A DNA stretch of 64,000 nt. Origin: Diplonema japonicum. Taxonomy: Eukaryota; Protista; Euglenozoa: Diplonemea. Within the stretch, counting starts at the first letter, position 1; every line of letters starts with the position of its first letter. A program made the position numbers and the translations under genes. Of this stretch, positions 1 to 64,000 are shown piece by piece. The stretch is from NCBI GenBank assembly GCA_964019335.1, contig OZ025760.1, positions 1-64,000 of the forward strand, read 5' to 3'. A model generated the notes under the pieces. That model was given only the letters and a program-made list of their open reading frames with translations. It made no database searches and was not told the origin of the DNA.

Positions 1-88
1 GGGTTTGCGGGTTTGCGGGTTTGCGGGTTTGCGGGTTTGCGGGTTTGCGGGTTTGCGGGTTTGCGGGTTTGCGGGTTTGCGGGTTTGC
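1..88. repeat. (GGGTTTGC)n octamer tandem array, 11 copies, open at the window edge; reads (GCAAACCC)n on the minus (sense) strand
   Basis: Perfect 8-nt repeat from base 1 to 88. The last base is shared with the TAG stop of the AlkB ORF. Confidence 0.97.
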
Positions 89-1200
89 TAGGGGGGTATG
101 TGGGTGAGCTCGGGGCCAACCGCACGCAGGGTGATCGACACCCTGACACCAGTGGACACCCCTGACGGGATGTGGTGTGTCCACTGGTGTCTAGCTTCGC
201 CTTCCAACAGTGCCCATGAGAAGGGGGGCACCAGGTACCTCGCTACCCTGTCCCCCTTCCTCATGACCATTGTGGTCTCAGCCCCGTACGACAAGACTAG
301 GACGACCGGTCCCAGTCTTGCGTCGTCCTTGTGGGCGGCAATCCCACAACCAGGTCTGTACTTATTCACAAGTACCTGGTTGGGGACCACCTTGAGCCCT
401 GCGGCGGCGGCCACCTCCCTCACCCACCCCTTTGCCTCCCCTGGGATGCCGGTGGTGGGGCGCACCTCGGCGTCCGTCCCCTCCCACCGGTGCCCATGCT
501 GGAGCGTCTCCCTCCCCGTGTTCCCTGACAGGGCCTCCCACTTCCCGGACAGCAGAGCTTCTGGGAAGGCGGGGGCAGCACCTGTCTTCAACCCGGGGGG
601 GTGCTCACCATCTTTCAGTATCCACCCTTCCCCCTTTTTCTTCTTTTTTTTTTCCTCTTCAACTATGGCAGGGTCGGCTGCGGAGGTCGGGCTTGCGGCA
701 GGGGCGGCTGCGGCGGTCTCAGTTGCGGCAGGAGCGGCTGCAGCGTTCAAGGCGGCAGGGGCGGCTGCGGCGGTCTCAGTTGCGGCAGGGGCGGCTGCAG
801 CGTTCAAGGCGGCAGGGGCGGCTGCGGCGATCGTGGTTGTGTCGGTCGTGGCTGCGGCAGGGGCGGCTGCGGCGTTTGGGGCGGCAGGGTCGGCTGCGGC
901 GTTCAGTGCGGCTGGGGCTGCTGCAGCAGTCGTGCTTGCGGCCGGGGCGGCCGTGGCTGTAGCAGGGGCTGCTGCTCCCTTGGTTGTGGCGGTCAAAACC
1001 GCGGTCTCTACTTGTGATTTTTTTTTTTTATTATTTTTTTTTTCTAAAGGGGGGTGGGGGGATCTAGGGGGTGGGGATTCATACTGCCCAACCAGATTGC
1101 CTGGTTGGGTGGGTCTCGGCGCCGTGCACTGCGGGCTGCGGGCTTGCTCCTGCGGGCTGCGGCTGCGGTCACCTCCTCCTGCGAGTCGTCTTGGATCCAT
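88..1200 (-). CDS. AlkB-family 2OG-Fe(II) dioxygenase with an Ala/Thr/Pro-rich repetitive N-terminal region
   Basis: C-terminal PNQVLVNKY..G.GIAAHKD...LSYG...LEGEARHQWTHHI...RVSITLR contains the HxD...H iron triad and the RxSxTxR 2OG-binding motif. The first ATG (1200) follows an A-run. A 66-bp internal duplication lies at ~690-830. Confidence 0.88.
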   Translation of the reverse strand: MDPRRLAGGGDRSRSPQEQARSPQCTAPRPTQPGNLVGQYESPPPRSPHPPLEKKNNKKKKSQVETAVLTATTKGAAAPATATAAPAASTTAAAAPAALNAAADPAAPNAAAAPAAATTDTTTIAAAAPAALNAAAAPAATETAAAAPAALNAAAAPAATETAAAAPAASPTSAADPAIVEEEKKKKKKGEGWILKDGEHPPGLKTGAAPAFPEALLSGKWEALSGNTGRETLQHGHRWEGTDAEVRPTTGIPGEAKGWVREVAAAAGLKVVPNQVLVNKYRPGCGIAAHKDDARLGPVVLVLSYGAETTMVMRKGDRVARYLVPPFSWALLEGEARHQWTHHIPSGVSTGVRVSITLRAVGPELTHIPP

Positions 1201-1372
1201 TTTTTTTTTTTTTTTTTGTTTTATAGTGTGTGTTGGGGGGGAGGGGATCCTTTCGTTGAGCGGCGGGCAGGCCGACGGGCAAAACAACCCCCCCGGACGA
1301 CGGCGACGACGGACGACGGACGCAGCGGCAAACCCAGGCAGAGGCGGCAGGCACCAGCAGAACACGAACGAC

Positions 1373-1410
1373 CAATAAAGTACAGAAACTGTAGCTTTAG
1401 AATCGTTGGT
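1373..1410 (-). other. Genomic spliced-leader exon copy (38 nt), followed by GT
   Basis: Minus strand reads ACCAACGATTCTAAAGCTACAGTTTCTGTACTTTATTG|GT. This matches the euglenozoan SL 3' consensus CAGTTTCTGTACTwTATTG and the diplonemid AACCAACGATT.. 5' end (recalled from memory). Identical to 4027-4064. Confidence 0.93.
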
Positions 1411-1455
1411 ACTGGAGCTTTAGAATCGTTGGAACTGGAGCTTTAGAATCGTTGG
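1411..1455 (-). repeat. Two tandem partial SL copies (CCAACGATTCTAAAGCTCCAGT[T]) upstream of the full SL
   Basis: 22-nt and 23-nt units corresponding to the SL 5' two-thirds; both carry the same A>C change. Confidence 0.9.
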
Positions 1456-1626
1456 CTCTATCCCATCCACGACCAGTCGCTCGAATTTCTTTTCGGCTAA
1501 CCCTTTTGGGTCATATTTCGATGGTTCAAGTGATGTTGATGATGATGATGTTACTGATGATATCGATTTTGATGATGATGAGGGGAGGGGATTGGCGCGT
1601 GAGTGGGGGTCATCGTTCACTTCATG

Positions 1627-3847
1627 TCACTTCGCGCACGCTCGGCAAACACACACCATACAATCCTGCTGGAGGCACTTTACACCTTGTCTCTTCTTCG
1701 TGAGGGCCTCCCCACAAACACTGCATCCCGCGTCCCAGTGATGGAACACATTGTTGAAAACGTGTGAGCTCCCGGTCGCTTTGCAGATTCTCCAATCGCA
1801 ATCTTCGTCCTCGTCCTCTCCCTCTGGTTCTCGTTCCATTTCCTCGTCTTCTTCTGTTGGTGGGGGTCCCAAGTCGTCGTCATCGTCCGTAAAGTCAAAA
1901 GATTGTTCTTTTCCTTGGGCTATTTTCTGTGCGAAGGTCTGTCCAAGGGGGGCCGGCCCGCTCTTAACCTGCTTCATCAGTTCCCCGATCTGTTTGGACA
2001 TCATGTCCATTTGCGTCCCCATTTTCTGGACTTCCCTCTCCAGTCGGGCGTTTTCCTGCCTTAGCCTCTCTACCTCCGCTGTAGGTTTGACCTCCGGTGT
2101 CGGTCCTCCCGCGATCTTTTTAAGGGCGCGCTCGATGGCGGTGAGCCTGTCTTCCACTGCAGAGGTTTGTTGTTTGTTCTCTGCTGTCTTTGTCCGATTG
2201 CTTTCCGTGTCTGGCGGGGTCGCTTGTGCTGGGCCGTGGTCCCCCCTGTGTCGGGCCATTCTTGAGAGCGTTCAGGAACGACTTTCCCGGTGTTGCCGCC
2301 CTGCCCCACACCTGGGTTGTCCTCGGCTTACCGTTCGGTGGTGGTCCCTCATCCTGAGCAATCCTGCAATGCAGAACGTCCCCCTGCGGTCCCGTAATAC
2401 GGAGGAATGTCGTTGGCGGTTGCGGTCCTCGTATCAGCCAGCACTTCGTGTTGCCCGCCCAGCTGCCGCGCACAGGTACACCATTCCATCCTATGGCTCG
2501 CAGGATGTGTCGCACCTGCACTTCCCCCGCCTCACGGTAGAGCCCCGAGAGTCTCCACATCGGCTCCCCGTGTTGTCCGCTCTTCCTCGTCTCCTCTCCG
2601 AGTATTCGGCTAAGCAGCGGAATCTTCCCTTCTTCTGTGGTTCTGACACCTAGTCTCCCGTCGGACTCCCTCAGGGCCAGGCCGTGTCCCTCGCCGAAGC
2701 TCAGCGCCTGTTCCAGCGTGGTCTCTTTCGGCAGCCATGCAACTGGCTGCGGCTTGCCATCCCTTGGTTTGATGAAGACCCCTTTGCTTCCGGACCCCTT
2801 TACCATGTTGGCGAGCTCGACCTTCGGCAACGTCACCAGTGCGTCTACGTGGGGGTTCGGGCTGCTCGACACCTTGGACACTGCTATGATCGACTCGAAC
2901 TTGAGGACTTCTGTCAGCCACTTCCTTGGCGACGTTGCCGCCGTCTCCCACAGTGAAGAAGGTACATATGCCTTCGGTATGATTACCGCTGCCCTGCTGT
3001 AGTGCTCCCCTAACTTTACGTCCCGTGTGTCCTCCCTTGTGACGCGTTCTATTTTTCCGGATAGTAATAGCACGAACATCCGTCTGTTGGAGTATGCCTT
3101 CCCATCTTGCAGAACGATGTCGTGCTTGTGTCTTCCTTCACCGTCCTTCTTCAGCAATAAGGCCTTGTTCCCCGTCCACTCCTGTCCTGCTGCCTCCTCC
3201 ACGCACTTTTCACTGGCCATCGCTACCCCGTCCTTGCCCTCGAGTAACTCCTCCCACGTTACGAAAGGGACGTTGTACTGGCCGCTTTCTAGCTTCCACG
3301 CCCTTTCCTCCTTCTTCGTCATCCTTGCTTTTCGCTGTGGTTTGCCGACCACCGTCCACGCCTTCTTCTGTCCATCCGCTACGGGGACCCCTACTTTTGG
3401 GGGGGTGAAGTCCGTAGCTGTCACCCCTTTCAGTGCCGACGGTGTCCTCGGCTCGATGACGCCGTAGAAGGACTTCCCGTCGAAGGCGATGTGGACCGGC
3501 TTCTGTCCCTTCTTCGGTTTCCCAGGCACCGGGTAGACGATGAAGGTGTCCCCTGAGAAGGTGGCGACGTTGATGTCCATCCGCGTGGCCCTAGCCACTG
3601 CCAGCACACAGACCAGGTCTGCGCTCGTCCCGTCCTTCGAGTGGGCGACACAGTACTCGTCGTAGTCTGTGCCTTCCTCAAGGAGCTTCGTGTACTCCTT
3701 GTCGTTGCCCCGCAGCTCCTGCACCATGAGGCGCCGCACCTCATGTCCCTTCTTTCCCGTCTTCGACCCCGCCACCGCGTACAGCCCTCCGGCTCCTCCC
3801 TCCAGCCCCAGGCCGTACCCGCGTAACCCCGCTCGCAGTCTCTCCAT
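1627..3847 (-). CDS. LINE ORF1: degenerate OTU-like domain + gag-like ORF1 domain + coiled coil + Cys/His zinc finger; split by one frameshift near 2245
   Basis: N-terminal H.VR..MV..L...Y.EY....KDG...AVA...DINV...VHIAFDG..FY follows the OTU pattern but lacks the catalytic Cys/His. ORFs 2120-3910 and 1627-2259 join by a 1-nt change at a G6 run (2241-2246), which may be a sequencing error. Confidence 0.65.
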
Positions 3848-4026
3848 ACTGCTCGTCCTCTGCTCTGCTTCCTTTTTTTTTTTTTTTTTTTTACTTCTTG
3901 TCAACTTCAATGTCTTCTTTTACCCTCTTTTAGCTCTCTTTTCTGCGATCTGCTTTCTCAACTTCTTTCAATTTTCTTTCTTTACAAACCGTATTACCTA
4001 TTGACTTTATTGGCACGGTCGGACAC

Positions 4027-4064
4027 CAATAAAGTACAGAAACTGTAGCTTTAGAATCGTTGGT
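4027..4064 (-). other. Genomic spliced-leader exon copy (38 nt), followed by GT
   Basis: Identical to 1373-1410; located only ~190 bp past the stop codon of the upstream host gene. Confidence 0.93.
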
Positions 4065-4255
4065 ATAAATAAGAAAAAGGGATCGGTAACGTTGGGGGGG
4101 GGGGGGGGGGGTTTCTCTTCTGTTCAGAAAAAAGAATGAGAGATTTCTACTTTTATTGGGCCTCATTATGATAAAACAATCGGAACAGACAGAGTCAACA
4201 GTGAATCGGCAATGTAGGATCCTAGGAGAAGTGTTGCGACCTACGAGCTTGAGAA

Positions 4256-7200
4256 TCATGAAGCAATCATGTCATCTGGAAACGCAACATCATTATCCTG
4301 CCCACCCATCTCCACTCCATCGTCACCGTACTCCTGTTGGTGTCGCGTGTAGGATCCCTCACATACCAGTAGCCCCATCTGCGACGCGAGGTTCATCGCG
4401 CTACCCTTCGACCTCACCTTCCACCACAGGCAACCAAACACAAGCACCAAGACTCCCAGCACACCAGCCACAGCCGCCAAAACCACCAGCATGACATTGC
4501 CACCACTCCCGCTGGGGGCAGGCGTAGGCACTACCGTACCGACACCTGCTGGCTCAGTGGTCACCGGTGGTACAAGGGTAGGTGCTGCCTTGTCTTCAAC
4601 TAAGGTGATAGTGAGTGTAGATGAATTACCCTCTGGCTCGAGAGCGGGCACACTTGTTGGCACCGCAGTGCTTCCAGCCGGAAGTTGGGTAGTTCCTGGT
4701 TCTAGAGTGGGCGCATTAGTAGGAACTGCACTGCTCCCTGGTACAAGGGTAGCTGGTGCTGCCGTGTCTACAACTAAAGTGATTGTGGGCGTAGATGAAT
4801 TACCCTCTGGTCCGCGAGTGGGCACACTTGTTGTTGGCACCGCAGTGGCCGGAAGTTGGGTTGCTGGTACTACAGTGTCTATTACTACGCAAGCATCTCT
4901 CTCGTTCCAGTAGCAGACCCGGTTTGCATTACACTTTGCCTCGCTAGTCGCAGTGCACTTTTCAGCACAGCCGACAGTGTCCTCCCAGCTGCATGCGGAA
5001 TCTTTCTCACAGGTAGTCTTCTTCTGGTAGGTGCAGGGTTTCTCCTCACATGTCTGACTGATGCTGTACCACACGCACCCATCAGGGTCATTAATGCAGC
5101 TCTGCTCAATGGAATGTACGCACCTTCTGCCAACGCAGCCTGTGCCATCTGTCGACAGCTTACATTCAGCATCGCTGGTGCACTCGTTAACTGAGAGAGC
5201 ACTGCACACAACGCGTGGCTTCTCTTGGCACAGGTGTTGTGAAGCGTTCCAACTGCAGCCGTCTTTTATGCATGCAACCTGGTCTGTACAGTGCTGCATG
5301 CACGGAGAGGATGCGCACAACAGCTTTGACTCGTCCCACACGCAGTTGGAGTCGGTGTTGCAGCTTTTTTTCACTGAGTAAAGTGCACACGGTTGGTGCC
5401 CGCTTGCGTTTCGCGCAATAAAAATCCCGAACTTCGTGTTTGGACTGCAAATACCGTCGAGTAGGTTCGGCAGTGTGCCGAGTTGAATGTTTTCGGAATG
5501 ATCGTCTATCGGGGTAGACACGACGGGCTTCAAAGCATCTAATGCTTCGGTGTCAACATCCGTGCTTGTACTGGTCCTCCTGATAACTATTCCGAACACC
5601 TTCACCTGTACCTGCGAAAGTCTACCAAGCGCGACTCCTAAAGGAACAGAGTTCCCATCAACGATGCTCCCGTCTGCAACGATGACAAGCACCCTCTGCC
5701 TTCCGTCAGCAGGCGATGCCTTGAACATCTCCACGGCCAACTCAAGCCCCTTCTCAAGAAAGGTCCCACCACCGTAGAAGTTGTCCTCCTGCCAGTCGAT
5801 GTCAGAGCTCAGCTCTTGAAGGCTACCAGTAAGACTTCCTGAAGAACCGACACCAGCAGGAGTGACCAGAGCACCTGCCGCGTTACCCACACTTGAGAAC
5901 TGCACGACCCCCACACGCACTTTCTCAGTGCCGCTCCTCGAGGATTTCCCAACACTCCCAATCTCTCCGCTCAAAGGAAGGCCAGCCACCCAACTTCTAA
6001 TCATCTCCATCACAGCCTCAAAGCCGTTCGGGTGGCGTCCGAATTGCATCGTCATCGACAGTGAACCGTCAACAAGGAGTACGAGGTCCAGTGTTGGGCA
6101 CAACCCGTACTCTTGAGCTGTGCAGAAGCCCTTGCTGTTCCAGAAGCAGTCTCCATCTCTTCCGCAGCTGCACATATCGAGCATACTGCACTCTTTCTTG
6201 ACGCACTTGTTATTTTCATACACGCACGAGAAGAAGCTGTCGCATTTCAGTTTGTCACTGTTCATCGTCGCACACTGCGTCATGGCGCACTGCCCGGGAC
6301 TTATCGAAATGTCCCAGTGGCAATCCGAGTCTTTGTAACAAGAAGCTTCAGAGGACTGGGTACACGGCTTCAGAACGCATTCGCTCCCCTCCCAATCGCA
6401 TTGTAAATCACTTTCACACGTTGCCTGGTCACCGTGGGAGCACAGCACCCAACAGGAAGGGCTTTCAGTACCGTTCACCTTCTTCCATTGACAGCTATTC
6501 ACTGTGTCCGCAACGCAGCTGGACTCTTCGCAGTGAGCCATGCAAGAAGAATCCTCGCACACCAAGGCCACGCTGCTCCATATGCAGCCTGGGTCGCTAG
6601 TGCATCCTGTCCGGAGGAGGTGCTGCGAGCACGGCTCATGCATCCCATCCTGGAAAGCAGGTATGAGGAGCTGGCCCCACATGTTCGGGTCGCAGATCCC
6701 GTTTAGGACCTTATCAGGCATCTCGTCGATTGGTATATTTATGAAGTGCTCGTCGTGCGGGTCGGAGGTGATCGGCTTCAGGATAAGTTCGGCATCGTCG
6801 TCGAGTTTGGTGCGTGCTGTTGTTCTCCTCAACACCACACCGAAGATCCTCACACCCTCAGCCAAGAGCACCGCCCTTTGTGGCACAGAGGAAGCATCGT
6901 CATTGATGGGGCCGTCTGTCACGATGATGAGCACCTTCTGCCTCGGGGGGGAGTTCTGGAACATGGCACCAGCCCAGTTAAGACCAGTGCTGATCGTGGT
7001 GAGCCCCTGCATGAAATTCGCCTCGTGCCAGTCAATGTCGTCCTGCAGTTCAGTGAGGTCACCGGTCAGGCTGCCCGAGGAGCCCACGCCGACTGGGGTT
7101 CTCACCGCCTCTGGGACTGGACCAGAGAACTGGATGATGCCCATTCTGAGCCCGCCGCTTGAAGCAGTCGAAGCCCTGCCGACTGTGTGGTCTTCGCCCG

Positions 7201-8239
7201 TAAGGGGAAGGGTGCTTACCCAATTCCTCATCATCTCCATTAGGGCGTAGAAACCGTTCGGGTGACGCCCGAAGGACAGCCCCATCGAGCCAGAACCGTC
7301 AAGAAGCATCACCAGGTCTAGCACGGGGCACTGCTCGTACTTCCTCCCCACGCACCTCGGGACGGAGGGGCGCACGTCCCAGTGACACCTGTCGTCTGCA
7401 CGGCACTTGCAACTGTCGAACTGGCTGCATTCCTTCTTCACACACTTCGTCTGAGTCGCATTCCACATGCACTCATCCTCAGCGTTGCAATCAACGATAT
7501 CCTTCACCCTGCAGCGCTCCTCCTTGCACATGACATCTGGCGTGCTCACGTCATATTGGCAGCCGGGATTCTTCAAGCATTCCTTCTCATTGGGGTACAA
7601 CACACAAGGAGCAATGACGCAGGTCGTACCACCAGCCAAGAAGCAGAACGGGTCGGCTTCGCACATAGCTCCTCCGATGTAGTCGCACTTCTTAGTCCCA
7701 CACATGCCACGCACAAGGTCTACAGTACCACCGCAAGCAGTCGTCGCAGCAGCCACGTCCAAAGTGGTCCCGAAGTTCCATGTGAGGCTCCTCTTGCCGT
7801 TGTCGTTCGACTTAGTAGTAAACTCGATGCTGTCCATAACCTCAGCAAACTTGTCGCTTGTCAACCCAGACACCGCCAGAGAACCACCCTGTACGTCCAC
7901 GGTAACACCCGCAGCACTGCAAGCACCGCAAGTAAGGGAATCTTTTCCACGCACGTATCCGTCGCCGATGCGGACGAAAAAAGAATCTAGCGAAGCACAC
8001 GCGCAGCTGGGGTTACACTTGGTCCCAGGGAACGGCTTAACAGGCACCAGCACCTCGTAGGTGGCAGAAGCGCTAGAAATGTCCGAGTAGACAAGCCACT
8101 CGCAGCCAGTGTCCATTGTACAATTCACTTCCGTGGTGTGCTGGCAAGGGACGGGCGTGCAAAGAGCTATGGGAACACACAAGGCTGCCAGCGCTAGCAC
8201 TGCCACCACGCGGTGCATCTTTAGCGCAGGTCTTTTCAT
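4256..8239 (-). CDS. Type I membrane protein with two vWA domains, Cys-rich repeats and a mucin-like stalk
   Basis: Signal peptide; two LDLVxLxDGSxS MIDAS motifs; many CxW/CxxD repeats; duplicated Thr/Pro stalk (~4570-4870); C-terminal TM segment. Confidence 0.9.
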   Translation of the reverse strand: MKRPALKMHRVVAVLALAALCVPIALCTPVPCQHTTEVNCTMDTGCEWLVYSDISSASATYEVLVPVKPFPGTKCNPSCACASLDSFFVRIGDGYVRGKDSLTCGACSAAGVTVDVQGGSLAVSGLTSDKFAEVMDSIEFTTKSNDNGKRSLTWNFGTTLDVAAATTACGGTVDLVRGMCGTKKCDYIGGAMCEADPFCFLAGGTTCVIAPCVLYPNEKECLKNPGCQYDVSTPDVMCKEERCRVKDIVDCNAEDECMWNATQTKCVKKECSQFDSCKCRADDRCHWDVRPSVPRCVGRKYEQCPVLDLVMLLDGSGSMGLSFGRHPNGFYALMEMMRNWVSTLPLTGEDHTVGRASTASSGGLRMGIIQFSGPVPEAVRTPVGVGSSGSLTGDLTELQDDIDWHEANFMQGLTTISTGLNWAGAMFQNSPPRQKVLIIVTDGPINDDASSVPQRAVLLAEGVRIFGVVLRRTTARTKLDDDAELILKPITSDPHDEHFINIPIDEMPDKVLNGICDPNMWGQLLIPAFQDGMHEPCSQHLLRTGCTSDPGCIWSSVALVCEDSSCMAHCEESSCVADTVNSCQWKKVNGTESPSCWVLCSHGDQATCESDLQCDWEGSECVLKPCTQSSEASCYKDSDCHWDISISPGQCAMTQCATMNSDKLKCDSFFSCVYENNKCVKKECSMLDMCSCGRDGDCFWNSKGFCTAQEYGLCPTLDLVLLVDGSLSMTMQFGRHPNGFEAVMEMIRSWVAGLPLSGEIGSVGKSSRSGTEKVRVGVVQFSSVGNAAGALVTPAGVGSSGSLTGSLQELSSDIDWQEDNFYGGGTFLEKGLELAVEMFKASPADGRQRVLVIVADGSIVDGNSVPLGVALGRLSQVQVKVFGIVIRRTSTSTDVDTEALDALKPVVSTPIDDHSENIQLGTLPNLLDGICSPNTKFGIFIARNASGHQPCALYSVKKSCNTDSNCVWDESKLLCASSPCMQHCTDQVACIKDGCSWNASQHLCQEKPRVVCSALSVNECTSDAECKLSTDGTGCVGRRCVHSIEQSCINDPDGCVWYSISQTCEEKPCTYQKKTTCEKDSACSWEDTVGCAEKCTATSEAKCNANRVCYWNERDACVVIDTVVPATQLPATAVPTTSVPTRGPEGNSSTPTITLVVDTAAPATLVPGSSAVPTNAPTLEPGTTQLPAGSTAVPTSVPALEPEGNSSTLTITLVEDKAAPTLVPPVTTEPAGVGTVVPTPAPSGSGGNVMLVVLAAVAGVLGVLVLVFGCLWWKVRSKGSAMNLASQMGLLVCEGSYTRHQQEYGDDGVEMGGQDNDVAFPDDMIAS

Positions 8240-8359
8240 GGCTTCTTCTATGATACAGGTGCTTCAAGAAAACTATGAAGAATAATAACGAGTGGGTTAG
8301 GTGGCAAAAATAAAGGGGGGGGGTTGAATTGGAAGATTCAAAACTTTAAAACCATCCTG

Positions 8360-8770
8360 TTTCATCGCGGGCTGCAATATTCGAAAGCCTGCATTCAAGC
8401 TCCCTTTCCACGTTGCTGACTGAAAGGGAAAAAAAAATCAAAAGAGAAAACTGTGCTGGCTGTCGCCGAAACTAATTACTGTACTTCACTCGGACGAATC
8501 ATAAAACCAAAATGGGGTGGGCGGTCAAATTTTCATTGTTCTTAATTGTTGAAAAATGGCATCCCCGAACCCTAGATAGGTTCACAATCGTAGTATCCCT
8601 ACGTTTGAGCGGGCTGTCTCTGGCTTCTAGCCATTCCCTGACTCTAGGACTTCGAACGAGAGTAGAACAAAATAAAAGCCTATTCATATGGGCCCGGGGG
8701 TGTCATTCTTAACAATTTCTAATAAAGCTGACGTTTTGCCCCCGAGGGTTCGTGTATCTGCGATAGTAAT
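8360..8770 (+). ncRNA. Candidate structured non-coding RNA (identity unknown) or decayed fold-back element
   Basis: Nested stems 8475-8482/8763-8770, 8494-8500/8747-8753, 8514-8527/8729-8742 and 8544-8567/8695-8717 close a loop of five small hairpins. Non-Watson-Crick pairs are mostly G-U on the + strand. Confidence 0.4.
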
Positions 8771-9002
8771 GGAAGCAAATAAACAAAAAAAAAAAAAACG
8801 CGCGACAACAAAAAAAAGGGGTTTTTTGATAAACCTAACGGCATACAAAAAAAAAACCCATTTATTTCCCTTAGCCAAACCGTTAATCCCCCCTTTTTTG
8901 GGGGATAAAAAAAAGAACTGTACAGCCTACAAAAGGAGAACAAAAAAAAACACGGCCACTTCACGGGGGGGGGGGGGGGGGGGGGGGGGGGCGAAGGGAC
9001 AA

Positions 9003-12000
9003 CTAATCACTATCTATCGCGTCCCGCTCAGCTTGCTCTTCGATGTCGGCACCGTCCACGTGTGGAAAGGAAGACATGGGTATGTCTCGTTCCTGCGCCG
9101 CAAGCCTGCTGTACTTAGTTTCCATCATTCTCTTCTTCCGGTAAGTGAGACATAACACCATAAAGAGGAGGATCAAGATGCACGTGAAGATAATACCGGC
9201 AAGGACCATCTGCCGGGTGTGCATAGTGGTGTGCTGTGCATACCTTGTTTGACCCGATGCAGTCTCGTGTGCCGCCTTCTTTTGTAGGCTTCATGTTATT
9301 GTCGTCTACGCACACTACGCCCTGCTTCAACTGCCAGAGCTGTGTCTGGACACTGTCCGACGTGCACGCCCCCCACAGCATCTCAAAGTCGCCTGCCGTA
9401 CACGACCGCTTGCACTCCTTTACAGTCGGAGTCCTCTCGCCAAGACACGACGCATTCTTGTGCCACGTGACCTGCGCCTGCTGCGACTCCAAATCGCATT
9501 CCCCCACCTCTGCAAAGAACATAGCATCCGTGCACTTCGGGCAAGCAAAGGCAGTTGTCATCTATACAAAAATTGTGAGCCTTCAACACCAAACCATACC
9601 TCAAAGTAGTAGCTGCAAGACTCCTCCCTGATATACTTCATTTCGGGCGACAGCGTTGTCACGGAAGGGTCGCACGTCAGGTCAATGTGCGAGACTCTAG
9701 GGTACGGGCTCACTTTCTCGTTGTTTCTGTAGTGGCACTTCGAGCCGTCAGAAAAGGTGATGTTGATGCCAGACGCGGACACCTCGTAGAAGGGCACATC
9801 GCCCATAGAGTACGCGAGGTCCTGGTTGAGTCTCTGACATGCGTATGCCTGCAGGTGGTTCGTGCTTTTTATTTTCATTCTCTGTCAAACATACACGCTT
9901 CCCAGAGCTGCACAGTTCCTTCTCGTTGGCATCGTCATTGACAATCTCGCAGAGTTTCAAGAAGTACCTGGAGGTTAAAAAAAGGGGGGGGAATTGCACG
10001 AGAAAGACAACCACACACCTCTGGATGCTGTAAAGATCATTCGACGTCTGGTTGTTTATATCTAGGTCTGTAGGGCCCATCCGCCTGATGTGGTCCAGGT
10101 CGACAAGGGGTCCAAACAATTTGTTGCCGATCTGCGTGTGCTCGGTGTCTTATCTTGTAAGGCATATACCGGTCTGATGTCGAACGAAAGTCCCGTAGAT
10201 GAATCTTCGAGCTCGCATGTTGCCAAGCAAGCACTCTGGTCAGCGTTCACAACGGCGGGTGCGCACACTTTGCACGATATCTGCGGTGTGGTGGTGCAAA
10301 AAAAAAAAGGGAGGACACACCATGCCCTCGCTGTGTGTGGCACTGCCTGCTGCACAAGGCAAACATGTGGACTGAGCTTCTTTGTCTTGATACTGGCCCT
10401 TCGGGCACGCAATAGGAACAGGCTCAGACGCAGGGCATTTCTTGCCCTTGGGGCACTCTAAGCAACTCGTGCTCGCGCCCCCCTCCACTCCGTACAAGGA
10501 GAGAGACGTGATGTACAAATTGCTTTCGTGCACCGAACCAGAGCAGGACTTTTCAAAAATCCACTTCAGTTTGTACTCCTGACCAGGGGCAAACACGACA
10601 TCATCGCTACCTTCAAGTTCAGAGAATGACCCCAGCGACTTCTGTGCGAGTTCGTTCCTCGCGAGGTCGAGTGAGAACTCGTACTTGTTATTGATGACGA
10701 AGGTGCCTTTGCTGCACGAAGTAGCCCCGCCGAAGTAGTACTTGAAGTCGATGTGACCTACGGTCACCCTGTGCGGTGAGGAGTGAAGTGAGGAGCACGA
10801 CAACATACATTGTGACGGTGAGGCTTAACTCTACGTTGACACTGTTCCCGTGCCCCATGCCACTCGACAAGGTTGTCATCTCCTGACCGTTCAGCATAGT
10901 CTTTTGGATCTCCCATGCGGTGTCGCCGTATGAGTCCTTCTCTCTGCATGAGGATGTCGCATCTTGGGTGCACAAGTTCGTGACCTTCATTAAGCTGTCA
11001 TCTTGCGTGAGGCCCATACTCAGAGGGACACCTTCCGCTGTCGCAAAGTCCTCGAAACTGGAAAAAGAAAAATGATGCAATAATGCACTATTTAAAAACA
11101 TACACAAGCTTCGGCACTGCAAACATCCCGCCTGTGCAAGTCTGGCACTCGTCACCTTTTCTGTACTGCCCCCTTGGGCAGTGTGTGCACTTCCCCGACT
11201 GATCCCTGAAGTACCCTTCAAGACAAACGCTGCAGTCCTGATACTCTTCGGGTTTGAAAGACTGTTCGAAAAAAAATACACGCCAATATATAAACAAAGG
11301 GACATACGATGCAACCGCTCTGTTGCCAAGTAGCCTTTCTCTTGAAGCCTCCATCACGCGCCTCGCAAGCATCGTACTTTGGGAAAGTGCACTCAGCCAA
11401 TGGCTCACATTTCTCTGACCCGGGTGCTGACATCTCTGTGTCAGAGCAGTCGATGCATGACGTGGCAGGGTCGTTGAAGCCTCTCTTAGTGCCAACAGGA
11501 CAAATGCTGCAACTGCCGCTCCCAGCAGTGGAAGATGCGTACCCTAACGGGCATGGTGAACACGCCGTGACAGACTTTTCCTGCCCAGCGACAGTGATGC
11601 TCTTGATGAACGCCCTATCGGCCCCAACAGGGTTGGATCTTGATTTGGTGTACGAGAACCGCACGATGTGCGAGCCTTTGTTCAAATAGAACTCGGCAGT
11701 GTCCCACGTGAAATCGAGGCCTGTCGTCTTGGTGCCCCACTGCAAGTGCCCATCGACGTAGATCTGCATGGACGCCGTGTCCCTCTCGCACTCGATCCTG
11801 TGCTGCACGGTTACCTTGGCAAAGGCACCAGTGTTTACTATAAGAACAAGGCTGCTCTCCGCGTCTGGTGACAGGCTGTTGTCGCCGGACGTGAGCACGT
11901 TGTGCTCAACTGTCCAAGGGTTGCAGCTCCTACTATGGCAGTATGTAGCAATGTCCTTTGGTAGTGTGCCGTTGAACCCTTCGTAGGTGATGGCCTCGCT

Positions 12001-12282
12001 CACAGAGTAGGTGCCTGGGGGGCAGTCCTCGCATTCAGCGTTGGTAGAGTAGTACTTCCCGTCCTCGCAGTGCACGTTGCAAGGAACGGTTTTCGGGGCC
12101 TCCAAAGTTACGTTCCCGGACTCGCAAGGGTCTTTCCAGTACTGCAGCACTTGCGCTTGTTCTGTACCGTTCGGCAACGTGAAGCACTCGGTGAATACAG
12201 CACCAATGTTATCCTCAGTGCATGTGGCGGCATGGGCACAGACGCACGCCGCGAGCAACGATACAACTGTTGCGGCGTTCAT
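9003..12282 (-). CDS. ELAPOR/KIAA1324 (UPF0577)-like membrane protein with ephrin-receptor-like Cys repeats and an MRH-like domain; multi-exon
   Basis: Signal peptide; CxxCPxGxY repeats; IDLTCDP...EESCSYYF MRH-like segment; TM followed by KYSRL. Short GT-AG introns, e.g. 11262-11307 and 9210-9243. Confidence 0.75.
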
Positions 12283-12384
12283 TTATCCTGAAGATAGCTT
12301 ATGGAGAAAAAAAAAGCAGCCGAACGCAGGTGTTGTTGTCGGTGTCTGGCTTGACTCAACTCAACCCAAAAACTCAATCCTATC

Positions 12385-13179
12385 TTAATCGAGGTCGTCG
12401 CTGGAGGACCGTCTTCGCTTTTTCGTCGGCTGGGGTGCTGCTTGTTCTGGCTGCGCTGGTGGTGCCACCGGCTCCTGTTGTGTGATATGCTGCTTTTTGA
12501 AAGAGTACACACCTTGGTAGGGGGCGGGCTGTCTTCCTCCTCTTCCTCTTCGTCGTCGTCGTCCTTATCTTTGTCAAGGTTGTCCAAGCGGGGTTGCAAA
12601 ATATCGTTCTGTAGGTGTTGAATAAAAAAAAAGGGGGGGGTTCCTACACAAAGGCCATACGTGTTCCAGCACCCTTCTTGGTGGTATGCGCGGCAGTGTG
12701 CAGTCGAACACGTTGTTGTCTGACAAGAAGGAATCCACCAACTCGTCTATGTACGTGATGCAATAGGACCCGTCCAGGTTCCGCAGCACTATCTTTCTGT
12801 AGTCGTTCAGAAGAGGCTCCAGATAGTCATATATTTGGAAAGGTGATCCCACAAGCCTCAGGTAGAAGGCCCCCAACACCGTTACGTACTTGAAATCGCC
12901 TTGTTTGATGAACTCCATCACCATTTCCAAATCGGGCTGCATCTGCAGCATCTTGAGCACTAAACAAAGGAACTTCGTAGGTCTCCTAGAGTCCCCATAG
13001 CTGCCACCCACGCAGTTCAGTTTCACACCTCTCTCGATGACCCCTTCGGCTGACAACCCGAAGCAGTGTTCTTTCCAGTACATGTTGTTGTAAATCCTCG
13101 TCTTCACAATCTTTTCCACCAGGTTCTGCGGGTCCACCCCGTGCACATTGCGTGCAGACCTGTCTGTTCTGTTTGCCAT
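12385..13179 (-). CDS. PRP38: Pre-mRNA splicing factor 38 (PRP38A-like), two short introns
   Basis: MANRTD...HGVDPQNLVEKI...RIY...YWKEHCFGL...PTKFLCLVLKMLQMQP...FKY...LGAFYLRL. Splicing of two introns gives a C-terminus ...KKRRRSSSDDLD*. Confidence 0.93.
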
Positions 13180-13264
13180 TCCTTTCCCCCCCTCCCTGGA
13201 TCTGTAAGGATTCTTCTAAAAGGTTTGATGGATTTGTTAACAATAAAAGAAATTCTGAGTACCA

Positions 13265-14401
13265 TCAGGCAACCCTATAAGCACGATCTAGCCTGCAGGC
13301 AACTGCTATGCTCACCGCCGCAATGTCGTCAGGCATGCCGAGCCTTGTGTACATTTCTTTGAGAATCCTGCTTGTCCCCACAAGGAATGCCTCGTACATC
13401 TCGTTGCGCTTGTAGTCAGAGACGCAGCTGTCGAAGCACGACTCGGCAAGTAGCATGAAGTCGTCGTCCGCTTCCTTACTGTTGTCAGCTGCATGCTGGC
13501 AGATGCCTCTGAGGGTTTTTCTTGTGGGCACCATATGCCGCACAAGCTCGGTGTACCAAACCTTTGCCTCATTGAAGTTGTCTTTTTCCAAGCAAAACAA
13601 AATGATGTGTTCATAACCCTTAGCGCACATGGGGTGCCCTGCAGAGATCATAGTCCGCGCGTACTCCATGGCCTCCACAGGCGGCATGCTTCGCACCAGC
13701 TGAGATACCGTGCGTGGCTGATACCCGCACGATGCCCAGGGTAGGTACTTCCCTTCTGTATAAGGCGCGACTCCTTTGCCGTTGGTTGCAATTGCAACCA
13801 GCTCCAACATCTTGTCTGAGGGGCTTTGGCACAACAAGAGGAACCTGTCAAACAAAGCAGTAGTGAGGGAACGCTCGTCATGCTGATTCGCCAGTGTCAT
13901 CGCTGTGGAATAGGCCAGGCCAGCCTTGCTTCTATCTAAATTTCGAAACTGCGGCAGCGTTACATACTGCGCTGTGGGGGCCTTGTCCAGGCAACACGAC
14001 TGCCCTACGATTCCCAGCACCGAGGTGGACACGACGTACCCTTCCTGGAAGCCCTTCCTCAGCAACCGAGTAAGAAGCAGGCTGCAGCCCTTCATCGAAC
14101 ACAACATGTTCGCAGCCTTCGTGATGGACTTTTCACCAAAGAAGTGGTCCCCTATTTTGCACTCTTGTAACACTGTCTCTACCGCGCTTTTCCAATCCTT
14201 CTTTGGCGTGTGCACTTTAATGTAAGTAAGGACATCGGCCAAACGTCTGTCGGATATAGGCTTCCCTTCCTGCAGCAGCATGGAGAATAGATCAACGGGT
14301 GGAGTGAGCTCGAGGACGTCTTCAAAGTGAGTGGTGCCTGCAAAGTAGCCCGAGATCACATCTTGTGTTACATCGCTTAAGAGCAGCCTTCCACGTCGCA
14401 T
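13265..14401 (-). CDS. Hypothetical helical-repeat (PPR-like) protein, possibly mitochondrial
   Basis: Long ORF; the ATG (MRRGRLLL) follows a pyrimidine tract/CAG; one PPR-like repeat (GYEHII..C.....NEAK.WY.EL....P...T). Confidence 0.6.
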   Translation of the reverse strand: MRRGRLLLSDVTQDVISGYFAGTTHFEDVLELTPPVDLFSMLLQEGKPISDRRLADVLTYIKVHTPKKDWKSAVETVLQECKIGDHFFGEKSITKAANMLCSMKGCSLLLTRLLRKGFQEGYVVSTSVLGIVGQSCCLDKAPTAQYVTLPQFRNLDRSKAGLAYSTAMTLANQHDERSLTTALFDRFLLLCQSPSDKMLELVAIATNGKGVAPYTEGKYLPWASCGYQPRTVSQLVRSMPPVEAMEYARTMISAGHPMCAKGYEHIILFCLEKDNFNEAKVWYTELVRHMVPTRKTLRGICQHAADNSKEADDDFMLLAESCFDSCVSDYKRNEMYEAFLVGTSRILKEMYTRLGMPDDIAAVSIAVACRLDRAYRVA

Positions 14402-14484
14402 TCCTGAGGTGAGCCTGAGCAAAAAAAAAAAAGGGAAAGGGGGAGGGGGACGAAGGGGGGGGGGGGGGGGGGGGAGAAAAACTC

Positions 14485-14928
14485 TTAAGAGTAGGATGCA
14501 AACAAGAGCTGCTGCCTCTCAAGGTCAGTCACGCTGCACATTTCCACCACATCGGACACTGGTATGGCCACCGACGAGTTGCGGTAGTTGTTGAATGCTT
14601 GGTCCTTCCAGCAGGTTTGAACTGTCTCAGAGTCTGCTCTGGTTCTTACGTTCCGAACCAGCTTGCTGGTATTTTCTTCGCTTATCTCGAACTTGCGATC
14701 GGTCTTTCCCCTCCACAGCACTCGCTCATAGCACTCCTTCCTCAGCTTTACTTCGCTTAATTTGCACGCATCCGCGCACAGCGTGGCCCTATGCTCCTCC
14801 TTCACCTGTCTAAACAGGTTCCAACATACTATTCGCTGGTCAGCATCAGCCTGCGTACCCTTGCACACGCTGCTCCAAACGTCCTCCGAGACCGTTTCCT
14901 TCAAAGCTGCACACGTCATGAACATCAT
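14485..14928 (-). CDS. Hypothetical protein (~147 aa), or an upstream exon of the adjacent gene
   Basis: Open frame with coding-like composition between low-complexity spacers. Confidence 0.45.
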   Translation of the reverse strand: MMFMTCAALKETVSEDVWSSVCKGTQADADQRIVCWNLFRQVKEEHRATLCADACKLSEVKLRKECYERVLWRGKTDRKFEISEENTSKLVRNVRTRADSETVQTCWKDQAFNNYRNSSVAIPVSDVVEMCSVTDLERQQLLFASYS

Positions 14929-15175
14929 TTGCAACCTGTCGTTCCAAGTGAGGGGGTCGCAGGAGAAGATGAATGAAAACGAAAACCAAAACAAAAAAAA
15001 GGGGGGGAAGAAGGAAGAAATGAGATAAAGGAGGCTCCATGCAATTTAAAAAACAAACCCCCTGTCTCTACTAGTTCCACCCCCCTTTCCCCCTTGTTGC
15101 ATTTTTTCCGAAAAAAAAAAAAGAAGAAGAAAAAGGGCATGAGCTTATCACCTCTTTGGGTTAGACACTACACTG

Positions 15176-17206
15176 TTATCCTCTCACATAGAACCACATG
15201 AGTAGGGCCGAAAGGCTGAAGAAGACTATAGTAAAGTTGTAACTGTGTATGGCTAGAGACGCTTCAGGACTCACCGGTGGCGGCAGAGGCTCTTCCACGG
15301 TTATAGACACGGCTGGTGAGTGTGGGCTCATTGAAAGAGGCATCAGGAAATGCGGTGTATCCGAATTCGGCCAGTAGCAGTACGGGGCCTTTCCTGAGGC
15401 GTCTTCGAGGGACTTGTCAGCGCCGTACTGGTGGAGGATTTCGCACAACGTCTGGTCGCCTGCCTTGCAGGCAATGTGCAGGGGTGTACTGCTCATTGCG
15501 TTCTTGACATTAACAGGGCTGCCAGCTTCCAGCAGCACCATGACAGGGCCTACCCTTCGGTGCTGCACGGCAACATGCAACCCTGTCATGCCTTCCGAGT
15601 TGCTTGCTGTTAGGTCGGCCTTCCTCACCACAGCACGAAGGGACGACGTGTACCCTTCACGGATAGCGCCCAGCAACACATGAAACAAATCATCCCACTC
15701 CGTCTCCAACGCCAGCACTGTGTCGGTGTAGCTGTTGCTGTACACCGCAAAGGCGAGAAGCGATTCGTAGCCGCCGTCGGCCTTCTTGCTGTCGTAACGT
15801 CTCTTGAGGTCTGTTACCGCCACTTCTTTGTCATCAGGAGGTGTTGGTGCCATTGGCGGCGTGTCAATTGCAAGTGATTCAAAGACAGGCAGGCTGGGCC
15901 CTTCCAGTTCCTCTGAGACAGACGGTTCCATTGGTACGGGCTCAAAGTCAGGCTCCGGGTCATGTTCCGGCTCAGGGTCGTCATAAAAGAATACATCTCT
16001 GTCCTCTTCTCTGTCCTCTTCGTCCTCTCGTTCGTCCCATTGCGCGACTCTTGTGTCAAGGATTGTGTACCTTTCTTGCTTCTCGGAGTTCTCCAGCTGC
16101 CAAAACGCAGCATCTTCGCCTGATGTGATCTCGCTGCGTATGTCCGCCTCGTCCTCCTTGCAAGCATTCATCAGTACCTTCACATCGTCCTGCAGCCTTT
16201 GCATGCGCGACCGCACCTTAGCTTGCTCAGAAGAAAGGTATGTTGCCATCTGCAGGAAGTAGAAGCCTTCCTCTTCGTCCAACGAGCTGCGTTCCACAGC
16301 TTCAGCGGTGAAGAGCTGCTTCAGGTCGAGGGACCATTCTCTCTGTTGTGTGAGCTGCCTCTGCATCAGTACCCGAATTGTATCACAGAAATGATCGTGG
16401 ATGTCATCTTTTTCTGTCTTACACTGCTGTGTGATAGTTGCCCTGCCTATGGTCTCTGCAAGGCCAGCTCGAGAGTACGCCTCGTACTCTTCAAGCTTGC
16501 ATCTATTTTTGTGCTCATGAATGGTTATGAGTTCCGTTTCCGCTTCTCTCTTGAGGCTGCCTTCCAGCACCGAGAATCTTCCAGACGAGGCCGCACGTTC
16601 TGACTCGCTGAACCATCTCTCCCTCTCAATCACAATGGCCGTCCTCGCGGTGTCCTCCACATGCTGCAGGTCGGTAACGCATTTTTCGAGGAGTCGAACA
16701 CAGTGCTCTGCTAGATGGACGCTTTCCTCTTCTTCATTCACCAGAATCAGGAAACGCTCTTTGTCGCTAGTCATCTCGAACATGAATCGCGTGTGCTCTG
16801 TCACTACAGCCCTTCTGCCTTGCATTTCTTCTTCGATGTGGGCCTCTAGCTTGTTCAGGAGGTGGTACCAAAGGGCATGCATCACTGCGTATTCATGGCC
16901 CTGCTCGTCGATGATTACCTGTCTCACGCCGGTCTCTTCGTGTTGCACCTTCTTTAACGCTTTGACTTTCATCAGCCTTGCGCCTATCAGCCCTTTCATA
17001 GCTGCACTGAATGCAACAAATTTCTCGTCGCGCTCGGAATTCTCAGCTTCTTCCAGCGTGTGCCTCCCCTCCACCTCCAGCTCTTCAGCAGTAGCATCTT
17101 TAAAGTTGGTTCTGTTCACAGGTACACTGTCAAGCGCCTCTCCAACCTTGTCTACAGTGTCCTTGATGTTGTGTGTAACATTTTGTAGGGTTGTGAGCCA
17201 GCTCAT
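15176..17206 (-). CDS. Coiled-coil and ankyrin-repeat protein with a C-terminal membrane anchor
   Basis: Glu-rich coiled coil; GMTGLHVA and SSTPLHIAC ankyrin motifs; terminal hydrophobic helix. Confidence 0.85.
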   Translation of the reverse strand: MSWLTTLQNVTHNIKDTVDKVGEALDSVPVNRTNFKDATAEELEVEGRHTLEEAENSERDEKFVAFSAAMKGLIGARLMKVKALKKVQHEETGVRQVIIDEQGHEYAVMHALWYHLLNKLEAHIEEEMQGRRAVVTEHTRFMFEMTSDKERFLILVNEEEESVHLAEHCVRLLEKCVTDLQHVEDTARTAIVIERERWFSESERAASSGRFSVLEGSLKREAETELITIHEHKNRCKLEEYEAYSRAGLAETIGRATITQQCKTEKDDIHDHFCDTIRVLMQRQLTQQREWSLDLKQLFTAEAVERSSLDEEEGFYFLQMATYLSSEQAKVRSRMQRLQDDVKVLMNACKEDEADIRSEITSGEDAAFWQLENSEKQERYTILDTRVAQWDEREDEEDREEDRDVFFYDDPEPEHDPEPDFEPVPMEPSVSEELEGPSLPVFESLAIDTPPMAPTPPDDKEVAVTDLKRRYDSKKADGGYESLLAFAVYSNSYTDTVLALETEWDDLFHVLLGAIREGYTSSLRAVVRKADLTASNSEGMTGLHVAVQHRRVGPVMVLLEAGSPVNVKNAMSSTPLHIACKAGDQTLCEILHQYGADKSLEDASGKAPYCYWPNSDTPHFLMPLSMSPHSPAVSITVEEPLPPPVSPEASLAIHSYNFTIVFFSLSALLMWFYVRG

Positions 17207-17330
17207 GGCTGCTGGTTTCTAGCATGGTTTGAAAGAGGCACAAAGGCATCAGAAAATAAACTCTTCTTAACAAAATCGATATAATTCCAGTGTGCAGGGC
17301 GCTCACTGTAAGGGGGGGGGGGGGACTAAA

Positions 17331-19085
17331 CTAATACATTCTATCAAAAGCTGCAAGGGGGTTCTCTTGGGTCACATGCCTGAACAATTGTTGGTGGACA
17401 GGGTCGTCGAGGTTGCTGCAGGAGATACCTTCCGGGCAGTAGTGCCTGTGCTGCAAGAAGTGGCTGTCTTCAGTACTGGTGCAGCTGTGGCTGAGACAGG
17501 ACGGGAGGATGTGCCAGAAGTACGAGCAATGCGTGCGGTCTAATGCGTCTGGGCAGGGACGTGCATGGCACTGGTGCATGAAGGCCTTTCTGTGTTCAGC
17601 CACATGAATCTGCGGACAGTCCATGAAATCCTTGCAAAATGGCTTCTGTTTTACATCGTGCGATCTCACGCTGCCAGCCCCTTCCATACCACCTTGCTTC
17701 TCTTCAATCTTGTAGTCCTTCAAAGCTGCCAGGTTGCGCAGCTCTGCCTCCAGGGCCGCAGTGTCGTAATTCTGCTTTTTGCTCACTTTCTTTGGCGTTT
17801 CAATCACAGGCGACGGCGATGGGGATGGCGGCTGTCGCAGTTTCGACTCGTGCAGTGTCTGCGCCGGTGCACCCTCCGCTTTCTCCTCCTTGTCGTCTCC
17901 TTTCTTGTTCGATGTGAGCAGTTTAGCCGTCACACACAGCGCCAGGCAGCACACCAGCACTGCCAGCAACACCACAATGATGATCCAGGCAGGCACGGCA
18001 TCGTCGTCACAGTCCACCTTCCCAGCATCATACCTCCCCAAGACGCTCAAGTACCAAGGAGTGGACCCCGACACCAAGTTATCCTTCAGGCAGCAGAAGT
18101 AGCTCTTTTCAATTGCAGCGTAGTTTGTGGTGTCCACGTACTTAGTAGACTCGTATGAGATGAAGGACTGCACATGCGTGTAGCAGGTCTCAGGAATGAT
18201 GTACTTACAAACTCCTGTAGCCCCTGTAGTGCATGAGCATGCTAGTAACCCACCGTCTTGCGCAGTGGTGCAACCTGTGTCCGAGGAACACGGAGCATCT
18301 AGGTTGAGAGGCCGCACGCACCTGTTGTTGAAGGCGTGCAGGCCCATCTTGCAGAAGATATTTCTCTCGCTGGCACCGCCCTCTCTGACGCTGAAGTACG
18401 GGACGCAGAACTTCTGGTTACATCCGTGTTCTCCTTTACACTCGGCGTCACTGGTACATGCCTCGGATGTCTTCAGAGGCTGGCACGTGTGCGTGCTTGT
18501 AAGCTGTCTACAGTAGTGCTCATGGCTGCATTGTACCACTGCAGAGCATGAGTCACCGGTGACGCCAACTGCCTTCAAAGAAGTGCACACCGCAGTCTGG
18601 ATGGTGCCCAACAGAGGCACGATGCATGTGCTGCCTTTGGCACAGGTATATGTCTTGTTTCCCACTGCTGTGTAGCACGTCTCGCCCGCGGAGGGGCGCT
18701 TGCTGCAGGCACCTTCCTTGCAGAAAAGGTCGTCCCTGCAGTACGTGTTTTCAGTACAGAATGAGCCTTCGGCAAAGCTGCCAGCGGCGGTGCAAGTGAG
18801 CTGCTTGGCTTGTAGTGAAACTGTGTTTATTGCGACACATGCACCTTTGAGGCAGTCGCTGTGGGCACTGCACGTGAGCCCGTCCTCCAGCAGCCCCCTG
18901 CACCTGTTGTCGTAGCAGATGCGCTTGTCCAGCACACTCGCTGCAATGACGTTGTTATTCATACAGTCCGTGCTGACGGTACACACACCCCCGTACTCTG
19001 CCAGGCCGTAGCGCACACCGACCAGCCTCGGGCATTCATGCTGCGAGACCACCAACGCAACCACCGCAACAGCAACACATATCAT
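17331..19085 (-). CDS. Cys-rich type I membrane protein with four cytoplasmic CCHH (PBZ-like) zinc fingers
   Basis: Signal peptide; EB/Dickkopf-like Cys repeats; TM segment; tail repeats C-x4/5-C-x7-H-x5-H. Confidence 0.8.
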   Translation of the reverse strand: MICVAVAVVALVVSQHECPRLVGVRYGLAEYGGVCTVSTDCMNNNVIAASVLDKRICYDNRCRGLLEDGLTCSAHSDCLKGACVAINTVSLQAKQLTCTAAGSFAEGSFCTENTYCRDDLFCKEGACSKRPSAGETCYTAVGNKTYTCAKGSTCIVPLLGTIQTAVCTSLKAVGVTGDSCSAVVQCSHEHYCRQLTSTHTCQPLKTSEACTSDAECKGEHGCNQKFCVPYFSVREGGASERNIFCKMGLHAFNNRCVRPLNLDAPCSSDTGCTTAQDGGLLACSCTTGATGVCKYIIPETCYTHVQSFISYESTKYVDTTNYAAIEKSYFCCLKDNLVSGSTPWYLSVLGRYDAGKVDCDDDAVPAWIIIVVLLAVLVCCLALCVTAKLLTSNKKGDDKEEKAEGAPAQTLHESKLRQPPSPSPSPVIETPKKVSKKQNYDTAALEAELRNLAALKDYKIEEKQGGMEGAGSVRSHDVKQKPFCKDFMDCPQIHVAEHRKAFMHQCHARPCPDALDRTHCSYFWHILPSCLSHSCTSTEDSHFLQHRHYCPEGISCSNLDDPVHQQLFRHVTQENPLAAFDRMY

Positions 19086-19322
19086 CTGCTGTGGAAGGTG
19101 ACAAATGGGAATGTAAGGAAAAGAAACAACAAAAGGAAAACAATCACAAATATGGTCACTTCTCCGCTACCGCCTGCAAAGAATATCTGAAACTATGTCG
19201 TTGGGGTGTCGTACCTCGTAGCGCGAATCCTTTACTTTTATTATTTCTTATCTTTTATATTATTTCGGTGGCAAATAGCGGTGAACTCTTTTTCTTTTCT
19301 TTTATATTTACAAAAGCCACAC

Positions 19323-20989
19323 TTACGACGTGAGTTTGATGGCCTTGATGTCCGTGATGCCCTGCGCTATCAGGTTCTCCTTCATCTTGTCGATGTCCTC
19401 AGGGCCGATCCCGAGGTCGTTCTGCGATGTGTTCTCTTTCTTCTAGAGGTGCATACCTTGATCTCTTCAACGGTCTGCGAGCCGTTGTGATGGATGACGA
19501 GCACACGTCTGCAGGACGTGTTCTCGCACCAGCCTTCACCCCCGCTGATGTGCCACGCGTTGCGGATCATGAGCTCGAAGTAATCATCATTGTCAATGCT
19601 GACAGAGATGTCGTTGTAGTAGTCGAGGAATTCCTTCATCGTCACAATACCGTCACCCGACTTGTCCCAGCATGCGATGAACTCCATCATTACCTGTTTG
19701 TGCGTCTTGTGTCCGGACAGCACTGCTGGGTGCCTGTCAAGGTTCTGCCCATAGATCTTATTGAGCTCCTCGAAGCTCGCCGTTCCGTTCCCGTTCGTGT
19801 CGAGTCGTGTGTACGCCTCCTTCACCATATTGGTCCGCCTCTCGTTCATGTACCCTCGTATGGCCACCAAGAACTCTGTTATCGAGATTACACCATCGCC
19901 GTCACGATCGAACTCACTGAATGCCGCGTCCAGCTCTGCAGCAGTCATCGTGACACCGTATGTCGCCATCCCCTCCTTCAGCTCCCGTCGGGACAGCTTC
20001 TTGTCTCCATTGTCGTCCATAATCCGCAGGCTTCTCACGATTCCTCTGAACCCCAGCCCGCCGGACCTTTCCAAGATCTTTTCTCTTACCCTCAGCATGA
20101 CATCCCTCTTCGCGAACGGCTCGTAGCGTGTGAACGAGCTCCCTTCAGGCGCGCAGAGAATGCCCCACATGTTCCTCGGCCCCACCGCCTTGCACTCCTT
20201 CTTCGTAAACTGTTGTTTGTGGTGGAACGTCGACACTTCTTCCTCCGGCCCAAAGGCGCCTGACTTGCTGCGTTGCTCCTCCGAGCTGAGGCATTGGTTC
20301 ACCTTCACGGACTTGAGAACGACCACGTCGCCCATGTTGACGGGCGTGGCGCGCACCTCGTCCTCCCATGACAGCTCGCCGGGGAGGAACGTGAAGACGG
20401 TTTCGAGTCCACCTGCGATGCAAGCAGTCACTTCACCCCTTTCTTGTCCCGTAGTGTTGCCCCGCAAGCATGTCAGCGGTGTGGGCAGCTCTGCGCACAG
20501 GTTGAGGTGAGCATCGGACATGAACTTGTTCACGATTTTGACCTGCTGTCCGTAGTGCACCACTTCGCCCTCTTTATGCCCTTTGTAGAACTGCATGTTG
20601 CGGTCCTTTGCCTTCTGCACGCTCCACACAGTCCTCGCAACAGGGGTGCTGCTCTTGGCCACACTTACGTGGTAGTTCCCCTGTCTGCCTTCGCTCGTCC
20701 TACTCACGTCGACAGCGAGGCATCCTTTACTGTTCGCAGACTGCACCATGATCACATCACCGAACCGCAGGCACCCGTCAGCCCGCTTGGGCGTCAGGTC
20801 CACCTCATGCAAGGCAAGCTTCATTTTCTCTTCTACCTGCTGTGTCACAAGTGTCCCGTTGGCCCTTTTGATCACGTAGTCCCTCATCTTGCCTCCTTCA
20901 CACGCAACATCTTCGCGCCAGTTCCCCGTGAAAGTCCTCAGGGAATAATCCTTATGCCCCGACATCTGCTGGGTAGTGTATTGGCTCAT
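19323..20989 (-). CDS. CFAP161-like N-terminal domain fused to a calcyphosin-like EF-hand domain; one 35-nt intron (19422-19456)
   Basis: TGNWREDV...LRFGDVIMV (CFAP161-like); DDNGDKKLS, DRDGDGVIS, DTNGNGTAS and YNDISVSIDNDDYFELMIRNAW (calcyphosin). Confidence 0.85.
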
Positions 20990-21102
20990 CTTTTATCCAA
21001 AGACAGCTGAGATACCTGTGTGGGTTCCTTTTCTTTTTTATTTTAAAGGAACTGAATAGAGGAGGGGAGGGAAGGGGAGAGGCGCTTGGTAAAGCGTGTT
21101 AT

Positions 21103-22398
21103 CTACTGGCTGTTGTCGTCGCAAGGTAGCGTGCTCTGCTTTGGTCGCATGTTGTTCATCTTCCTCCTAGCGCGGTCAGAAGCCTTCGTCAGGTCTTCTT
21201 TCCCCAAGAACCTGCATTTCTTTTCCCTGCCCCTTCTATAAAGGATAAAACCGAAAAAGAACAATAACAACGCGCCACCAAGGAGACCGAAGGCCACGCC
21301 CCCGTTCAAGGACCTTACGAAGAACACGATGCTGAGGATGAAGGTGAACAAGGACACAAGGACGAGGTGCAGTGCTGCTCCCTTCTGCGCACCTGCCTTT
21401 TGGGGCAGGGACTTGCAGGAGCAGTAGATGGCAGGGTACAGGATGCCTGCCACGAGGCATATGTTTCGTTTCCACGCGTACTCCGCGATCTGCAAGGCCA
21501 CGAACTCATGTGGGTCCAAGGGCTTTCTAGGCGGCACTGCCAGGAGCACGTCACCCTCGCGTGTGGACAGCGGGAGGTCAATGGCAGTGCCCTCATGCAG
21601 GATGGTGGCACACGGGCCCCGTGTTGTGAGGGGGACGGTGCTTGTGGGGATATGCTGCACACCGAAGGACATGGGCGAGGCGCTTTGAACACTAATTGAT
21701 TTGGACTCCTCCTCAAAGGACTTGATGCGCAGCAGAAGGGCTGCCTCCCGTTGGAGTGCATCCTCCAAGTCCCTCCGTAACTCTGTGTTATCCTGACTGC
21801 ACGTCTGGCCGCTGCATTTGGAAGCATCAAGGCTCAAGGGCTTAGGAGAATCGGGGATGGACTCAGGGGGGGAACCTGGCGGAGTAGACCCATCGATCAC
21901 AACTTGTACACCGCCTACCCATGCCCAGCTGGTGGGATCGTATACTGCAACAGGGTCCACAAAGGCACAAGCAAGGACATCGACTGCTCCATGCAGGGCT
22001 GCCAGAACGGTGCTTGTGAGAAGGTGGCTGTACTGTTGGCAATGGTCAGCCCACTGCACGGTGCCGTCGTCGATGGTTAGGCTTCCCAGTCGGTCTCTCC
22101 CTAAGACGCACATTGTGGGTGGTGGTGTGTCTTGCTGCGAAGCAGGTGCTTGAACGTTTGCCTTCATCTCCATTATCCTCGTCACGGAGAGCTCCTCTTG
22201 TTTCTCGAACCCTGTGCACACCTTAGGTGGGGCTGTTGCCTCCTTGTGTCCTTCTACTGCCTGTGGTTCGTCACGTGGTGTAGTGGGCTTCTCTGCTGAA
22301 GACTTTGGCCTCACATCGCCATACACTGGTACGTCCAGCATGGCACCACCGATGCTGTCTGCTATCGCAGATCGCGCTGCATTCTTTCGCTTGTCCAT
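21103..22398 (-). CDS. Hypothetical protein with ~3 C-terminal TM helices
   Basis: Long ORF with hydrophobic segments near the C-terminus. Confidence 0.7.
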   Translation of the reverse strand: MDKRKNAARSAIADSIGGAMLDVPVYGDVRPKSSAEKPTTPRDEPQAVEGHKEATAPPKVCTGFEKQEELSVTRIMEMKANVQAPASQQDTPPPTMCVLGRDRLGSLTIDDGTVQWADHCQQYSHLLTSTVLAALHGAVDVLACAFVDPVAVYDPTSWAWVGGVQVVIDGSTPPGSPPESIPDSPKPLSLDASKCSGQTCSQDNTELRRDLEDALQREAALLLRIKSFEEESKSISVQSASPMSFGVQHIPTSTVPLTTRGPCATILHEGTAIDLPLSTREGDVLLAVPPRKPLDPHEFVALQIAEYAWKRNICLVAGILYPAIYCSCKSLPQKAGAQKGAALHLVLVSLFTFILSIVFFVRSLNGGVAFGLLGGALLLFFFGFILYRRGREKKCRFLGKEDLTKASDRARRKMNNMRPKQSTLPCDDNSQ

Positions 22399-24099
22399 TC
22401 CATACGTGGGGTGTTTTTTTTTTTTTTTTTTTTTTGAAAGAAAAAAAAAACTCCTGTAGTTTTTTTTCACGGGTGGTCAACGGGGGGGGAAAAAAAAACA
22501 AAAATAAAAAAAGAAGAAAAATCTTTTTTTAAAAAATACGTGATCACTGAAAGTAAAGAGGGAAAGGGCGGGGAAGAGGGAACAGGACAGGGAAAGGGGA
22601 AGGAAAGGCTAAAAAAAATTCAAAAATTCTTTTTTTTTTCCCCAATTATTTCTTGCATTTTTTTTCTTTTTTTTTTTTCCATTTTCTTTATTCTCGAATC
22701 CAAATTTCCTGGAAAAAAGGCTTGCTACGACAGGGCTTCGAACTATTCTTTTTTTTTTTTTTTTCCTGCGAAAAGGGTACAATAGAAGAAACTGAAAGAA
22801 GGTAAAAACAAAGAAAATACTAAAATGAGTAAAAACCGAAAAAAGAAGGAAATGGTCAGGCACAACAGAATAAAAAAAAAGAGGCGGGGGCTGTTTTCCG
22901 TTTTTCTTTTTTCTTTCTCCCCTTCCTTTTTTTCTTTTTTTTTTTCTTGTTTAAATGTTGTCATCGCTGTAACAGGAGAGAGCGGCAAAATACAGTATGA
23001 AAAAAAAAGGATAGGAGGACAATCCTAGGGGTAGAGAAAAAAAGGTCAAACCATCGTTCTTTACTCAAAGCAATAATACAGAAGACAATTTTTTTTTCTT
23101 TTTTTTTTAAACTTAAACATAGCAAGAAGAAGAGGGTACGATTTCCCCCCCTTTTTTTTTGCCTTTTCACTTTTTTATTTTTTTTTTCCTCCCCCCCTTC
23201 CCAACAAAGACGAACAGAAAAGTAACAGGGGAGGGGGGAGGGGGGGGAACATCTTTTTTTAAAGAAAAAAAAGTAAGGTGGAAAATAGACTAATGAAAAC
23301 AAAGCTCTTGCGCAGCTAGAAAATAAAAGAGAAAAAAAAAAGAGGGGGGGGAAGATGTCAGAGGGGATTGGACGTAAAAGCTGAGGGGAGGGAGAAAATA
23401 GTTTTTCTTTTTTTTTTTTTTTTCCTTTTTTTCTCCCTCCCATTTTCTTTGTAGTCGGTCCACTATCTTCACCCTTTTATTTTTTTTTTCTCCTTCACAC
23501 CCTAGCTTGCTCCAAGTTAAAGGGACTAGATGTAATTTTAAAACAGGGGGATGCATGGGAGAGGGGAACGGTACTTTCTCTCTTTAAACATAAAAATACA
23601 TTGAAGAAAAAAAAAAAGAAAAAAAAAACCCCCCCACAGCTGTCGAAGCTTACTCTGTACTGATCTCCACCTGTGTGGCGGGGCCAAAGGAAAATGAAAA
23701 CAAAAGTAGAATAACGGTATTTCTCTTCCCCCCCCCCTTTTTTATTCCTTTCTACCTTCTCCTCTTTATTGGACCTTTAATCCTTCTTGAGGCTATCAAA
23801 GGCAAAAGTGGTGTATATTCGTCCGAAGGCCGGGTTACTGTCTTTTCTTCTTTTTTCATTTTTCATTTTTTCTTCCCCCCCCCGACTAAGACCACGGTTT
23901 CTGACTAAGTAAAATAAAAGGGGGAGAAGCGGTCCTTTTTTTTCTTTTTTTTTTTTTGGGAAAAACACTGCTCACGGTAAGCAAATAACTTTTTTCCACC
24001 GTTTCCTTAAACCTAAAATTTTTTTCCACCAAGTACGGTAGCCACAACTTAGAACACGGTAACCTGTATCATTTTTATCCCTGTTAGGGTTTGGGAAAG

Positions 24100-24330
24100 A
24101 ACTTTGAGGAGTGACTGGGAACGGAACCCCACCAGTTGAGAAATGGGGGTTCCTGCAGGTTGCAGCATAATGCCCAACCTTTCTGCAGTTGCCGCACATA
24201 TTCTTCCCCTCCCCTCCCCCCCCCCACTTGGTGGAAAAAAAAGTTGTCTCGATTTTAGTGGTGCCATGCAGTATGTGACACAGCGGCCACCCTTGTGAAA
24301 CTTCGCCCCGAAGCCTCCCAAGTCCCCTGT
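24100..24330 (-). pseudogene. Transposon relic with a CCHC zinc knuckle and a possible degenerate SWIM motif (MULE-like)
   Basis: CGNCRKVGHYAATC fits CX2CX4HX4C; a frameshifted KFHKG/WPLCHIL segment lies upstream. Confidence 0.3.
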
Positions 24331-24812
24331 GGTCCCGTAGAAAGTAAAAGTGGAGAGGTAAAGAAAGCTTGGAAATTGAAATAGGGAGAGGGGCCACAGA
24401 AGCAATTAAACATCAACTGGAGAGTTGTGGGAGGCTTGCTTCACTGGCACGATGCCGCGGGGAGGCTACTTGCCTGACCTGGTGAAGCCACCTCCTTGTT
24501 CGATGTAATGGGATAAGGGACTCTCCGTTGAGGGCGATGCTAACTGGCGCCACGCGTAGGGTGGGCTCTCCACCCCCGTCCAGGTTTCCCCACGTGTACG
24601 GCTTTAGAACGAGAGTTTCCCTTTCGCTTGTGTTTCTCCAAACCACAATTACCAGGAACCACCACAGGGAGGTTGGAAACATTGGTCCCCAAAAAAAGTT
24701 CCAAGTTACCGTGAATAGATATGTGGGTAAAAATTCTGCTTACAGTACTTTGGTGGAAAAAAGTTATTTGCTTACCGTGAACGGTGTTTTTTCTCAAGTT
24801 TTCTTTTTTTGA

Positions 24813-26570
24813 TTAACCCATAACACTCCGGGGCCTATCTACATAGGGGTCCCTTTTTTGCTCCTTTTCATAATCTGAGGGGAAAAATGGCAGCATTCAA
24901 TCCCCGTTTGCAGGTAAAACGGGTTTTTTGGGCCAGGAAAATTAAAAAGAAAGTTCAAAAATTAATAAAAATACAAAGGGGATGAAGAGTTGAATGGCCG
25001 TAGGGTGCTGTCAAAATGGGTTGTGCACGGGGGGGTGTAAATTGAGCATCCTGGGACAAAAAAGGCAGCATCAGGACCCCTCAGATGTCTCAGACCGAGA
25101 GAAGTGCCTATTTGCGGGTGGAATATCGGCCTCGAAATCGTCAAGAGGCCTTTTTGGGGTGATGGAAGAGTGGTACGAAAAAAGCACTTATTTGGACAGA
25201 GGTGTTGGTTTAGGTGTAGCATTTGTAGATTGTGCGTTTTGTGCATTCTTTCAACCTGCAGACCCTGGAGGTGCCCCCTTTGAGTGGCTAGCGGTCACGT
25301 TTGGTGTAATCTGGGGTATCGGGTGTGTGTGCACCACTAGTTGGGTGCCGGGAGTGGTGTTTTTGCAACGTTGGACCCATCAATTAGGCTCTCTCGAAAG
25401 CGCTCTTTAAAGCAGCCAGGGTTGTGTATCTCTTTGGCATCCCTGAACCATATTTTATTTGAAGTGCATGGCAGTTAACTATTGTCACTTCTAGGGCCCA
25501 CCAGAAGAGTCCGCAACACCCAACGAAATGCAAGCCCCTCACAGCAGGGCTTCGGCCAGACCCACAGTCGAAAAGTAGCTATCGCAAACTACCGTGTTGT
25601 CATTTCCCCGGAAAGGCTCTGTTAACCCCAGCCCCGCTTTTTCCACAAGTCTTCAAGTGCGTGCCCCTCGATTTTGGTGGATGTGAAACGCAAAAGATAA
25701 CCCGTGCTCGCGCAGTTTAGGCAGTAGATTTTTATGCCATATCTTTTACGCTTGAAAGGACAGTAGACCCGCAGCCCCCAATTGCCCCGTGAAGGTACGA
25801 GTGTCTCGTCAATGCTTAAATATTGTCCTGACACTGCTGCTTTTGCCCACTTGTCACCAATTCTGTCCAGAAACCCTCGTATCTTCACAACACATCACCG
25901 TTTGACTCTTCTGTGTGAGTGAAGCGGAGGCTACTTTTGATTTCCCAGTAGCGTCTCCTGGGCATCGTGTTACTGAAAAGGGGGATTTTCATGGGTCCTG
26001 TGGACCAATACGACTGCTGATTCTGGGCACGCCGTAAACCCATCGCAATGCTCAATCCGAGTAAGCGGTGGAGTCCTGGGTCGAAATTTTATCAATCTCA
26101 GCGTCCTTTTGCCTGTTTGTCTCTTCTTGGATGACGTCTGTTAGCTTCTTATAAAAAAACCGAAGGAATAACCATTTTGCGTCGTCAAGTTTCTGCGTAC
26201 CACGGGACAGCTTTTTTTCTCCCCACTGGCCTATTTTATGGTCTCTATGGGTACCAACTCCCTTACCCATGAAGGTTGGACCTCGTCCGTAGCTGTTTTG
26301 GCTTTACCTTTGCGTTTTTTGGGAACAATTTGAGCACAGTATGCACACCCGTTATTTTGCGTTTTTAGCCTATCTACTCGGATTTGGGACCCACTTGGTG
26401 GGTGGATAACAAGGTAAAGTGATGCAGCGCAGCATTAATTGCAGTTGAAAATAACTCCTCACTATAGTCGTGCTTGGAGATCCAGGGGTCGTGGGGACGA
26501 AAAAGTACTTAGAGAAAAAAACGATTTTTCAAAACGACAAATATTTGCGCCTTGGAGTGTTATGGGTTAA
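24813..26570 (-). mobile_element. piggyBac-family DNA transposon (1750 bp) with a decayed transposase
   Basis: TTAA (24813-16) + TIR CCCATAACACTCC (24817-29) ... GGAGTGTTATGGG (26554-66) + TTAA (26567-70). Transposase motifs MPRRRYWEIKSSLRF, GQYLSIDETLVPSRG...YGIKIYCL..STGYL and VVCDSYFST are broken by stops and frameshifts. Confidence 0.92.
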
Positions 26571-28357
26571 ATTTATTTGTTTTGTGCAACAACGCTACAA
26601 ACTCTTTTTTTCCCCCTCAAACCCAATAGACAAAAGAGTTCGTTTACAAGCGCTGCTCCACTGCCCCCCAATACAAGTAATGAAATAGGATGGAATGGGC
26701 ATTCATTTTTTTTACTTTTCTATGTCGGGGGGGGGGGGGCATTTAAACGGAAAAAAAGAGGGGGGGGGAAGGCAATACTTCTTTCTGCACTCGGTGATCG
26801 TAAAGACGGGGAAAGGGAGAGAACTAAATGAAAAATGACCTTCGTGCTATAAAAGAAAAAATGCAAATTAGATAATTAAACAAACCCACACCTGCAGCAG
26901 TCCTTCTAGTAAATCTAGTCGGTTACTGCGCCTGGTCCCCTTGGCTCTGGTTGCTGGCTAAAACCCTATTGGTCTATCGAATGCATGCACGTGGGAGTAA
27001 AAAAAAATTTTAAAAAAAAGAAGAAAAAAAAGAAATAGAGTAGGCGGATACTTGATTGTAGGGGGAAAAAATTGGTTGCTAATACCCAAAAAAAAAAAAA
27101 AAAAAAAAAAAAATAATCAAGAACGGTTGAACGGTTCAGGTAGAGACAGGATGGCTGTCTCGTGCCCAAAAACCTTTTGTGGATTTCTTTTTTCTTTTTT
27201 TTCTTTTTTCTTTCTTTTCCTTTTACCGAACAGTGAACGCACTGGGTCGTCCGGACCTGTTTATCTTTTGCAACAAAAGCTCCTCAAAAAAAAAAGGGGG
27301 TGACGCAGAAAAAGGTAAGGTAATATCTTGTGCATCTTTTTTTCTCCCCCCCCTTTTTTTTTTACTTTTTCCCCAAGTGGCGATCGGGTGTTTTTACAAA
27401 CGCATTTCAAAAAAAGCACAGGGTTTCTTTTTTTTTTTTTTTTTTTCCCTTCTTTTTTCTTCTTTTTCTTTTTAAGCTACCTCGAATACACAAATAAAAA
27501 GAGGGGGGAGCTTTAAAAAACTTGGATCAGTTTTTGCTAGTGCATCCCCCCCCCCAGTATTTTTGTCAAGTATCTTGTGGGATCTCTCACTCAATGCCAA
27601 AGGAATGAAGAAAATCTTTTTATTTTCTTCCCCCCTTTTTTTTTCTTCTGTCTCTTTATTCTACTATCATAGATGGCGGATCTTCGAAAAGGAGGGGTGG
27701 AAAAAAGAACAGAAAAAAAAAAAGGAAAAAAAAAAAAAAAAAAAAACTCAAAGAAGAAGAAGAAAAATATTTTGCCAGGTTTTTTGCCCATGTTCCCAGC
27801 ACGATACTCCAGCTCCTGTATCAGGGAAAGGGAGTGTGCATTTTGGCACAAAAATGGTGAAGTGCAGGAGGGCAGAAAGAGCATCATTTCCCAGCTAAGG
27901 GAAAAAAAAAAAAAAAAAAAAAAGGAAAAGAAATACATGAAACGGCGGTTGGAGCACCTGAGGTAAGGGTGAAAAAAATAAACCGGGGGGGGGGGGGGGG
28001 GGGGGGGGGGGTGGAGAAACCCAAGAGGTATAAGCTGCATACATAACAGGATACCACTGGGCGAGAGGGAACTATGTTGTGATGTATGGAAATATCTTTT
28101 TTTCAAAAAAGAATTGAAGAGAAAAAAAAAACAAAAAGAAGGAGAAGGGGGGGGGTACACAAATCGCCGAATATTTCTTAACAATTTTTTTCTTTTTTTT
28201 AAGATACCGTGGCAAAAAAGTGAAGGGGGGGGGGGATTGAAATCTTCTTTTGAACCGAGGTCTGTCCTTTGCAGGCCAGACTCTTTTTTTTTTTCTTTTT
28301 TTTTTCCTTTTTTTTCTCTTCAAACCTTTTTTTTCCCCCCTTTCCTCCACCACCCTT

Positions 28358-30064
28358 TCAACTGCATATTGGAAGCACCTCTGCGGCCTTTGCCTCAGTT
28401 AGGGGCAACGGTGTGGAGTTGGCCCGCCTTGTCAAGTGCGCAAACGCATTCCCCCTGGGACGAGGGACGGCGCTCTGCGAAGCGTGACAGTGCTCTGTGG
28501 TGCTGCTCTCGATGGTGTAGTGCATGGCAAGCGATAGATCTTGCACAGGTGCGCCCTTCTCCTTGTGCAGCCCGTCTAGGTCAGCTCGTGCTATTTCAAC
28601 AGAAGACGGAAGAGAAGTGTCGGGGTTCACTGTAACCTCCCCAGTCGGGTCGTCCCCAGTAAGGAACGAAGTGTGCAGCCAAGCGTGGAAGACCTCCTGG
28701 TCGCTCTTAAACATCGATTTGCTTTCAATGAAAAACGTTATCTTAAGGTCGCCACGAATTGCGACGCTCTCCTTCTTCATGACCATGTCCAGGGCAGTGA
28801 GGCCTGATGGTGCTGTGACGCACCCCAAGGACATCATGGACGGGGAGAACGCAAGCGAAGGGTCCTTGATGCGTTCCACTGTTGCATCGACGCGTGAGTC
28901 GATCAGCACGTCCAGCCCAGACAGCTGCTCGTCATCGTCATCCGCCTGCCCCCGCTGCGACACTGTGAAGTACATGTCTGCAGCGTAGTCCGCCGTCAGC
29001 TTGTTGCTGTTTACATTAGCAAGATGCATCCCCACAATGCGGACCGTGACCGTCGGGAGGCATTCCCGTTTCATGAGGACGTCTGCGTACCTTACGTACC
29101 TTCTCTGCGAAGGGATGGTCACACCTTTTCCGTCTGTCGTCCGCTTTGTCGCGAATAGCTCCAGCGCCTCGCCCGGTCTCATCCCCTCGTAAGCGCATAG
29201 GTACGAGCAGATGACTGTTCCTGTCCTTCCCTTGCCCGCCTTGCAGTGCACGGCCACCACGTTCGACGGGTCGCACTCGAGGAACTTCCGCAAACTCCTT
29301 AAAATCCTCGGCAGCAGCTCCAGCGGCGGTGGTGTGTGGTCTTCAAAAGGAAACCGTTCCCAAGCCCCGCTCAGAACCCGTTTGCTATACTCCCGCTCCT
29401 TGCACAGGTTGTACACGCGGAAATGCGATTTGTGGTGCAGTCCGAGAAACTGCTCCACCTCCTCAAGAGAGTTGCGGTAAAAGGCTTCCCGTCCGCTGGC
29501 AGGGTACCCCATGGCGATCAGCTGTGGGGTGACGTAGACGAGGTCCAGGTTGAAGTTGTTAGCGATGTACCGGCGTTTGTTCTTCGAGACGAGGGATTTC
29601 AGGATGTGCAGGGCTGAGGTTTTCCCGTTGCTGCCGTTTGCCATGAAGTCATCGTTGATTTCCTCCTCTTCTTGCAGGGCACGGATTGTGTCGGAGTTGC
29701 ATAAGATACCGCATGCCACAGACATATTCTCAACCCAAGCATCTCGTTCGGAGCAGCTATCGGATTTCAGCAGGAGTGTAAAGACCTCGCCCCTCCCCTT
29801 TGCCTTGAACTGCAGCCCGAAGTACGCGCACTTCGGGTCTGTTGCGGAGCTGTGCACGTGGCTGTCGATCCTGTCGTAGATTTTGACCACCTCCGCCCAC
29901 CTGATGAACCCCTTGTATGCGTGGCTCCCTTTGTCGCTCTTCTTCCCATAGTATTTCATCCCATCCTCGTCTAGCACGAACCACCGGTCCTTCCAGTTCT
30001 TCCGCTTTCCGAACGTCCCCTTCCCTATCGAAAATTTGCTGAGCAAACCTTCCTTGCAGCACAT
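28358..30064 (-). CDS. PH domain - PTEN-type phosphoinositide phosphatase - C2 domain protein
   Basis: KEGLLSK...NWKDRWFVL PH domain; VSKNKRRY...LDLVYVT, PFEDH.PP, HCKAGKGRTG and GVTIPSQRRYV; C2 motif GDLKITF..FHAWLHTSF. Confidence 0.92.
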   Translation of the reverse strand: MCCKEGLLSKFSIGKGTFGKRKNWKDRWFVLDEDGMKYYGKKSDKGSHAYKGFIRWAEVVKIYDRIDSHVHSSATDPKCAYFGLQFKAKGRGEVFTLLLKSDSCSERDAWVENMSVACGILCNSDTIRALQEEEEINDDFMANGSNGKTSALHILKSLVSKNKRRYIANNFNLDLVYVTPQLIAMGYPASGREAFYRNSLEEVEQFLGLHHKSHFRVYNLCKEREYSKRVLSGAWERFPFEDHTPPPLELLPRILRSLRKFLECDPSNVVAVHCKAGKGRTGTVICSYLCAYEGMRPGEALELFATKRTTDGKGVTIPSQRRYVRYADVLMKRECLPTVTVRIVGMHLANVNSNKLTADYAADMYFTVSQRGQADDDDEQLSGLDVLIDSRVDATVERIKDPSLAFSPSMMSLGCVTAPSGLTALDMVMKKESVAIRGDLKITFFIESKSMFKSDQEVFHAWLHTSFLTGDDPTGEVTVNPDTSLPSSVEIARADLDGLHKEKGAPVQDLSLAMHYTIESSTTEHCHASQSAVPRPRGNAFAHLTRRANSTPLPLTEAKAAEVLPICS

Positions 30065-30332
30065 TCCAGCGTGCCACTTCACCACCAACCCGTTCTGTGA
30101 TGACTTTTTTTCTTCTCGGGATTGGAAATAAGAAAAAGAGGGAAAGGCAAAAAACTAAAATATCTTTTATAACGAATTGGAGTAAACGCTTAATAAAAAA
30201 AAAAAAGAAGAAGAAAAAAAAAAGGAAAGTAGGAAGAAGCACTTTTGTTAATTACGTCTAAAGGGGCTTGCAACAAGCTTTAAAGGGGAAAGGAGGAGGA
30301 AAGAAAAGCAAAGCGCGTTGTGGAAACAACTC

Positions 30333-33300
30333 TCATTCTTGGCAGGCTGGATCAAGGGGGGGTGCTGAGGGGGTGCACGGGGCGAACTCCACAGCAGTAA
30401 TGTCGAGGGGTGCGGACTCGACTGAAGACATCTCCATCTCAATGGGGGCACAGCGGGGGTCGGTGGTGTCGGTGACGTCCTCGCGTAGGGTGATCGTCGA
30501 GCTGTGCCTGCCCAGCGTAGAGGTGGAGGCCAGACGAGTAAGCCCTCGTACTCGGCCTCTGCTCTTTAAGATGGCACCGACACAGACCCCAATAACTAAG
30601 ATGAGCACAGCTCCCGCCACGTAGTACAACTTCCCCATCATGGAGTCATTGCTCCCGTCCTCACCACCAACAAGCCCCCCGCTTACACCTTGAAGCTTCA
30701 GCTTGACTGCTAATATAGGCCCCAGCTCCTTCTCTCTCCCCACGAGCTCCCTCCCTCCCTCCACCCTCACTTCCACCACCTGATCTCCAGGCCCGCTGCA
30801 CGCATTTCCTCCAGGCAACACCGGTACGTACCCTACAACCCTCTCCCCTCCGTACCATGAGTACCTGCACATCGCAGTAACCTGCACCGCAGCCGGCTGG
30901 ATCCCGAGAGCCTTCACAGCTTCTGCGACACCTGCCTCGATCTGCTTAATGACATTGCCGGGGTGCTCCAAGGTCTTGAGCAGCAGGTATACAGACACAG
31001 CTGGTGAAGGTGACCGGGGTGAAGGGGTGGGCGAGCTTGTCGGCAGGAGCGAAGGGGGCGCACCAGAGGGAGCGTGCGAAGTCTTTGGTGCAGTGGATGG
31101 CACAACAGTGGGCTCGGGGGTAGGTTCCCCAGTTGCAGGTGCAGTGGTTGGAGAAGTTGTAGTATCCATAAAACCAGTCTTGGGGACAGTTGTGGGGGAG
31201 GGAGAGGTCGTGGGAGAGGTTGTGGGAGAGGTTGTGGGAGAGGTTGTGGGAGAGGTTGTGGGAGATGTCGTTTGAGCGGTCGAAGGGGTCGGGGAGGTCG
31301 TGGGAAAAGTCGTTGGGACTATCGTAGGGGAGATCGTTGGGGCGGTCGTCGTGGGTGGTAGACCTGCAGGTACTGTGGTTGGTGATGCAGTTTCCGGGGC
31401 TTGAGAGTCTGGGTGGCTTGTGTTGAGTGGTGCATCTGACAGAAGAACAGGCGTGGCTGTGGGCACCATTGGTGTTACTGGCATGCCAGTCACGTTCGGC
31501 ACTGGCGCAGGTGTACCCGGAGCCAGTGTAGCCGGCGGCATCGTGTCTGGGACAAACGAAGAGTTCGAGGCACATGCATACACAGAGAGGACCTCCTCTC
31601 CGTCACAGGCCCCCGCAACGGCAGCGGCGACGTTGTACTTGTTCCCGCACATGCAGGTACTGTTGGCAACACCTGCGTACCCGAACCCTAGTTGGAGGCA
31701 TGAATGAGTGCATGTGTCCACGGACAGCTGATGGACATGAACTCGCTCCAAACCAACGTCTGTCCTGTTAAAGCACCCGACGTACGTGTGACTGGGTGGT
31801 GCAGCGGTGTAGGGTGCGGCGGTATACGGTGCTGCTGTGGGTGCAATACAGCACTCTTGTTCAAGGCACGACCACCCATGGCAAACGATGGAAGGATCCT
31901 TTGCACGATACCATACGGGGCACTTATGAAGACCGCACGTGGCATGGCACGCATAGGTGACGTTCGCATAACCCTTTCTACACCCGCAAACAGGTGTGTT
32001 GTCTACCAGCAAGCAGAGCCCCCCTTCCCCTTGGTCGCAGCTTGTAAAATGGTTCGCAGTGCAAGGCTCTGTTATGACCCCCGTGCAGCTCCAGTCTAAC
32101 AGGTCAGTCGCTTCACTGACCTCAAGCACCACCTTGCTTACTTCCCAGGCCTTTGGCTGGAAAGGGGGAAGCTCTGTGCAGTTGTACAATCCTTCGTGGT
32201 ACCACTGGGCGCCGTGGCTAGCTGTGATATTCAACTGGCTGCACGTTGCTTGCTTCCACTTGATTTCGACGTAGTGGCCCGCAGGACACTCAAGCTCCCA
32301 ACAGCCTGTCCCCGACAAAGTGTCCGACTGGTGGGGCTTGTAACATTGAGCTGGCTCAGGGGTGTCTTCACATGCGCAGTGCCATTGGGTGGTGAAGGTG
32401 CCGGGACGGTACTGGATAACTGCGGGTGACGGAAGCAATTGTGTGCCGCAGATGTCAATCCAAGTGCTTCCATTTTGATACCTTGCCGTGTTGCCAGCAC
32501 TGCACTGAATGTCTGTGGCTACCATGCAGTGCGGACAGCTGTACCTTTGGCACATCCAGTCGTGGTCTTCCACAGTCCACGTTGCCGAACCAGCCGCTGC
32601 ATCGCTTACGACACCCCTGCACTCTGCGGGGTTCACTGCTGGCGGGCTGTACTGCACGTTATGTGATGCCTGCGACTTGAACCACATAGAGTGTGAGGTG
32701 CGGCCAGTGGGCACCCCTTGACGTGGCGGTGCGTCGCACACCCATACACTTGCGTACACCCCCATTCCATAAGCCGTTTCCCCGGTGCCGTACAACGGGA
32801 GGTTGATGTCCCGCCCCCCTGCTGCTGTAGAGGGAAGCGTTGCATTGTGGCCCTTTAAAAGCGTGAATAGCCGCCAGTCACTCTTACCGCTTGTGTCCCA
32901 CCCACGCAACGCGGCCTCCCTGGCCACATTAGAACTCACAGCAAAGTCCAACACTCTGTCGTGTAAGCTGCTGGTGCACCGCAGCCTCACCTGTTGCACC
33001 GCAGACATGTTGTAGCCGTACTCCTCCAGGAGCGCGTGCGAATGCCCCGAAGGAGACACAGGCATATCTACCACGAGGGGTCTCATGTCACCTTCGGGAC
33101 GATAGTAGGCCAAGAACAGCTGCCAGCCACCATTGGCCATGTCGCAGTAAACCTCAAGGGTCCTGCCGTCAACTGTGACGTTATACACACCATCGGGCAG
33201 ATGGCTGTTGCTGATGTAGAGGTCGGTGCAGGTGGCAGGCAAAGGCTCATATGCTGCACGGGTGTCGCCTCGGATGTGCGTGCTGTCCGCCACTTCGGTG

Positions 33301-36300
33301 ATGTTACTATCCGCAATGCCGGTGCACACACTGTTGCTGTACTGCCAATATCTGCAGCTCTGGTGTGACTTGCATGATACACAGCAGTCTGCAGCAGATA
33401 CGAGTGTTGCAGAGAAGACAGTAGCAGCATCGTCCCAGGCCCATCCGCCATTCTGGCGGGCGCATGCTGGGTCGGCTCTGCCACACTTACAGCAATTATC
33501 CGATGGATAGTTCAACCCCTTGTCTGCATCCACATTCCCTGCGCAGTGCTGCTCTGCGTAGTCACCACACGTCATGTTACCTGATGCCCACCCCTCGGTG
33601 TCCGTGCACGGCCCTGTGACGTCCAGGTTTGATGTGTAGAAGGTGATATTCCGCACGGCGATGGGACTGGTCCCTTCCAGTATGAGGGCGTAGGACTCGC
33701 AGCTGACGGGCATTTCTACCACGAAGTACCTTTTGCTGATGTCCTTCTGCTGCTTCAGAACACCACCGAAAGACATGAGCTGCTGCCACAAACCACCTAC
33801 ATGACAAGAGAGATGTCCTGATACGGGGACTGTCGCGTCCGAAAAAGGGTCGATGGTGAAGCCAGCTACAGGCGCTGCGTTGTACGCGGTGAAGTTGAAG
33901 ACAAAGGGCGGGCGGGCTGCGAGGTAAGAGGCGTGGGCAAGGTAAGTGTCGGCGGTGCTCAAATAACTGCTCTCCATGGATATCGTGAGCAAAGACAAAG
34001 GGCTCACAGTGTAAGGGACATTTGGTGTCGGCAGACACACCCCGCAAGACACGGGGCACAGGAAGGAAATGTTTCCGCATGGCTTGGTCACTGACGAGCA
34101 GTTAAGCCCCTCGACATCCAAGCACACACCACTCTTGGCACCGTGTGTGCAGCACGTCCTCTTGCAACCTACTCCGAGAGTACTACACCACAAGTCTGTC
34201 TCGTTAGCAGGAACACGGGCGAAGAACTCAGGGCAGCTTGCGTCATTGTCACTCACGGTGTCGCACCTGGGATCACCAGCACAGCACGCAATGGTGTCTA
34301 CACTCTTACGGCACGCAGTACCAGCACAGAACCGATCTGTGTGGTCGTACACAAGTTTCCTAAACTTGCAGTCCTGCACCGGGAACACACTGCACCGTGC
34401 TGCCGTCTGCGCAACCATGTGCCTGCCCAAAGACGGAAAGGGCACCCTGTTCCCAACACTGCCGACAGGGACATCAACATACGTGTAGTTTGTGACATTC
34501 CCCGAGAGGAGCACCCCATAAGCCGTCGATGAGTGATAACCAGACACCCCTATGGGCACGCTGGCCAGCTGCCCATCACTTGCAATCAGTTGTACAGTAC
34601 GGCCGCTGAAGACCCTGCCCCATCCATGGAGGACCGTGAGCGTATAGTAAGGCCCCGGGGCTGCTAAAGAGTATAGCACGTCAGCATCACCCAGCACCGT
34701 GACCAGCACTTGTGGTGGGTTCTCATAAGGTAGAACAGTAACAGTGGATGAGTAGTCGTGCTTGCCTACCCTTGTTGTCTTGAAGCTTTCAAGGGTGCCG
34801 TCGTTGATGAGCAACATGTCTGGGACACCAAACCCACAGACGTACAGGTCCAGCAACCCATCGTTGTTGGCATCTACGCACGCTGCGCCTCTTGTGTGCA
34901 TGGCGGTGTCCGTGAGGTTGTAGGGCAAAAAAGAGCCGCCACGCTGTGCGTATAAAGTGCCAGGCGACCCGTCCGCCGTAAGGTAGACGTCGAGGTACCC
35001 ATCGCCGTCGATGTCACACCACGTGTTGGCGACCGACCCCTTGAAGGACAGCCCTAGCGAAGCAAAGCTGCTCTGCCTGTTGTTGGCCCACAACGTGCTC
35101 TGAACCAGTGTCGACGTGAAGACATCGATGTACCCGTCTGCGTCGTAGTCGATGACGGCCACTGCAGTGGCACGCTCTGGTAAGGACACGCCAAAGCAGT
35201 TTTTGAACTGGTGCAGCCCGTTAGCGTACCCGGTCTGCAGCAACACGTTCAAGCTGTACCCAGCAAGCACCACGTCCACCAGACCATCGTTGTCAATGTC
35301 ACCACAGGCCGCTACTCTTCCCAAATCGTCAAGGGGCTGTCGCGCAAACCCCACAGTGCCAGGTGAACCCCTGTTGACTAAGAGTGTTGCAGTACCATTG
35401 CTGTAGGTGACGACGAGGTCGTCGTGCCCGTCGCTGTTGATGTCGCACACTACCACGTCGAACACACAGCAGCTTGCCTCAAGGATGCTTGGAGCAGGAC
35501 CGCTGCCGCCAGAGAGGTACGCAAGGCCTTCCGCCTTGACGAGAAGCAAGTCCTGCGTACCATCGTTGTCAACGTCTAGCACAGCACTGCCCGTGGTGTT
35601 CGTGGTGTTCTGCAACGCTGCTTCCATCTTCAGGTGCTCGTTGCTTGCCCTGCGCTTCAGAGGGTCGTCGAGGGCGGTGAGGTTTACAACTGGTGTGAAG
35701 AGTTGCACATCGGAAAGCTTTCCCAGACCAGCATTCACCCTCACGTAAGTGTTTCCCTGAAGTGGCTTCACAGACGCGTACCGCACACCGTTAGGGTACT
35801 GCACTGGGGAGGCCACGCTCTCTGTTTGGACTGTGTGCCATTCCACACTGTTGTTGCTTACTTGCAATGTGTACGTCGTACCCCCTGGTGAACATAGCTT
35901 CACTGTCACGCCGTCGATGACCACATCCTTGGGGACGGTGAATAAGTACTCATTGCTGCACACCCCCGGGATGACGTGTCCCAGCACATCCAGTGGCCAC
36001 GGGTTGCCATACACCAGCACTGACGTGCGGAGGGCGCTGCTGGAGTTTACTTCTACCACCTTCACAGGAACAGCAGAGTCTATCTTGTGGTATGTGTTCG
36101 GTGCCACCCCTGTGGCGATGGTATCGTCTAGTGGGGTGCCTATAACAAAGGTGTCGCTGCCCCCGCTCGTCACGTACACTGCCTCGGCATGTACGGCATA
36201 CGGGAGCACGCTGATGATCCACCTCCCTTCGTGTTCGCTGCACTTCGGTCCCACAGGGAACACCCTGTCGTCGTGCAGTGCGTACCGCACCCAACCTGCA

Positions 36301-37328
36301 GGTACATGTGCCCTGTTGCTGCTGTTCAACCTCCGCACCATCTCCTCGTACGTGAACACACAGTGGCCATCGACAGCTGCCACGGCGGCTTCGTCGCCGC
36401 ACGGCGTGATCACCGCACTGCCGCTCGCAGGCCCGGCACCGCTGAGGCTTACCGTGATGCCGTCGTCGGCCACTACACATGACACAGGGCTTATGGCGCA
36501 ATTCGCGGTCACTTGCGGGATTGTGAAATGCCCCACCGCAGGGGGGCGCATCGGGTTGCCAAGATCGTCGTACAGGCCGCCAGGGCCGCACGTGAGGGTG
36601 AAGGGCGCCGGCGGAAGGTGCGGATGTGTTTCGTAGCCCTGTGCACAGGTAGGCGCGCACGTGCCGCCTGTCTCGAGTCCCTCGCATTGGCTGTACAGCA
36701 CACCATAACGAGGGTTAGCAACGGTTTTGCAGAGGTTCGGGGTGCATGTGGGAACACCCACCAAATTGTGAGCCTCGTGGGTGCAGGCCCCTGTGGCTCC
36801 TAAACATGTGTGGCCGTCGGAAGGAGACCACGTACAGCGCTGGTTGACTTCGATGGCAGAAAGAGAGGAGCAATTTGGGGAGATGACAGCGCCAGACACA
36901 AGGGGCACAGCGCATGTGAAAGGGGCAGCACAGAAGTTACATGTTTCAGGACAAGCCTGGGGCCACCAGCAGTTTGGGAACAGGTTACATAGCGGTGCAA
37001 ACTCGACAATCTGGCAGGGCTCGCAGCAGAGACGGTCCGTGCAGGCGCCGTTGCACTTGATGTGCCCCACGTCATGGCGTTTCTGCCGACCGGCGTGCTG
37101 GCAGTTGTAAAGGTCGCAGTCACTGATGGAGGTGCGGTTTCCACAATCCGAGCAGTCAGTACCTATTGGACACAAGTCATAGTCATGGCCTGGCCCACCG
37201 TCGTCACACTCACCATCTCTCACTACAGGGCCGAATATACCTTGCACATTGCAGTCGTCAGTGCATCTCCATTCGCTCACCACAGACACCACTTGGGACA
37301 GCGCAAGTACTATTCCCCACTTGGGCAT
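30333..37328 (-). CDS. Large mosaic type I membrane protein (Cys-rich repeats, FG-GAP propeller, PAN/Apple-like, fibrinogen-like, WSC, mucin stalk)
   Basis: Signal peptide MPKWGIVLAL; repeated DxxxDGxxDL FG-GAP motifs; VYCDMANGGWQL; YVGCF...C...GFGYAGV...CMCGN (WSC); (TTSP)n repeat at ~31200-31270; TM segment. Confidence 0.88.
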   Translation of the reverse strand: MPKWGIVLALSQVVSVVSEWRCTDDCNVQGIFGPVVRDGECDDGGPGHDYDLCPIGTDCSDCGNRTSISDCDLYNCQHAGRQKRHDVGHIKCNGACTDRLCCEPCQIVEFAPLCNLFPNCWWPQACPETCNFCAAPFTCAVPLVSGAVISPNCSSLSAIEVNQRCTWSPSDGHTCLGATGACTHEAHNLVGVPTCTPNLCKTVANPRYGVLYSQCEGLETGGTCAPTCAQGYETHPHLPPAPFTLTCGPGGLYDDLGNPMRPPAVGHFTIPQVTANCAISPVSCVVADDGITVSLSGAGPASGSAVITPCGDEAAVAAVDGHCVFTYEEMVRRLNSSNRAHVPAGWVRYALHDDRVFPVGPKCSEHEGRWIISVLPYAVHAEAVYVTSGGSDTFVIGTPLDDTIATGVAPNTYHKIDSAVPVKVVEVNSSSALRTSVLVYGNPWPLDVLGHVIPGVCSNEYLFTVPKDVVIDGVTVKLCSPGGTTYTLQVSNNSVEWHTVQTESVASPVQYPNGVRYASVKPLQGNTYVRVNAGLGKLSDVQLFTPVVNLTALDDPLKRRASNEHLKMEAALQNTTNTTGSAVLDVDNDGTQDLLLVKAEGLAYLSGGSGPAPSILEASCCVFDVVVCDINSDGHDDLVVTYSNGTATLLVNRGSPGTVGFARQPLDDLGRVAACGDIDNDGLVDVVLAGYSLNVLLQTGYANGLHQFKNCFGVSLPERATAVAVIDYDADGYIDVFTSTLVQSTLWANNRQSSFASLGLSFKGSVANTWCDIDGDGYLDVYLTADGSPGTLYAQRGGSFLPYNLTDTAMHTRGAACVDANNDGLLDLYVCGFGVPDMLLINDGTLESFKTTRVGKHDYSSTVTVLPYENPPQVLVTVLGDADVLYSLAAPGPYYTLTVLHGWGRVFSGRTVQLIASDGQLASVPIGVSGYHSSTAYGVLLSGNVTNYTYVDVPVGSVGNRVPFPSLGRHMVAQTAARCSVFPVQDCKFRKLVYDHTDRFCAGTACRKSVDTIACCAGDPRCDTVSDNDASCPEFFARVPANETDLWCSTLGVGCKRTCCTHGAKSGVCLDVEGLNCSSVTKPCGNISFLCPVSCGVCLPTPNVPYTVSPLSLLTISMESSYLSTADTYLAHASYLAARPPFVFNFTAYNAAPVAGFTIDPFSDATVPVSGHLSCHVGGLWQQLMSFGGVLKQQKDISKRYFVVEMPVSCESYALILEGTSPIAVRNITFYTSNLDVTGPCTDTEGWASGNMTCGDYAEQHCAGNVDADKGLNYPSDNCCKCGRADPACARQNGGWAWDDAATVFSATLVSAADCCVSCKSHQSCRYWQYSNSVCTGIADSNITEVADSTHIRGDTRAAYEPLPATCTDLYISNSHLPDGVYNVTVDGRTLEVYCDMANGGWQLFLAYYRPEGDMRPLVVDMPVSPSGHSHALLEEYGYNMSAVQQVRLRCTSSLHDRVLDFAVSSNVAREAALRGWDTSGKSDWRLFTLLKGHNATLPSTAAGGRDINLPLYGTGETAYGMGVYASVWVCDAPPRQGVPTGRTSHSMWFKSQASHNVQYSPPAVNPAECRGVVSDAAAGSATWTVEDHDWMCQRYSCPHCMVATDIQCSAGNTARYQNGSTWIDICGTQLLPSPAVIQYRPGTFTTQWHCACEDTPEPAQCYKPHQSDTLSGTGCWELECPAGHYVEIKWKQATCSQLNITASHGAQWYHEGLYNCTELPPFQPKAWEVSKVVLEVSEATDLLDWSCTGVITEPCTANHFTSCDQGEGGLCLLVDNTPVCGCRKGYANVTYACHATCGLHKCPVWYRAKDPSIVCHGWSCLEQECCIAPTAAPYTAAPYTAAPPSHTYVGCFNRTDVGLERVHVHQLSVDTCTHSCLQLGFGYAGVANSTCMCGNKYNVAAAVAGACDGEEVLSVYACASNSSFVPDTMPPATLAPGTPAPVPNVTGMPVTPMVPTATPVLLSDAPLNTSHPDSQAPETASPTTVPAGLPPTTTAPTISPTIVPTTFPTTSPTPSTAQTTSPTTSPTTSPTTSPTTSPTTSPSPTTVPKTGFMDTTTSPTTAPATGEPTPEPTVVPSTAPKTSHAPSGAPPSLLPTSSPTPSPRSPSPAVSVYLLLKTLEHPGNVIKQIEAGVAEAVKALGIQPAAVQVTAMCRYSWYGGERVVGYVPVLPGGNACSGPGDQVVEVRVEGGRELVGREKELGPILAVKLKLQGVSGGLVGGEDGSNDSMMGKLYYVAGAVLILVIGVCVGAILKSRGRVRGLTRLASTSTLGRHSSTITLREDVTDTTDPRCAPIEMEMSSVESAPLDITAVEFAPCTPSAPPLDPACQE

Positions 37329-38351
37329 TCTTTTTCTTTTTCCTCCTTTTTTTTTTTCTTCCGTTGCGCGTGGGGGCGAAGGAAAAAACGAAAAAAAAAA
37401 TAACACCTCTCCCAATTTCTTTTCCCCCTCCAAATAAAAAAAAAAGGGGAAGGGTGGAGGAATATCGGAAGGGGAAAAAAAGAAAAAAAGAGGAAAGGGC
37501 ACAAAAAAAAATACTTTGAGTACTGTCACAAGGCAGGGGAGAGAAAGGGGGAGAAGAAAATGATGACAAGAAAAAAAGAAAGCCCATTGTTTGCATGTCA
37601 ATGGCAGTTAAAAAAAAGGGGGGGGGGAAACTTTTTTTCTTTTTTCATTTCTAAATTCATGTAGTGAACAGGGGGGAGGCGGGTTGCAAAAAAAAAAACA
37701 AAAGGAGGGGAGGGGGAGGGGGGACAGTGTCCCTCCCCCTTCTCCAAATTCCACACCCACTTCCGAGCTTCAAACCCTGCTAGCCCGCATAGGTTGCTTC
37801 AACAACTAAGGCTAAGGCTTTGCAGGCTGGAAAAATCGCGAACCTTTCTCACTTTTTATTTTCTCCCTGAACCCGTTTCTTTTTTTTTTTCTCCTTTTTT
37901 TTTGCTCCTCGTAAGAAAGGTAGTGGAATTGATATCTCTCTTTCTTTTTGCGATCTTGCTTTTTTTTTTTTTTTTCTCTTTTTTTTTTCTCCTTTTTCTT
38001 TCTTTCTTTTCTTGCAAGTAAACGGAAAAATAAGGACTTGATGTCAAACGTGCCTCTTCTGGCAGGAACATCAAAGGCCATGGACTCTTCATGCTCATTA
38101 TTCCCCCTTTTTTTCTTTCTCCCCCCCCCCCCCTGTTCTTTCTTTCCTTCCTCAACACAAAAAAAAGGGGGGGAAAGAAGGGGAAAAAAAAAGAAGAAAA
38201 GCACGTGGTTGGGAGAAGGGAAGGTGAAGAAAGAAACAAACACTACACTGTTGAATTTAACAAAAAAAACAACAAAAAAAAAAGTGAACTACAGATATGA
38301 CACATGCTTCTTTTTCTCTAGGTCCTTTAAGTCACCGTATTTACGTGTCAA

Positions 38352-38553
38352 CTACAAACTGGCTGAGTTCGTCGGAGGGGGACAAACACCTAAGCTGAGG
38401 AGAGTCGCGAAGGTGCCTGTCCGAGGAGCCCTGCGACCATTTATTTAGGTTCTCAATGTACTTGTCGTTGTCATCGGTGTCGAGAGACTTTTGGCTGACC
38501 TGACTGGCCTTCTTGTAGTCGTCGTGGACGTCGTAGAAGGAGGAGAATGCTTC

Positions 38554-38591
<38 letters not shown>

Positions 38592-40778
38592 TTGGGATTC
38601 AAAAGTACATACCCTGCTCCACCCCTTCGGCAGAGGTTTGGATTGGCCTGCGTCGCCCTCCTCTAGGTCAAAGTACTTCGTGTTCGCTCCTGTGACATCC
38701 GGGACGAAGGGTGGCCTGAGCTTCCTCGCCTCGCAAGCTTCCCAATCAAAACCAATGTACCACTCGTCTTTCTTAAACTCTTCAATGTTCGACAGTCGCA
38801 GTGTAGGGTCCTTCTCGATGAGGCGGAGCACGAGCTTCCTTGCAGCGATGGACAGCTTCGGTCTAATGGGGAATGTGGTCACCTTGATCTGCCTGTTCAG
38901 AATCTGCTTCATAGCCTCCCTTGGGTCGCTGTTCCAGAACGGGTAGCAGCCTGTGAGCAGCAGGAACAACAGCACCCCGAGCGCCCACCAATCTACCTCG
39001 AAGCCGTACCCTACTGCAGACTGCTTCAGGATCTCCGGTGCCATATACGGGAGCGTCCCGCAGCGTGTTGTGTTGTGCTCTGTGGGGAGGACAGTCTTCG
39101 CGAAACCGAAGTCTGTCAGCACGCAGTGCCCTTCCTTGTCCAGCACCAGGTTTTCAGCCTTCAAGTCCCTGTGCAATATGTTGATCGAATGCAGATGCCC
39201 CAGAGCCAACGCCACCTCTGCAGCGTAGAACCGGGCGTCTTCTTCCTTCAGATGGCTCCCAGGGCATGTTTGCACATGGTGGAATAACTCCCCGCCAGTC
39301 AGGAAATCGAACAGAAGAAACAGCCTCCCTTTGGTCTGGAACGCTGCATGCAGCTTCACGATGAACGGGTGCGAGATGTTCAGGAGGATCGTCTTCTCCC
39401 TTCTGATGTTGGTGATTTGCGATTCCTTCAGCAGTGCCGCCTTTTGCAGGATCTTCACAGCGTAGACCTGGCCCGAGGCGTTTTCCCTCACCTTGCACAC
39501 CCTCCCGAAGGAGCCTTTGCCGATAACCTTAATGAACTCAAACTGTGCGGGAGTGTATGTGTTGGTTGGGAGGTGCCCTCCTTGCACTTGGATCTCCAAG
39601 GGGGATGTGGCCGACACCTGGAACGCAGGCACCATTAAACCATGCCCTTCTTTGCACATAAAGTATCGTTTCCCCATGTGGCTTCCATCGTTGCCGTTGG
39701 ACACGGGTTCGTCAGTTTCAATGCCCACCCACAAGCCTTGCTCGAACTCATGTTTACCTGTCCACACGCACACACCGGTGATCTTCTCATCCAACGACAC
39801 CCGCACACGCTGCCCGCAGTACAGGTCGGACCTGATGAAGCTAAAGCGGTTGCATGCCCTTCGCAGATTTGCGAACCAGTCTTCCTTATCGTCATCACCG
39901 TTGGTTATGAAGTACCAGGGGTATTCCGGGGACTGATAGCTTTTGAGGGCAAAGGAGAAGGGAGATGGTGAGGGGAGCTTAGAGGGCGTCATCGATGTGT
40001 CTATGAGCTCGCACATGGTCAGGTCCACAACACCCTCTGGTTTGTCCAGCTGGTGGACACGGTAGTAGAGGTACTGCCCCCTAAGGTCCACCCACCTGGG
40101 CTTGAAGTAGTCCGTGTCGTGTTGGCTGGACGTTTTGGGTGACTTCACGTGGTTCTTCCCGTACATCGAAATCTTGAGCCAGCCTGCTTTTTCGGGGGAA
40201 AAGTCGGGGAGAGTGGTGTTGAGCTGTGTGGTCTTCACACGCATCATTTTGTGCGCGTACAGCTTGTTCGCACTGTTCTGTGATCTGTCATCACCGATGC
40301 CCTTGATTGCTTTGTTGCACTTAACAAGCTCCTCCCCTATCGCATCTGCAAGGGTGGATATGGCGTTGATCCAGTGCTTTTTCGTTTCGGCATCACCCGC
40401 GGCCCCCAGGGTCTCCATGAGAGCCTCTACAAAACACTGGCAAAACACGCGCAGTTGGTCCGGGGTAACGCCCAAGTGAGCGTGATAGACGGCCAGGGCG
40501 TGGATGGCACCGTTGTCGGGGTTTGCGAGGATCCATTCCACAACAGGTGTCACTGCGTGCTGCTGCCTTCTCATGTTCGTCCCCATGAAGAGCTTCCGCG
40601 CAGCAGCGCCTCCCTTTTCCAAAAATTTTTGGTAGTGCAGCGTCCCCAACCGCTCCAGTTCACCATCGTCTTTTATCTTGTTCCATGTTGCCGATAGCTT
40701 TTCCGTAGTCCTCGCGTCAAGTGTGATGGATGGGCTCTCTTTCGGACTAGCCTTTTCCTTGTGATGACTATTGCCCAT
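38352..40778 (-). CDS. Globin - PH - CAP-Gly - AGC-family Ser/Thr kinase; one intron (38557-38612)
   Basis: MGNS myristoylation motif; globin pattern ATWNKI...HYQKFL...KLF..TNMRRQ...LAVYHAHLGVTP...W; PH motif KAGWL..RWV.L...W; CAP-Gly motif GLWVGIE.D....NDGS.MGKRYF.C..G.G; kinase motifs GKGSFG, HRDLK, DFG, CGT.PYMAPE and PPFVP. Confidence 0.92.
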
Positions 40779-40841
40779 TTTGTTGAACCTCCTAGGGACG
40801 ATAAGAAAAGGTGTTTTTTTTAAAATACAAAACACTTAAAG

Positions 40842-41232
40842 TCACAAATCTCTAGCAAGCATATACTTATACCCGGGAGCAACGTGAATGCGCCCCCCCT
40901 TTGCATGCACGCACGATACGTCCCTCTTGGCGGGTATTCTGGGTACTCCTCTGAAGAGCTTCCTTAGCAACGGTGGGACGAAGGGTTTGGTGTAAATTAC
41001 ATTGTCCGGAAGGACCGTGTGGGTATGTTTAATCTCTTCGTACCTTTGCAAAGGGGTCAGAGACATGGGTCGGGGGCTGTAGACCTTTAAAGATCTTTTT
41101 GTATTCTCTTTAAAAGGTACCGCTAGGATGGGAAGGGTTATCGATGTCTCGTCTTCTCTCACACCGTCGCCGCCAGGGTCCCAGACATCTTCGAGATCCA
41201 ACAGGCACCCAAGCTGCAAACAATCTCGCATG
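40842..41232 (-). CDS. Small hypothetical protein
   Basis: ~130-aa open frame from the ATG (MRDCLQ), co-oriented with the cluster; no motif recognised. Confidence 0.35.
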
Positions 41233-41395
41233 TTTAACTGTAGTAAATACGTGGGGTGACATATTTCAAAGAAAAAGGTACGTGCGTGCAGGAATCGGAC
41301 ACGATGTCCAAACTTACCATTTTGTAACAAATCAAAGAAAGAAGCGGGTAAGAAGGGGACAATATATTAGTTGAGGGATAGAGATAGGATAGAGT

Positions 41396-42079
41396 TCATC
41401 CTTTGTAAGCTTCAGTGTCCTTCATATGAAAGGGAACATACATCACGCCAGTCAGCTTTGTAACGGTAACATGTCCGGTGGTCGATTTCTTCACCATAAC
41501 AAGGTTTTGGGTGTTGACCCCCACAGGGAGGAGGAGGCATCCCGGGGAAGTGAGGGAGTCAACAAGGGGTTTGGGGATCTCGGGTGCGGCAGCACCCACA
41601 TGGATGGCATTGAACTTGTCTTTAGAAGGCCAACCTCTGCTGGCGTCGCCTGCTAGGAGCTGAATGCTACCATCATTGATCTCGTTGGTGAAACCGTCAT
41701 TTTTACAGTTTTCGATGGACCAAGGAACAAGCTCCTTCACAAACTCCATCCCATAGGCACTGCCCCCTTCTCCCACCATAAAGCGCATGCAAGCAGTTAG
41801 GTACCCGCTACCACTCCCACAATCAAGCACCTTTCCGCCTGGAACCAAAAACTCCTTCATGTGTTCTAAGCACATTGCATGCATATGGGGTGCTGATACT
41901 GTCACACTGTACCCAATCGGCTGCGGTGAGTCTTGATATGCCTCGGTGCTCTCTCTCACATATTTCTTCCTGTCCACTCTAAGCATCGCCTGTTCGACTG
42001 CCGTGCTTTGAATCACGCCCGATGCTTTTAGCTTTGTGACCATTTCAAGGTTTGTCTTTCCGCTGCATCTCCAGGCCAT
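41396..42079 (-). CDS. PCMT1: Protein-L-isoaspartate O-methyltransferase
   Basis: MAWRCSG..N...AY.DSPQPIGY..T.SAPHMHA, VLDCGSGSGYLTAC, AIHVGAAAP, V.YVP. Confidence 0.95.
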   Translation of the reverse strand: MAWRCSGKTNLEMVTKLKASGVIQSTAVEQAMLRVDRKKYVRESTEAYQDSPQPIGYSVTVSAPHMHAMCLEHMKEFLVPGGKVLDCGSGSGYLTACMRFMVGEGGSAYGMEFVKELVPWSIENCKNDGFTNEINDGSIQLLAGDASRGWPSKDKFNAIHVGAAAPEIPKPLVDSLTSPGCLLLPVGVNTQNLVMVKKSTTGHVTVTKLTGVMYVPFHMKDTEAYKG

Positions 42080-42111
42080 TTTATTAACGTAAAAAGCGTG
42101 TCTGAAAAAAA

Positions 42112-42184
42112 TGGTCGTGACAGGGCTCGAACCTGGGACCGTTGGCTTATTGGACCAATGCTCTACCGACTGAGCTACACGACC
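42112..42184 (-). tRNA. tRNA-Ile(AAT)
   Basis: GGTCGTG TAGCTCAGTCGGTAGAGC A TTGGT CC-AAT-AA GCCAA CGGTC CCAGGTTCGAGCCCTG TCACGACC A, with A and B boxes and a T7 terminator. Confidence 0.93.
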
Positions 42185-42627
42185 TGTCAAACTCGGTTTT
42201 TTTTTTTTTTTTCAAAATACCAATGCAGGGCCGCCATGGAGAGCAACACCTGAGAAAAGGGAAAAAAAAGGTGAAGGGAAACCATGGGGAAATAGGGAGG
42301 GCAATGGACCAGGCTTCTGCAAGCAGGAGGAGCCCTGGTCCCCCACCAACCCGTGCTCTGCTTTGGGACAGCCGAAGAGGGCTGAATTACATTTTTCCCT
42401 CAGTCAAGTGAGAGAAAAACGGGGGCCTACCTTCCAGCTGGATGTCCTTCTTTGGCTGGAACCTCCGGCGGAAAGCCCCCCAGGGAGGTATTGCTCCTAT
42501 TGAGCGAATCATTGGTGAGTGTGAAAATAAAAAAAAGGGGAAATGGGAAACAGTGAGAGGAAGGTGAAGGAAGGGAAAGGAAAGTGGAAAACACAACATT
42601 TCACTTTACACACACGCGGGCGATCCC

Positions 42628-45600
42628 TTAGCGCAGCACGGGGGCCGCGGGACCGGCGTCAAGAGAGACCGGAGGAGGGGGCGGCACGTTTGAAGGTGCA
42701 GTGACGTCTGTAGACGCCAGGGATGATGGCGAGGTGAACAGTCCGGAGCGTGACCAGGCGAGCAGGCCAGACTCAACAACGAGGTCGTAGATCTGGGTCA
42801 CGCGTCTCGACAGGGAGAACGCTAGGGAGGGAGTACCAGCAGGAGTGTCGATCGCCCCCCTCCCGATCACAGGGCACCCACCGACAACATGCTCCCTGGA
42901 CATCGGTGCTGCGTGGCAGGCTGGGCACCGGAGCACACCCTTGTGCTTCCTGTTCGGGCCAGCAGTCTGCAGGAAGCCGAAGAAGAGAGCCGAGTGACCA
43001 ATCCGCAGCCGCGAGATGACCGTTTCAGCTTGTCTGGGGAAGCCAAGGGGGAAGTGCGCAGACCGAAGCTCGGTCGCCACCGCGTAGTTGTGGGCGAGGG
43101 ATGTTATGAGCTCCGCGGACCTCCGCACCACCCACCGTCGCACCAGGGCCCTCACTGATCGGTAGTCAAGGGAGGGCCTGTCCTGCTTCCGCTTCGTTCC
43201 CTCCCCGGCCAGAGCGTCAGCCTTCTCGTTCCCGTCCACCCCACAGTGGGAGGGCACAAACTGGAGGACCACCGGTGTCCCCTGCGTGCGCGCCGCGGAC
43301 ACCAGCCGGCTCCACGTCTGGTGGTCGAGCTTCTCCCTCTGTCGCGTTGGGCCAGCTCGCAGCTGCTCGACGAGGGAGAGGGAGTCGGTGCAGATCGACA
43401 GCGGGGACTTCGCCAGCGAAGGGTGTGTTTTTCGGAGGGTAGCCACCATATCCAGCGCCGTTTTCACAGCCATGCCCTCTGCCCGAAAAGATGAACAGAA
43501 GTCGTTGACGCCATGGCACACAGACACAGGGGTCAGGGGGGGAGGCAGCTGCAGATAAACCCCAGAGCCACCTTTCGCCTTCTGTCCGACCTGTACAACC
43601 GAGCCATCCGTGTAGGCATGGATGCCCGGGGGGAGAGCCGCAAGAGCAGCCTCGGCCGCCTTCCGCCTGTCCGCGTCTGGCGACGATCGCGTGACCCCGC
43701 CGGGGAGGTCAGTCCTGAAGTCGACCATGCCTGTCTGCCACGGGGCCGCCAGGGGCGTAGCCGACAGGTACTCGAAGTGCACCTTTGGTTCCAACCCGCA
43801 TCGACGCAGTGCTTGGTAGCCAGAGCGCAGCCACCCACACCCCAGCCTGTTCGCCTGCTTCAGCTTGACCGTCTCCCTGTGAACCGGGGAAGACTGCCAG
43901 CAGAAGGCCTTCGCCGTCATCGTCGCCGCAGCACCCTCCGCCATTCTTTCGAGGGGAAGCAGTCCTGCCTCTGCTAGGAGCTTGTACCCTCCGGAGCCAC
44001 TCCAGCAGCCCGTGATCAGCACCGCCGCCTCCTGGTGAAGCCCAGCCAGGTCCTTCCTCCCGACATCATCGAGCCTGCTGTAGTAGACCCCCATGCAGTA
44101 GCGCAGCAGCGGGAGGATGTACGTAACGTAGAGAGACCGCAGAGTGTCCCTCTTGCTGCCCCAGGACGTGCCAGACAAGAGCTTCAGCACCCTCAGCCTT
44201 TTGCTGGCCCGCCGTAGGATGTCCTGTGCGTGTTCACCGAACGTGAGCCCAGAGTCCACCGTAACCCCAAGGTACCTCGCGTGTTCAGACAGAGGCAGGG
44301 GACGGGCCGCAACGTAATCCACGTCGGGCCGTCGCACGGCTGCATGCATGTCCCGCACGCAGCGGATCCGCACACCACCCGCCTCCACAACCTGAAGGCC
44401 CGCCAGCTCCTGGTCCCCGGAGATCGTGCCATCGGCGTTCACCCCCAGGCCGAAGAGTGGGTTCTGGAAGGCACCTGGCTGAAGGGGGACTCGTGACGAA
44501 GTGAAGTAGACCCCGAGACGTTTCTGGGGGGGGACGCAGACTGCCTGCGTCTTGGACGTGCTCAGCAGCATGTCACGCTCCCTGCACCAGTCCTCAACCG
44601 CATCCACCACTGCCTGCGCCTTCCGCTCCAGCCCAGCCACGTCCCCTTGTCCAGAGGAGATCACAACCGCCACGTCGTCGGCGTAGAGCACCGAGACGTC
44701 CGCCAGTCCCTCCAGTCTCCTGGCGAGTTCGTCGACGTAGATGGTGTACAGGATGGGACCCAAGACAGAGCCCTGGGGGACACCCCGTCGCACCTTCGTC
44801 GTCGACCCCCTCGACCGTCCAATCGTGACCGCAGCAGTACGGCCGCATAGAAAGGACCGCGTCCACTCCACGAAGGGTTCGGGGAGACCCTTCCCTCGCA
44901 TCTTGTCCAGCAGGGCACCATGGGGCACCAGGTCGAAAGCAGAAGAGAAGTCGAACAGCAGAGCGGCCGAGAGACGTCGATCGTCTTTGTTCCTCGACAT
45001 GCACTCAGTGAGGGTTGCCACCTGCTCCTCCGTGGAGCGGCCGCGTCTGAAACCAGCCTGGCTGTCGTGGAGTCCCTCGACTCCCGTCCCGTCCGCGTCA
45101 AGAAGAAACGTGAGCCTCTCCTCGATCATCCTCTCCAGCAGCTTGCAGAGGCAGCTGGTCAGGCAGATCGGCCGGTAGGAAGCCAAGAGAGTCGCATCTT
45201 TTCCAGGTTTCGGTACCGGGACGATCACTCCCTTCTTCCAGGCACCGGGGACGACACCCATCAGCCAGGAGCGATTGAGGAGTAGAAGGAGGACACCGAG
45301 GGAGTCCGAGTTCAGGTGTAGGAGCATCTCCGAGAAGATTCCGTCTTCCCCGGCCGCGCTGCGCGTCTTCATCCTTCTCAGGCCGCGGGTGAGGTCGTCC
45401 ACGGTGAACGCTTGACACCCGAGTCTGCTTGCAGAAGGAGCGGCGTCCTTCGAGTTCCCGTCACCACGCCTGCCGTAGAGCTTAGCGAAGTGCGCCCCCA
45501 GCCGGTCGGCCTTCGCCTTGTCCGACACAAATCTTCCCTCGAGTACAGGAAGGTGTGTCTTTCGGTGCCTGCCGTCCAGCTTCTTCACCGCTCTGAACGC

Positions 45601-46776
45601 AGCCCCGAGGTCCTTGCTCCGGCTGAGGTCGGCCGCCATCCTTCCCCATGCCTCACGCTTCGTCTCGTCAAGGAGTCGGTTGACTTCCTTCACCTTCGCC
45701 CTGTACTCCTCCACCACGTCCGCCTCTTGAAGCAGGAGTTCGCGCAGGGTGTTCCGCTCTTCGAAGGCGTCCTCGAGCTCAGCAGTCCACCAGGGGGTCG
45801 GGCCACGTCGCATCCCACAGAGGGGAATGTGGTCGTTCGCCGCAGTCAAAAGGGCTTGTGTAAACCCCTTCGTGACAGAGTCAATCGGAGCCGCCGTGTC
45901 AACACCAGCAAGCAGGCGGGCAACAGCAGCAGTGTAGTCATCCCATCTGGCTTTTTTGAAATTCCAGGTGGGGAAGGGGCGCTCCGAACGGTAGACGTCC
46001 TCAAGAGGCAGGTGAAAGGATACGGGACTATGATCGGAGCCCCACGTGCCCAGCGTCTTCGGCTCAAGCTTCGCGCAGCGCCCCACAACCAGGTCCAGAA
46101 CGTGTCGTGACGAGTCCCTCGTCGGTTCGTTGCGGTCGTTGTAGACGGTGTACCCGTGGGTGTCCAGCCAGTCCCTGACCACGTTCCCCCTCTCGTTCGG
46201 CGTCGTCACCGTGGCGTCCCAGGAGCTGTGGTGAGCATTGAAGTCACCCGCTATGACTGTGTTCTTCCCCATGGGAAGGCTGCCAGGCCGCAGGTACTCA
46301 GGGTCCCTCGTGCCTCTGCCCGCGCTTACCGGTGTAAGGTAAACGTTGGAGAGAGTGATCGGCTCACGCTTCTCGCAGGAGATCCTCACATCCAGTCTCT
46401 CAGTGACACAGTCCCCAGCCGGGAGTACGTGCGGAACCTCCTCCGAGGCAAGATCGTCGCGGACATACGTGACAATACCACCACCCCTCGTCGCAGTGCC
46501 GTCAGTCACCGGTGTCAACCGATCCCTCCTGTATGACCTGTACCCAGGCAGGTGTGGCGTGTCGTGCCCTTCCCTCAGGTGCGTCTCCTGTATCATGATG
46601 ATGTCCAGCGACAAGAAGTCAGCATGGCGAGATACGACGGTCCATTTCGCAACGAGGCCGTTGCAGTTCCACGAGACAACCTTGAGACCCTTAGGCGACG
46701 GGGGCGGCAGCTTCTTGGGTGGGCCAGGGTTTGTTTCGACCAGCCCAAGCAGCCCCAGCAGGTCCCTGACGGACAT
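42628..46776 (-). CDS. LINE ORF2: 2A-like peptide, APE endonuclease, reverse transcriptase, RNase H, CCHC finger
   Basis: VETNPGP; SWNCNG, IQETHL, GDFNAH, SDHSPV; YRPICL, QAGFR, GVPQGSVLGP, YADD, YLGV; YTDGS..RAE..TDS..PSHCGVDGNEKAD; RLRIGH..CPAC...H....C. Confidence 0.96.
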   Translation of the reverse strand: MSVRDLLGLLGLVETNPGPPKKLPPPSPKGLKVVSWNCNGLVAKWTVVSRHADFLSLDIIMIQETHLREGHDTPHLPGYRSYRRDRLTPVTDGTATRGGGIVTYVRDDLASEEVPHVLPAGDCVTERLDVRISCEKREPITLSNVYLTPVSAGRGTRDPEYLRPGSLPMGKNTVIAGDFNAHHSSWDATVTTPNERGNVVRDWLDTHGYTVYNDRNEPTRDSSRHVLDLVVGRCAKLEPKTLGTWGSDHSPVSFHLPLEDVYRSERPFPTWNFKKARWDDYTAAVARLLAGVDTAAPIDSVTKGFTQALLTAANDHIPLCGMRRGPTPWWTAELEDAFEERNTLRELLLQEADVVEEYRAKVKEVNRLLDETKREAWGRMAADLSRSKDLGAAFRAVKKLDGRHRKTHLPVLEGRFVSDKAKADRLGAHFAKLYGRRGDGNSKDAAPSASRLGCQAFTVDDLTRGLRRMKTRSAAGEDGIFSEMLLHLNSDSLGVLLLLLNRSWLMGVVPGAWKKGVIVPVPKPGKDATLLASYRPICLTSCLCKLLERMIEERLTFLLDADGTGVEGLHDSQAGFRRGRSTEEQVATLTECMSRNKDDRRLSAALLFDFSSAFDLVPHGALLDKMRGKGLPEPFVEWTRSFLCGRTAAVTIGRSRGSTTKVRRGVPQGSVLGPILYTIYVDELARRLEGLADVSVLYADDVAVVISSGQGDVAGLERKAQAVVDAVEDWCRERDMLLSTSKTQAVCVPPQKRLGVYFTSSRVPLQPGAFQNPLFGLGVNADGTISGDQELAGLQVVEAGGVRIRCVRDMHAAVRRPDVDYVAARPLPLSEHARYLGVTVDSGLTFGEHAQDILRRASKRLRVLKLLSGTSWGSKRDTLRSLYVTYILPLLRYCMGVYYSRLDDVGRKDLAGLHQEAAVLITGCWSGSGGYKLLAEAGLLPLERMAEGAAATMTAKAFCWQSSPVHRETVKLKQANRLGCGWLRSGYQALRRCGLEPKVHFEYLSATPLAAPWQTGMVDFRTDLPGGVTRSSPDADRRKAAEAALAALPPGIHAYTDGSVVQVGQKAKGGSGVYLQLPPPLTPVSVCHGVNDFCSSFRAEGMAVKTALDMVATLRKTHPSLAKSPLSICTDSLSLVEQLRAGPTRQREKLDHQTWSRLVSAARTQGTPVVLQFVPSHCGVDGNEKADALAGEGTKRKQDRPSLDYRSVRALVRRWVVRRSAELITSLAHNYAVATELRSAHFPLGFPRQAETVISRLRIGHSALFFGFLQTAGPNRKHKGVLRCPACHAAPMSREHVVGGCPVIGRGAIDTPAGTPSLAFSLSRRVTQIYDLVVESGLLAWSRSGLFTSPSSLASTDVTAPSNVPPPPPVSLDAGPAAPVLR

Positions 46777-46861
46777 CCTCCCGAGTAGGGTGGGGATCAG
46801 TGCAGAAAAGTCGGTGAAGAAACAGAGAGGTAGGAGTCTCCTGGGGAGGATGCGAGGGAGA

Positions 46862-48793
46862 CTAGGAGAGGGAGCATGGTCGTAGATCTGCTGCTCCCCC
46901 TGTTCTGCGGGGCCCCTTCAATTGGATGGACCCATGGAGGCAGAGCGCCCCTTGACCCCATTGGTGAAGAGATCTTTGGTCTCCGAACGACCTGGCCCGC
47001 CCCCTCGTACCCAGGTTCGTCACCGCAGCCTCAGAGGTCGTAGCGAGAGGAGGAGCCCCCTTCTTTCCCTTCCCCTTCCCTTTCCAGACACTGTCGTGTG
47101 TCGTCGTCGCCCCCGGTGTAGGGTCCCGCGGCACTGCCGTTCCCGTCGTCAGCGTGGCCGCCTGCGGCAGGAGGAGGCGGAGCGTCGTCCGCAGATCGGA
47201 GATCATCTCCTGCTGAGAGTCGATCGTCCTCTGCAGCCCGACGATCGACTCCTTCAGCGTGGCGACGAGCTCAGTGAGAGCGGCGACCTCAGGCGACCCG
47301 GAAGGGACTCCCTCCTTGTTTCCCGCAGACACGTTGCGGGGCGGTGTAGGGGACGTCACAGTGTCGAGCTGGGGGGGAGCCACCGAGCTCGGTATGGACG
47401 CCCACGGGCTGGTGGGAGGAAGCCCAGTTGCTTTCACCGCAGGGCCAGTCTCCGAGGGTGTCGACGCCGATACAGGTGCCGGGTCAGGTACAGGTGTAGT
47501 AGGCGCAGGTGCAGGTACATGAGAAGATGTGGGTGCCGGGGTCGAGGACGTTGCAAGCGCAGGTGCAGATGCAGGTGTCGTCCTGTTGATGAGAGGGGGC
47601 GGCTTGACGGTCGGGTGGTCGTCCGCATCACGGAGACAGACAAGGCGCCCCCCAAGGAGCCACGTCCTGGACTTCGGGGGCGGGCTGTCGACGACGATGA
47701 AGAACACGAGTTGCCTCGTGCCCTGGAACATCGTCTGCGTGCGTCGCAGGACGGAGGATGGTTTCCAACCGATGTGGTCCATCACTTCGTCGAAGGCCGC
47801 CCTGGTGATGGACGGCGGGGCCCCGGTGAGCAAAAACTTGCGCTTCGTACGCAGTTTTGCGAGGGTTTCCCGGAGCCGCTGTTCCGTCTCCGGTAGGCAC
47901 CGCACAGTCCATCCCTTACGGTGCGCCACCCCGAGAGACAACCCACCCAGCGTCCCCGCAATCCGAAAGGCATCCGCCCTCCCTTCCGCCACGATGGGTA
48001 CATAAGCGTACCCCCCGCGTCTCTCCGTCGTCCGGATCATGCACCCGTCCCCGGACCGGCGCAGGACGGCGTGGACGTGAGCTGCTTGCAGGCGCAGTCC
48101 CACCTCGTGGGTCCAGTGCCTCGCCCGCGGTTCCTCCTCACCGAACTTCCTTGGGCGGAAGACCGCACGATCCTCCATCACCGCGCCCTGAGCCTTGGCG
48201 AGCTCCAGGACCCTGGCCTTCGCCTCCTTCAGGCTGTCTGCACTGACACAGACGTAGACGACCTCCGATCCGCTGTTGAAGGTGGAAGGCGGGGTGTAGG
48301 TGGGGGGGTCCAGCCCGAACGTGGAGACGTGGACCCTCCTGTTCACTGCGCGCGACCCAGAGACCATGACAATCTCGCTGGGGGTGGTGACACCGGGGAC
48401 CTCTGTCATAAGGACAAAGGTGATGGATGCCGTAGGTAACGCGGAGCACACGACCCCCATTCCGGAGGGATCGTCGAGCGCAATGACAGCGCGGGATGTT
48501 TCCGTCGGGGGGGACACGTTGGTGTAGATCGGGGCGTCCCATGTGTCTGGCACCAGGTCCCATCGCGGGGTTGTGGAAGGGGCAGGGGCAGGGTCGTCCT
48601 CCATCTCCTCAGGGCCAGAGCTGGTGTCAGAGTCTGAGCTGAGGAGGAGCGTGCCTTGGTCTGTTGACGCGTTGGCGGAAGCGTTCGCGACTGCTTCGTC
48701 CTCGACCTTCTGGGCATCTGCCTTCTTGGCGGCCGCCAACCTCAAAGCTTCCTCCTTTTTGGCAGCGGCAAACTCGGCAGCGGGGTTTCTCAT
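46862..48793 (-). CDS. LINE ORF1 (gag-like) with a Pro/Thr linker and coiled coil
   Basis: Long ORF directly upstream of ORF2; shares motif blocks with the ORF at 1627-3847. Confidence 0.8.
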   Translation of the reverse strand: MRNPAAEFAAAKKEEALRLAAAKKADAQKVEDEAVANASANASTDQGTLLLSSDSDTSSGPEEMEDDPAPAPSTTPRWDLVPDTWDAPIYTNVSPPTETSRAVIALDDPSGMGVVCSALPTASITFVLMTEVPGVTTPSEIVMVSGSRAVNRRVHVSTFGLDPPTYTPPSTFNSGSEVVYVCVSADSLKEAKARVLELAKAQGAVMEDRAVFRPRKFGEEEPRARHWTHEVGLRLQAAHVHAVLRRSGDGCMIRTTERRGGYAYVPIVAEGRADAFRIAGTLGGLSLGVAHRKGWTVRCLPETEQRLRETLAKLRTKRKFLLTGAPPSITRAAFDEVMDHIGWKPSSVLRRTQTMFQGTRQLVFFIVVDSPPPKSRTWLLGGRLVCLRDADDHPTVKPPPLINRTTPASAPALATSSTPAPTSSHVPAPAPTTPVPDPAPVSASTPSETGPAVKATGLPPTSPWASIPSSVAPPQLDTVTSPTPPRNVSAGNKEGVPSGSPEVAALTELVATLKESIVGLQRTIDSQQEMISDLRTTLRLLLPQAATLTTGTAVPRDPTPGATTTHDSVWKGKGKGKKGAPPLATTSEAAVTNLGTRGRARSFGDQRSLHQWGQGALCLHGSIQLKGPRRTGGAADLRPCSLS

Positions 48794-48999
48794 CCCCCAT
48801 ACTGGAGTGCACACATGAAGAAGCAAGAATAAAAGAAAAAAAGAAAGGAGAATGGGAAAGGGGAAAGGGAAAGGGGAAACAGGAAAAGGAGTAAAATAGG
48901 AGTTTAGGTAGGCTCCCTTTCTTTCTCTTCTTATGCTTTCGTTTTTTTTTTCTCCAACCCGAAGATGATGAGAAAGAAAAAGAAAAAGAAAGTGGGGCT

Positions 49000-49230
49000 T
49001 TGATTGCAACACTAAGTGGCGTTAAGTGTGCAACGAAGCATGGACTGTCTACTTGATTACAGGGGGCGCACCTCGGCCGAGTTGTAGCTTCTTCTGCGTT
49101 CCACGTCGTGTCCTAAAACTCAACCCTATCCAGGGCGAGTAACCAAGATTTGCTGCCTGTTCGGCACCTTAGCATCTGCAATACGTCCTTCCACTCGAGC
49201 GCTACCGGTGATGACCGACGAGGAGGTCAC
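49000..49230 (-). pseudogene. Decayed 3' end of an older LINE ORF2
   Basis: The frame reads VLQMLRCRTGSKSWL...*...RCAPCNQVDSPCFVAH, resembling the RLR.GH + CCHC C-terminus of LINE ORF2. Confidence 0.45.
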
Positions 49231-49869
49231 ACATCTGATGTACTTCTTATATATCCATGTTATCCCCACCACCTCTAGAAAAGAGAAGGAAAAAGAAAAA
49301 AGAAAAAGAAAGGGGGGTAAGAGAAGGAGTTTACCTAAAATAAGCGCTCATTACGCTGCCATCAACTATCGTCTCGACAATAATATCGTTAAAACAGCAA
49401 GAGTTGCACTTTGTAAGAAAGGAAGAAAAGCAAAAAAGTTAAGGTTTTTGTTTTGTTTTGTTTTTCCCGCTTCAAAAATTTTAACTACTAAAGTTATATG
49501 GGGGAGATGTTTCACCACTATCCCAAGATAAGAAGAAAAAAAAAGCGACATTTAAGGGCAAATCCCACTTGAGGATCTCGTGAGCTCCAAAGAGGCCATC
49601 CCGACCTGCGAAAAATATACGGAAGAGAGAAAAAAAAATTCATCCATTTCCTTTTCTTTTTTCTTAAGGGCACGCTGTTCAGGCACCCTCTACCCTAACA
49701 AAAAAAAAAAAAAAAAGAGGAAAAAAAAAAAAAAAAAAAAAAAAAAAAACAGAAAAAAAATGGTCACTGTCCAAGTGGACCGGCGGCCTTGGAAAGAAAT
49801 GGGGAGAGTGGGAAGAAAAAAAAGGAAGAAAAAAAAAAAGGGGAAAAAAAAGAAAACAAAGAAATAAAA

Positions 49870-50060
49870 TCGTATGAGTTCACGTTTGGTGGCATGCCAA
49901 CCAAGGTGAAGTTAGATTTTGATTTTATAACAAGCTTGTGTTTTCCAGCATTTTTGTTTTCTTTCTTTTTTTTTTTAAAACCCGTTAAATCTTCCCCCAT
50001 TGTAGTTGCAATGTGATCAACCATTAACATGATAAAATACATATTATTCGGGATATCACG
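49870..50060 (-). pseudogene. pogo/Tigger-like DDE transposase relic
   Basis: FIMLMVDHIAT...NFTLVGMPPNVNS resembles the DDE_1 motif LLxxDxxxxH...LxxLPPNxTS. Confidence 0.35.
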
Positions 50061-50264
50061 CACGTGTGAAGTTATGAGCCCCCCCCCCCCCCCCCCCCCC
50101 CTTCCCTCCTTTTTTTTTCCTTTTAACCTTGATGCTAAAAAGTACTTCGGGGAAAAAAAGAAAAAAAAAGAGAAAAAAAAAACTCTTCACAACATAAATG
50201 CGCCTAGCGCGTGCAACGGGTTAATACTATTATCGCAACCTTACAGAACCGAACGAGGAAACAA

Positions 50265-50307
<43 letters not shown>

Positions 50308-51041
50308 GTACATAGAAAAAAGAAAAAAAAAAAAAAAACTCGATAAAATTTCAGTGTACATGGGGGGTGCTCACTGTTAAACAAAGAAAAAAAAAAAGAA
50401 AAAAGAAAAGATAAACAAACCAACTGATGAAATAGTCTTTTGTACTGTGAATAAAAAAAGGGGGGGGGGGAACAGTTCAACTTCCAGGCCCAAAGGGCAC
50501 TACTCCCTATTTCAGGCCCTCAGGTACAAGATGAACACAGGAAGAAAAAGGGGAACACGATAATATTCAAAAACTACTTAAGAAAGACGTTTTCTTTTTT
50601 TTTTATTTATTATTTTATTTTATTTTATTTTTTTTTTTTTAATTTGCAGCATCTGGGGAAAACTGTCAGATCATCGTGGATATTGGTCACTTCAGTCTCA
50701 GGCTTTACAGCAATTTAATAAAGCTATTGCTTGCCCAACAACTTGGTTCTGAAGATGGAATTGCTTTTTAAAAGAAGAAGGAACTCGAGGCCCGGAACAA
50801 GGATGAAAAAAAAAAAAAAAAAAAAGGAGCATAACTAAAAAGAGAGTTTCGCAATCTTTAAAAGGTGCCCTATTTGCACCTTTTTTTGTGTTTTTGTCTT
50901 TTGTTTTGTAACCTTTTATTTTTTTCTTTTCTTCTTTTCTCTTCCCTCCCTCCTGTCGTTTCTGAGAAACAGAAGAGGAGACAGTACTTCAACACAAATA
51001 AAAAAGAAGAGAAAAAAAAAAAAGAACGGTGAGAGTCAGAA

Positions 51042-51078
<37 letters not shown>

Positions 51079-51259
51079 ACAGCTGGAGAGGAAAAAAAAA
51101 TGTGACGAAGATCAGGGTGGTGCCCCTTTGTCTGTCATAGCATTCTTTTTCAGCAGTTTTTCACAATGTCAAGTTGTAGTGCCGGTAAGAGAGAAAAGAG
51201 GGGAGAAGAGAGGGAAAAAAAAAAAAGAAAGAAAAAGAAAAAAAAAAAAAAGGCTTTGA

Positions 51260-51293
<34 letters not shown>

Positions 51294-51354
51294 AAAGCAG
51301 CGACATATAGAATTACCTGTTCTATTTCATACTGCTTGGTTGCCATGTCAATTT

Positions 51355-51413
<59 letters not shown>

Positions 51414-51629
51414 ACATTTAAGGGTACCTGCGGTATGTGGCAGGACGCCTGAAGAGTCTCAATCTATCTCTTGATCGAACCTTTCTGCTGTGGTGTGGCC
51501 TTCGGCCCCTCGTTCACCCTCCTCGGTACCTTAGGTATAAAAAAAAAAAAGTAAGAAGTGCTCACCCACCCAAGTGCGCTGGGGTTCCCCCCTTTTTTTA
51601 AAAAGTTTTAACCGCAGAATTTAGAAGAG

Positions 51630-51665
<36 letters not shown>

Positions 51666-52079
51666 GTGGCCACCCCCCAAACGACGTAGGGGCAACAGGC
51701 TGCTTCATTTGTTGGCCTTAGTCCTACTCACTTCGTGTTTCCTTCCGGAAGCTAAAAAAAAAGGGGGGGGGGGAGAAACTCTTTTTGACTTGCCACGGCC
51801 ATTCCCCCCCCCAAAAAAAAGAAACAAGATTCATTAAAATTGAAAAGAGACACTTATAATTAGCAAAAGTATGAGAAGAAGAAGGGAAAAAAAAAAGAAA
51901 CGAAGCAGGAGGGGGGACGGGATTATTGTTTTTCCTTTTTTTTTTTTTTTTTTTCTTTCACGGGTTTACAGGAGTTTGTTACAAGGGAGCGGGTTCAGGC
52001 CTGCCCTCTCCCTAGGTTGTGGGGGGGGGGGGAGAAAAGAAAAAAGAAGAAGGGGGGGGGGGGGGGGGGGCGAGCTGTG

Positions 52080-52270
52080 GCTTCTTCTAGATCTGCAAAC
52101 ACGTTTCTTCCACTATGCACCGGTGGACCGACGAGGATGAGATTTTGCCCAGGGAGGGTTTCTCGATACCACTGTAATAACTGACGAAAAGTGTTCATGG
52201 GAAGATTAAGAGATTCTTACCCCCCTGCATCGTCGGCGATGTGGACGGCACCCACCCAGAAGCGTTTGCA
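52080..52270 (-). pseudogene. Second, highly decayed piggyBac-like transposase fragment
   Basis: KRFW...VHIADD...LPGQNLILV..PVHSGR parallels the piggyBac pattern RF..LHFxD...PGxxLSIDExMVxFxGR. Confidence 0.4.
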
Positions 52271-52420
52271 GAAAGAAAAAGAAAAAAAAAAAAAAAAGTG
52301 GTCCCAGCTTTGCCCTCCCTTTCCCAAGTGATTCAGTAAGCCTTGCGGTGGTCTTTAATTTCCATTTCTTCTTCTTAAGAAAAAAAACATAATTAAATGC
52401 GGCCTTACTGTAGAATATTT

Positions 52421-52459
<39 letters not shown>

Positions 52460-52853
52460 CTCGAGCCGGGTTTTCAAGGGTGAAAACATTATTTCACTCC
52501 TGGGCCTAATGTCACCTATTTCACCTAGGTTTAGTGCAAGATACAGCAAGATCAACGCCATCACCCCAAAGAAACTTCGGTAAAAAAAATGCAGAGCTTT
52601 GCTTTCCCAGGGTTGCACTTCTTTTGAAGAAGGCCATGAGGTGAAAAAAAGCTTCGGTGTTTAGTCAAGAACAAATGAAAGATGGCAATGAAATTCAGCG
52701 ACCCCTACAACATAGTGCGTCAGGCATATGCAGCTTGCATGTTTGCAAGCGGGATGAGGACAAAGAGTCGCACAAACTGAAATTTAGAGATTGTAACCCT
52801 GTAACCTCCCACCCTTTCAAACCCGGCTCTTGTTAAAATAAAACAACGTATTA

Positions 52854-52994
52854 GTGAAAATAAGAGCATTATTCCACTTGTGGTGGCAGGTTTAACTCGT
52901 AGCTCTTTACTTCACGGGCGAAGCGAGTGAAGTAAGATCCCTACTCGTTAAACCCCCTGCCACCACGCGTGAAATAATGCTATCTTATTTTCAC
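52854..52994. repeat. Imperfect ~140-bp palindrome centred on GCGAAGC
   Basis: Arms GTGAAAATAAGA..GCATTATT..GTGGTGGCAGG..TTACTTCAC and their reverse complement. Confidence 0.9.
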
Positions 52995-53362
52995 ATAATA
53001 AATAGCTATTTCTTATTCACTTTTATTTACTTCCAAGCTGCTTTCTGATTGTCCCCTCCCCCCCCCTTCTTTTTTTACTTGAACAGGTAAGACGTAAGAA
53101 AGTCATTCGAAAGCGGCTTGTCAATAAAAAAAATCTTTTTTTCATTTTTTTTTTTTTTTTTTTTTTGCTTTCACGGGCAAAGCGAGTGAAAGGAAAAGCA
53201 CTCGTTAAAAAGGTTAGAGGCCTCCCGAGTGAAATCCAATAAAATCTGATTTCTTTTTTTTTTCTTCATAAAATTGAATTTAGCTATTTCTTTCTTCTTT
53301 CCCGTTTTCTTTCTTTTTTTTTTTTTTTCCCCTTTTTTTTTCTTGAGATTTAGTTAAGAAAA

Positions 53363-53400
<38 letters not shown>

Positions 53401-53502
53401 CTATGATAGGAAACGAAGTGGTTGGCAACCCACAACGGCCCACAATATTAGAAAAAAAAAAAAAAAAAAAATAGCTATTTATTAAATGAAAATCAGATAG
53501 CC

Positions 53503-53607
53503 TGATTTCACTTGTGGGGTCCCCTTTTTGACTCGTTTTTTTACTTCACGAGCGAAGCGAGTGAAGTAAAAAAACGAGTCAAAAAGGGGACCCCACAAGT
53601 GAAATCA
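53503..53607. repeat. Perfect palindrome with 47-bp arms and an 11-nt centre GAGCGAAGCGA
   Basis: 53503-53549 is the exact reverse complement of 53561-53607. Confidence 0.96.
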
Positions 53608-53632
53608 TGCTCTGATTTTATTCAATACTGCA

Positions 53633-54167
53633 TTTTATTTAATGATGAGCTGCTCTCGAAAAGAATTTAGGTGCTAAGTGTGGCTTCGCTGCTGCCTGCT
53701 TGTAGCGGCGCAATGCGCGAGTCTTTACTGAACACGGTACTGGGTTTGGTATGATCAATTCGGCGAATTGATGTTGACGTTTATGTCAAACGTGATTCTG
53801 TGCACTGTTGAAGAAGTGGGCTGTGTCGAAGGGGGCAGGGCTGAAGGGGGCGTGGGTTTGATCGAGTGGTAGGTGCAAAACCTCTCCCACTCCTTCTTGT
53901 AGGCTATTTTGCTTGCCGTTGGAAGCATGTCTTCCATCACAGCTTTGGCCTCTTTCTCGAGGCTGATGCCCTTGGCTCGCTTCCCGGTCGCCTTCGGTTT
54001 TCTTCCTATTTTGCTAGAAATGACTGTGGGCGTGAAATAAAGTACCTGATTTTCACGCCCAGCAAAATCAGCAACGTTTGGCTTAAAAACATGAGGAAAA
54101 AATCAGATACTTTATTTATATCTTCCGGCCTAAATTCTTTGAGAGAGCTGCTCAGCATTAAATAAAA
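53633..54167 (-). mobile_element. Internally deleted Crypton-like (tyrosine recombinase) element fragment bounded by 39-bp inverted repeats
   Basis: Inverted repeats 53633-53671 / 54129-54167 (4 mismatches). The internal peptide EDMLPTASKIAYKKEWERFCTY resembles the N-terminal helix of Crypton-type recombinases. A small palindrome lies at 54027-54061. Confidence 0.45.
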
Positions 54168-55269
54168 ATAGAAATTTAGATAAAATAGTATTAGAGGAGA
54201 AAAAGAAGGAAGGAAACTTTTCTTTCTGCTTCAGTTTCGTTTTTCTTTTTCTTTTTTTCGTTTATGTCCTTTACCTCCTTTGGTGTTCTCGCTCTGTTAT
54301 TCTTTTCTCTTTTTTTTTTCTCTTTTCTGTTCTCTGGTTTATGCAAGACTAGGGTTGGCCTCCCCAAAATGCGAGTGCAGCAGCAGCCGAGCTTGTAAGG
54401 CCTAGAGATACGACACAGTGTTTATTCTCCCCCCCCCCCACAATGAGGTGAGAAAGAATGAAATGGAAGGAGTGATATATATAACTACTTTACTTACCGC
54501 CCCCCCCCCCCCCCCCCCCCCCTCCCCCAGACACTTCTTAATCTTTTTTTTTCTTACTACTTATTCTTTTAATCTTTCGTTCATCTTTTTTTTTTTTTGC
54601 TTGTTTGCTTTTTTTTTTCCCCCTCTTTTTTTTTTCTTTCTTGTTTCTTTTTAAAAAAAATCTTTTTTTCGAGTTTAAATTGTGGCAAATAACTAGCTTA
54701 ATGTCTAAAGCATCTTCTTTTCTTTCCCCCCTGGTGGGGGTGTGGAGTTAGACTCCAAAACGGGGGGGGGGGGGGGACGGGAAGGGAAACAACAGGGAAA
54801 GTAAGAAAAAAAGGGGGGGGGGGAAGTCGCACATCTTTCTTTCTTGCTTTTTATTTTTTATTTATTTTTTTTTTTTTGCGGAGGCAGTGGGTGTTGTTGG
54901 TGCCTTTCTTTTTATTTTGTTGCAGTGGCCGTAACACTTTTTTTTTTCTTTTTTTTTTCTTTCTCTTGAGTCATCTCGCGGGTTGTCACCATTACCTACC
55001 GAAGCAGGACCTGCTGTAGCCGATGAAGGACACTAGACCTTTTTTTTTTAAAAAAAAAATAAGCTAAGCGATGCCTAAACGAAGGGGCATGCTCAAAATT
55101 CTTCTTTTTTTTTTTATTGTTTTTTTCTCTCTCTTTTTACAGCTGGTGACAATCGGGATCTTATAATAAATAATAAATAATAATATAAAAAAAAAAGTGA
55201 TGGGTGGTATAAAGGGGGACAACAAAAGAGCAAAGAAAAAAAAAAAAAAGAAAAAGCAAACCTGTGAAC

Positions 55270-55456
55270 TCAGATCACAGTGTTCCTCCCCTTTCGCGGG
55301 GCCGGGGCATTGCTTTCCTTCTCATATTTCTTTTTTCTTTTTTTTTTTTTTTTCTTTTTTTTTTCCTGCCTCAATTTTAGAAAAGAATGGGGGGGAGGGA
55401 AAGAGAAAAGAAAAATCTGTTGTTGCGCACAAGCCGGGGGAATCAAAAAAAAAAAG

Positions 55457-55488
<32 letters not shown>

Positions 55489-55890
55489 ATAGAAGGATAA
55501 AAAAAATACCCCCCAGCAATAGCTAACCACTACTCTTCAAGGGAAAAAAAAGAAGAAAAAAAAAGAAAAAAAGAGAGAGAAAGAGTGAATCACTCAATCC
55601 TTCAGGGCGATACGAACTCTTTTCTTTAAAAAGAAAAAAAACTGGCCTGAGCAAAGTGTTTAAGCGCAATGGGCTGGGGGGGGACTTAATTCTTCCTCTT
55701 CCCCCCTCGCCCTGCTGTGTTTCTTTTTTTTTCTTCTTTTTTCAAAATAATGGAATCCATAAGAGTCCAAACCTCTGCCGGGGACACCTGCCCAGACAGC
55801 TGTCTTCTGATTGAAAGCCGTAGTTTCTTACGTTCCACGAACTGCCGGATGACCCAGGCTGCCGAGATTCCGTGTTTGGGCAGTTTGAGA
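55270..55890 (-). pseudogene. pogo/Tigger-like transposase N-terminal relic (CENP-B-type HTH end)
   Basis: ISAAWVIRQFVERKKLRLSIRRQLSGQVSP and the downstream APRKGRNTVI resemble S.GW...F..R..LS.RR...Q..P and ..KG.K.V. Confidence 0.4.
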
Positions 55891-55891
55891 A

Positions 55892-55926
<35 letters not shown>

Positions 55927-55991
55927 TTTTTTACCCACAATAGAACACTGGCTTTCCCAAATATATTTTGCAGAACAGCAATTAAAATCGG

Positions 55992-56037
<46 letters not shown>

Positions 56038-56840
56038 AGCAATGTGATTAGATTTACGTCCTCCGCGGAACAAATTTAAAAAAAAAAAAGATTAAAAAAA
56101 ACTAGACTTCTTGTTCAAACCGAAAAATATCCGTGTTAGAATTATATATTTTAGGAAAACCGTGATTGAAACAAAAAAAAGAGGGGGGGGGGAAGGAAGA
56201 GATTAAATTCGCAGCCCTTCCTGCTTAGAAAACATTCTCTGAAGAAGGAAAAGAAGAAGAAGAAAAAAAAAAGAGACATTTACCTAAAAAAGAAGAGGGG
56301 AAAAAAAAGAGGGGAATGGGTAGTGGTAAGAATGCGAAAGAGCACGAGAAATAGAAGGGAGCAGGGGGGGGAGATCAAAAAGAAAAATAATTTCAAACAC
56401 AAAAGTTTCGGCTCTGTTTTTTGTGGGGGGGGAATCGCAAATTGGACGGTGTGGGCAAAAAAAAGGGGGGGGGGGGAGAAGTAGTTTTACCATAATGGCC
56501 ATAAAATAAAGTGGAAGAGAACAGAAAAAAAAAACCTCTTTTCTTTTTTTTTCAATACCGCTATTGAAAAAAAAAAAGAAATGTCGATTTATGTTTCTGT
56601 TTCTTTTTTTTTTTTTTTTTTGCTATTTTTTTTTTTTTATATATATATATAGAGTTTTTCGCTGGGATGTTGTTATGTTTCACACCTAGTAGCTGGCCAT
56701 CTCCCTTACTAACTTAGTTTATCACACCCTTTTTTCTTTCATATCTTTCTTTTTTCTTTTTTTTTTTTTTTTTTTTTTTTTTTCCCCTGTTGTCCCATTC
56801 TTTTTTTCTCCCGGGAGAAAAAAAAAATTTGGATTTCATG

Positions 56841-56877
<37 letters not shown>

Positions 56878-57266
56878 AGAGAAAGAAAAACATGAAATAA
56901 AAGGCTTGCTTTTGTTTGTTTTACTTTTCCTCTTCTGAGAGGTGACTACTGGTTCAAATGATGTGACATAGCTTTTGATTTTTGGAGAGGGGGGGAAAAA
57001 AAAAAAGAAAAAAAAATGTGACTGGGGTGACCCCAGTTGATTCATGACCAAAAAAAAAGAGGAAAAAAGAAAATACCCCCATCTTTTTTTTTTTTTAACT
57101 GGGTACTTGGGTTAATAAATCGTTACACCCCCCCTTTTTTTTTATAATTTCTTTTTTTTTTTTGCAGGTACATTGTTTGCTGTTTCTTCTTTCCGCTTTT
57201 TCGTTCTTGGGAAGGAGGAGGGAGAGGAAAAGTCTTCTTCTTCTTTTTTTTTTTTTTTTTTTTTTT

Positions 57267-59642
57267 TCACGCGAAACCAGTCTCAGAAATCACCCTAAGG
57301 TAAGGCAAAGAAAGGTTCGGGTTCGCTGCAAGAAAAGAGTTCCAGTAAATAGCAGCCGCATTATTCGGCGCAGTAGAAAGAACCTGCGTAATCATGGAGG
57401 ACACCATGTGTACAGAGGTATTCTCGTCAGTAAGCAGGGTAATGGCTGGGGTGGTCTTATCGTCACTGTTCTTGTTAAGCTCCTCCAGTTGGTACATCCA
57501 CTCCCCAGATGTCATAGCATCTCCAGTACCAAGAATCTCTTCAATAAGCACCTTTTTGATTCTCCCACCAGGCAGTGACAGCGATACGTGATCAACTACT
57601 TGCCTGTTGAAGGTCAAAGCCGCGCCTTGTGTGACAAGGATACCTACACCCATATGCTTGCTCAGAACTGCTAAGGTTTTCGCCATGTACTCCCTCACCT
57701 GGCACACTACCAACGAGCTGAAATGGCCCGATGTCACCATGCCCACCTTTCCTGTGCCAGATGAGACCCCACAGTGTACTTTGCATGATTTTGCTATTTC
57801 ATAAGCGCATCGGCCGGCGAGGACCTCATGTTGAGATATTCTAATGAGGCCTCCAAATGTTACAACACCCCAGCCATCGCCCATGTGGTACACAGAGCCT
57901 CTGTGGTTATCTGCCGCGGAGATAAGCTTGTGGAGGACAGTAGTGATGTTTGCCTCGGCGGTGTCCCAGATAAGGTGCAGGACGGAGTGCGGTTTTGTGT
58001 TCCGCCCTTCGTACATCTTCGACAGGATGTCCTTCGCCTTTGTCGCACCTCCCGTAGCAGCGGTGTTGACTATACCCTCTTTTGTTGTTTTTGACGCACT
58101 TGTCTTTGTAGCGGATGATCTGCTCCTCACCGACCCGCTTTCAGAATGCGTTTTCCTTGTAGTCTGTGCACCGTCATCCGAACCAGAATCAGATGTTTCA
58201 TGTATTTTGAACAGTTCAGCGGGCATGATCTTCCTGTACTCGATTAGGTACTTTGAAAGTTCCAGGAACTCCAAGCGTAACGCGGTGACCTCCGATATCC
58301 CGATACCTCTGCCTGGGTTGGGGTCCATGTTGAAGTTCATCGAAGCCGCGGAACGGAGATCGCCGAGAAGCTGCGCCAACGGGCGTGACAGAAGAAGAAC
58401 CTCTGTGAAACCTAGGATTAGATCGGACGCAAACACAATACACACAAACACAATGACAAGCACGAGAGCCTTGTTGATGTCCTTCACAGATTCGTCCTTG
58501 TCGCGGACCCACATGGCGTCTATACCAAGGACGGAACCATCGCTGTTGTCATGAGTGAAGAGGATTGTCCTCCAGACAAGAAGGCTGCCCACTTCTTGCA
58601 TCGAGTCGAACAGTTTTGTATCGTTGGTAGCGTTCCACGCTGACGAGATGGCGTTGCCTAGGAACCCGATTGCCTTGGTGCACGTTAGGGAATCGTCGAA
58701 TGCGTTTTCTCTTTCGTTGCCGCAGTGCGGTGCGAGAGAGACGTTCTTCCTGCTGGTTCCTACAAGTTGAGATGTCTTTCTGATCCCGATTAAAAACTCC
58801 GCCTTCGACTGCAAAGAACCGACCAACGGTGTGATCTTGTCCTGCCAATCCGCAAACGAAATACAAATGATGTTCATCGTGCTGTACCTCCCGTAGTCTG
58901 ACGCGAAGATCTCTGTTCCCGGCGGCGGTTTGGCACGTCTCTCGTGACACGTGAATGAGAAAAAACCCCCAACACCCTTCCAAATTGACGCACTGCCAAA
59001 CACATTATGATCAGGCCCCTTCGGCTGCGGTGGTAAGTTCGGGTAGTTAAAACCCCAACTTATAGGGCGCGCCGTCACCGGGTGGGAAATATACGCCCTA
59101 GCACCAGTAAACGTAGTAGCATTGTTGAACGGGGCAAGCGTCTGATTGGTCAGATCACGATACTCCTTCGGAAGGTAAGGAAGCAGGTTTGACTCTGACT
59201 GTTCATTAAGCCAGAGATATGTTGAAACAAGTACCTTCCCTCCTCCGGGTAAGTAATCTGTGTGAGCGTGGGTTGTAAACATTTTTGGTCCATCTGGGTT
59301 AAACATTATATCGTCGTACGCAGGCCATGTGATGACAGCCATGAGGTCAGGGTGGGAGGAAAGGTACCTCATTGTCTCTGGGAGGAACCATTGGAATTGT
59401 TCCTCGAAGGTTCTGTTTGTGAACAGCCACTGGTTGTCCAGCCACGCGATACCCGTCTCTTCCTCCTTGAACACTGTCTTGAAAGGACCCATCATTTCGT
59501 TGATGGTGGTGGCCGCGACGTCTTTCTGAATTTCTCTTACGGCAGCAGAACTTTCCAGGTATAGGATTAAACCGCCAATGATTGATACAGAGGTGGAAAT
59601 GATGGTCGTGAGGACCACCACGAGGTGAATTGGCAGTTGCAT
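57267..59642 (-). CDS. Two-TM receptor-type protein with a degenerate class III adenylate/guanylate cyclase-like domain
   Basis: N-terminal TM, large ectodomain, second TM, HAMP-like SRPL..L...ISEV..L...EYRKIMP, then HRGSVYHMGDG...HCGVSSG...G.V...EWMYQL. Confidence 0.75.
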   Translation of the reverse strand: MQLPIHLVVVLTTIISTSVSIIGGLILYLESSAAVREIQKDVAATTINEMMGPFKTVFKEEETGIAWLDNQWLFTNRTFEEQFQWFLPETMRYLSSHPDLMAVITWPAYDDIMFNPDGPKMFTTHAHTDYLPGGGKVLVSTYLWLNEQSESNLLPYLPKEYRDLTNQTLAPFNNATTFTGARAYISHPVTARPISWGFNYPNLPPQPKGPDHNVFGSASIWKGVGGFFSFTCHERRAKPPPGTEIFASDYGRYSTMNIICISFADWQDKITPLVGSLQSKAEFLIGIRKTSQLVGTSRKNVSLAPHCGNERENAFDDSLTCTKAIGFLGNAISSAWNATNDTKLFDSMQEVGSLLVWRTILFTHDNSDGSVLGIDAMWVRDKDESVKDINKALVLVIVFVCIVFASDLILGFTEVLLLSRPLAQLLGDLRSAASMNFNMDPNPGRGIGISEVTALRLEFLELSKYLIEYRKIMPAELFKIHETSDSGSDDGAQTTRKTHSESGSVRSRSSATKTSASKTTKEGIVNTAATGGATKAKDILSKMYEGRNTKPHSVLHLIWDTAEANITTVLHKLISAADNHRGSVYHMGDGWGVVTFGGLIRISQHEVLAGRCAYEIAKSCKVHCGVSSGTGKVGMVTSGHFSSLVVCQVREYMAKTLAVLSKHMGVGILVTQGAALTFNRQVVDHVSLSLPGGRIKKVLIEEILGTGDAMTSGEWMYQLEELNKNSDDKTTPAITLLTDENTSVHMVSSMITQVLSTAPNNAAAIYWNSFLAANPNLSLPYLRVISETGFA

Positions 59643-59649
59643 TTTTTTT

Positions 59650-59682
<33 letters not shown>

Positions 59683-60514
59683 GGGGACAAAGTAAAAAAA
59701 ATTAATAAAAAAAAAAAAAAAAAAAAAAAAAACAAAAACAAAATACTCGTGCAAAAGAGATTTTGCTTAAATTCTTTCTTTTTTATTTTTTGGGAGGGGG
59801 GGAAGAGAATAAAAAAGAAAAATAAAACAAAACCACCGGAAAAAAAAAAATCTTTTTTTTTGTGAAATACCCCTCCTTTTTTAAGTTCCTTAGTTAATTA
59901 CCTTTTGGTTTAACCGAAACTTCAAAAAAAAAAAAAGAAAAAAAAAGAGATGAGATTTAAAAAAAAAAGAAAAAGGAGGCTGTAGAACTGTCTCCTTTTT
60001 TTTCGTCTCAAGTATCTATACCTCCCCCCCCCCCCCTTTTTTTGTTTGCCCTTCTTAAAATCTTTTACAAAAAACTTTTTCTCGTTTTTTTTTCCTTGTT
60101 TACTTAAACCATTCACCATGTTGTTTTCAGGGTGCTCTTCTGTCCACGAACCTGTATGTTTCTTTCTTACCCACCTCTCCCCCCTTTTTTTTTATTGTAC
60201 ATTGATGGAGGTATTCTGCTTTCTCTCTTTTTTCTTTTTTTCTTCTTTTTTTTTTGTCACTCTTGCTGGAAGTTGTTTTCTAGCGACTTGAAGAGCGTAA
60301 GACACCAAAGAATCTAAACACGAAATAAAAAAAAAAAAAGAAAAGAAAAGAATAGGATCCGTTTATTTTCTTTTTTTCTTTTCCGCCCCCTTAAAAATAT
60401 ACCCCACACGAAAAAAAAAAAAAGAAAAAAAAATATCCGGAAAAGTAACCTTCTAATTCTTCATCCAGGTTCCCCCCTTTTTTTTCTTCTTCTTTTTTTC
60501 TTTTAATCCTTCCC

Positions 60515-60552
<38 letters not shown>

Positions 60553-60773
60553 CTTTTGCTTGCTTGTTCAAAGAACTGCTTTTTGCATGGTGTTACAAAG
60601 GAATGGATGAAAAGAAGAAAAAGAGAAAAGAAGAAGAAGAAAAAAAAAAAGGAGGAAACGAGGGATAGGGGAAGGGGAAACTGAAACCCATATTTAGCAG
60701 AAGAATGGACGGGGGGGGGGGGGGGATGTGTGTGATTGCTAAATCTACGGAGGTCAATCTATTTCAAAAACTT

Positions 60774-60805
<32 letters not shown>

Positions 60806-61628
60806 TTTTTTTTTAGAAGTTTAAAAGTTTAACGGTCTTTCCCTCCCCCACCTTCTTCTCCTTTCCCAAAGGCCAGACTGCTTTACGAAAATGGAAGGCA
60901 ACAGGAAGAAAGGGAAGGGGGAAAAAAAAAAAAAAAAGTCACATTTAAGCAACAAACAAGAAACAAGAAAAATCTCTTTGAGCTTACCACCTTCCTTTCC
61001 TCCCTTCTCTCCCACATCAACCACAAGGCCGAACATGAATGAGAATCCCCCCCCTCCTTTTTATATTCCTTTTTGCTGTTGTAGTATTTAGTGTGTTTTA
61101 CTTTTCTTTTTTTTTTTTCTTTCTTTTCTTTTTTCTTCCAGAGGGAGGGGTGCTATATTGTTTTAAATCCTCTTTTTTTTTCCCCCTCTTCTTCTTTCCA
61201 CTATAAAAAAAAGGGGTGTGTGTGCGTGAGTGTGTTTGTGTGTCTGAAGATAAATAAAAAAAAATAAATAAATAAAATGAACGGGATTATCAACAAAGAA
61301 AGAGGAACAGACATTGTGGAGGGGGGGGGGGGGGGGGATCACTCTCCTTTTAAAATCCTGTAAGAACTGGCCCTCCCTACCATTTTTCTCCTTTTTTTTG
61401 ATCCCCCTTCTTCCCCTCTATCCCCCCGTCTTCTTCCACAACCGGTACACGATTAACAAAAATTAATGTGAGGGGAGAGAAGAAAAAAAAAGGGGGAGAG
61501 GATGAGAGAAAGAGCAAAACACATGTAACATAATCACGGTTTGTCTAGCTTAAAAGAAACTCGCGATGGGAGGAGGGGGTGATCTATGAATTCTTTCTTT
61601 TTTTTTTTTTTTTTTTTTATTAATATCC

Positions 61629-61768
61629 CTACTGCTGTGCCTCTCCCCGTTCCACATTTCTCTGCAACGAACTATGGAGGCTCCTGAGCTGTGGGGCGAA
61701 CTTGGGATTGGCAGCCGGCCTTGCCTGCTTTATCAACGCAAGACCCTCGTCATAACTAAATTTTGTGC

Positions 61769-61820
<52 letters not shown>

Positions 61821-62657
61821 CCGAGCATACTCCAGCCCCTTGTACATCATCAAGTAAGCAATAATACTGCTTACTGACCGGGAAATGCCTTGCTTACAGT
61901 GGACAAGAATCCTGTAGACAAATTTTTTTTTTCTTTTCTTTTTTCTTTTTTCTTTTTTCTTTTTTCCTACACACCTAAACCCTCTACTCAAACACTCGTG
62001 AATCAAGGTGCCGATGGTGGAAAAAGGGATGTTGTCCGTCCCGTTGTCGCAAAAGGGGTAGTTGTAGAAGTTGATTTCAGGTGGGTAGGTGGGCGGCCCC
62101 CCGAACACAGTGTACCTCATAATGGAGATGATGGTTGTGTAGCCCCACAGTTTGATGTTTGCAGGGGTGGCGTGCTCCATGGAGCCCACCCAGAGGTTTG
62201 TAAGGACTTCGCCAGGCGGGCCGAAGAAGAGCAGTTGTTTCCTTTCGTTTGCGGGGAACTTTATAATGGAGTTTAAGGCTTCTTGTGGAGGTGACGTGGT
62301 GCACGGTTTTGAAGCAGTTGTGTTGGCTCTCTCGAGGGTTCTGGACGGGGGCCTTGGTGGCACTACTGCCGATGGTTCCTTTCTTCCCAAGAGGCCGCAT
62401 GCTGGCTGAAGTTTGTGCGATCTTATCTGTTGGACAGAAGGCGGTGGGATGCCTCTGCACCACCCCGTCCCCCATCCTGCGTTGTCCTTCCCCAACCCAT
62501 GCCTGAAGCCCCCTGTTACCGTCCGACTTCGCAGCCCGCCCTTTCTCGGTCCTGCTGACCGTGTCTTAGCCCTCCTCACTGGCGACGACCTCTGCCCTAC
62601 CTCAGACGCACGCCGTGGCCGTTCGATGGTTACTACCGATGCTTGCGCTTCTTCCAT
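61629..62657 (-). CDS. Dual-specificity protein phosphatase with two A-rich introns (61756-61830, 61912-61974)
   Basis: EVLTNLWVGS, PFCD, ILVHCKQGISRSVSSIIAYLM, ARPAANP. The poly-Lys tracts in the ORF track are GT-AG introns. Confidence 0.9.
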
Positions 62658-62696
62658 GAAATGGGATTGCGGGGGAAGAAATGGCCACCCGCTCTG

Positions 62697-62757
<61 letters not shown>

Positions 62758-62864
62758 AGGCGGGGGTAAAGGGAGGATAAAAAAAAAAAAAAAAAACAAC
62801 AAAAATTCTAATTTTTTTTTTTTTTTTATCTGTACACGATTTTTTTCTTTTTTTTTCTTCTAAA

Positions 62865-63722
62865 TTACACCCTCCTGACAGCCCCGCCGTCACCCAGCGC
62901 TGTGTTCAGATGGTTCAGAATCCGTGAAAAGCTCTCCAGCTGTTCCGGCGGCGGCGACATCTCAAGCAGCACCTCTCTAGCAGAAGCAACTGCTGTCTCC
63001 TTGGAGTGGATGGAGGCGGCGAGTGTGGCGTGCTCTGATGTTAGGGTGCTGATGTTGCCCTCCATCTTGCAGCGTATCTGGTTCACCCGCAGCTCCGTTT
63101 CTTCAGAAAGCTGGCGCATCACCTCAAGGGAGTGGTCCTGCACACCCTTCAGGCGTGAAGTGTGTTCGGCTTTGAGCTCAGCCATCTGTTCTTGGTGGCG
63201 ATCTTCAAGTGCTGTTTGAGCACGCCGTGCTGCTTCTATCATAGCTGTTTGCACTCTCTGTGGGTCATCTACAGAATCGAGAAGGTTTTGAAGCCTGCAC
63301 TTTAACTGGTCGTTTTCTTTCACCAGGTTTGTCACCATCTCTTCTGTTTCTTTCTTGAACTCGACATAGATCTTTTCCTGTTCACAATGGTTTTCCAACA
63401 GCTTTGTCTTGTAGCTCTTCTGCTTTTCCATTACCAAATTCTCCGCGGCGCCGGTGACCGACTCCAGCTCCCTGCTCCACTCCATCCTTTTCTGCACCAT
63501 CTCCTTCTGTATCTTCTCCACCTCCTTGGCCCTTGCTTCTTCCCGTTCCCTTCCTTTATTTCGTTCGCCTTCCAGCGCCTCCGTGAACACCTCCTTTAGT
63601 TTTTGTTTCTCTTCCCCTAGGCTTTTCACCATCATCTTCAGCCTTTGAATCTCACGGAGGGCACCCCCTAAGGTGGCAGGGGGCACACTTGATACATACG
63701 GTGCTAAGCCCAACGCATCCAT
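62865..63722 (-). CDS. Coiled-coil hypothetical protein
   Basis: 285-aa Glu/Lys-rich ORF with heptad character. Confidence 0.7.
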   Translation of the reverse strand: MDALGLAPYVSSVPPATLGGALREIQRLKMMVKSLGEEKQKLKEVFTEALEGERNKGREREEARAKEVEKIQKEMVQKRMEWSRELESVTGAAENLVMEKQKSYKTKLLENHCEQEKIYVEFKKETEEMVTNLVKENDQLKCRLQNLLDSVDDPQRVQTAMIEAARRAQTALEDRHQEQMAELKAEHTSRLKGVQDHSLEVMRQLSEETELRVNQIRCKMEGNISTLTSEHATLAASIHSKETAVASAREVLLEMSPPPEQLESFSRILNHLNTALGDGGAVRRV

Positions 63723-64000
63723 TTCCCCCCCTTTTTTTTTTTTTTTTTCCGTTCCTAAATGTGAATAAAGGGGCGGGAATTTAAAAAAAAAAAAAAAAAA
63801 AAGAGTTTTTGGTAATCAGTGAACAGAGGGTTCTTCTTTGACGCAACATGAGAGGTTGCACAGGGGGTGCCGTGCCTCTTAGTTTTCGGATTTATCTTGC
63901 AACTCCTCATCAAGCAAGGGGGGAAGGGAGGGGGAAGGGGGAGAAGTAAAAATATCGATACATCTTCTTTTTTTTTCTTTTTCTCTTCTTCTGGTGTGAA

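Follow-up and report, generated by a model that had tools for sequence, protein, structure and literature searches.

A chromosome that had been broken inside a LINE was probably capped by a 3'-truncated copy of a telomere-associated element, which begins with the spliced leader (SL) and is followed by an array of 8-mers. The site lies in a stretch of 64,000 nucleotides of Diplonema japonicum (the window; C113:1-64000), the first base of which is also the first base of its contig. As far as its sequence tells, the start of the window is a chromosome end of this diplonemid. Going outward along the minus strand, one meets the host gene, the LINE copy with its SL, the SL stutter, the full SL, the AlkB unit and the terminal array (Table 1).

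Table 1. Features of the contig end, listed from base 1 of the window inward
Feature	Position	Strand	Remark
Terminal 8-mer array	1..88	-	(GCAAACCC)x11, up to contig base 1
Truncated AlkB-element ORF, 370 aa, ATG 1200-1198, TAG 90-88	88..1200	-	PF13532
AlkB-element 5' UTR, begins GTCGTTCGTG...	1201..1372	-	Common to >20 other copies, each directly behind an SL
Genomic SL copy 2 (38/39 nt), 5' end of AlkB-element copy	1373..1410	-	Exact SL match
Two 22-nt partial SLs, 1455-1434 and 1432-1411	1411..1455	-	SL nt 3-24
CCAA microhomology junction, LINE ORF2/SL 5' end	1452..1455	-	Comparison with LINE copies
LINE ORF2, initial ~57 codons	1456..1626	-	In frame after ORF1 TGA
LINE ORF1, ATG 3847-3845, TGA 1629-1627	1627..3847	-	Broken in window copy
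LINE 5' UTR, begins GTGTCCGACCG...	3848..4026	-	Common to other LINE copies
Genomic SL copy 1 (38/39 nt), 5' end of LINE copy	4027..4064	-	Exact SL match
Last ordinary host ORF, 1327 aa, upstream of LINE, same strand	4256..8239	-	ORF list; context

The two identical full SLs and two partial SLs that the initial annotation placed on the minus strand of positions 1-4064 are all present as described. The 3' half of the SL occurs exactly twice in the 64 kb (4027-4045 and 1373-1391), with no occurrence expected, and the 5' half four times (4047-4063, 1439-1455, 1416-1432 and 1393-1409). Both partial SLs carry the same A>C change and are each followed by one base, and together with the second full SL they form a 23-nt tandem stutter. 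SL stutters of other kinds are found at the 5' ends of other element copies in the 5'-flank listing of the fetched loci.

It had also been proposed that the window SLs are not SL RNA genes, and a comparison with such genes bears this out. The real SL RNA genes (L037 and L038) read SL|GTACCCAATC..., followed by a T-run, and form intact tandem units of ~350 bp, whereas the window SLs continue into two different sequences, GTGTCCGACC... and GTCGTTCGTG..., and are without the conserved intron and the T-run of the tandem units. A GT stands behind both full SLs of the window, and likewise in the SL RNA gene. Rfam holds no family that matches the SL RNA of this species.

Exact 37-nt SLs are dispersed over the genome in 187 places with many unrelated flanks, the 8-mer array among them, and their abundance, as well as the intact LINE copies, was confirmed in short unitigs from public runs. 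The occurrence of a genomic SL at many different flanks in three retroelement families supports the view that the SL is a part of the retroelement DNA copies and argues that the RNA intermediates were SL-led. This agrees with the earlier suggestion of mobilisation as SL-capped RNA with the SL as a fixed 5' end. Both units of the window are indeed retroelement copies, being multi-copy genome-wide with unrelated flanks rather than single-copy, and the genome contains no near-identical SL-less host AlkB gene of which the AlkB unit could be an ordinary retrocopy. We also considered the variable SL junctions as proof of alternative trans-splicing and dropped this argument, as AG precedes only one of the five positions.

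The first SL-led unit comes from the 5' region of an ordinary APE-type LINE, a class assigned from the ORF2 endonuclease (Pfam Exo_endo_phos, PF03372, E 2.6e-11 in the intact copy L003), with the RT portion of this ORF lying outside the fetched loci. The genome contains five near-full copies with 96-99% identity, in addition to fragments, and all five read past window position 1452 into an ORF with the Exo_endo_phos domain. At this position, L002-L006 and L008 read ...GAGCCAA|ACCCGGG..., whereas the window reads ...GAGCCAA|CGATTC.... The window LINE ends here, 57 codons into ORF2; everything from the APE endonuclease onward is missing, and no LINE sequence is found distal to the AlkB unit in the window. 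The description of the two elements as nested cannot be upheld, since the LINE is cut at 1452 with its remainder absent and what follows the AlkB unit is the array, up to the end of the contig. The AlkB unit caps the LINE and is not inserted within it. The right end of C100 has another LINE copy that is likewise cut within ORF2 and capped by a truncated AlkB element and array.

ORF1 of the LINE looks split in the window because of a 62-nt deletion near 2194/2195, which breaks the frame of this copy. In the intact copy L003, ORF1 is 781 aa long and is followed by an in-frame TGA and then ORF2. It has a degenerate OTU-like N-terminal region, a coiled coil and a Cys-rich C-terminus, and the first ~50 nt of the LINE 5' UTR are common to a sister LINE family at >35 places. 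The OTU-like assignment of ORF1 in the initial annotation stands inasmuch as a weak Pfam match exists in the window copy (E 0.008); its 17.1 bits are below the cut-off of 23.3. The region is 25% identical to the OTU domain of the AlkB element, has Gly in place of the catalytic Cys and lacks the His, which suggests a degenerate OTU-like fold at best.

The AlkB ORF and the (GCAAACCC)n tract were correctly recognised on the minus strand of 1-4064, with the array directly after the TAG. The AlkB domain, at 124-528, matches Pfam 2OG-FeII_Oxy_2 (PF13532) with an E of 2.9e-14 and 54.2 bits against a curated cut-off of 31.2. Its catalytic residues HxD...H...RxSxTxR are intact in the window copy; HKD, THH and RVSITLR are kept in every copy compared, and dN/dS is ~0.2 versus the other subfamily. 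These sequence comparisons indicate that the element conserves AlkB as an enzymatic domain under purifying selection. The best match of this domain among solved structures is ALKBH8, and the nearest types are ALKBH8 and ALKBH6.

The junction between the AlkB unit and the array reads ...CCCCCC|TA|GCAAACCC and itself creates the TAG stop. Of the 26 AlkB-domain ends that were located in the fetched loci by an anchor near the end of the domain, the window alone has this junction, and 23 of 23 distinct other ends continue beyond the point where the window copy stops. A 3' boundary shared by several copies, as a non-autonomous family would have, was not found among these 26 ends, and hence there is no amplified RT-less family in this set. 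Approximately eight copies with 90-97% identity looked like copies of a cassette and were rejected, as all of them continue past the window end point; their alignments reached the array because the intact element sequence resembles the repeat. The AlkB unit of the window comprises the initial 1.3 kb of a 9.3-kb element and, as a truncated copy, is a one-off.

The full element consists of SL, 5' UTR, a single long ORF, a 3' UTR of ~0.7 kb, an A-run and the array. The ORF encodes AlkB, zinc fingers, OTU and RT, followed by a CCHC/PD-D/ExK-like endonuclease motif. In L029, an open frame of 2866 codons (~2800 aa counted from the first ATG) matches PF13532 (E 3.6e-13), OTU (5.7e-12, 46.7 bits) and RVT_1 (3e-16) of Pfam. 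The OTU match is above the profile cut-off and the translation contains DGNCMFHAL with the DGNC motif. The zinc-finger motifs were read by eye in the L029 translation, as were CHDPRC...H...C, RHD and PAD...D.V.VHP of the putative endonuclease region, which no profile matched. The nearest solved structures of the RT are R2 proteins (E 8e-8), and its nearest annotated relatives, with 44% identity, are D. papillatum proteins automatically named SLACS. D. papillatum proteins of 2635 and 1964 aa have the same domain order as the element; its homologues in that species are labelled tRNA methyltransferase or SLACS protein in the public annotation. Protein relatives of the AlkB region were found by an exhaustive phmmer search alone, and word-based protein searches, whether with the isolated AlkB domain or with the AlkB region taken from the full protein, gave no match. 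In summary, the element is a telomere-associated non-LTR retrotransposon with SL-led DNA copies.

Pfam AlkB matches number 98 in the genome, and ~85 of them are of the element type. These are nearly confined to contig ends and have their sense strand directed outward: the minus strand carries 39 of 40 matches located up to 20 kb from a contig start, and the plus strand carries each of the 13 matches near the end of a contig whose length is known. Open frames of >2000 aa are present in at least 11 copies. The copies form head-to-tail stacks with short 8-mer arrays in between, so that the array is found upstream of the SLs and downstream of the element 3' ends, as in site-specific insertion in one orientation. 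Elsewhere, terminal copies break off at element positions 1897, 2600, 2964, 4207, 6210 and 6266, and the array is attached to them directly. Because truncations occur at many positions, the window end is an instance of a general process. At truncated ends, the array begins with GCAAACCC, or with CCC after an A-run. Such 3' truncations could alternatively result from cDNA priming at internal RNA sites.

Most sampled contigs end in the array, the plus strand of which reads GGGTTTGC at contig starts and GCAAACCC at contig ends, and the genome contains no TTAGGG array. The G-rich strand does not run 5'->3' toward the chromosome end as it would in a canonical telomere, and the terminal array has inverted telomere polarity. 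This does not fit simple telomerase-made telomeres, despite the presence of a TERT-like gene in the genome. The idea that the 8-mer stems from nanopore miscalling of TTAGGG was rejected, as the genome was probably assembled from PacBio HiFi reads and the array is not only regular but also present in short interstitial tracts.

The end of the window may have been built as follows. The element RNA would be SL-led and terminate in array repeats, and its cDNA would be primed from the G-rich array strand, in the manner of target-primed reverse transcription by an R2-like endonuclease. The chromosome would have been broken or eroded inside the LINE, and the 5' (SL) side of the new copy joined to it by the CCAA microhomology, with the SL stutter at the joint resembling template switching. 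Later, the distal part of the capping copy would have been lost and the array re-added at a repeat-like site (CCC-AGGAAGA-CCC), which would fortuitously have made the TAG just behind the AlkB domain. The order of addition, erosion and re-capping is one we infer from the comparison of ends.

A repair of the LINE-broken chromosome by break-induced replication or microhomology joining, which would have copied an SL-AlkB-array block with no reverse transcription at the junction, is unlikely. The 4-nt microhomology would suit it, as would the 96-99% identity of subtelomeric copies to one another and the break-induced replication documented at the ends of the fungal MoTeR elements (PMC7367193). However, the 5' stutter with the A>C variant occurs in no other copy in the 5'-flank listing of fetched copies, no donor is visible, and the 3' junction of the window is in no other copy in a listing that covers part of the ~85 copies. 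Less likely still is a model in which the AlkB unit represents a retroelement of its own, RT-less but protein-coding and non-autonomous (SL-UTR-AlkB-TAG-array tail), which was inserted in the LINE and mobilised in trans. The unit does start with an SL, its AlkB ORF is intact and closed by a stop codon, and a repeat tail follows; any RNA ending in the array might serve the RT of the element, and a non-autonomous partner has a precedent in MoTeR2 (PMC7367193). Yet its 3' junction is unique among the AlkB-domain ends of the fetched loci, where the others read into the long ORF, no LINE sequence lies beyond it, and other ends are truncated at many other positions. The passenger cassette of the initial annotation turns out to be the N-terminal domain of the 2866-codon frame with OTU and RT. 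A chimeric join of cDNA-like or repeat reads is scarcely credible: the region is made of repeats and no public-run short unitig bridges the 1452 junction, but the same architecture with differing junctions exists at dozens of contig ends, the junction is <3 kb from unique sequence, and the published genome, if it is the one studied here, was assembled from HiFi reads (PMC13598402).

Within the capping model, the most likely role of AlkB would be the demethylation of bases in the RNA or cDNA template of the element itself, letting reverse transcription proceed. A joint reading of all these features as an undescribed diplonemid end-building system, with an inverted-polarity 8-mer array, outward SL-led elements, 5'-first addition and an SL-demethylating AlkB, is doubtful as a whole. 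In it, the C/A-rich strand of the array would bear the chromosomal 3' end. This end would pair by AACC/CCAA microhomology with the 3' end of a free cDNA, i.e. the complement of the SL, and then copy the cDNA out to its array tail. By demethylating the bases of the hypermethylated, cap-proximal nucleotides of the SL, AlkB would allow the RT to copy the leader.

LINEs with a restriction-like endonuclease that are associated with telomere repeats are already known in fungi. The statement that the elements have no described equivalent was too strong, given the published telomere-repeat LINEs MoTeR and FoTeR and the AlkB domain in orchid Ty3/Gypsy elements. MoTeR1 and MoTeR2 of Magnaporthe oryzae and the FoTeRs of Fusarium resemble the diplonemid element in having an RT related to SLACS/CRE with a restriction-like endonuclease (putative in our case), a fixed orientation within terminal repeat arrays, head-to-tail stacks with short repeat tracts between them, terminal truncations and a C-rich repeat strand after the sense 3' end. 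At MoTeR ends, terminal truncations are accompanied by de novo repeat addition at small seed homologies (PMC7367193). In contrast to MoTeR, whose 5' ends are nearest the chromosome end and are truncated, the diplonemid element has its 3' ends outward and is 3'-truncated. It is also about twice as long, has AlkB and OTU added, starts its DNA copies with an SL and is set in an 8-mer array of inverted polarity. Oriented LINE stacks also build or invade the chromosome ends in the cases of Drosophila HeT-A/TART/TAHRE and Bombyx TRAS/SART; however, the former are attached by their 3' ends with the 5' ends outward, and the latter have an APE-type endonuclease and poly(A) tails.

SLACS, CZAR and CRE1-2 insert inside SL RNA genes, within the SL exon. 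They are, like our element, euglenozoan, SL-associated LINEs with a restriction-like endonuclease, which is putative in the diplonemid. In the diplonemid element, however, SL nt 2-39 are its own 5' end without flanking SL-gene halves, and the copies, rather than occupying SL RNA genes, are set in the terminal 8-mer array or follow unrelated flanks. Relict SLs were reportedly described by Slamovits and Keeling in 2008 in retroposed dinoflagellate genes. There, as in the diplonemid copies, a genomic SL can only come from a trans-spliced RNA copied back to DNA. L017, in which a full SL is followed by SL nt 24-39, has the dinoflagellate-like pattern expected from re-splicing at an SL-internal AG, whereas the commoner diplonemid extras are 5' partial SLs (stutter), which the re-splicing model does not predict. 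Moreover, the SL-bearing diplonemid copies seen are members of retrotransposon families, while the dinoflagellate case concerns ordinary host genes. In plant RNA-virus replicases, AlkB occurs together with OTU. These viruses and the orchid Ty3/Gypsy elements with an AlkB domain (PMC9289625) are, like our element, RNA-based selfish replicators with their own AlkB-type 2OG-Fe(II) dioxygenase. The diplonemid case differs from them in being a protist non-LTR element with AlkB, OTU, RT and an endonuclease motif fused in one ORF.

For non-LTR elements, we found no description of an AlkB dioxygenase under purifying selection, of a near-complete SL fixed at the 5' end of the DNA copy, or of a mirror-image arrangement at chromosome ends in an 8-mer array of inverted polarity. 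The findings correct the public annotation, in that the D. papillatum "tRNA methyltransferase" and "SLACS protein" are homologues of the element, and they provide a natural AlkB-RT fusion with a testable substrate. They also show trans-spliced RNAs being reverse-transcribed into the genome in Euglenozoa and offer a sequence-level handle on chromosome-end maintenance in these abundant, poorly studied marine protists.

Since the window comprises positions 1-64000 of contig C113, in a genome of 62.5 Mb in 132 contigs, its base 1 is a contig end. The Diplonema japonicum YPF1604 genome has been published as a 62.30-Mb PacBio HiFi assembly with 118 chromosomal pseudomolecules (PMC13598402). The window sequence and Pfam matches confirmed that the spliced leader (SL) copies, the AlkB open reading frame, the TAG codon and the terminal 8-mer array described in the initial annotation are all present on the minus strand at 1-4064 (see table). 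The 3' half of the SL occurs exactly twice in the 64-kb window and its 5' half four times, where no occurrence of either is expected. The two partial SLs carry the same A>C change and therefore form a 23-nt tandem stutter together with the full SL. The euglenozoan SL used for comparison is presumably that of Diplonema. Two positions distinguish the window SL from this sequence as given in PMC3795323. A tRNA gene at window 42112-42184 on the minus strand (RF00005, 59.6 bits) was the only Rfam match at the gathering score when the window and two SL RNA gene loci, L037 and L038, were scanned.

Features of the window and domains of the full-length AlkB element copy L029
Feature	Location	Strand	Remarks
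SL copy 1, 38 nt	4064-4027	-	identical to copy 2; GT directly after
Partial SLs, 22 nt each (n = 2)	1455-1434, 1432-1411	-	same A>C change in both
SL copy 2, 38 nt	1410-1373	-	identical to copy 1; GT directly after
AlkB-type domain, Pfam 2OG-FeII_Oxy_2	124-528	-	downstream ORF; E 2.9e-14
Array (GCAAACCC)x11	after TAG, to base 1	-	reaches contig end
AlkB	residues 228-361 of L029 frame		
OTU	residues 1004-1109 of L029 frame		
RVT_1	residues 1509-1712 of L029 frame		

The upstream unit is a copy of a LINE that has five near-full genomic copies at 96-99% identity, plus fragments. The AlkB unit had been thought to be nested in this LINE. However, all near-full copies continue beyond window position 1452 (...DGIEP|NPGPIV...) into a second open reading frame, ORF2, with an Exo_endo_phos endonuclease domain, and no LINE sequence is found distal to the AlkB unit in the window. 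Judged by its relatives, the LINE is cut off at 1452 and not interrupted. The CCAA at this junction is common to LINE ORF2 and the SL 5' end. ORF1 is 781 aa long in intact copies, and it occupies two frames in the window because of a 62-nt deletion near 2194/2195. ORF1 and ORF2 share one frame with a single TGA between them (window 1627-1629, minus strand; 3976-3978, plus strand, in the LINE copy L003), which suggests stop-codon readthrough. The OTU-like character ascribed to ORF1 could be retained only in part: its N-terminus shows a weak alignment with a genuine OTU domain, but the Pfam match is sub-threshold and the catalytic Cys and His are absent.

A full SL stands at the start of two LINE copies, the window's and L002. 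Six of the eight copies (L003, L004, L005, L006, L008 and L010) begin at SL nt 24 (TTTCTG...), and five of these adjoin a T-rich flank directly instead of a full SL; T-run target sites, together with microhomology at the 5' junction, may account for such starts. A sister LINE family, whose ORF1 of 747 aa is built like that of the window LINE, is present at L039-L041 (C85:352300, C69:70000 and C52:486000) and more than 35 further places. The two families have in common the SL plus ~25 nt of the 5' UTR (~50 nt at ~90% identity).

A search of the retrieved loci with an anchor close to where the AlkB domain ends gave 26 matches. Three belong to the window, and with one duplicated locus taken into account 23 distinct other copies remain. 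All 23 extend beyond the point at which the window's AlkB unit ends: 19 continue ...CCCCAGGAAGACCC... into a long ORF, one begins at AGGAAGACCC, and three, belonging to a third subfamily, continue differently. Among the retrieved AlkB-domain ends, the junction ...CCCCCC-TA-GCAAACCC is present in the window alone, and the TAG stop was therefore created by the junction. The intact AlkB-element sequence at this end point resembles the repeat unit, which explains the site of array attachment. Hence, on the retrieved loci, the proposed family of RT-less AlkB cassettes had to be abandoned; by its sequence, the unit corresponds to the first part of an AlkB element of 9.3 kb that is associated with telomeres, and comprises its 5' end.

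The left end of contig C9 carries a full-length copy of this element, L029. Its SL is followed by a single open frame of 2866 codons, in which zinc-finger-like motifs and, behind the RT, a CCHC/PD-D/ExK-like motif were read in translation. On the 3' side, a T-rich 3' UTR of ~0.7 kb leads to an A-run and then to the array, which runs up to the contig end. The nearest solved proteins are those of R2 retrotransposons, and D. papillatum proteins automatically named SLACS are among the closest relatives in databases (44% identity). The window's AlkB unit represents a second subfamily, which is ~85% identical in the AlkB region. A third subfamily, located by genome-wide SL and Pfam AlkB matches at C24:6263-38556, forms ~10.66-kb tandem repeats whose open frames reach 3005 aa. 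At 9944-9983 of locus L033 (C38:570000-579999), five array units in the opposite orientation, with GGGTTTGC on the element's sense strand, sit inside the endonuclease-coding region of an AlkB-element copy.

Truncation and array capping as in the window appear to be visible as the same process at other chromosome ends. We compared 16 retrieved end-region loci with the chromosome end set to the right; 11 of them include the first or last base of the contig. The AlkB elements always point outward, and stacks of them have short arrays in between. Their 3' cuts vary (element positions 1897, 2600, 2964, 4207, 6210 and 6266), and the attached array opens with GCAAACCC, or with CCC where the preceding bases are A. 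Positions 4560-5415 of locus L005 (C100:355781-361195) contain a second LINE copy cut within ORF2 and an AlkB-element cap, beyond which the array extends as far as the contig end; the cap is truncated at both its 5' and 3' ends, has no SL and is accompanied by a 7-nt filler. Genome-wide, Pfam AlkB matches were found at 98 places, ~85 of the element type and ~8 being higher-scoring internal host paralogues, and open frames of more than 2000 aa are present in at least 11 of the matches. Of the 40 matches lying no more than 20 kb from a contig start, 39 are on the minus strand; the 13 close to the ends of contigs whose length is known are all on the plus strand.

The exact 37-nt SL occurs 187 times in the genome, 48 times with the full AA start. 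As had been proposed, the window's copies are not SL RNA genes. The real ones are separate tandem units of ~350 bp on the minus strand of L037 (C15:778700-779900) and L038 (C59:512000-513161), ~1.5 kb or less from the right contig ends, and in each unit the 39-nt SL|GTACCCAATC... precedes a stem-loop and a T-run. The SL flanks of AlkB elements are unrelated, being unique sequence, coding sequence of other elements, the array itself or other partial SLs, and the 3' boundary of the SL is always exactly the exon boundary. Because the SL ends at the exon boundary behind many unrelated flanks, we conclude that the transposition intermediates were SL-led RNAs. SL-led retroelements and an element-borne AlkB survive from the initial annotation, but the nesting and the RT-less family do not. 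In the main forms of both the LINE and the AlkB element, GT follows the SL as it does in the SL RNA gene. Cap-adjacent bases are modified in the cap 4 of kinetoplastids, a modification that is not known for diplonemids. The missing first A of the SL would be expected if the RT stopped at such bases. In the copy L017, a full SL is followed by SL nt 24-39, a pattern that would be expected of re-splicing at the internal AG of the SL. Some other copies have the SL joined at other 5' UTR positions. AG precedes only one of five such variable junctions, which therefore do not demonstrate alternative trans-splicing; deletions or template switching fit better. Near 8922 on the minus strand of L025 (C107:1-10000), a lone SL preceded by a C/T run continues into the intron sequence of the SL RNA and resembles a retroposed copy of that RNA.

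An ordinary retrocopy would have an SL-less parental host gene, and no near-identical one was found, since no host paralogue locus was among the DNA matches of the AlkB unit. The HxD, H and RxSxTxR of the AlkB domain are conserved, and dN/dS between two AlkB-element subfamilies is ~0.2 at a dS of ~0.24; AlkB has therefore been kept by selection within the element lineage. Its nearest solved structure is ALKBH8, followed by an AlkB homologue from S. pombe and then by ALKBH6, ALKBH3 and AlkB of E. coli. An exhaustive protein search returned relatives at 35-48% identity at best, mostly small proteins, together with three long D. papillatum proteins. The order AlkB-OTU-RT recurs in cluster mates of the latter (2635 and 1964 aa), and the architecture therefore existed before the two Diplonema species diverged. 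The D. papillatum proteins P0140, P0138, P0271 and P0272, of AlkB(-OTU-RT) architecture and the same retroelement family, are publicly labeled tRNA (carboxymethyluridine(34)-5-O)-methyltransferase or SLACS 132 kDa protein; such homologues are mis-annotated. No description of a non-LTR element with an AlkB domain was found in the literature; an AlkB domain in orchid Ty3/Gypsy elements has been published (PMC9289625).

A genome-wide search found no TTAGGG array, and a six-unit pattern of the 8-mer gave 5030 matches. Where a contig starts, the plus strand reads GGGTTTGC, and where it ends, GCAAACCC. Therefore, the strand with its 3' end at the terminus is C/A-rich, the reverse of canonical telomeres. 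Element and array stand in the usual relation, as in MoTeRs, with the sense 3' end leading into a C-rich strand; the inversion is that of array and elements as a whole with respect to the chromosome body. The 5' ends of MoTeRs are distal and undergo terminal truncation with seeded addition of repeats (PMC7367193), whereas the diplonemid system is the mirror image of this arrangement. Despite the odd terminal array, a telomerase may exist because a TERT-like gene is present (L047, C41:532474-535800; a frame of ~1086 aa with RVT_1 and a Telomerase_RBD match of 24-28 bits, near the cut-off). It is possible that telomerase makes the C/A-rich strand; the array could also be built by the element's RT. 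New units might equally arise if the chromosomal 3' end primed second-strand synthesis on free cDNA, a route with which the junctions GCAA|ACCAACG and the window's CCAA would be compatible. In summary, the system is, as far as its sequences tell, a variant of the telomere-associated LINEs that carry a restriction-like endonuclease, and it is unusual in several features.

Follow-up and report, generated by a model that had tools for sequence, protein, structure and literature searches.

The window analysed here is a stretch of 64,000 nucleotides from the diplonemid Diplonema japonicum (positions 1 to 64,000 of the forward strand of OZ025760.1, assembly GCA_964019335.1; contig C113 below). It opens with a short perfect tandem repeat, beyond which lie, on the minus strand, the remains of two retrotransposons, each headed by a DNA copy of the spliced leader (SL), which we take to be of the diplonemid type (Table 1). 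Read on the minus strand, the repeat is GCAAACCC, running 5' to 3' towards the end, and window base 1 is the end of the contig in an assembly of 62.5 Mb and 132 pieces. Further inward, the last host gene before the end (4256-8239, minus strand) is predicted to encode a cysteine-rich, internally duplicated protein of 1327 aa, whose start resembles a signal peptide and which has a transmembrane-like stretch close to the C-terminus.

Table 1. Features at the contig end of the window (window positions)
Feature	Position	Strand	Remarks
Terminal repeat	1..88	.	11 units of GGGTTTGC on the plus strand, 100% identical; base 1 of contig C113 is the first base of the array
Dinucleotide TA (same on both strands)	89..90	-	Separates the array from the truncated element; a fortuitous TAG arises together with base 88
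Open frame, 425 aa, first ATG at 1199	88..1365	-	Low-complexity Ala/Thr/Pro repeats, then an AlkB-type 2OG-Fe(II) oxygenase domain
5' part (~1.3 kb) of a telomere-associated LINE	91..1372	-	Cut within the tail of the first ORF; 93-97% identity to the best sister copies
AlkB-type domain	124..528	-	PF13532, residues 280-414 of the frame, E=2.9e-14
SL DNA copy, 38 nt, ACCAACGATTCTAAAGCTACAGTTTCTGTACTTTATTG	1373..1410	-	Heads the AlkB element
Additional partial SL heads (two), 22-23 nt	1411..1455	-	Same A>C change in each
CCAA microhomology	1452..1455	-	Common to the broken LINE (GAG CCA A/AC CCG, slash at the break) and the SL 5' end (CCAACG); inside the telomere-like octamer
3'-truncated, SL-headed APE-type LINE	1452..4064	-	SL at 4027-4064; ~4 kb (APE, RT) missing

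The terminal array of the window is one of many. Arrays of the same unit begin at base 1 of contigs C1 and C4 too, and another occupies the last positions listed for C3, near coordinate 1,000,000, presumably the end of that contig. Such arrays terminate five of the six chromosome ends that were fetched and 24 of 40 further sampled contig ends; in all, no fewer than nine ends besides these 24 carry one. Their polarity is uniform, left ends reading 5'-GGGTTTGC and right ends GCAAACCC-3' wherever an array is present, the opposite polarity occurring at none of the 24 array-bearing ends among the 40 sampled. The canonical arrangement, in which the G/T-rich strand runs towards the end, was thus not encountered: the strand that ends 3' at the terminus, GCAAACCC, has four C, three A and one G, and the 5' end of the G-rich strand coincides with the contig end, which inverts the orientation of a canonical left telomere. 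A first-pass annotation, made from the letters of the window, had described the G-rich strand as facing inward, opposite to a normal left telomere, and this observation has been borne out. Two arrays of apparently interior position, in C20 (near 401.5 kb) and C64 (near 166 kb), were rejected as interstitial telomeres, since both abut scaffold gaps of 200 N and are therefore contig ends as well.

The genome note for D. japonicum describes a 62.3-Mb assembly built from PacBio HiFi and Hi-C data, and telomeres are not mentioned in it (PMC13598402). Because the assembly is HiFi, nanopore miscalls are excluded, and the notion that the repeat is a nanopore or base-J miscall of TTAGGG was rejected. 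The 8-mer is also very abundant in Logan contigs that represent another, independent study of this organism, and it occurs as a word in no paper of the library searched. We conclude that, at the level of assembly and contigs, the 8-bp array is the chromosome-terminal repeat of this species, and that its polarity is the reverse of the canonical one. To our knowledge, this reversed polarity contradicts every described telomere.

The element next to the array is incomplete. The translation of its open frame shows the HxD, H and RxxxxxR residues, and on the minus strand the junction with the array reads ...ATA CCC CCC TAG CAAACCC (GCAAACCC)n, the G of TAG being the first base of the first full unit, with no 3' UTR and no poly(A) at the junction. 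Seven sister copies (86-97% identical) share this sequence up to ...ATACCCCCC, past which they read CAG GAA GAC CCA..., and all seven continue for 20 more codons to a stop of their own and run on into an element of ~9.5 kb; likewise, in Logan contigs from two independent studies sister copies read through both junctions. Since the seven sisters read through, the TAG of the window is a product of the junction and not a feature of the element. The earlier claim that the repeat begins within the AlkB stop codon, with neither 3' UTR nor poly(A), accordingly stands as a description of the junction, and fails in so far as the stop was taken to belong to the element. What had appeared to be an RT-less AlkB cassette is the stump of a full LINE, comprising ~1.3 kb of element, then TA, then the array, and it has been deprived of ~8 kb that include the native 3' end. 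At its other extremity, the reiterations of the SL head differ between copies, so that the extra partial heads in the window are to be regarded as products of the 5' junction and not as a fixed part of the element.

The full element, as found at the left end of C75, consists of an SL head, an AlkB ORF of 325 aa, an ORF of 288 aa and a large ORF of 2318 aa, the last of which contains an OTU domain (E=4e-12) and a reverse transcriptase, RVT_1 (E=2e-16). Among PDB structures this reverse transcriptase best matches R2 proteins (E=6e-7, as against 0.03 for L1). In the AlkB LINE no APE domain was found with Pfam and no CCHC motif by pattern search; a stretch of the form RPAD...MDVVIV...K, recognised by eye alone, resembles PD...D...K, so that the element may belong to the R2/CRE/SLACS-type LINEs, which have a restriction-like endonuclease of the PD-(D/E)xK kind at the C-terminus. 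The sense strand of the element points towards the chromosome end, and nearly all copies of the family are situated at scaffold gaps or no more than ~10 kb from a contig end. Its native 3' end (...CCCCCTTTTTAAAAAAA) occurs 61 times, nearly always a few kb from a contig end and pointing outward, and in only five of these 61 cases does the repeat follow within 9 nt, the other native ends leading into unique DNA or directly into the SL head of the next copy. At the sampled ends, some arrays join the element within the large ORF, some within the 3' UTR, and some adjoin other DNA, the overlap being 0-3 nt. Since arrays thus occur at many truncation points and at only 5 of 61 native ends, the repeat is not carried along by the element as a tail. 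The junctions of truncated copies with arrays could reflect erosion and subsequent healing, or else internal priming of reverse transcription on the G-strand.

Of twelve other 5' junctions of the AlkB element, some are in unique DNA, some in telomere units, and some follow another copy of the element; those in unrelated unique DNA have overlaps of 0-4 nt, and in two other copies a telomere unit meets the SL at CAA/AAC, in the manner proposed below for the window, as GCAA/CGATTC and GCAAAC/AACGATTC (the slash marking the join). The tables of both 5' and 3' junctions are samples, not censuses.

Two further observations concern the structure of this family. At C75:400-510 (minus strand of L015) a native 3' end is followed by 2.5 telomere units, a run of 50 A, an internal element fragment of 257 nt and the terminal array, an arrangement which suggests a retrotransposed read-through transcript that had been polyadenylated. 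In addition, the first ~1.3 kb of the AlkB LINE, from the SL head to AlkB, exists in two versions that are ~82-85% identical, the remainder of the element being 98-99% identical (C38, C79, C84, C20, C39, C62 and C80 compared with C75 and C9); the subfamilies look mosaic.

The proximal retrotransposon is of another kind. In the window its ORF1 is in two pieces (2120-3910 and 1627-2259), after which come an in-frame TGA, a linker of 52 codons and the first five codons of a 2A-like motif (VDGIEP...), and the element ends at ...GTG GAT GGG ATA GAG CCA A. The interior of other chromosomes harbours four near-full copies (96-97% identical) along with several partial ones, and all copies that reach past the break read GTG GAT GGG ATA GAG CCA AAC CCG GGA CCC, that is VDGIEPNPGP; in the intact copies this is followed in frame by Exo_endo_phos (E=1e-10) and then by RVT_1 (E=4e-24). 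Here the first-pass annotation proved perceptive, both in noting that the upstream unit ends at GAT GGG ATA GAG CCA A and has CCAA in common with the partial SL, as seen at 1452-1455, and in predicting that an unbroken copy would read DGIEPNPGP and go on into APE and RT.

The organisation of this LINE (L072:252-5828, C95 and all other copies) comprises an ORF1 of 781 aa, a conserved in-frame TGA, the open 52-codon linker, the 2A motif, APE and RT. ORF1 has only sub-threshold Pfam matches, to OTU and otubain. Judged from its reading frames, the arrangement suggests that the downstream domains may be expressed by stop-codon readthrough followed by 2A skipping.

The position of the break in this LINE provides the link between the two retrotransposons and the terminal repeat. 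On its sense strand the 6.9-kb element contains a rotation of the telomere unit only once, as the octamer CAAACCCG, situated in the codons for P-N-P, and the window copy is broken after the third base of this octamer. In the register of CAAACCCG the repeat unit matches this LINE site at eight of eight positions. The chance of a break falling inside the octamer is about 9/6900 (~0.001, or once per ~750 breaks), and on this account the likeness of the octamer to the terminal repeat is almost certainly the cause of the break site. Elsewhere in this LINE family the 2A site is intact in all ten cases, six of them identical and four related, that of the window alone being broken. With these ten sites empty, and with the AlkB family found almost only at contig ends, homing of the element to the 2A codons is not supported; the seeding of a telomere at a telomere-like site, or joining by microhomology there, is likelier than homing to NPGP.

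We consider it probable that positions 1-88 of the window are the physical chromosome end, at which the reversed repeat caps the stump of an AlkB LINE, and that the 2A LINE was cut at an octamer acting as a seed. From the anatomy of the locus, the comparison of copies, and the position and polarity of the array, all of which can be read directly, we infer the order of events and an origin of the repeats by telomerase. An earlier loss of the chromosome end would have reached the 2A LINE, whose CAAACCCG octamer would then have seeded a new telomere. The AlkB LINE would subsequently have inserted at this seeded telomere, its cDNA joining the proximal DNA by means of CCAA, common to the octamer region and the 5' end of the SL (CCAACG). 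In a last step the distal ~8 kb of this AlkB copy would have been removed and the resulting end capped with TA and repeats, giving the TAG by accident. Telomere units are absent today from the junction of the LINE with the SL head, and for this reason seeding at the LINE is a step that we infer. The more general proposition, that the reversed telomere is real, that interior octamers seed new ends and that the NPGP octamer is a natural healing site, we put forward tentatively, our reservations slightly outweighing our confidence in it.

One could instead suppose that the octamer served as a one-off pseudo-target, the AlkB LINE having cut CAAACCCG in a complete LINE, of which the distal part, together with the old end, was later lost and the terminus re-capped. 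Such a course of events would account for the exact coincidence of the break with the one telomere octamer on the sense strand of the LINE, and it accords both with the association of the AlkB family with telomere repeats and with terminal loss and re-capping being common at other ends. Yet none of the ten other 2A octamers of the LINE family is occupied, the confinement of AlkB copies to the last ~10 kb of contigs and to scaffold gaps speaks against it, and the 3' junction able to prove it is gone; we regard this explanation as unlikely.

It is considerably less probable again that the 8-mer is a subterminal satellite, with a true canonical telomere lying beyond it and missing from the assembly, in which case the reversed polarity would be an artefact. 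The arrays in the assembly are indeed short (in the stretches examined, 19 bp to at least 416 bp), and the ends are known from contigs. However, at more than 30 HiFi contig ends the sequence stops within an array and no other DNA lies beyond it, four consecutive TTAGGG units are absent from the whole assembly, and the sampled contig ends that are without the 8-mer have no other repeat in common.

Slightly more improbable still is plain coincidence, namely that the LINE broke at random, that the AlkB cDNA was joined at the nearest CCAA and that the overlap with the octamer is meaningless. CCAA is expected about once per 256 bases, and other copies have joined unrelated unique DNA with the overlaps of 0-4 nt given above, but the chance of ~0.001 of hitting the single octamer in a 6.9-kb element argues against it.

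The model of the first-pass annotation, in which (GCAAACCC)n is the 3' tail of the AlkB unit, homing to the NPGP codons of LINEs, so that the array would resolve into ACCCGGGACCC... and then APE and RT, is hardly tenable: intact LINE copies do read DGIEPNPGP, APE and RT, the unit does match the site and in some copies the repeat does adjoin the native 3' end of the full element, but the array runs out to the contig end (base 1 of C113), most sampled ends are capped by it, at varied truncation points and whatever lies beside it, the window copy is 3'-truncated and hence without a native tail, the ten other 2A sites are unoccupied, and none of the 12 other 5' junctions lies in a LINE, let alone in a 2A site. 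A retroelement parasitising the 2A sites of LINEs is thus an attractive idea but a wrong one, and the AlkB cassette on which it was built is a LINE stump.

In the preferred reading, of a seeded and later rebuilt end, the repeats would be made by telomerase; a single TERT-like ORF of 1083 aa is present at L078:2509-5760 (C41:533008-536259). It matches Telomerase_RBD and RVT_1 in Pfam with weak scores of 23.8-28.4 bits, and its nearest protein-atlas clusters are all TERT; a phmmer search of PDB sequences gave no match. The 8-mer would presumably be made by telomerase on a putative RNA template of the GGGUUUGC type.

Telomerase-type telomeres consist of short repeats, such as the TTAGGG of kinetoplastids, and chromosome healing is the de novo addition of such repeats at seeds. 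The ends of D. japonicum resemble these systems in having a short perfect terminal repeat of uniform polarity, joined to truncated DNA with an overlap of few bases, and in the presence of a TERT-like gene, and differ from them in that the unit, GCAAACCC, is of 8 bp and the 3'-ending strand is C/A-rich, not G/T-rich. A second comparison is with the telomere-repeat-specific LINEs TRAS1 and SART1 of Bombyx mori and the telomeric elements GilM and GilT of Giardia. Like these, the AlkB LINE is found almost only at ends, in one orientation, and beside or between telomere repeats; unlike them, it has an apparently R2/CRE-like RT, no APE domain that could be detected and a copied SL head, encodes AlkB and OTU, and directs its sense strand towards the end.

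The proximal LINE in turn recalls the trypanosomatid elements of the ingi/L1Tc type, which are APE LINEs with an N-terminal 2A peptide. Here too, an xIExNPGP motif, 2A-like by sequence, stands directly ahead of APE and RT in one frame. In the diplonemid LINE, however, a G replaces the D of the consensus (DGIEPNPGP), the motif is placed after an in-frame TGA and a 52-codon linker, behind a 781-aa ORF1 with a weak OTU-like match, and the copies bear SL fragments at their 5' ends. As to the repeat tails of CR1, L2 and RTE elements, a likeness exists in so far as the 8-mer can follow the native 3' ends of the full AlkB LINE; it does not extend to the rarity of this event (5 of 61 native 3' ends, within 9 nt), to the truncation of copies at their 3' and not their 5' ends, or to the capping of other truncation points by the same 8-mer.

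If the reversed polarity is true, the chromosomes of this organism are capped with a C/A-rich 3' strand, against the one feature common to all telomerase-made telomeres, and assumptions on G-overhang binding proteins and on G-quadruplexes would fall with it. The window would in addition constitute a concrete and datable example of the rebuilding of an end, by two successive truncations, each of them capped or re-used, and one of them located exactly at a telomere-like octamer in the 2A codons of another retrotransposon. Were octamer seeding also true, each copy of this LINE would offer a latent point of breakage and healing to a genome divided into about 120 small chromosomes.

Some minor observations bear on the SL and on the arrays themselves. 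In both elements of the window the SL is directly followed by GT. Matches of ~100 nt (85-90%) to window positions 3977-4078, spanning the SL, some bases upstream of it and ~50 nt downstream, occur at about 30 interior loci, which could represent heads of related LINE families or sequence resembling SL-RNA genes. Finally, blocks of the variant units GCAAACCCC, GCAAAACCC and, in its reverse-complement form, GGGTTTTGC are present in some terminal arrays, namely at the right end of C24, the left end of C105, the right end of C35 and in the gap-side array of C64, and these could serve as reporters of template use.
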